The translations under genes and the position numbers were made by a program. A stretch of 63,864 nt of DNA, filler included, from Dugesia japonica (Eukaryota), in NCBI GenBank assembly GCA_001938525.1. It is 5 parts of 5 records of this genome, joined end to end, with 100 filler letters (N's around TTAATTAATTAA, not from the genome) between each part and the next. Parts side by side here need not be neighbours in the genome. Positions count along the whole stretch, not along the records: positions 26,355 to 42,746 come from MQRL01625321.1; 4 more parts are not named here. One strand, written 5' to 3'. Below are positions 1-63,864 of this stretch, piece after piece. The stretch's first letter is position 1, and each line of letters starts with the position of its first letter. The notes beneath the pieces are model-generated. The model searched no databases, had not been told where the DNA came from, and worked only from the letters and a program-made list of their open reading frames with translations.

Positions 1-11367: not shown

Positions 11368-12609
11368 ATGAGTATTCTACAGTTCATTTGGGTTGGAGAC
11401 TTAGATGAAACAAAAACACAAAGACTTCAAAATCCGCAAGCATTATCTTACGATCGATGCCATCCTAAGAAAATGATAGTCAGACAAGATAAAAAAGAAA
11501 CACGTATTGGACGAAAAAATTCTAAAATGCCCCCAGATTACGCATTGGAAAGTGCAGTTAGCAATCGAATGATCTCTCGGAACCATGTCACTATTGAAAG
11601 ATTAAGTAAAGGAAATTACATGCTTTATGATCACAGTTTAAATGGAACATACGTTAATTTTGTTCGTGTTATTGGTGGAACTATTCTTAAACACGAAGAC
11701 GTTGTGTGCTTTGGTCATATTAATGGTGCAAATATTAAACCTGGAGAATCAGTTACACCGTTCGCAACTGATTTGAAATATCGTGTGGAAATAATCGATA
11801 AAGTTAGTGGACCTAATGAAAAATCTAGTGGTTCAATTCGAAAAGGAGATAATTATTCACAATCAGAATCTAGTCAATATGAAGAGACTGCTGCTACAGA
11901 GCAAAAGCAGCAGAAAAAAGCAAAACATAAGCCATTGAGTGATAAAACGAAAAAAATCAAAGTAGTCAAGCGTGAATCAGATGAATCAGATAGATCTTCG
12001 GATTCATCTGAAAGCAGTAACAATAATCTTAGTAATAGTTATAAAAAACAAAAGAAACCAGTGGATTTATCGTCAGTATCTAGTTCTGAAGATGACAGAT
12101 TAAAAAGTACAAGTAAAGATCGCCAGTTTACTAAAAAATCTACAGATAAACAAAAGAAACATTCCACGATGCCAGAGTCACGTTTTAATGATTTATCGGT
12201 TCGCAAGCGTAAATCCGGTAACGAAAATAACACAAACTCTAAAATGAGTTTCAAAAAATCTCACGAATCTAAAAGACCGATGAAAACCGATGAAGATCGT
12301 CGAATGTTATCATCGGGTGTAAAAGATCGAAAAATGCATTTAAATCAGAAATCCAATTCAAAACCGAAATATTCAGATAATAATGGAAATTCTAACACGA
12401 ATAAATCGATGAAACGAAATGTAAACTTGAATTCCAATTACGATTATGAAGAATGCAGTGCTCATCCATGTTTACGGCCTGATGGTGAGAATTTAATCGA
12501 TTGGATTATGTGTGATAAATGCACTCAATGGTTTCATCAATCATGTGTTGGTCTTGACGAAGCCGTAGAAGATGACGAGAGTTACTATTGTCCATATTGT
12601 GTTCATTGA
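11368..12609 (+). CDS. TCF19: FHA-domain / PHD-finger nuclear protein (TCF19-like)
   Basis: Intact 413 aa. FHA motifs RIGR, ISRNH, DHSLNGTYVN, LKHEDVVCFG; S/K-rich linker; C-terminal PHD CSAHPC..WIMCDKCTQWFHQSCVGL..YYCPYC. ATG directly follows a tttttag acceptor. Orthology is inferred from domain architecture only. Confidence 0.75.
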   Translation: MSILQFIWVGDLDETKTQRLQNPQALSYDRCHPKKMIVRQDKKETRIGRKNSKMPPDYALESAVSNRMISRNHVTIERLSKGNYMLYDHSLNGTYVNFVRVIGGTILKHEDVVCFGHINGANIKPGESVTPFATDLKYRVEIIDKVSGPNEKSSGSIRKGDNYSQSESSQYEETAATEQKQQKKAKHKPLSDKTKKIKVVKRESDESDRSSDSSESSNNNLSNSYKKQKKPVDLSSVSSSEDDRLKSTSKDRQFTKKSTDKQKKHSTMPESRFNDLSVRKRKSGNENNTNSKMSFKKSHESKRPMKTDEDRRMLSSGVKDRKMHLNQKSNSKPKYSDNNGNSNTNKSMKRNVNLNSNYDYEECSAHPCLRPDGENLIDWIMCDKCTQWFHQSCVGLDEAVEDDESYYCPYCVH

Positions 12610-14879
12610 AAAATTTTTCCCTCCACTAAAAAATCACAAAAAGTTATTGATATTAATAATATTATTATTTCATTTTCCAATATTAAATTGCGGCCACCTT
12701 AATTGTTTACTTATTAAATTTAGAGAGTAGTATAAATGGCACTAAATTTATTTTTCATTCTAGCTGTAATTGTAACAACATATTGATATTAATATTGATG
12801 ATGATGATGACTTGATATGAAATAATGTAATAAGCCCATGTCTATAATTGACCATAATTTGTTCGATTTTTTTTTCAATTTAACTATAAATAATGTTTTT
12901 TTTTCATAAGAAAATGATCATCGATAAAAATGCATTTATTATGCTGATCTTATAATGTTTAATGTGTCGATCCGAGTTTATCTGTATAATATGTCTGTTT
13001 ATATTGTCTTTACTCGATGATATTGATATTATTATTATTATTACTACTTGTTTTATTATTTACCAAAGTTAAATTAATTCAGTTTAAGGTTTGGTCGTTA
13101 TTTCTTGATGTACATATTATTATTATTACGAAACAATTTTGTGATTATTGGATATCGGCTGGCGGCAATTTTATTGTTGCGCAATGTTGGTAATTTAGAA
13201 AATTTTCAGCGTTTTTCTACTCGAGTGAAATATTCCAATTCAATCTGCATGTTCTAAATGATACTTGTTATTATTATACTTCAGTCATGCCGAATTCAGA
13301 TGTAGAATTAAATTTTTGACAATTTGTTTGTTTTTAATTTAACTGTCATAATAATTTAATTTTTAATTGATGATGAGTTTATTTGATTTTATGACGGTAT
13401 TTTCCTGGAAGAATGTTTTTTTTCAGGTTAGACCTTCAGTCTGAATAAAACAGGCAGAAGTTGTAATTTAGAGTCTAGACTAATAATTATTTCTATTTTT
13501 CAAATATTTTTTGATATCTTCCTTAAATAATGAAATTTCCTTCAGTTTTTTATTTTAATTAATCCATTTTATTTTTTGGTCTATAATAGTTTCGCATTTT
13601 TGTTTTATATCGATAATTAAATTCTGTATTTAAACCCAATAATTATAAAAAAATATACAGAATAAATAAGTTGGGATTTCAATTTTTATGTTTTAACTTT
13701 CACTCTCACTCATTTTCCTTATTCTACTTTGTAAGTGTCTAAGAGGTAACTTAAAATCCGCAATTATTTACGACACTTTGTGTCACACACCCAGCGAGAC
13801 TTTACGGTATTTCGTCTTATCATACTATTGATTACAAATACCCCAATTACCTAATCATAATTTTCTCTATGTTCAATTTTAAAGCACACAAAAGAACGGA
13901 ATATAAAATCTTACGGCCATAAACCAAAATTCGATCAACAAAATACACTAGTTCTAACCTTTATTTCCAGGAAATATTTTTGGTTAACCGGTCAACATCA
14001 ACAATCTCTTCTCTTGCTTAATTTCACTTCTTCTCAGCCTGGTACATATTCCAGAGAATGGCGAACAATACTGACTCCATCTCGACGTATGTTTTGATGA
14101 CATCAGCTGGTTAGCTTGCTTGAGAATCAATTCGCTCTCCTTGCGCTACATATGTCTTGTTTTTGATTTCGTATTGATACTCTTTAATCACAACTCTTCC
14201 ATTCTCATCTGCCTTTTTCCTTCTTCTAATCTAATACTTCTTTCTTGGTCTTTATTTCCTAATTCTTATTAGACATTAAATTATTATATGTTGAAATCTT
14301 GTTAACATTATAATAATGGCACAAAATGAATTCAATAATTAGAATTTAAATTTAATAACATACAAAACTGATGTGTCAAACAATGCATCGGTTAGTAGCG
14401 ATCCCAGAATCGGCGGCAAATAAGAGAAATAACCAACTGTGAAGTTATGAAAGGCAGATTCAGAAAAATTAGACAAGCTTAAGAAAAGAAGGTCATAAAG
14501 ATATCATCTATCACATTACTGTAGTCTATACAAAATCTCCTGCGTCTCCTTTGTAAGTATTTTATTTCAATGAGTGCGATGTGAACGTTCAGTTTATTGA
14601 GTATTACGAAACTAAGCGGTTTAAATTAACTTGCTGTTAATAATACACTAAATATTTCACAGTAAAATCAATTAAGCTGATTTTTCTATGTAAGGTCAAA
14701 ATATTTCCAGAGCCATACAAGAATTTTTAAGGATTTATTCCAGCGTTTTCGAGTTGGAAAGAATAGATATTTTCAGAAAGCGTACGATTGAATGCCTCAT
14801 TATTCGAAGACTTGAAAAGTAACATAAATCAATATTAATATTGTCAAACTAGTTTGAAACACTATTTTATAACATAATA

Positions 14880-15180
14880 AACAATGTTGATAAATTCCAC
14901 TTTTGAATATTGTAATTAAGTTGATTTATTTCAAAGAAGACTCAAAAGACGGAAGAAGATAAACTTGATTTAAAGTTTAGGAAAAGATTCACAAAGAGAA
15001 GACTAATTCACTGAATTAAATTTGCTTATGAATTTTAACTTATCAAAATAAATCTAGGCGAAACAAAAAATATTTCAAAAACATCAATATAGTGAATGGG
15101 TAATAAAAAACAAAAACAAATAAAGCTAGAAACAATGAAAATTACAAGCAACAACAAAAAAGAACAAACTAATTCATGTT
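14880..15180 (+). mobile_element. Penelope-like RT C-terminal remnant
   Basis: Decayed KIPLLNIVI...LKFRKRFTKRRLIH resembles the PLE LPFLDVxI...VYRKPT region. Confidence 0.35.
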
Positions 15181-16329
15181 TTTCTTAAGTTTCATTTTAG
15201 ATTAAATTTATGGAGTTTAGGTAAAACTTTTACTTCAAATTTATTTAAATTAATTAATTGATTAATTCAAATTTATTAATTGATTTATTAAATATGCTTA
15301 AAAATATAAGATATAAAAAAGGAAAGAAAAAATTGACATTTATTTTATTTTATTATAGTTTTAACGAGTTGATAACAAAATTTTGGATTTATCATTGNNN
15401 NNNNNNNNNNNNNNNNNNNNNNNNNNNNNNNNNNNNNNNNNAAACCGTGTACATCTGTATCCCATTGAATTCTTAAAAACTTTCGAAGTAAGAGGTGCAC
15501 CACTCAGGGCCGCTGGGGTGCCAGGTAAAAGTTGCCGCCCTCAGTAAGCTTTAATTACTTTAGTTTAAATTTAATATTTTGCATAATAAAACAATTACAT
15601 ATTTTGCATATTTTCATCAACAAAACAAAGGTAGATACACAATGGTAAAAAAACAAATATAAAATAAACATAACGACTAACAACATATGATGAATACTGA
15701 ACAAGTAAAATAAAATGTATCCAAAAGTTTATTATAAAAAATTACATAGTAAATTTTACTTAAAAATTCACTTTTCTTGCCTTTTTGAGCGCGAATTCAT
15801 TAATTAAATTTAATATGTCTACATCTGTAGCTATTTTATTTTCAGTACTGATTAAAAACAGATTTTTTAATCGTTCTTGTCACATAGTAGATCTTAAATA
15901 TTTTTTTATCTCTGTTGGGTTTCTAGGATTTTGATGTTCTAAGTAATTTTCTCCTCTCGAATTCCATTCACATATATTTATCAATTTCATCAATCTAGGG
16001 GCATACCTAGAAACTTCAAGCGTTTATGTCACCTCTGTGACATGCCCCTTCATTCCACGGGTTCAGCACGACTTTGCGGTATCGCGTCTTTACTCATAGC
16101 TCTTGTGCCTTGTGCTCTGTTTATGCTCAGTGACATCTTTCTTTTATCTTTCCTCCGTAAATCATCATTAACAACTGAAGAAGACAATGGGTCATACAGA
16201 ATACCACAATTAAAGTACACGATGGTCTTAAATAATCAAAATGAACTGAACAAAATCCCCTTTTATAACGTTTGTTATATAAAAAAAATAAAANNNNNNN
16301 NNNNNNNNNNNNNNNNNNNNNNATCATAA

Positions 16330-17900
16330 TTCGTAATGGTAATATTCCAAATCTTTGGCCTGCGGCCTATTATTTCTTCGTCCCCTTTTCTAGAATGCGA
16401 ACGCGGGACGATATCACTATCTTTCTGCGTTCCAACTACTTCGGAACTCTCATAATAGTTTCCCTATCAATATATAATCAAAACGATAATAGCGTTAGAC
16501 AATTTAAGTTGTGGGGTTGAGTGCCTCACTATAGTACTCCCGTTTACCACTTTAAACGAAATTTATCCCAAAACTTAGATTTAAACTAAATTGAAAACTA
16601 TATCGTAACTAATCACAATAATCTAAAGAACCAAACTTTATGATAACTCATTTAATTAATCTAAATTAAAAAAAAAGACTTTATCGTAAATAAATCATAA
16701 AAAAATTTATAATCAAGTTATAATTTGTCTTTATAAAACCAATAATTAACTGATTTACGAAAATAAAATAAAATAAAATTTTAAAACTTTATTGAGTAAT
16801 GTATAAAATCATATTTACAAGAGACATTCAACCCCACACTCTGTCTCGAACCAAAAGATGACAAGACTCGCAAAATCAGAACATGGTTGTGACCAAGTCC
16901 TCATAATGATGCACAGCAATTTTTTTCCCTCCACCTCACTTCTCATTAAATTTCATTTCACCTTTGGTTACTCCTAAGCCTTATTTCTTGTCAATTTTCA
17001 TCAGTTTTTCTCATTAAATATCGACACCGAATTTTGGAAACTTTCATTGAATTTTTCATCAACTTTCCAACCTCCTCTCGTGATGCTTTTTTTTCAACAA
17101 CATTTCTCGCCAATTTGGGTACCCTTGCGAGTTATCTTTTTCAACTCTATTTCTCATGAATTCTACACAAATTTTATAATAACTTTATAATTAACTTTCA
17201 GCATATGTTTGTCATAATTCCCGCTTGACTTTGCCACAAATGTTCATCAGAAGTTCTCTTCAAATTTCAGTATAATTTTAGGTTGATTTTATTTCTACTT
17301 TGCCACAAATTTCTGTCAAAATCTGTATTTAAATTTCAGCATAATTTTGGCTTGATTTTCTTTTTGACTTTCAACATCTCGGTAGCACGATCAAAGGGGT
17401 AGGATGCCACTCTGAATTAAATAAATAAAATCAAAATTTACTTTAAATCAGTTGGATTTTCATGATGAGTAAATTTAACTTCATGAAATCAATAACCAAA
17501 GATTTTTCAAATAGATTAAAATTTTTATAATAATAATAGTTGACAAAGACAAAAAAAAGTGATTATTTGCTTGCATTTCTATTTTATTCTGACGAGATGT
17601 TTCAAAATTGGTGACCCACCACTGATCAGGCAATCGTTATATTTTATTTCAAGTTCTGCTTATTTCATTAGCCCTCCTGTTGTTATCGATATGGTGCACC
17701 TCTCTATTTCTCGTTGGTGTGCCCCGAGTTTGTATGTTCCCTTTTTAGCTCTTCTCCTGATTTGAGTGGCTGCAGATTTGGTTTTTCAAATTCTGTGTTG
17801 TCATGCTAACTTTCTTTGTTAGCTATTTCGTTTTTTGTTAGATTTCGCTTGATTCAGCATTTGGAAAATCGTATGATTTCAGTGCCTGGACCACTTATTT
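16330..17900 (-). mobile_element. Possible internally deleted LTR retrotransposon remnant
   Basis: Minus strand shows a PBS-like TGGCATCC (~17405), a decayed coiled-coil frame, and a PPT-like GTGGGGTTGAA|TG (~16830). Confidence 0.3.
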
Positions 17901-18252
17901 ATTGCATTAATTAATGCAAATTAAAGATTGTTATAATTACTATTTTAAATAAAATGGTCGCAGAGGTCCTCTAATATATTATTATAGTAATGTAACTTAT
18001 TTTTATTATATATTTCATCATTTTCTTAGCATTTATCTACAAAATTATTTCCCTCTTCCAAATTAGGGTCCTCTACGCTAAAATTTCATTTCTCTGAATC
18101 CATATAATAATTTCATAATATTTGTAATAATAGTAATAATATAATAATAATTATAAGAATAATAATAATAATAATANNNNNNNNNNNNNNNNNNNNNNNN
18201 NNNNNNNNNNNNNNNNNNNNNNNNNNNNNNNNNNNNNNNNNNNNNNNNNNNN

Positions 18253-18319
<67 letters not shown>

Positions 18320-18780
18320 TATTCAATTTTCTGGTCCAGCACTTGTCTTATTCTCCTTCATTTTCATTTACAGATATTTTCTTTTAGTAACTTTATATTA
18401 TAAATTTTGATTTCGTCTCTCGTTATATTTTATATTTCTTTACATTTGTCGAGATAAACTATTAACATCATTTTTCCCGTTCAATAATTGCGCTTTAGCC
18501 CAACATCTCTATTCAATTCTAGTAACTTATAAATGTCATTTAGAAAATGAAAAGTTTCGTTATGAACTGTTATTTGCTCAAATCTTTCCTCTATTTTTGA
18601 TATTGCTGTATCTAAAATAGTGAAATAAAAATTAACTTTATAATTTTCTAATTGTAAATGAGAACTTTCATCCATATTTTTATACGTAAACATTTTCTTT
18701 TCTTTAAGAGTTCTTATAATATCAATCACTAGGAACTTGGTTTCACAATAAAACTCCTGTATCTCCCCATTTAAGCTTTG

Positions 18781-21200
18781 NCCACTGTCTTTTAATGTAA
18801 TCTGTTTATTTTTCTATACCAGCGTGATACAACAGTTTGTGTATCCTTGACACTTCCTTATTACACCATTCCGAATTTCTTTCTCAATTTTCATCGGAGT
18901 TACTGTTTATAACATTCTTGCCTTAATCTTGCCTTTTGCTGCGCCTTTATAATACATCTAACACAGAGTACAATTATCACACTCAGGTCGTAATAACATA
19001 TTTGTATTACTGTGCAATTTCCCTTTTCTATAATGTACCTCCATTACCAATCTGCTCAAATAGTTCACTCACGCCTGAACTTGTGTTGTTAATGGTTCTT
19101 TTGTTCCTAACATAAAGTGATGGCTTTATGGTCCGTTCTGAGTCTAAATTGTTTTCCATAAAGATAATGTTTGAAAAAATTGCAAAAATAATATACTGCC
19201 AGCAACTCCTTTATTGTAGTACAATAACCTTTCTCATGACTGGTCATTGAATGCGATCCACACGTAATGACTCTTTATTTGCACATCTAGTCATTCTGGT
19301 AAAATAGTATTGCCCATATTTCGTCAAAAAAGCAGTTGTTTCTTGAGAATTCCTTTCTAGTTCTACCTGGTAATATGCATTACCAAAATAAATCGATTTA
19401 AAATATCTATTCCCATGTAACGCGTCCAACATCTCATCTATATTTGTCATAGGAAATGCTTGTCTTTCAGTTATCGCATTTAATCTCCAAAAATTCAAGT
19501 AAAGTCTAATATCCTTTTTTCTTTCTTCCAGATACATACTAACGGCCCATTCCACGGTGAAATACACTTCCGAATAATTCTATTCCGAATCGTCTCTTCA
19601 ACATGGTTTTCTAGTTGTAATGGAATTCTATATGGTTTCCCTTTGATTGGCTCTCTATTTGTCACAATTCTATGTTTAGCAAAATGAATACAACCTACTT
19701 CCTATTTCGACGCCATAAAAACATTTACTCTCCTCTTACAAATCGTTTGTAATTTACTTCCATCTACAATACCTGTCGTTTTTTTAAATCTTTCTTATCT
19801 ATCTAATTCTGCAGCTTCCTAACCAAATCTTCCTTCAATGGTTTCTTTCAATTCTCCATTTGCTTTACTTTCTTTCTTAAGTTGAAACCCAACAATGTGT
19901 TGAACATTTATTCCTCCAATAACAACTGGATACACACTTTCCGCTACTATAAATTCAACTTCTGCTTTTTTCTCTCAAAGCAGAACTCCCAATCGTATCT
20001 TCCCTTTAATATTTAAGCGACTACTATTTGCACAATGTGACTTTAACCCACTAGTTCCACNTTTACTTCAGGCAATTTCTCTAAGCATGACTCGTTAATT
20101 ACATTAATACGAGCTCCCGTATCCAAGAGACATTCCATTACAACTCCACCAATAATTATTGATTTACTTGATCTGCCCTGCATTTTATCGAAACTTATTT
20201 CTACTTGTTGACCTCCTGACAATACTCCCACCCATTCATCAACATTACCCGCATGAAACTTCTGATTTTTAAGAAAAATATATATTTTCTTAAAGATTCT
20301 CTCTCTATTTTCTTACTTCTCTAGTCTATGAAGACCTTCCTTGATTAAAGTTTCTAATAAATGACTCAAACCACTCTTTGTTCGCTTTTTCCATTTTGTC
20401 TACCTTCCAATATGTTTTTCCACCTTATTCTCGGCATCTTGATGCTCTGTGACTGATCCTATCACATTAAAAACATCTCTCTTTTTTATACTATATTCTT
20501 ACGTGTCTCATTTCTCCGCATTCAAAACATCTCTTTTGTTCTCTTTGTGAGCAATCTCTACTTAGGTGACCTCGTCGTTTGCATGTCTAACATTATCTAT
20601 ACTAATTTATTGAGATCTGTGTTCTCATGTAACCTTTTCTATGACATCCCCGACACTTTATCTCCCGTCTTAAGTTTTTACCATTTACTTGTCGAGTGTC
20701 TACTCGTCTTGATTCCGTTTTCTGTGTACTCACTACTCTCGCGTAGCTACGTATCATGTTAATTTGCTCTCTTTTTTTCGTACTCGATTTAGTAGAACTA
20801 GTGTTTCCTTAATTTCCTCCAGAGTTTCTAACTTCCGCAATATTAACTCTCCTTCTACTTTTCTGTTTTCAGACCACACCAGCAACTTAGCAACTAACTT
20901 TTCTTTTGTGAAATCTTAATTCTTAAATATTCTGTCCACCATAGATTCTATCGTCTTGATATATACGTCTATCTTCATATTATCCCTTTTCAGATTAACC
21001 AAGTTCTGTAACTCGTGAATAATATCTTTTTCNNNNNNNNNNNNNNNNNNNNNNNNNNNNNNAAAGCCACCTGTTTTCTTCGCAGTTTTAACATAATCTT
21101 CTACCAAATCCTCATCAAGAAGGCATAAAACCAATATTTTTTCTTCTTTTTTTGAAAAATTACTTTAGCATCGAAAAATAATTCGCATCTTTTATTCATT
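18781..21200 (-). mobile_element. Ty3/Gypsy retrotransposon remnant (gag, protease, RT, RNase H)
   Basis: gag 20916-21134 is similar to 51765; CFECG knuckle ~20520; protease CLLDTGA (20043-20231); RT RLNAIT..FPMTNIDEMLD..AYYQV..TAF (19244-19567); RNase H KELLAV..FKHYLYG..RTDH. Confidence 0.9.
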
Positions 21201-21505
21201 ATAATTATATGGCGGATGCACATCTTAGTTATCTTAATATCTTATTAATAGGGACCATATATATTAATTTAGGTTTTTAATGAAAAATAGAGTTGCACCC
21301 ATAGTGCATTGCTGCATACTCCAGACTTGCAGTGCACTGTACAATCTGTACAAAGTCAAAGTGTTAGTGTACATACCAACCAATACAATCTCTGCAGCCT
21401 CTGCTGCATTAGCCTGAATATGTATAATAAGCATACACAATTTATCGCAATTCGCAATTTCGCATTATCACGAGTATTCATTAACTTGAAAAATAATTTT
21501 ATTTT

Positions 21506-21549
<44 letters not shown>

Positions 21550-22072
21550 AAAACAAACGATTTGTTTGAGAAATTTTATTTTAATTAATTATATTTTTTA
21601 TAGAAAACAATATTAACAAAACTATATTTAATAAATTAATTTAAAAATACGGTTGATAAACTATATATAATATTTTGTTTCAAAAAGAAATGCAGTTAGC
21701 AGAAACAAATATTAAGGTAGTTATTCACCAAAATATCTAACACGCATATTTCAATAAAATTGAAATATCTTGAAGGTAATATTGATAGAAAACTTCCTGC
21801 CAAATTTGAATAAGATTTACCGTTTAGTTTACAAGATAGAGAATTAAAGTTGAATAATTTTAACATTGGTTCTAATGTGAGAAGCTGAAAATCTCGAGCA
21901 TTAATTTATATTACAAGCGTTTTAACCAAAAAATTTCGATGAGACTTACCATGCATAAAGTTTAATATTTTATAAATATGTGTACACAGGCCAGAAATTA
22001 TTAACCGTAAAATTAAAGAATATGCTACAAATACATATAATAATATTAACCATCGTTTTATCCTTTTATATT

Positions 22073-24330
22073 TGTAGGAGCAACGCTTGTCAAGTAATAT
22101 CTTTACTTTAACAATGTTACAGTTAGATTTTGTAATTCAAAAGTAGACATCAAAGTTTGTTAAAATATAATAAATCAATAATATTTAAACAAATATGTTT
22201 AAATATTATATCTAACATCCCTCCTTCTTAATCCTTTTGAACATTTGTTTTTTTAGCCTTCGATTCTTCATAGTTTAAGGATTCCAGAATAATTTAAAAG
22301 CACTTGATGTGGACTTAAAAATTTTAATATTTCAAAAGGACCTTGATATATGTATCCATTTGTCTTTAAATTGTGAGGTTTTACATTTACTAGAACTTCT
22401 TCCGCTTCAACAAAATTCCGATGTACTCTTTTATCTGATTCATATTCATTTAGTTTCAGTACTGTATTTTTCAAATTTTTATCAACTAATTCTCTAACTT
22501 CTACACAGCTTGTATTATCATTTAGTCATGATCCATGAATCATAATTTTTCTTCCATAAATTATTTCAAACGGTGATACTCCAGTTGCTTTTGTTGAATT
22601 GCTTTAATTGAAAATTGAATTCGAGTTAATAGCTTATCCCAACTAACTTCTTCACATCCACCTTTTATTGTAGTGACAATCATATCACATAGAGTCCTGA
22701 TCGTTCTTTCAGCAAATCGGTTTGATTGATGTTAGTATGGAGACGAAAATTCTTGGTAATCCCAAATTTCTGAGTCGTTCCTTTCATCAATTTTCCTTCA
22801 AGTATCTTGCCCCTATCTGTTAGTATGAATTTGGGCTTGCCGAATTCTCTTTTATTGATTCAACTACAGATTTTTCATCTTGTTTTGCCATGGTTAAAAG
22901 GCTAACAAGTTTGCTGCATCGATCTATAATGACTAAAACATACTTATTCTTTAATGTTGATTCATCAAAATAAACCATATCAATGACAATCTGTTCTAAT
23001 GCTCCACATTCGGTTCGAGGTAATAAAAATTCTTTTGTCTTGTCTGTATGTTTTTCTTTGATTGCAAATTAAGTATTTTTATAAAACTCATGTTCAATTA
23101 TTCTGAACATATCAGGCCAAAAAAGTGGTTTGAATATATTCCGTTAATTTTCTTGTTCCGAAGTGACATAATTCTTCATGAATGTAATTTATTAAATCAA
23201 CCACTGATTTACCTGCTAAAACAATCCTATTTAAACTTTTATCAAGAAACAGCGATTTATCCTCTTCCATAACGAATTTATCAATATCTCTGAAGTATTT
23301 ACTTTTATTTAAATTTTTACTAACTCGTAAGCTTTGATCTTTAATATATTCAATTATCTCTTTGCTAATTTGATCATCACTTGGAAGTTTTATGATACTT
23401 TCTTTATCATAACTTGAGCTTTCTACAATATTAATTCTTCTAACTCTAGATTTTTCACCTTTTGCATCNTGATGAGTCGTCAAACATTGGGCACATAAAC
23501 TTTCTCCTATTCTTGATAATCCATCAGCATTACTATGATCAATGCCTGTACAAAATTGAAGATCAAAATCAAATTCTGCTAGGTTTGTAATCCCCATCTG
23601 GAACTGTAAACTAATTGGTTTACTTGTTTTTTTTATAAACACTAATGTCTTATGATCAGTTAGGGCGATAAACATTTTTCAATAAAGATAATGCTTGAAA
23701 TAAATCATAAATTCAAATAACGAGATGCATAAGCAATAACAGTTTCCACACCATCTCTCGACAATTGACTCAAAACAGAACCAATTGCATTGAAACTCAC
23801 GTCTGCATCTAATATCATTTTACTTTGAGGGTTTAGAAATGCCAAGATTGGAGAACTACATAACTTTTATTATTCTATTGCTGGCATTTAGCTTGAGTGC
23901 ATTCATTTTTTTATTATCAAGTTTGTTATTTTTGCATATAACATCTTTTGAATCTAGTAAATTAATCTCTTTTATTCCCATTTCAAACGCTTCCATTATA
24001 TCGATACCACCAATAAAATTTCGAAAAATTTCTTTAACAATAATTATTTCTTTCTCAATATGCTTTTTATTCCTAAATAATTTAACTCTAGCTTTTCCTA
24101 TGCATTTTTCAGAAAATACTCCAGCTTGCATTACATTTGAAAATTGAATTTTAGGTGAACCAGTCTTCTTCCAAATTTCCTCACTCATCCCTGAGACAGA
24201 CGCTCCTGAATCTCGTAACATCTTTACACTAATTCCATTACAATTTACACTGCTCCAATTTCTACCATCACGTTTTTGATACATCAGTTTAACATCAGGT
24301 CTCCCATCAATATCTCGATCACCAATGAAA
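22073..24330 (-). mobile_element. Ty3/Gypsy remnant (protease, RNase H, integrase, PPT, short 3' LTR); RT core deleted
   Basis: Protease MLRDSGASVS; RNase H LDADVSFNAIGSVLSQ, TDHK, NADGLSR; integrase HEELCHFG; PPT AAGAAGGAGGGA|TG at 22217; putative LTR 22073-22217. Confidence 0.88.
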
Positions 24331-24499
24331 ACANGGGATTTTAATTTGTTTGAATAAACAAATAGTGTTAAGCATAGTTTTGTTTGAATAAATTTTGTAA
24401 TGAATTCTAGTTCTGATATTAATAATCAGATGAGTTTTTCAAACTTATCTAACAATAAGTATATAATTTGTTCAATTTATTGAAACAGAGCTTGTTCCC

Positions 24500-24828
24500 T
24501 ACTTTGCGATGCATCCAAATAAGTTATTGATAATGGANAATGCCAAGTGTTTAAATCTACACAAGTTCAAACATATTTACGCTACAACAATATAAACTAT
24601 AAATACATAGTTCCATATTCTCCTCAGTTAAATCCCATTGAAGAATGTTTTTCAATGATTAAGAATAAATTTCGTGCTTTTAAATCGAAAAATCCCGATG
24701 CATTGGTGCAAGACTGTTTGAACGACATTCTATCACCAAATTTTAATTATAGTGATGAATGTGAGAATTTTTATTGTAATATGAGAAGATGGTTGGAAAA
24801 AGCGAGAAGAAAAGAACATTTTATCTAA
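24500..24828 (+). mobile_element. Tc1/IS630-family transposase C-terminal fragment
   Basis: VIDN...YIVPYSPQLNPIEECFSMIK matches the DDE motif PYSPxLNPIE. Confidence 0.85.
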
Positions 24829-26052
24829 TAAATGATTTGTGTAGCTTTTATATTTACTTAAATTTAATTTAAACAGTACAATTGTCTTAATTTAAATATT
24901 ATTATATATTAATGTTATGAACAATAAATATATATTAAAATTTGATCTATTTATTTTATGTTCGATGAAGAGATAGGTGTTTGATATGCCAACATTTTAT
25001 TTTATATTAAACATGTTATATTTGTTCGAAAATAAAAATATACACATGGGTATATAAAATTGCACAACCCTGTAATTAATAAACAGTAGGTTTAAACCCT
25101 CATGAACATCATAAAGATTGGACAACTAGTATTCCTTCACTAAACTATTTTCCACCTGCCATCCCAAGACGTGGCGCCTGAGTTCCGTGCACCCTTTGAA
25201 CCCCTGTTTGGCGCGGCCCTGGTACCATCACACAGATTAATTTTAAAGAACGGATATCTAATAATTTTATTAAGAACTTTAAATTGTATCATAGAACTAT
25301 TGAATGAAACTCAATTAACTGTTGTGAAGTAATTTAATTGTTGATGTTTTAAATAGTGATTTTCAAAAACGTATACCTGTAACAAGAATTGATTTAACTA
25401 CTGCAAATGATCCAGGTTTGCCTTTTATTTAAAACCGCAAGCAATTTCCATTTAAACGCGCTTATGCGATGATAATCAATAAATGCCAAGATCAGACCTT
25501 AAATAAAGTTGCTATCGTTTGAAAAAATCACNNNNNNNNNNNNNNNNNNNNNNNNNNNNNNNNNNNNNNNNNNNNNNNNNNNNNNNNNNNNNNNNNNNNN
25601 NNNNNNNNNNNNNNNCCAACGGTGACTGGTCACCTATAAACTTGATTCTATCAACTTTCTTCTAGTTCCTTTCTTTTTAGTTCGATGTATTTTTTATCTT
25701 TCTTTTAATATTAAATAAAGTTCTTACAGAAAAAATGTTAATATTATGAGTTTCATATATAAGTAAATTAAAAATATTTACAAAAAAAATAATAACACTT
25801 TTATAGCAAAGAATATCGTATTTCAGGAAATATTTCAAAATTAATTATGTTTTTTGTGATATAATATAAAAATGAAGTATTTCAATATTAAGATTTTAAN
25901 NNNNNNNNNNNNNNNNNNNNNNNNNNNNNNNNNNNNNNNNNNNNNNNNNNNNNNNNNNNNNNNNNNNNNNNNNNNNNNNNNNNNNNNNNNNNNNNNNNNN
26001 NNNNNNNNNNNNNNNNNNNNNNNNNNNNNNNNNNNNNNNNNNNNNNNNNNNN

Positions 26053-26254
26053 CAAGAGGCCAATATGAATTATTTTCCTTACTAGATTACCAAAATGTTA
26101 AGGATGACTTTACTTTGTTAAGTAATAAATTTGTAGAATTATACAAAGTTAAAGATTTGAGGACTTCTTCTATTACCAAACCTTTACAGATTAAGCAAGA
26201 TGACCTCTCTTTAAAAGAATTTATTACAAAATTGAGAGTTTATTTATTTAAAAG
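26053..26254 (+). mobile_element. Possible retrotransposon gag fragment
   Basis: LQIKQDDLSLKEFITKLR resembles the gag Q-x-x-x-E-S-x-x-x-F-x-x-x-L motif; bounded by Ns. Confidence 0.35.
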
Positions 26255-27333
26255 NNNNNNNNNNNNNNNNNNNNNNNNNNNNNNNNNNNNNNNNNNNNTT
26301 AATTAATTAANNNNNNNNNNNNNNNNNNNNNNNNNNNNNNNNNNNNNNNNNNNNGTATATAAGAAACGTCCGTAAACCAAGTGTTAAATACCATTTTAAA
26401 TAAGAATAATAAAGTAGAAGTATTTTTAAATAAAATTTTTTATAAAGAAACACAATATAAAACTAAAAAAATTTAATTCATTGAGATATTTTTTCATTAA
26501 ATTAAATATCAATTAATACAAGAACTAGCTTTTATGGAGGTCACTTAAAAAGCTTNNNNNNNNNNNNNNNNNNNNNTCTATGTACTATACTAATTAACAG
26601 TTTTAGTGAAATTCCTGACGTTTAAACAAATTGCAATTTCAGCATTTATAAATTATTATATTATTATTTCAACATAAAATATCCATTAAATTAAAAGCTT
26701 GATCAAATTTAATTTAATGAAATCTCAAATACTATCAATGGTTAATCCCAACAATTATTCTCGCAATAATTACAACTATAAATTTTCTAACACCATAAAA
26801 GCAGATAAAATATAATANAAGAGAAAAAATAAATCTACTAGAATATTTTTAAATATATTTTTATACTGATAAATTAAAGTAAAAAAATCTCGTTAGCAAA
26901 ATGAGCTAGCGCTAATCTTCCTAATCTCGTACATCACAAAAAATATTTTCTTGCATTCTATTTACGAATTATTTACATCTACTTTTCAAGTAAATCAATT
27001 AATATTTTTTCAAGAATTTTCAGAGATTTCTATTTGTAAACATTATTAAAGAAAATGAACAAAAGATGTAAAATTCTACAATAATTCAAATAATAATAAA
27101 ATAGATTTCTCTTGTATTTATAACTATCTTTAAGATAGTTTTTTTTTAATTACATTAAATAAATTTATAATGTAAAATCGTAAATCAAAAGAAAGTTTTA
27201 TTATATTTTCAAATACTTGACTTCCATTTCTTTAGATATAATCATTAATACAGATAAATAAATAGTCAAATTAATATGTAATTTCGCTTTACAGTTTTAC
27301 CTTTGAACTAAGTGTAAAATAGAATCAAAAATA

Positions 27334-27620
27334 TTAATAGGTTGGCGGAAACGTTTTGTCGGTTTTTTCTAAATACAAAATCTTTAATAATGAAAGTTTA
27401 TTAAAACTAAAAGTTTACTAATAATGATTTATTAATAAGACAAATTAGTATTTGAAGTAATCTCCTCTCGAATCAATAATGTTCAACCAGATATTAGGTA
27501 ACATGAAGATTCTACAATGATAAAACTCTTGATTTTTCGAATCAAAGAATTTTTACATATTCTGTTTTATATCGTCAATATTTTAAAATTGCTGGCCTTT
27601 TAAAAATGCTCAATTTAACG
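27334..27620 (-). mobile_element. Mariner 3' end remnant
   Basis: TIR-like TAGGTTGGCGGAAACG; minus strand FYHCRIFMLPNIWLNIIDSRGDYF matches the mariner C-terminus LPxRWxxxIxxxGxYF. Confidence 0.65.
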
Positions 27621-27995
27621 GTAGAAATGTTATTAACTTTAAAAAGAGTCATAAATATATAATTTTTTAATATTTTATGAAATTTATGTATCCGTTTAAC
27701 TTGAAATAGAAATTTTAGAAGACTGTTTAACAACTATAATATTTATTAATGAAAATCTAGAAAAGGAGGAATAAATATATATGTAATTATGATTCAGGAG
27801 AACAACACACCTAAATCAACTAGCAAACACTTAACTATTAAATAACACACTAAACATTTGACCTCGCAGCCAATAATTAATTACACAACATTCAAAAATA
27901 ATAACTATTTATAAAAGAGGTTTTCGAAATTTCTGAATAACGTTTTTGTATTTATTTCGAGTTTTTATTACAAACCTAATGATATTTATATATTA

Positions 27996-28230
27996 GCCGT
28001 TCCATCCAAGGTTCTGCCCTTTCCTTCACGTACATTTTTATTACTTTAAAAAAATAACAATATAAAATTTTGAATTGTGAAAGTAAATTGCAATAGCAAA
28101 ATGGAAGGCGTCATTTCTCATCTACTTGAGTTGAAGTCTTGATTTTTTTATTTTTATATATAGAAATGTAATTATAACTACAACTGCGACCACAAAATAA
28201 ACTTTTATTTTATTAGTAAAGAAAATGGTT
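27996..28230 (+). repeat. Left TIR (outermost ~17 bp missing)
   Basis: Matches the reverse complement of ~38878-39068, e.g. ataacaatataaaattttgaattgtgaaagtaaa and ggaaggcgtcatttctcatctacttg. Confidence 0.9.
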
Positions 28231-28740
28231 TCAACAAAACTTGATCTTGATAATAATATTAATTTTCAACATTTATTTTTTTATTCATATATTTGTGAAA
28301 ATTGTAACAAAGAATTACTTAGAAAAAATAAAGCTAGACATTAAAAAATTTGTATAAAGACTCTATTCAGTCGTGACTGAGAGTATACAGGATTAAATCT
28401 TCAATCTTTCAAATTAACTTCAACAATTTTAAAACCATTTACTTGGGAAAAGTATCCAGGAGAAAGACATTTGTTTATACAAAATTATACTGGACCAGGA
28501 ACAAGATTAGATTTAAGATTAGATGAAAATAATAATCCAAAACTTGGAGATTAATAGAGTTGATGAAGCAACTTTAAAACATGATTAATCTTACAAGTCA
28601 GAAGATTTAAGAGATAGACATTTAGCTGATGTAAATTTAATTCATGATTTAAAAAAATTAAAATTTCAACTACTTCTAAAAAAATACAAAGAGTAAAATT
28701 AGCAATGAAAGGTAAAATTATTTTAGGTGGAGGAACGAAC
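28225..28740 (+). pseudogene. Zinc finger plus parvovirus-VP1u-like phospholipase A2 (PLA2X)
   Basis: YICENCNKELLRKNKARH; NYTGPGTRLDLRL (Ca-binding loop); INRVDEATLKHD*SY (HD catalytic helix); RHLADVNL. One frameshift and one stop in the PLA2 part. Confidence 0.82.
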
Positions 28741-28869
28741 GAAGTGAGTTCCATCCCTCTTAATAAAAATATTAAAAATAATTAAAATAAAGAGAAACAA
28801 GGAACTTCTTTCAGTCGTTCCATATTATCAAATGAACTTCATAAAGATTAAAAACTAAAATGTGAAAAT

Positions 28870-29243
28870 ATTTTACTCTAGTTGGAAATCAAAAATGGAA
28901 TAAAACCTTGTTACATAAAATTGTAAATGATTATAATAATACAATTCACTCTAGTATAAAAGCAACACCAAAGAAGCATCAGAAAATATTGAAACTATAA
29001 AAGAAATAATTAATCAACATAATCATGAAAATGATAGCTTTAGTCTTAAACAGAAATTTAAAATTAGAGAAAGAGTTAGAATATAAATTTGAAAAAGAAT
29101 TTACTTCAAAATTAACAAATAAAATATTTGTAGTAACCCAAGTTTACAAGACAAAATCTTTTACTTATGGAATTACTGATTTAGGACACGAAAAGAGTTT
29201 TGGTAGATTTTATAGTAATGAACTTCAAAAAACTGTTTTTTAA
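28870..29243 (+). pseudogene. Retroviral-like (rve) integrase, C-terminal remnant
   Basis: IVNDYNNTIHSSIKATP and FEKEFTSKLTNKIFVV..TYGITDLGHEKSFGRFYSNELQKT match the Polinton integrase tail. DDE core not seen. Confidence 0.82.
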
Positions 29244-29259
29244 ATTTTATTAAATAAAA

Positions 29260-30010
29260 ATGGCTTCATAAATCTGGAATAAAAATAGAAATATCTTTAA
29301 TAATAAAATCTTTCCATCTAATTTCAGATTATTAATAATTGGATCTTCTAGATCGGGTAAAAATGTTTTGCTAATGAAAATGTTAATAACTCTAGAGTTT
29401 TTAGAATATGATACTTTGATAATTTATTTAAACCAATTTGAATTACAATTAGCTTATCATGGTTTTGAAAATGGATAAACAAAACAAGATATTGTTTTTA
29501 TTTTTGAACATCAAAATATAGTTCCCTATTCTTAAATAACTCTATTGCAAGTTATTCAATGGTTTATAGAAAGAAAATATTTAACAAATAAACCAAGATT
29601 GATAAACGTAGTTTTAAGTAATAAACCAAATGAAATTATTCCTTGTGATAAATTATCTAAACAGAAAAAGAATTTAATAATTTTTGATGATGTTGTAAAT
29701 TTGAAAGATCAAGAAATTCAGAAAAGTTGTTTTACTAGAGGAAGACATGTTAATTGTAATGTGATTTATATTTCTCAAACATATTTTCATTTGGATAAAG
29801 ATTCTATTAGAAATAATTCCAATTGTTTTATATTATTTTAATTAAACAAAACAGATAAAGATAATGTTTATTATGATTTATTTAGTAATATATTTTCTAG
29901 TAAAATAGAATATGATTATAATGTAAATTTGCATTGGAAAACAAAGTATAATTATTACTATTTAGATAGAGAAGCAGATGTATTGATTGAAGATTTATTA
30001 GAATGGGAGA
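29260..30010 (+). pseudogene. A32/FtsK-like packaging ATPase
   Basis: FRLLIIGSSRSGKN (Walker A), LIIFDDVV (Walker B), FTRGRHVNCNVIYISQTYF, SIRNNSN. Confidence 0.9.
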
Positions 30011-30177
30011 AAGAAGATTTGAAAGAGGTAAAGAGGTGTAATAAATTTTCATACCTCTTTAAAATCCTACTATTTAATAAATTGAGAGGAAAAAAGAAGA
30101 GGAGGGGGGAGGTGAGAAGAGAAGAGGATTATATTTTCTATGAATTAAATTATTTTTTCAAATTACAAGTAAATAAA

Positions 30178-30717
30178 ATGTCTTCAATATCAGAACAAGA
30201 ATTAATTGATTTGATAAATTCAAATAAAACTAAATCTGTAAAGGTTAATGTTAAAAACTATTGAATTGGTAATAAAGTTAAAGAACAAATAAAAAAGAAA
30301 CTAGCCTCTAGAGTGCAATCGAAGGAGGATTTGCTTTCCTTGCTACAATTTTAGCTATATTTGCTGGATTAGCATCAACAGCTGGTATTGTCACTAGAAT
30401 TGCTAGTACGATAAGTAATTCTAGAAATGCAATTAAAAAACAAAACGAAACTGAATTAGTTGAATTACAGAAAAGAGAACTCATTGGCATTTGTGACCAA
30501 AGGGAACGTCAAGAAAAATTAGAAGCAAATAAGAAAAAGAATAATTACAAAAAGAAGATTCAGGACTTTACTTCAAACCTTATCAAGGAAGTGCAATTTA
30601 TAAATATTTAAAAAATAGCTTACTAAAGTTGAAGATGATTACTAAAAGCTTTGAAAATTTAATACAAATAAAAACTAGTGGTGATGGTTTATATTTAAAA
30701 CCTTATGAAAATTCTAA
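30178..30717 (+). pseudogene. Polinton core / membrane-active protein with EGG|F site and GLYxKPY repeats
   Basis: EGGFAFLATILAIFAGLASTAGIVTRIASTISN; SGLYFKPYQGS (~30560); GDGLYLKPY (~30680). Confidence 0.65.
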
Positions 30718-30722
30718 ATAAA

Positions 30723-31583
30723 ATGGATAATACAGATGTGTAAGCAAGAATAAAACCTTTGAAAGAATTAATTAAAGCTCAAGAGCAATATGATCATGTA
30801 TTAACTACATGAGTAATTGAATCAAGGACTTCACAAGACACTTTAACTTAACAGCAACAACATATGGTTAAAGCTTTTGAAAAATTAAGTACAAAATCAA
30901 TAAACCTTTTTGAAAATAGAATACCTTTCTTTCCAAGTACTATTTTAAATACTGAATTTTTAAAAGCTCTAACAAATATACCTATATTTGAAAAAAAAAT
31001 TATTTCTGGTATTAACGTTCAAAGAATAATTTATCCTAAACTTAAAGGATCACAAACAGAAATATATTTATTTGAAGAAAATGAAAAGAAATACTTTTTA
31101 AATAATCAAGAACTAATTTCTTATTCTGAAGAAAAAAAGAATTTAATTTTATGAAATGGAAGTAATGATCCAGAAGCAAAAGATATTTATTTAAATAAAT
31201 TTGATATTACACTTCATCCTAATTTTAAATATTATAAATTTTAAACGGAGGAAAAAGAAACGCCTTCCAGTCACGAGCGAGAGCGAGCTCCTGAAAGTCG
31301 TAAAACTTCTAAAATACCTAAGCTTAAAAAGGAATACAAGAACATATTAAAGGTGATGGTTTAAAATTTATTAAAGCTTTAAAATATCATGAAACAGAAA
31401 GTGATCCAGTCCAAGAGTGTCCCATCTCGTTATTTAAAAAATTAACATTATTAATTTTAGCTGTAAAAGCTGGTCACAATAATTTACACATAGAAATTAA
31501 ATCTGTTTGTAAAGAATTATTAAACTAAGAGTAAATTACCAGATATAAATTTAATGTTTATAAAAGAAAATATTTTAGGTATG
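30723..31583 (+). pseudogene. Conserved Polinton protein of unknown function
   Basis: C-terminal GDGLKF...LFKKLTLLILAVKAGHNNLHIEIKSVCKELL resembles the recurrent Polinton LxLL...AGN...EI..I..EL tail. Confidence 0.55.
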
Positions 31584-31616
31584 AAACCTTTCCATAATAA
31601 ATTCTAGTTAAATAAA

Positions 31617-32397
31617 ATGTCTCATCAATTTTTAGTTGTTGGCCAAGAGTCTAATTTACAAGTTAATTTAAGATTTCCAATAGAATTAGATTATGATTAT
31701 GAAATGGCTTTATTATCTTTTAGTTGTTATAATATAATTTTTAATGTTACTAATAAAAATAATTCTTTTGAACTCCTAAAAGTCTTGAGTGGAAGCGAAT
31801 TAAAACAAGGACAGGATCCCAACGGGCCCCATCAATATAAACAAAAATCGATTGAGCAAGGTGCTTATGAAATTAAAGAAATCTCTACTAAATTAAAAGA
31901 TCATGGAATTGTAATTGTCCCAGATCTATCAACAACAAAATGTACTTTAACAATAAAACATACAATAAATTTTGATGTTAAATCTTTTGATCATACAATC
32001 TTAGGTTTTTACCTAAAGAATACTTACCAGGAAAATATTATTTAGAAAATAAAGTTGATATTCTAAACATTAATAGGATAAATATAACTTGTAATTTAGT
32101 TAAATATAATTATATTTATAACTTAGGTATGAATTTATTATATTCTTTTCCTGTAAATACTGCTGGTTTTGGTTTTAAAATTATATAAAGACCTTCAACT
32201 CCTATTTACTCAAGATTAAATTCCAAATGTATTGATTCTTTAAAATTTAATATTAGTAAAAATATATTAAAATATATTAATATATTAAAATATATTAAAA
32301 TATATTAAATATATTAAAATTTAATAATAATACTATAGATTTTGATGGTGAAACTATATCTTTATTAGTTCATATAAGAAAATGTATGGGATCTTAG
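31617..32397 (+). pseudogene. Minor capsid protein (penton, single jelly-roll)
   Basis: FPIELDYDYEMALLSF..YNIIFNV..NN; GAYEI; after a frameshift VDILNINRINITCNLV..LLYSF..GFKII..IDFDGETISLLVHIRK. Confidence 0.82.
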
Positions 32398-32765
32398 ATT
32401 TTTTAAAAACGTTTAGTATAAATACTAAAACTAATTTTGATTTGTATTCTATTGTAGATTTTTTAAATTTAGAAATTGAGGTTTTAATGAAAGATGAAAT
32501 CAAAATAGCGTCATGCATGACGCAAAAATTATTAATTATCAAAATTCAAATCAAAAAGAAAGTCATTGGGTTGCTTTTCATAANGGTTATTAATTTGATT
32601 CTTATGGTTTAAAACCTTTTAAAGAAATTGAAAAAAATGTAAATGTATATAATTAAATTCACGTTCAACCTTTAGGAACTAGTTTTGTTGAGTATTATGT
32701 TTATATTTTTTATATTCACTTAGTTTTAAACCTTTTGATGAAATTATTAATGAATTATATATAAC
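32382..32765 (+). pseudogene. Adenain-like maturation cysteine protease
   Basis: SHWVAF, FDSYGLKP, VQPLGTSF; the catalytic Cys region is degraded. Confidence 0.8.
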
Positions 32766-32774
32766 TTTAAATAA

Positions 32775-33480
32775 ATGAATAAATTTGGGGCTACTTGAAA
32801 TAGTCAAAATAATACAGAGGTATTAAAACACGTTTCTGCTAAATTACAATTAGAATCTGTAAACAATGATAAACGGTTTGTTAATGAAAGTGGAAATTCA
32901 ATTACTTGTTTGAAAATTCTTAACGAACCTTAAAGGAATTAGATGCTATTAATTTTAAATATTTCACTAAATTACAAAAACAAGTAAATGAGCTAACACT
33001 AACAATGAGCGCGTTGACGCTAACACTGAGCAATCAAAATATTTATATTCAACAACTTTTAGAAAATAATAAATCTTGGATTAAAATCAAGAGTGACTTG
33101 ATGATTAAAATAAAAAAAATTAAATGAATCTTTTAATTCTTTGAAAAGAGTTAAAACTTTGGTTTACTATGTAGAAGAGTAAAGACCATCGAATTGTGGG
33201 AAAACTATTGATAACTGAAAACCAGTAAACAGTGACTGATGACCAGTGAAAAGTGGAAAAACCAATAAATGAGAGAAAAAAACAATGAAAATACAGAAAA
33301 AATACACAAGTTAAAAATGAGCTAACACAAACGAAGATTGATTTGAAAAGAGATTATCAACATCTAAGAAAAAATTGAAAAGCTCACAAAAGAAATCACA
33401 AACCTTACAAGTAATTGTTCTCCTAAAAAATTTAAAAAAATTAATTCAGAATTAGAAAAACTAACATATAAGATCAATTT
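32775..33480 (+). pseudogene. Decayed coiled-coil / fibre-like ORF
   Basis: Starts MNKFG after TAAATAAATG; EP..DAINFKY motif followed by heptad-rich segments with many stops. Confidence 0.4.
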
Positions 33481-33493
33481 TAATAAACAAAAG

Positions 33494-34162
33494 ATGAATC
33501 ATCCTTTAATTCTTTTAGAAACAGAATTTAATAAAATAAAACAAGATCTTCATATTGATCGTGTTAAAGAAATTGATGATTGTATTGATAAATTAAAAAA
33601 ACAAGCATCATCTGAAATACTTTATGAACAAGATTTATTAAATAGGATTAAAGAAATAATTGATAATTATTTTCTATTTCTCGTTTTAAAGAATTATGGT
33701 AAGTATAATGATGTATTAATATTTTTATTAACAACTTTTATTATAAAGAATGGTTTACCAAGTTATTATTGTTTGATCTTGCCATTTAAAATAAAAAGAA
33801 AAGGAAGAATAACTTATCCCAGTGGGTCCCATCTTAACACAATAAAATATTATTTCCTTGAAAAACCATTAGAACTTTATTTTTGTTTAAATAGAATAAG
33901 AGATAAAGCTTATTTTATAATTCAAAGATATTGTGATATTTCTTTTATTGAAATATTTGTAATGATTGATAATATTCCAAAATTATTTGAATACAACTTT
34001 ATTAAAAAACAAGAATTTACTTGTTTTATAGAATACAAAGAAATTATATTAACTGATAAATATAGTGTAGATAGAGTTACTTTAATTTTACCTAAAAATA
34101 TTTATAAAATTATTATTTTAAGTGGTTATTCAATTGCTAAATATCATATTCTGAATTATTAA
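33494..34162 (+). CDS. Intact 222-aa Polinton ORF, unknown function
   Basis: Uninterrupted ATG-to-stop frame; no motif recognised. Confidence 0.6.
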   Translation: MNHPLILLETEFNKIKQDLHIDRVKEIDDCIDKLKKQASSEILYEQDLLNRIKEIIDNYFLFLVLKNYGKYNDVLIFLLTTFIIKNGLPSYYCLILPFKIKRKGRITYPSGSHLNTIKYYFLEKPLELYFCLNRIRDKAYFIIQRYCDISFIEIFVMIDNIPKLFEYNFIKKQEFTCFIEYKEIILTDKYSVDRVTLILPKNIYKIIILSGYSIAKYHILNY

Positions 34163-34186
34163 ATCCTAAATTATTACTAAAATAAA

Positions 34187-34900
34187 ATGTCTGAGCGAGA
34201 AGAAGAGTTAAGTTTTTATTAACAAAAAGAACTAACACAAACCAAAAATGAAAATTTGTATCAAAATATAAATAAATATATTTACAAAGATCAAAAATAT
34301 ACTATTCAAGATCTCAAGTCTAAATTATCAAATTTAAGAGTTGTTGATTTTGAATCAGATCTTTATATCATTGATGATAAAATAAACCATTATAAAANNN
34401 NNNNNNNNNNNNNNNNNNNNNNNNNNNNNNNNNNNNNNNNNNNNNNNNNNNNNNNNNNNNNNNNNNNNNNNNNNNNNNNNNNNNNNNNNNNNNNNNNNNN
34501 NNNNNNNNNNNNNNNNNNNNNNNNNNNNNNNNNNNNNNNNNNNNNNNNNNNNNNNNNNNNNNNNNNNNNNNNNNNNNNNNNNNNNNNNNNNNNNNNNNNN
34601 NNNNNNNNNNNNNNNNNNNNNNNNNNNNNTAATTCACAAATTAGAAACTGTTAAAAATAAATTATTTTTATTTCACCAAAAAGCTTTATGTGATGATATT
34701 TTAACTGATGACAAAATTGTTACAAATAAAAATATGGTAAAACAAATTAAAGATTTTATTTCACATGAAAAAATTAAAAAAGTTAAATAGGAAAGGGAAA
34801 TTTTAAAAAAAACTTGTAAATCAAATTGATGAACAACAGAAAGTAATTAATAAATTAAAGAAATAAATTTGTCGTCTGCAGACGACACATTTAATTTTCG
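34187..34900 (+). pseudogene. Decayed Polinton ORF spanning an N gap
   Basis: Starts after TAAAATAAAATG; partly open frame 34256-34654. Confidence 0.35.
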
Positions 34901-34959
34901 AAAATAATTGTACTGCTTTTTATAAATTTAAGAAACCTGGGACCTCGGTCACAACTTTT

Positions 34960-37294
34960 TTATAATAAAATACAATTTAATTTTCGTTTTAATTTACCTA
35001 ATCTTAAATGAAGTTCATTACAAACTTGACAATAAAACTTATTTCCATATGTCCAGGTTCTTACTACGTTATCTTCTATTATTCTTTTATCATCATAACC
35101 TGTTAAATCGATTTTCCTTTGTTCTATTAATTCAATTTTATGTTTTTCCGATTTTAAAGTATAATTAGTTCCATAAATTATTTCTTTTATATTAAGAGTT
35201 TTTTCAAATTCTTTCATCCCTATTTAATTTAATTTAGAAACCCCTTTGTGCCTTTTATCTAATTTATTGGACTCGTTGGGATTGTCAAATTCATAAGCAT
35301 AACTTTTTGGTTTTATAAAGTCACATTTAATTATTTCATTATTAGGTTTCTCATCTTTCGTTTGAAATAAAATATTTCCTAATAAACTTTCTACTTGTCT
35401 TAAATTATTTCTTCCAATGATTTCTATAAAAATTGAATCTGTGTCTGAGTTATGAACTGTTTATTTATTTAAAAATGCATTATCTAACTGATTATAAATA
35501 AAGTCATAAATTACTTCTTTAGTATATTCTAATATATTGAAACCAATGTATGGAAACTTTTTATATTTTAATTTACTCTGCCTTAAAGCAGCTGTTTCTG
35601 CTTCACCTGTTTCTGTGCATGTAAATATTTACTTGATTTAAAATTTATCTTTGAAGCAAATTTTTGATAATCTTTATCAGATCCAACTATTTCTACATTA
35701 CATCTTTTCCCTATATCTTCTAATGTTTTTCCATAAAAAGCATTATTTAATAATTTGAAAAAGTAATCACCAAAAACATCGTTATTTCTTTTTGATTCAT
35801 TTCTTTGATCAATATTAAATTGAATATAATCTTTTAACCAAGGTTTTGTTAACATTTTATATTTACAATGTATTTTTTTAATTTTAATTCCTAACAATTT
35901 GTATAAATCTAAAGTACTTCCTGAAACAATATAATTTTGTTTATAAAATTGGTTTAAAGTTAATTTAATATTTTTCTTGGTTAATTTCTTGTTAAATGAT
36001 AATTGATAAGGAGCTAACATTTCTTTAGTTATATTAATTCTATCTGGAGCTAAAGGAAATTATTTTGTCTTTTCATGTATATCCGGAGAATATTCTAAAT
36101 TCACTTCATAAATATAATTTATTTTATTTGTTGATTTAGTATATTCTAAGTTGTCACATTCATAGATTTCATCTATTGGTAAAGGCTTTGTCATACAAGA
36201 TGCATATAATGAATTTTCATCTAAATATTTTATAAATGTGTCTTCAAAATATTTTTTAGGAATGTTTTGTTTATTTTTTATTAAAGTTTCTTTTTGTAGC
36301 TTTATTAATTTGTTTGAAATTTTTATTTTTATTATTATCATGGTTAGAAACTGGTCTTTCTCCACAAACACCTGAATAACCACCTCTAACTCCTTTTTCT
36401 ATTTTTAAAAATGTATTATATGTATCTTCTTTTGCATATTTTAATTTTTGTTTTGTGAATTTCATTCCTGAATTCCAAGTTAAACCTGGTGCAAAATAAC
36501 AATAACAAGGATCTATTTGATAATTATTTAAACAAGTCTCTCTAAAGTTTTCAAAGAAATCTGTTAAAATAATTTACATTTAGATCTTTCTCTTCCATGA
36601 ATCTTTGAAGTTGATTTATTTAATTATTTACAATAATTTTTACATCCCCTTGAACAGTGATTTTTATATTATCAGAATATGAATTAAATATTCTTTCTTC
36701 ATCTTCTTTAGTGTAATTGCAATTTACATTCAAGCGTAGCATTATTTTATTTGAATAATCAAAATAAATATTCACAATTTTAGTAATTTCTTTTTTAAAA
36801 ATACTCATAAGTTTAAAACATAATTGTTGAATATTATTTCTGGTTAATTCAATTTTACTTTCTTTAACATATTCAATTTTATAATAATTTATAAATTTTA
36901 AATGTTTAAAAATCACCAGGTAATTCATCAAATAATTTTTTAGTTTCTTCTTGTTTCAATTTCAAAGCACGCTCTTTGCGTATTTCACTATTAAAATGTG
37001 ATTTTGAATGATTTGGTCTTGTAAAGTTTAACTTGCAAATATCACAAAACAATGTAAATACACTAATCCCAGAACAACCTCTATTACTTCCACAATTTGT
37101 GGAGTTTTTATGTAATCGCAAGCATTTTAACTTGCTAATCTTTTAAAACAAATGTTGCATGTGTGATAATCATGTACCGATCTTACACATGTTTGAGATT
37201 GGATATGCTACGACAACCCTGCGTTATTCTAGTTACAAACAGGACTATTAAAAATTACCGTTAAAGCGTTTTGATTTCCACTTGTGATATTCAT
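34960..37294 (-). pseudogene. Protein-primed family B DNA polymerase (pPolB) with N-terminal zinc fingers; exonuclease domain deleted
   Basis: FENFRETC..IDP..APGLTW, KGVRGGYS, YLDENSLYASCMTKPLP, FFKLLNNAFYGKT, PYIGFNILE, NSDTDSIF (35434-35445), YDDKR; C2H2-like FCDICKLNFTRPNHSKSH. Confidence 0.93.
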
Positions 37295-37339
37295 TTTATA
37301 GAAAATAAATTTGGTTGTATAGAAAAACTACATTTAAGG

Positions 37340-38000
37340 TTATTACTTAGTGTTAGACGTTTTTACTATATAATTTGGTAAATCACTTTTAGCTGCATAT
37401 ACTCTTTTTATATCACCTTTGTATTCTTCTGGAACTTTTACTCTTGTTAATCTTTCACATCAATTATCAGTATTAATTTTTACTTCATTTGCAATATTGA
37501 TACAATCCAAATTTGTAATAATACAATCATCATCATCTTCGTATTTTATCAATGAAAGTTTTAAGTCTGGATGTTCAATAAATTTTGGTTTTTGCTCAAA
37601 GTTTAATTGTTTCCTTAATTTATTATTTTCATCTCTTTCTTTTTGATATCAGAGTTCAAAACGGTTTTATAATTTCAACATTTCTTAAATCTTGTTTTGA
37701 TAAATTATTTATTAATTTACTCTTACATTCTGACTCACAAAATTCATCAAGCATTATACTTAATAATGTTTTAAACTTTTCACTATCATTAAATTTCTCA
37801 ACTTGTAAATACATTTCTTTTAAAACAGTCGAATACTTATTTGCAGTTTTATTTGTAGTTTCACAGTTGGCAAAACTTTCAATTTCCTTGATACTATAAT
37901 TTTCAAGTATAGAAAATTATTTATTGTGTTATACAAAATATTTATACCAAAGATTTCTTGTGCTCCAGAAGGTTGCGAGTTTTCCTGAGCATTTTGTTTT
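37340..38000 (-). pseudogene. Decayed Polinton ORF upstream of pPolB, unknown
   Basis: Long, nearly open K/E-rich minus frame (SIKEIESFANCETTNKTANKYSTVLKEMYLQVEKF...). Confidence 0.4.
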
Positions 38001-38289
38001 GAATAACTTGTTTTTTACTACACATTTTCTATAATAAAAAAACAATATTTATAGTTTCTTTTGAATAGTATTTTAAACACATTTTAAAAAATCTGAATGA
38101 CTCATTTAATAATAATCGTTTTTCACTTGCGTTAGCTCTCTCTTCGTTTGCGTGTGCTCAAATTTAGGTTCATTGGTTCCGTTAGAATTTTGCATTTGTT
38201 GGTTTTAAATGGGAACTTTTGAGATGGGACACTTTAGGATTTGTATTCGTTGGGTTTGGTTTTTTGAAAATTGCTTTATTAAAGATTCA

Positions 38290-38830
38290 TATTGACCATT
38301 CTCATCTCTTTTTGAAATTTTAATGTTTTTTATTATTATAAAGAATATTAAATTGTTTTAAATATTGTATTATTATTTTATCATTTACATTATTTTGTTT
38401 CCAAAAATTTGAAACAGAATTTTCTATAAAATTATAACTTTTTAAGAGTTTATGAAAATCACTTTGCATTATTTCATTACTAACCATTTTATTAATAAAA
38501 CCTTTTACAAAACCATACAGAATTATACAGTATCTAATCAGAAACTTAACTATACGTTAACTGTACCTTAACTGAACCCTAACTGTACCAAAACAAAACC
38601 TTATTAAAAATAATAATAACTAATTTTCTATTTGTGTTTGTTTATTTTCAAATTGACCATTAACATCTCTTTTTCGAGCTTTAAAAATTGTTCTCCTATT
38701 ATAAGGAATATTAAATTCTCTTAAATATTTTCTTACTGTTTTCTCATTTACATTATTTTGTTTTAAAAATGCCATAACTGAATTTTCTATAAAATTATAA
38801 CTTTTTAAAATTTTATAAAACTTTTTTCAG
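38290..38830 (-). repeat. Tandem ~170-bp paralogous segments (38290-38460, 38652-38822) encoding HTH-like peptides
   Basis: NFIENSVMAFLKQNNVNEKTVRKYLREFNIPY versus NFIENSVSNFWKQNNVNDKIIIQYLKQFNILY. Confidence 0.6.
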
Positions 38831-38877
38831 TTGATCCAATTACTATATTTATTCCATTTATTGCAATTGTATTATTA

Positions 38878-39082
38878 GAAGCCATTTTCTTTACCAATAA
38901 AATAAATCTAAAATTAAAAAATCAAGTCATTAACACAAGTAGATGAGAAATGGCGCCTTCCCTTTTGGTATTGCCATTTACTTTCACAATTCAAAATTTT
39001 ATATTGTTATTTTTAAAGTATTAAACATGTACGTGAGTGAAAGGGTAGAACCTTGGCTGGAAGGCGCCATTTCTCATCTACT
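38878..39082 (-). repeat. Right TIR with internal perfect 24-bp inverted repeat
   Basis: 38938-38961 agtagatgagaaatggcgccttcc is the exact reverse complement of 39059-39082 ggaaggcgccatttctcatctact. Confidence 0.92.
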
Positions 39083-42000
39083 ATTGATTTAATTGGAAAA
39101 CATTTGTCTTTAACATTCGTAATTATATTTACCAATAAACCAACTTAAAGCGATCCTTTGCCTTTAGAATATGTCCAAAAAAATAAAATAAAATTGAAAA
39201 ACTTCAACTTAATTAATTTTTTTCCTCGGATCTCAAGGTTGGGCACCTCTGATTTATAATATAGATAAAACATCATTACAATCAACATTAATAAATTTAT
39301 GTTTGATTTACATATAGTCGTACCTCNCAGTTTCTAACAATTTTTCATTATTCTGAAAATGAATGATTATTTTTTCTAATATCTTTTTATAATTTATTGG
39401 AGGCAATTTTATTTGAAATGTGATTAAAAGAATAATGGATATAAAGTTAAAAGTAACAATCTAATAATCAGAAATTAAAGAAAACAGTAAATTCGTCTAT
39501 AACAAAGTCGAAAATTCGAAATAATATCAAGAACTAAAATGATAACAAAAAGAAAATCAATTTTATTAATTGTCAAAATATTTTATTTCAATTTTTAAGA
39601 AATAATATGATTAAATAACTTTTTAAGATAACTTCTTCTTTCCCATAAATTAATGTTCAATGTATGACAGAACATTTCTAATTCAAATTGTTCAGAGAAC
39701 TACTTTTAAACTTTCAAATACAATTTGTATATTAAATATTTCAATAAAAACGAAAGACCAATATCTTTTAATAATAAATACTAATTCAATTGTAAACATA
39801 ACTTTGAAAAATTGTTTCAAACTCTTTCAATTGTCTGAAACTATTGTAAAGCTTTCTTGATTTGTAAGATATTTTATCTTGTTAAACTATTCATCTAGTT
39901 TAAGGATTATTTTTAAGTCTTGAATTTTTATTTCTTAAATATTTATTAAAGTAATATTAAAGTATGTCTGAGATATATACATATTAATATATAATTGCTG
40001 GAATAAAACTTTTATGAAAACTGTATTTTATAGTTTAGTACAGGCTACTTTTTGTATTTGAAATGTTTAAATGCTGCACTAATAAGACAAATGATGACAT
40101 AATATTTAAGTCAAGTTGTGATATAGAAAAGACCCTAATAATCTTATACATGTTAAAGTTGTCAATTTCTACAGAAACNTATTTATATGTTATAATATTA
40201 AAATTCTTTAAAAATTGATTTTCCTATTGATGACACGTATCTTATGTATATCGTGAATCTAGTGCTTTTATAATGATTAAACGCATATTTATAATAGATA
40301 AATGTTAATTTTTGTTTAAATAGCCCACGATTATTCTATTGGAAATAAGGGAATTTAATTTTTGTCTTTAATTTAACATTAAAATTTTGATAATATTCAA
40401 TTCGTGTTGAATTTGTTTTTTCTAGGTTATCAGAAAAAAAATCTCAGAAAGTAAAGTTCCTGAAAAATTATCTTACTAATACAATTGAAAAGTTTTCGAC
40501 AACAGAAAAACTTTTATCAAATTGTTCTGGAAAAATAAATTATTTCTTATTTCCTGATATTAATTTTGTAAGTTTTCATTTATTTATTTTCAATAACTTA
40601 TTTAATATAATAAAATTTTATTAAATTTAAATAAATTAATTAATTAATTTTATTAAATTAATTAAATTAAATTTATTCATTATTTCTGATATTAATTTTT
40701 GTTAATTAATATTTATGACTTTTAATAAATCAGTTTGTTTAAATAGAATTGCTGTTGACATCTGCTGAGAAATTCAATAAATTTATTATTAAATGTCTAC
40801 GATGCATCAAGTAAATTAATTGAAGAAAAAATACAATTTGTCTCTGAATTAAATATTAGTTTAAATAATAAAATAGAATTATTTTAAAATTCGAACTTAT
40901 TTCTTTTAATTTTTATTAATTTATTTATTTGTAGAAATTGTATCTGAAATTTATTTAATAAATATTAAAAATGACGATTTTATAATTTTTACCTTTTTAA
41001 TAAATAAATAATTCTAACAGTAAGTTAATGTTTAAAGAAATACGATCATATTTCTTTTAAACTGGAGTATTGTCTAATATAAAAAAACATTAAGTAATAC
41101 ACTGATAAATGATCGAATATAATAGTTATTAATTAGAGTATTATCAGACAGAAAAGAATTAATTAATATAATTTAGACGTAAATATGATGACAATTAATA
41201 CGTGTTTTTACTAATACTACTTTCGGTATTAATAAAAAATATTAATAATGATCAAAAGAGAAAACTTCTGTATTTTCTTTTTAATAAATTATTGATGAAT
41301 TTATCAGTATATCTTCATTCTTAAAGTTACTTTCAATAAACTATAGAAAAATTCTTTTCATTTAATTTTAATAATCAACGATCAAGTATTACATAACATG
41401 ATTTGGAAGGATTTAAAAATATTATTTTTGTTTCTACTGGTGGATTAATTTTTCAAAAAGCTTTTATCATCGAAGCAAGAAAAATTATTTTAGAATTTTA
41501 GTGAAAGATAAAAGAAAAATATCAATTCAGAAACAGTTTATTTTATTTTATTATTCTCTACAAATGCATAATCTCATTGAATTTTTAAAAAATACTCGGA
41601 TTATTTATATAAATACTATTCATGTTTAAATTTTTAAAATTTGACTTTTACATTGTTATATAAAATTTTATGATCCAGAGAAGTTTTAATAATATTGTAA
41701 AAATAATTTTTTTTTAATAAATCATTTCATTTTTGAATTTTAAAAAATAATTTATTAAGTTCATTGGTTTCTAATTTAAAATTAATTTTCAGTTAATATA
41801 TTGTCAGATCTAATGATAATTTTGTTAAATTTTTGTAATTAAGATTATTATAAAATATAAATAACGCCATTTAAAATAAAATTTCTTTGTTATATATTTT
41901 GATGAATCAACCGTCATAATCAGACAAAAATGAAAAAATGAGTTTATTCAATCTATATTATTCAATCAATGATTTAAGCAATTATATTGAATATTAGTAG

Positions 42001-42702
42001 GCATCCGTGTCCAAAATAAATTCTCTATTTATATCTGGAAAACATAATATTGCAGACATTATTTGTGCTTCTTTCATTCCATTAAAAACTTCCATTCCAT
42101 TAAAAAGATAAATAGATAGATAGATACACAGACGAACAAATAGATGCGTATATATATAGATAGATATGTAAACTGAGAGAAATAGAATAAATAAAATATA
42201 ATTAATAATAAATGCCGATGATAGTTAACTAAATCAAAGGATTACTATCTAAATTTTTGCGAAACTAAAATGTTAACATAGCTATTGTAATTAGACTGCA
42301 GAAATATTGAATGCAAATTTCATTAATTAGAGCTCAGATTTTCATTAAAAACATAACATGAAAATTTGCCGAACTTAAATTGTAATTTTGGTTGCAGAAT
42401 TTCATTTATTTAATTCATTATTTTCATCCATTTCAAAAATATTTTTATTGAATAACGTGAATTTAGATTCTTCAATTTGCTGGCGAAAATATGGAAATGC
42501 GATTATCTATTTTCTGCAGACATCCCAGATTTTCCAGTTTAGACGTCTATTATTCTCCACATTTAGTAAATACTCTAAAGAGCAGGATTTTTACCACAAA
42601 GTAATTATTTTTTTTCTCAATCGATTATTGCATGCCTATTGAATTAAAATAATATTTATATTAATTTTAATGATAATAATAATAGTAATAGTAATAATAA
42701 TA

Positions 42703-42746
<44 letters not shown>

Positions 42747-42846
42747 NNNNNNNNNNNNNNNNNNNNNNNNNNNNNNNNNNNNNNNNNNNNTTAATTAATT
42801 AANNNNNNNNNNNNNNNNNNNNNNNNNNNNNNNNNNNNNNNNNNNN

Positions 42847-43125
42847 TCATGTTTTTTTCTATGAAGTGTGGAAATATAGCCCGGTCCTAGTGTTTTCAAT
42901 GTTGTTGTTCTAGTGAAATTTTATGTTGGTGTTGAAAGTGTTTGAATACTTCACTTTCTTTTCGTTTCACATGTTTCTTAATTCTTGTTTGGATGGTTCT
43001 TGCAGAAAATTACTATTGTAAAAATAAATATTTATTGTATCAAAAAGCCAATCTCTGACGAAGACAAAGTCGAAAATTAGATTTATTATCAAAAAAGACA
43101 AAATTTGATCGAAGCTTTTATTTTC
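42847..43125 (-). mobile_element. Penelope-like fragment: GIY-YIG remnant with inverted hammerhead-bearing tail
   Basis: Minus strand RTIQTRIKKHVK and SEVFKHFQHQHKI (RxLxTRIKEH motif). The plus-strand tail shares tttgatcgaag with 3736-3750. Confidence 0.6.
43050..43083 (+). ncRNA. Minimal hammerhead ribozyme motif
   Basis: aatct-CTGACGA-A-GAC/aaa/GTC-GAA-AATT-agatt: CUGANGA and GAAA boxes intact, 5-bp stem I; the cleavage nucleotide appears deleted. Confidence 0.55.
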
Positions 43126-44559
43126 ATGAATTCTAGTTGTATTTTATTATTTTTTTATATTTAAAAATTTTTAAATTATTATTATCATAAATTAATATAA
43201 TTTTATTCAATTCAAATTTTATTGTTATTAAATAATATATTATTTAAATATTATATTATTTCTTGATTTAATATTTTCTTATTTATACTTATATACTTTC
43301 AAAATAAAATTTATTTTTATACATTAAACACGAAATTAGTTAAATTTTGAAACGAAAGTTGTGCTTTTAATTATAATCAATTTTATTGTTTCTGAAAACA
43401 TCAAAAATCACTGGGATGGAAAACAATCAAAGTTATCGAAGATCGAAACTGATAAAGCTTTGGTTGGTAATTAGTTCATTGTCAGATATTAAATCTGTTT
43501 TGGTTAGGATTAAAAATATTTGAAAGCAACAAAATACTGAGAAAAATTCTAATAGAGAAGATTAAAAAATAATCTTTAACACGATAAGTGTCAAAAAATA
43601 TAAACGGTTTCATGAAATCTGCATAAATTTTTAATATTTTTTTTATTATTAGTTAAAAAAAATTTAGAACTTTTAGAATTTTAAAAAATATTTTTAAATC
43701 TTTTTAATTTTTAAAATTTTAATTAATTATAATTTTAAATTAATTTTAAAAATATTTCAAAAATTTTTATTAGATAAATTTAAAATAAATTTACTTAATT
43801 AAATAAATAAAATAATGAAATAATAGAATTTTAAAATTTGGTAAATATTTAGATTTATTTAAATTAAATTTATTTTTAATGAATGATAATTTGTATAAAT
43901 AAATACACATCAAAATTAACATTATTTTTCTTGAATAAAATTATTATGGAACTTGAAAATGTTATTGAAACTACACCGTGTTGTAAATTTCTCTAATATA
44001 ATTAATACAATTATTTAAAATCTTTATTTGAAATCTCTCTGAGAGTATTTTTAATAATCTTACTTTTGCTTGAATAAATAATATGTGAACAGAAGACTTT
44101 AATAATTTATTTTTAACTCTTATTTCATTACAATGTTGATGAATATATTTTCTTAAAGATAATTTTGTTATATAAATCCTTCGTTAAATTTTAGATGTTT
44201 CTTTGGTCCCCAAAATTTAGTATAATAAATGCATGCAATGATAAGTATGTTCACAAATAACAGTTTTGTTATTTTTCTTTTTAATCTTCAATTTTTGAAG
44301 TTTGGAAAAGTTACAGAAAAAAGCTACGGAAACGTCATGAGACATTAGTGCCTTAAATGGATATAATGCCAAAATTGAGAGGTATAATAATTTAATAATT
44401 GTTTTAGTAATTTCAAAAGTAGCAATTCTTAGCTTGAAGACAAATCTNNNNNNNNNNNNNNNNNNNNNNNNNNNNNNNNNNNNNNNNNNNNNNNNNNNNN
44501 NNNNNNNNNNNNNNNNNNNNNNNNNNAAAGAATTCTTAGACATCTCTATTTAATTGGTT

Positions 44560-45257
44560 TTCAACATATCTTTGGAGCTTGGATGTCTGTCAAACCTACC
44601 AAACAAAATAAAGAAAATTGCCTCCAAATTGCCTGTCAATATTTGAGTGACATGCGGAGATGAGGAATGAATACTGCATAGAATCGTAATGGAGAACAAA
44701 TAATGCTTCTACGTCAACATGAGGCAGTCAAAGAAGTGGGTAGCTAAGGAAGTCGCTACTAAGCAAAGAGTTAAAGAAGTGATTCATTTCAAGAAAATAA
44801 TGATATGTGTCTTATACAACTGAGAGGGTTTGGTGCTCTGAGAAATCCTTGAGAAAAATATGATAATTAACAAGAAACTCTATGTAGCCCAGTTGCATCG
44901 AGTGAACGAGGCCATTTTATCTTGCTTCACGACCACGTACGGCCATACATATAAAACGACCTCCAAAATTCTAATAAGAGGTTCTTCGGCATTAGACCTG
45001 CATTCCTTAGTTTATCCCATATTACTTTTTCAGTTGGCTGTCCAATTAAATACAGCGTGTATTTCAACAAATTAAAGGATCTGAAAACCTGAATCAACAA
45101 ATTGAGTGAGAGGTGGGAGCAAGTCTTGAACAAAAATGGAAACTATATATGTGATTTATTTGTAATAATAACTTTTTATAATAATAATAAAATAATTAGA
45201 TTTTTCTATAAAACATTTTAATAAAAAAAACGCGGGAACGTATTTATCAACTTAACA
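44560..45257 (+). mobile_element. Mariner transposase remnant
   Basis: LHRIVMENK*CFYVN, KIMICV, INKKLYVAQLHRVNEAI, LSERWEQVLNKNGNY; 3' TIR-like end. Confidence 0.75.
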
Positions 45258-46837
45258 TATCAATATTAAAAATTTTTTATAATATATTAATTTTCCTTTA
45301 GTATATTTATTATATAATGCATGATTAAATTTTGTCAAAAATAAAAATTTAATTTGATATTACCAGCAGAAAATTACAAAATATCAAAATATATTATCTA
45401 ATATCTTATGCAACACTTTAACATTTGTTTGTTTACAACTAAAGATAACCCTTTAAAAATACAATAAATTTATTTATTTTAACTATTTATTATGCAATTT
45501 AATGTTTACTTTTAAATTTGATTTTACATTTTTATATTTTATAAACTTTTTGATAAATATTATTAATTTAAATCTTACATCGTTATTTTTTTAATTATAT
45601 TTATATTAATTTATTCAATATGTAAATTTCTCAATATGATTGAATTTATTTAACTAACAAATCTCACCCTATCAAATTCTAAATTTCTAAATGACAATGT
45701 TAAATTTCCACTAATTTAATTATTAATTTAAATATTTATTAGATCATCTTAATTTATTAATTCCTGATTTTAGAATTAAAGTCAGGTTCTCGAAATTTCT
45801 CGGAAAATATTTTCACTAGAAACTGTTAAATAATTTTTATAAATTTTTTTTAAGTAGAAAATCGAATATTTTTTTTTAACAATATTTATTATTTTTATTT
45901 GAATTTGCAAAAAAGATTATGAATTTTCACTACTACTTCTTTGAATATTGCTATTAAAAATTAAGTTTAATGATTACAATTTAAGGAAATATAATTTTTT
46001 GGTNNNNNNNNNNNNNNNNNNNNNNNNNNNNNNNNNNNNNNNNNNNNNNNNNNNNNNNNNNNNNNNNNNNNNNNNATACATTTTAGTAGATTATATTAAT
46101 TTCAAATGTTACTGATCTGCATATCAGATAACTATAGAGATTACGGCGTTGACTTGCCGTCTTTGCGATTGATTTTCTAAATATATTTGAATGACCACAA
46201 TCATGTGACAATTTTTATGTTCTTGGTGAGTTAACAATTTTTTCATGGCTGACACTGAGATGATCAATGTCGTTTATCAAGTAATATGTAAATAATGAAA
46301 TCTCAAATGCGATCAATGGTTAAGTCCAACAATTATTCTCACAATAATTGTAATTATAAAATAAATACCGTATCAAATATGTGTTCATAAAGTCGATAAA
46401 ATTGAGGTAAACAAGAAACATGTTTGTAAGAGGTCGCAACTTATCTTCACTCAAAATTATTTGACCTCTTATTGAGTATTTGATACTAATTCAGACTGAG
46501 ATGAAATAAATTCCAATTATAATTATGAAATTAAATTACTTTGACTATGATACTGAATATTCTGAATTTATCTAAACTCAAATGCTTTGTTTATTTAGAA
46601 ATTGATTTGGGAAATATCGAAAGACTACTTAGAAAGTAAAGATTTCACAAGAATATGTATTAAATAATAGATAATTTGATTAAACAGCAGATAATGCAAA
46701 TAAATCGTCTTGAGGCTTATGAAAACGCTATGAATTGAAATCAAACTGAATGACAACATTAAATCAAAACAATAATAATACTGAGAACAAAAGTAAAGAA
46801 ATTAAAGGTTGATTAAAACGGCTGTTAGACAAATATA

Positions 46838-48040
46838 TTAAGTCTGCAAATAAATAATCCAAACCTTTTAGAATCAATTTTCAAATTAAATATTCAAATG
46901 ACATTTAATTTACAAAAGAATCAAGCGAAAACCTCATATAATTTCAGTTCAGTAGTGTCCTAAATGGTAAAAAGTAAGGAACAAATTCTCTACTACATTC
47001 TGTTTGAATTTCAGCAAAGGAAAATTCAAGAAGATAATTTCAATCAATTTGTTCTGTTCTCGGCAAAGAAGAAGTGTCGCAAAATGTGTGCGCAATTTTT
47101 TTCCGGAACTTTGAAAGCGGGGATTTTAGTGTTTAAGACAAACAACGTTCTGGTCTACAAGAACATACAGCAATGAATATTTGAAGATCTACTCTCTTAT
47201 AATTCGGTATATACACTGACAGAGCCTTCAAAACAATTAGGTGTAACTCAAAAAACTGTTTTTAACCATCTTCATGAGATGTTGAAGATCCAAAAAGAAG
47301 GAAATTGGGTCCCGCAATAAACCTATTTAATCCAAAAAAGTCCAAAAATGGGAATTTGTTTTTCTCTTCTCAATAGACAACGTCAAAAGTCGTTCTTATG
47401 AAAAATTGTGGCGGAAGATGAGAAATGGATACAATATGATGACTCAAAAAGTGAAAAGCTATGGGTAGATTCTTGACAACCTTCAACATAAGTCGCACAG
47501 CCCAATCGTTTCGTAAAAACAGTAATATTCTGCATTTTGTCGGATATTAAGGAGCTATTGCAATTCGGTGAAACATTTACTATCAATCGCCGCCAAGATT
47601 AATTAATTAGATATATTCAACATTTGGACCTGAAACACCAGTTTAGTTGAAAAGAAAAACGTTCTGTGAAATTGGTGCATGAAAATAATAGGCTACATAT
47701 TACTTCAAAGATAAAGGACACCATAATGAAACTTGGCTGAGAAATCTTGGAGTACTCAGAGTATTTACCAGTTTAAACTGATTATCATTTGCTCCAATCG
47801 ATGCAGCACATCTTTAACGATACACACTTTCAAACAATCAATGACATCCGAAAATGGCTTGACGACTTTATAGCGTCCAAACAGCAGGAATCCTTTCAAC
47901 ATTGTCTCGTAAGCTACCTGAAAGATGTCTTAAAGTTATTGATAACATCGGCAATTACTTTGATTGAAATATTTGTCACTTTTTCTTTAATATAGTTGGA
48001 AATTAGCTGAAATATTTGGATTATTTATTTTTAGACCTAA
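46838..48040 (+). mobile_element. Full-length decayed mariner (DD34D)
   Basis: TA-flanked TIRs ttaagtctgcaaataaataatccaaa / tttggattatttatttttagacctaa; WVP, IVAEDEKWIQYD, HENNR, TDYHLLQSMQH. Confidence 0.9.
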
Positions 48041-48118
48041 TATTTTAATAAAATATCAAATACAATCAATGGTTAAAGCCAAGAATTATTCTTGCAATAA
48101 TTTTAATTNNNNNNNNNN

Positions 48119-61260: not shown

Positions 61261-62519
61261 AGATTATAATTACCAGTATTTTTACTAGAAAACTCAAACA
61301 TACGAGCACATATGCGACCAGTATTTTATTAGTCGCATTTGTGTTCGTCAAACAGATTTGAAAATTTATATTATCATCTGAAATAGAAGAATCGTGAATT
61401 AAATAAAATTGTAAAATGCAGACATAATAAATAACTTAATAAAGGGAGAAATTGAGATGGAAATATTTTCGGTAAAATAAATGAGTATTAAAACAAAAAT
61501 AGAAGAGCGAAAGCGAGTTAAATGCTAAATCAATGGATTGTGTTATAACTGGAATGAAAAAGGTAGTATTTTATAAATAAATTATAAAAAAGTTAAGATA
61601 GAAAATATTATGATAGAATAAAAATTTAAAAGTAGAAAGATAAAATTAAACGAATTATTAATATTATAACAAGTACAATTTCCAATAGTGTAAAATTAGA
61701 GTAATTTCCGCTCATTATAATGTAAAAATTAACAGACATAAATTAAAAATAAACATTAATTTTGTAATGTAGAATTAAATGATTATTATTATTAAAATTG
61801 TTACTAAATGTTGTTTTATAAGAAATTTTAAATATTTCAAATAATTTCAGAATTTAAATTAAAAGCATTAATATTGTTATCAAATTATTATTATTTTTTT
61901 GTATTGCTATTTATTATTTGGGATGATAATATTATTAGTTACATTTTCAAAGGTCACAATGGTGACATTCAAAATGAAAAGTAGTACAAGTAAAATCTTG
62001 TAATAAAAAGTTTAAAAACATAAATGCAAGCATGAACTAGTAATATCTGCAACTCCACCACTAGATGTAATAAGAAAACTTTTGTTATGAGTGCTAGTAT
62101 AAACTGGTGTAACTCTACAAATACACATAAAAGCTATTGTTGCAGAATAAGAAATAAATACAAGTACAAACATGATGGTGTTGTCTGAAAGTATAGCAGT
62201 GAAAGAAACCATTGTAATAGATAACAAGACCAGTCCAAATTGGCAGCAAAAAATCATCAGTATGGGTGACGACCACAGATCTACCGTACATCAAATAGAA
62301 AAACTGTTATAAAAACAGCAATCAATGTTATCAAAATAATCTCTCAAAAAAATTATGATTTTGTTGTTTAAATTACAGAAGAATGGAATGGTTAAAGAAG
62401 TGGAAGGCATTTTGAAGAATATGAGAGTTACAGTGATTAATATTTTGTTCAAATATTATTAGAAATTGTTGTAATTTTGATTTTTTAACACATATTGTTT
62501 TAATACATATATTGTATTA

Positions 62520-63055
62520 AAATGAAGTCTGATTTTGAAAGTAACGTAACTTTCTCTAAAGGAGAATTAGTATTTTGTATTCTAGGATAAATATTTAAAT
62601 ACAATTCTTTTCGAGTAGCAATTATTTAGGAATGTATATTTTATCAACTTGAGAGAAATCAATTTTATTTCTTCATTTGTAGATGTCATTTAGCTCATAT
62701 TATTTCTCCATCAATTATACTAATTTTCTATCTGATGACCGTTTTACTACTCTAAGGTAATATGTCCACTGTGAAATGGCTTATTATAATATTGCGTTGA
62801 TAATATTTCACCTTCAACTGCCTTCTCTAAAACGAATTTAATGTTACCCTTAATACTATTGGCTAATTCCAAAACGTTCTCTAAAGGATAATTAGTATTT
62901 TATATTCTAGGATAAATATTTTCATATAATTCTAATCAGGTAGCAATTATTTAGGAATTTATTTTTTATCAACTTGAGAGAAATCAATTTCCTTTCTTCT
63001 TTTGAAGATGTCTCTCAGCTCATATTATTTCACCCTCGATTATTCTAATTTATTT
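62520..63055 (-). mobile_element. Penelope-like RT fragment between ~180-bp direct repeats
   Basis: Repeats 62550-62728 / 62876-63052; minus strand NVLELANSIKGNIKFVLEKAVEGEI..TQYYNKPFHSGHI. Confidence 0.55.
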
Positions 63056-63559
63056 TGCGTGTGTTTATTACAAACTTAATAAAACTTCCAAATAATTAAC
63101 TTTTAATTGAACTAACGAATATTTTTTTTCTATGATTCAATCTCGAAAATCTCTATTTAAATAAATATCATTTTCAATACGAATATTGCTTTAAATTACA
63201 TAAATTGATTTAATGGGAAAGCGATCATGTGTTCTTTGAATAANNNNNNNNNNNNNNNNNNNNNNNNNNNNNNNNNNNNNNNNNNNNNNNNNNNNNNNNN
63301 NNNNNNNNNNNNNNNNNNNNNNNNNNNNNNNNNNNNNNNNNNNNNNNNNNNNNNNNNNNNNNNNNNNNNNNNNNTTTAATTTTCATTTAAGTCCACAAAA
63401 ACTATCATCATATTAAACCTTATTATTTTGCTTGAAACTGGAATATTTCAATGTAGTTGATATTTCATTTAATGAAATCTTTCAATTAATAATATATTAC
63501 ACATTTATACCCTAAACATGTCAATTACCCAGTTAAATGTATGAATGCTATCACGAAGG

Positions 63560-63864
63560 AGATTGAAGCAGTTTGCAATTGACATGGCAATGCAATTAAA
63601 TGTTCTAAAAGAAGTAGTTCTTCGTTATATAAACACCTCAAAAGCAAGCACGGAAGTGATGTTACAATGAATCTAAGCACTGAAACTTCAAGATAAAAGT
63701 CAAGGCAATTTTGGATTATGTTGAAAGAAAAATATTCAATGAAATCGTATTATATCTCCTAGCTGATGGAATTTCAATTAGAGCAATCAAACACAGTCAT
63801 TGTATTCGTTCTTCCATAAAAAGAGATGAATTTTATTTTTTAGTAAATGAAACTAATTTAATAA
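63560..63864 (+). mobile_element. hAT transposase N-terminal remnant (BED zinc finger)
   Basis: EAVCN*..IKCSKRSSSSLYKHLKSKH; ADGISIRAI. Confidence 0.6.

Follow-up and report, generated by a model that had tools for sequence, protein, structure and literature searches.

Remnant of a Polinton in Dugesia japonica whose relatives encode a parvovirus-type phospholipase A2 fused to an integrase

Results

The element and its genes

The window analysed here is a 63,864-nucleotide stretch of Dugesia japonica DNA (assembly GCA_001938525.1) that joins five parts of five records, and the element described is found in the part taken from MQRL01625321.1. The element is about 11 kb long, is bounded by terminal inverted repeats (TIRs) and has a phospholipase A2 (PLA2) gene at its opening end (Table 1). 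It is a dead, decayed Polinton/adintovirus. The Polinton traits that are clearly present are the TIRs, an rve integrase remnant and an A32-like packaging ATPase. The 105-nt core of the TIRs is 91% identical between the arms, and each TIR contains a further, inverted copy of the terminal 25-nt motif (28111-28135 and 39058-39082), which would allow either end to fold back on itself. A 6-bp target site duplication is a trait of Polinton/Maverick elements; none was recognised at the ends of this one, the left end of which is eroded. A direct repeat of 149 nt (79%; 38334-38482 and 38697-38845) lies inside the element near the right TIR, and both copies encode similar short helical peptides.

Table 1. 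Features of the element, in coordinates of the window
Feature	Position	Strand	Remarks and basis
Left TIR	27996..28154	.	159 nt, 89% to right arm (blastn); outermost bases missing compared with right arm
C2H2-like zinc finger remnant, N-terminal	28288..28350	+	CxxC...H, then stop
Di-glycine position preceding PLA2 in relatives	28381..28401	+	degenerate here; alignment
Parvovirus-type PLA2 domain	28417..28719	+	PF08398, relatives' profile, translations
PLA2 key sites	Ca-loop YxGPG 28486-28500; HD 28580-28585; Tyr 28592-28594; second Asp 28628-28630	+	
ILGGG, Gly motif closing PLA2	28720..28734	+	putative maturation-protease site; motif seen directly
Linker, last PLA2 helix to integrase start	28735..28830	+	one frame, single stop 28783-28785; translation
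rve integrase remnant	28831..29243	+	frameshifted, chromo/SH3-like end; profile E 3.7e-26
A32-like genome-packaging ATPase	29260..30000	+	broken; PF04665 27.4 bits, cut-off 22.8
Gly-motif-rich core protein, adenovirus pX-like	30312..30718	+	broken; gene separate from PLA2
Conserved Polinton gene remnant	31415..31576	+	tblastn from L001 E 6e-5, from L003 E 2e-4
Split gene, candidate minor capsid (penton)	31608..32188	+	ORFs
Candidate adenain/Ulp1-type maturation protease remnant	32498..32764	+	with stops
Candidate PolB, fragmented	34960..36573	-	PF03175 E 0.017, one broken piece, below cut-off
Right TIR	38910..39082	.	ends 5'-AG on minus strand

The first-pass annotation had placed the PLA2 directly upstream of an integrase, and a downstream integrase is indeed there, but as a remnant only. 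It consists of NELHK (28831-28845) followed by the C-terminal part (28848-29240), and about 120 codons are deleted, including those for all three catalytic acidic residues (D-D-E, placed by alignment). The best homolog, a protein of 463 amino acids (P0008), covers the window by tblastn only with its residues 5-154 and 328-463 (E 2e-27). Because the stretch of P0008 that is missing holds the D-D-E triad, the window integrase has lost its catalytic core.

Further genes are recognisable in varying states of decay. The ATPase is 46% identical (E 2e-54) to that of a related metagenome locus, L001. The L001 homolog of the core protein matches the window at 30560-30718 (tblastn, E 2e-8), and itself matches Adeno_PX at E 0.0034, which is below the cut-off. 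The remnant that follows is one that we take to be PZ-like, and the split gene next to it is presumably a minor capsid (penton) gene; the latter has no Pfam match and no tblastn match from the penton-like ORFs of loci L007 and L008. The next remnant is a probable adenain/Ulp1-type maturation protease, as suggested by a weak BLASTP match (E 6e-4) of 18 amino acids around the catalytic His to the Polinton protease of locus L012; it has no Pfam and no PDB match. Translation of the minus-strand polymerase region contains NxxYGK and DTDS, which we take to be PolB motifs. With the L002 major capsid as query, no major capsid gene was detected in the window copy, which has an N gap at 34396-34632. In L002 itself, a major capsid gene (PF21738, E 2e-21) adjoins the PLA2-integrase region. 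The longest open frame in the element (33368-34162, plus strand, 264 amino acids) has no Pfam match, and its neighbours are decayed.

Elsewhere in the window, 11368-12609 (plus strand) contains an intact host gene, a single ORF encoding FHA and PHD domains that is, we assume, TCF19-like. Together with the low GC content of this AT-rich DNA, the gene points to an animal host, perhaps a planarian. A 662-codon open frame without a Pfam match (4740-6728, plus strand) presumably resembles the C-terminal part of a TTLL5-type tubulin glutamylase. Decayed pieces like those of an LTR retrotransposon are found at 19200-24430 (minus strand), which we take to be gypsy-type gag, protease, RT, RNase H and integrase, and a DDE_3 transposase fragment (PF13358, E 2.3e-8) lies at 24523-24828 (plus strand).

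The PLA2 domain of the window copy

Three peptide strings had been picked out as signs of a parvovirus-VP1-type PLA2, and all are present in the translated window: NYTGPGT at 28483-28503, VDEATLKHD at 28559-28585 with SY (28589-28594) behind an intervening stop (28586-28588), and RHLAD at 28616-28630. They involve two frames, one for NYTGPGT and one for the remaining strings, a point that the first-pass annotation did not mention. Frameshifts are located near 28543-28552 and near 28648-28660, and with these and the stop the PLA2 gene of the window is a pseudogene. In the host's sequencing runs, about 99% of the depth of contigs over this position does not have the stop after HD. A GXG calcium-binding loop and HDXXY are described as defining the parvoviral PLA2 (PMC7765992), and both are found in the window, as YTGPG and HD-stop-SY. 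In the motif previously given, DxxAxxHDxxY, the HD and Tyr hold, but the helix reads DxxTxxHD, with Thr in place of Ala. The PLA2 is at the place proposed for it, 28430..28660, but that span ends too early: the domain extends to about 28720-28734.

Profile searches agree with the assignment to a parvovirus-type PLA2. A 93-amino-acid translation with X at the first frameshift and at the stop matches PF08398 with 25.6 bits (cut-off 23.9, E 1.5e-5), and the first-frame piece alone has no PF08398 match; relatives score 27-51 bits. A profile made from relatives only gives 55.1 bits on one frame of the window and 33.1 bits on the other (E 2.4e-18 and 1.7e-11), compared with at most 0.6 bits when the element was shuffled 100 times.

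Two other identities for the locus were rejected. An endogenous parvovirus is contradicted by the lack of a capsid domain after the PLA2 and by the presence of TIRs and the ATPase. A host venom-type PLA2 gene is contradicted by the position of the PLA2 within a TIR-bounded element.

Relatives in which PLA2 and integrase share one ORF

The four best longer homologs (59-74% identity) all carry both PF08398 and rve. The best of them, P0008, comprises a zinc finger, the PLA2 and the integrase, is collinear with the window, and is the window's nearest neighbour on a PLA2 tree. The zinc finger remnant of the window (Pfam zf_UBZ E 0.13, below cut-off) is collinear by tblastn with the N-termini of P0008, P0009 and L001. 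The last PLA2 helix and the integrase start still share a frame in the window, with a single stop between them.

The extent of the fusion was surveyed with the PLA2 part of P0008 against proteins of 254-811 amino acids, a range that favours long proteins. The 55 matches comprise 18 Lottia gene models and 37 others. The Lottia models do not enter the fusion count, as they vary at the C-terminus and resemble mis-joined predictions. Among the 37 non-Lottia homologs, a precomputed rve domain (PF00665) is present in 34 and both Pfam domains in 32, and 36 match an integrase profile that was itself built from 35 of them. The fused PLA2s range from about 46% to 77% identity to P0008, and the 36 fusions, being related to one another, do not represent independent events. 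The linker between PLA2 and integrase is 5-53 amino acids long. A zinc finger, recognised by pattern in 11 of the 36, is an optional part of the fusion. The relatives share the architecture (optional zinc finger)-GG-PLA2-GG/GxG-integrase-chromo. Three ESM Atlas clusters (184, 111 and 72 members) also carry rve and PF08398, and two of these have chromodomains as well; with scores of 0.82-0.84, they are a lead only.

The fusion is not an artefact of gene calling, an explanation that we rejected because the ORF can be read directly from DNA. Two metagenome contigs, L001 and L003, have stop-free zinc finger-PLA2-integrase ORFs of 439 and 438 amino acids, respectively, which adjoin core and ATPase genes. 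Eleven loci (L001-L011) were collected in all; L002, L004, L005 and L006 have the same PLA2-integrase order with breaks, and in L007-L011 the PLA2 is unfused or cut off. The fusion-bearing contigs, L001-L006, are each too short for a protease gene to be seen.

The fusion is not universal among PLA2 homologs. A search without the length filter gave 1557 representatives at E 0.001; among the best 150 of these, 19 match the integrase profile, 85 end within 25 residues past the match and 46 have other tails. Many of these 150 are probably fragments. On the PLA2 tree, a quick version with 113 columns and 138 rows in which 53 of 135 forks are open, fused and unfused forms interleave, with 29 changes for the fusion label on this short alignment. 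Partial domains and most Lottia models were left out of its rows, and the tree does not allow the origins of the fusion to be counted. Stand-alone PLA2s (P0002, P0003 and P0005) lie within the smallest starred clade that contains the window, so the fusion can be lost or split. The suggestion that zinc finger, PLA2 and integrase form one ORF is thus borne out in intact relatives including P0008, and is qualified by the low count of zinc fingers and by these stand-alone PLA2s.

Several other arrangements were encountered. About 30 "hypothetical proteins" of Lottia gigantea (P0006-P0007 and P0012-P0039) begin with this PLA2, and in P0007, P0027, P0031 and P0035 integrase pieces follow it, suggesting that these models are a related Polinton family annotated as host genes. 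Other PLA2 partners are MBT repeats (P0097, possibly a chimeric gene model) and DUF5679 (P0062 and P0107), and P0143 has a pX-like stretch N-terminal to the PLA2. No confirmed relative was found in the viral contig collection that was scanned, the phage collection gave no match, and the PDB sequence search gave only one chance match (E 1.3). A genome contig scan found three integrase-only loci, and the one examined, L012, is without PLA2. L012 (CBDHCY010000003.1, 1669-11664) encodes an Ulp1-type protease, a PLA2-less rve integrase, a capsid-like protein and an A32-like ATPase, of which only the integrase passes the Pfam cut-off. The contig belongs to a GTDB genome labelled as a Leptospiria MAG, in which a Polinton-like gene set is probably eukaryotic or viral contamination.

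Conservation, selection and predicted structure

HDxxY is found in all 36 fusions, so the HD dyad is kept throughout these relatives; a GP[GNL]T loop is found in 35 of the 36, and the second PLA2 Asp in all 35 aligned rows. Of the integrase triad, the D, D and E are present in 35, 33 and 33 of 35 rows, and the remainder are gaps. By these residues, both predicted enzymes look functional in the relatives. For the single pair L001 and L003, dN/dS is 0.11 for both the PLA2 and the ATPase and 0.13 for the integrase, and in this one pair the 34-codon zinc finger has a value of 0.61. The PLA2 of the fused ORF is therefore under purifying selection of a strength like that on the integrase, as judged from one pair.

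A predicted structure of another fusion protein, P0041 (pLDDT 75.9, pTM 0.49), agrees with the domain assignments. Residues 56-150 match rice secreted PLA2 (2WG7) with a middling Z of 6.9 (rmsd 3.1, 83 aligned), residues 172-434 match foamy virus integrase (Z 18.4), and the C-terminus matches a chromodomain (Z 6.5). The Foldseek matches listed for the model are integrases or transposases, which leaves the PLA2 part uncovered.

Glycine motifs at the borders of the PLA2

A GG or GxG motif occurs within 8 residues after the PLA2 in 35 of the 36 fusions, compared with about 1 in 36 expected from composition, and such a motif precedes the PLA2 in 26 of 32 scorable fusions. Inside the integrases the motif is found in 20 of 8137 windows. 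In the fusions of L001 and L003 it occurs only three times: before the PLA2, in the Ca-loop and after the PLA2. The core proteins of the same two loci have eight GG/GxG motifs each. As the linker varies in length, the Gly motif stays at the PLA2 border. In the P0041 model, both border sites (residues 30-35 and 149-154) are low-confidence loops. The motif after the PLA2 is also present in unfused homologs, in 21 of 28 with other tails and in 22 of 49 that end soon after, and because it is kept there it may be part of the domain. The N-termini of P0011 and P0010 have EVQKGG/EVQNGG repeats before the PLA2, with up to five extra di-glycine motifs.

Copies and transcription in the host

The element family is abundant in the host: two runs of one organism have 7172 and 7544 contig records, respectively, that match at 82% or more. 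Among joints with intervening letters, 12 of 19 were examined, and at least five join the end of the PLA2 to the start of the integrase by way of a shorter linker; by hand reading, four of those five keep the frame without a stop. A poly-A run contributed 74 reads, of which 54 are less than 90% alike and lie mostly over the PLA2 and ATPase, so some sister copies are weakly transcribed. Another RNA run (X21) contributed nine reads, too few to be informative.

Discussion

A putative virion precursor

Virions of mavirus contain the integrase together with a cleaved predicted hydrolase, and GG|X and GX|G are the cut sites of the mavirus maturation protease (PMC6048507). From these sites and virion contents, and from the Gly motifs at the PLA2 borders, we infer that the fusion is a packaged precursor, and we think it fairly probable that cleavage of the precursor yields an entry lipase and an integrase inside the particle. 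It would be packaged probably on the genome, by way of a basic or zinc-finger N-terminus and the integrase. The adenain-type protease of the element would cut after the Gly motifs during maturation, as in mavirus. The freed PLA2, predicted to be calcium-dependent, might then help the particle or core through a cellular membrane, and the freed integrase could insert the genome that has just entered, with no need for new gene expression. Through the fusion, the entry enzyme and the integrase would be co-delivered at a fixed 1:1 ratio. The window copy can do none of this.

Cleavage, packaging and an infectious stage are thus predictions from gene sequences and from analogy. The first-pass annotation had derived an extracellular infectious stage from the PLA2 and had assigned the enzyme to endosomal escape. 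The former is a reasonable inference and no more, since the window copy is dead and the search for a major capsid gene in it found none. Regarding the latter, the type of PLA2 is borne out, but the site of action is disputed even in parvoviruses (PMC7765992, PMC13483459).

Alternately, the fusion might stay uncut, with the Gly motifs as hinges. The PLA2 would then remain attached to the complex of integrase and DNA, and its action on an internal membrane, that of the Golgi or ER or the nuclear envelope, would bring the complex to chromatin. Linkers as short as 5 amino acids and the retention of the motif in unfused PLA2s would fit such a protein, as would the report that AAV2 needs its PLA2 after the trans-Golgi, not for endosome rupture (PMC13483459). 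However, the motif is fixed at the PLA2 border across the full range of linker lengths and has a counterpart on the other side of the PLA2 in most scorable fusions, the core protein of the same elements is rich in it, and the P0041 model has no confident packing of domains against each other (see its pTM). We therefore regard an uncut fusion as unlikely. It is also conceivable that the PLA2 serves for exit, by membrane damage that frees particles, or serves a helper-virus-dependent cycle, and that the fusion is a matter of gene economy. PLA2-like genes have been reported in Polinton-like viruses associated with entomopoxviruses (PMC11296320), and nothing here sets the timing of PLA2 activity. 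Yet the partner integrase is of a kind that mavirus packages, which points to a virion protein, and parvoviral PLA2 mutants lose infectivity (PMC7765992), which makes exit or helper dependence distinctly improbable.

The fusion could also be an accident of gene order, such as a lost stop codon, in elements that are now only intracellular and carry the PLA2 as a passenger. The interleaving of fused and unfused forms (on a short alignment with many open forks) and the very many diverged copies in the host would be expected in that case. Against it, many of the unfused rows may be fragments or broken copies, the catalytic residues are invariant, and the fusions span widely diverged PLA2s. The low dN/dS of the fused PLA2, which equals the constraint on the integrase in the one pair compared, already weakens a passenger role, and we consider an accident very improbable. 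The cleaved virion precursor is the reading that we prefer.

If a PLA2-integrase precursor is inside the particle, these elements may carry integrase into new cells. More broadly, and with rather less than even confidence, we suggest that a widespread Polinton lineage makes a Gag-Pol-like precursor of finger, PLA2 and integrase that is packaged on the genome and processed by the capsid-maturation protease. Entry and integration would be one pre-loaded step, and in both infection and integration these "transposons" would behave as the DNA equivalents of retroviruses. The long-open question of infectious particles in animal Polintons has been argued mostly from capsid genes. Fusion of an integrase to an enzyme best known for cell entry ties integration to virion function in one protein, makes the idea of Polintons as infectious viruses testable with single genes, with no need for a whole virus, and provides an easily searched architecture by which a Polinton lineage can be recognised. 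The window copy is only a fossil of that arrangement.

Comparison with known systems

PLA2 in Polintons is already known; the new part is its fusion to the integrase with bordering Gly motifs, an arrangement that is widespread and under selection. A PLA2 in adintoviruses, as the first-pass annotation stated, is indeed published for Polintons (PMC3671162, PMC4642659, PMC5803895, PMC8502044). The PLA2 gene was noted by Yutin in 2013 (PMC3671162), packaging and a role in entry were proposed in 2015 (PMC4642659), and the Sf-Maverick CAP includes a Polinton PLA2 (PMC5803895). Recent preprints also report it in Polintons (bioRxiv 10.64898/2026.07.28.741253) and in group 2 Maverick-Polintons (bioRxiv 10.64898/2026.06.19.733378), and it has been called typical of Alpha adintovirus/group 2 (PMC8502044, bioRxiv 10.64898/2026.06.19.733378). 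The accessible portion of PMC11071296 mentions no PLA2 for adintoviruses, and the words lipase and PLA2 are absent from PMC11161782, PMC10748475 and PMC8097293. No description of a PLA2-integrase fusion was found in the openly available full texts that were searched. Automatic annotation of database clusters already names the combination of rve and PF08398.

The closest published counterpart is PLA2X of adintoviruses, likewise a parvovirus-VP1-like PLA2 that was proposed to be membrane-active, in an Alpha/Mayetiola-class virion module (Starrett et al. 2021, PMC8502044). PLA2X is, as described there, a separate gene with a C-terminal pX-like domain, whereas here the integrase is the C-terminal partner and the pX-like gene is separate. 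L007 and P0078 resemble the PLA2X arrangement. Published Polinton PLA2/CAP genes have the same domain, but the accounts available place PLA2 and integrase in different ORFs or count them individually, and mention no fusion. In mavirus, the MV02 rve integrase and the MV13 predicted lipid hydrolase are both reported in the virion (PMC6048507), a location that we predict for the integrase and PLA2 here. The mavirus proteins come from separate genes and the hydrolase is of an unrelated alpha/beta type, in contrast to one ORF with a PLA2 fold.

The parvovirus VP1u PLA2 has the GXG loop and HDXXY in common with the window copy, which passes the PF08398 cut-off. In VP1, however, the PLA2 is followed by a capsid domain, and here by an rve integrase, in a dsDNA Polinton with TIRs, the ATPase and a probable pPolB. 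In retroviral Pol or Gag-Pol, the integrase is the C-terminal part of a precursor and is released by the virus's own protease. The fusion can be likened to these precursors in its C-terminal integrase, the predicted fold of which matches foamy virus integrase, and release by a protease would extend the likeness. Unlike retroviral Pol, it belongs to a DNA virus, has a lipase as partner, includes no reverse transcriptase, and would depend on a cysteine protease encoded elsewhere. The PLA2 gene of the window thus belongs to PF08398 and is predicted to work like the PLA2 of parvoviral VP1u, and it is neither a VP1 nor a PLA2X.
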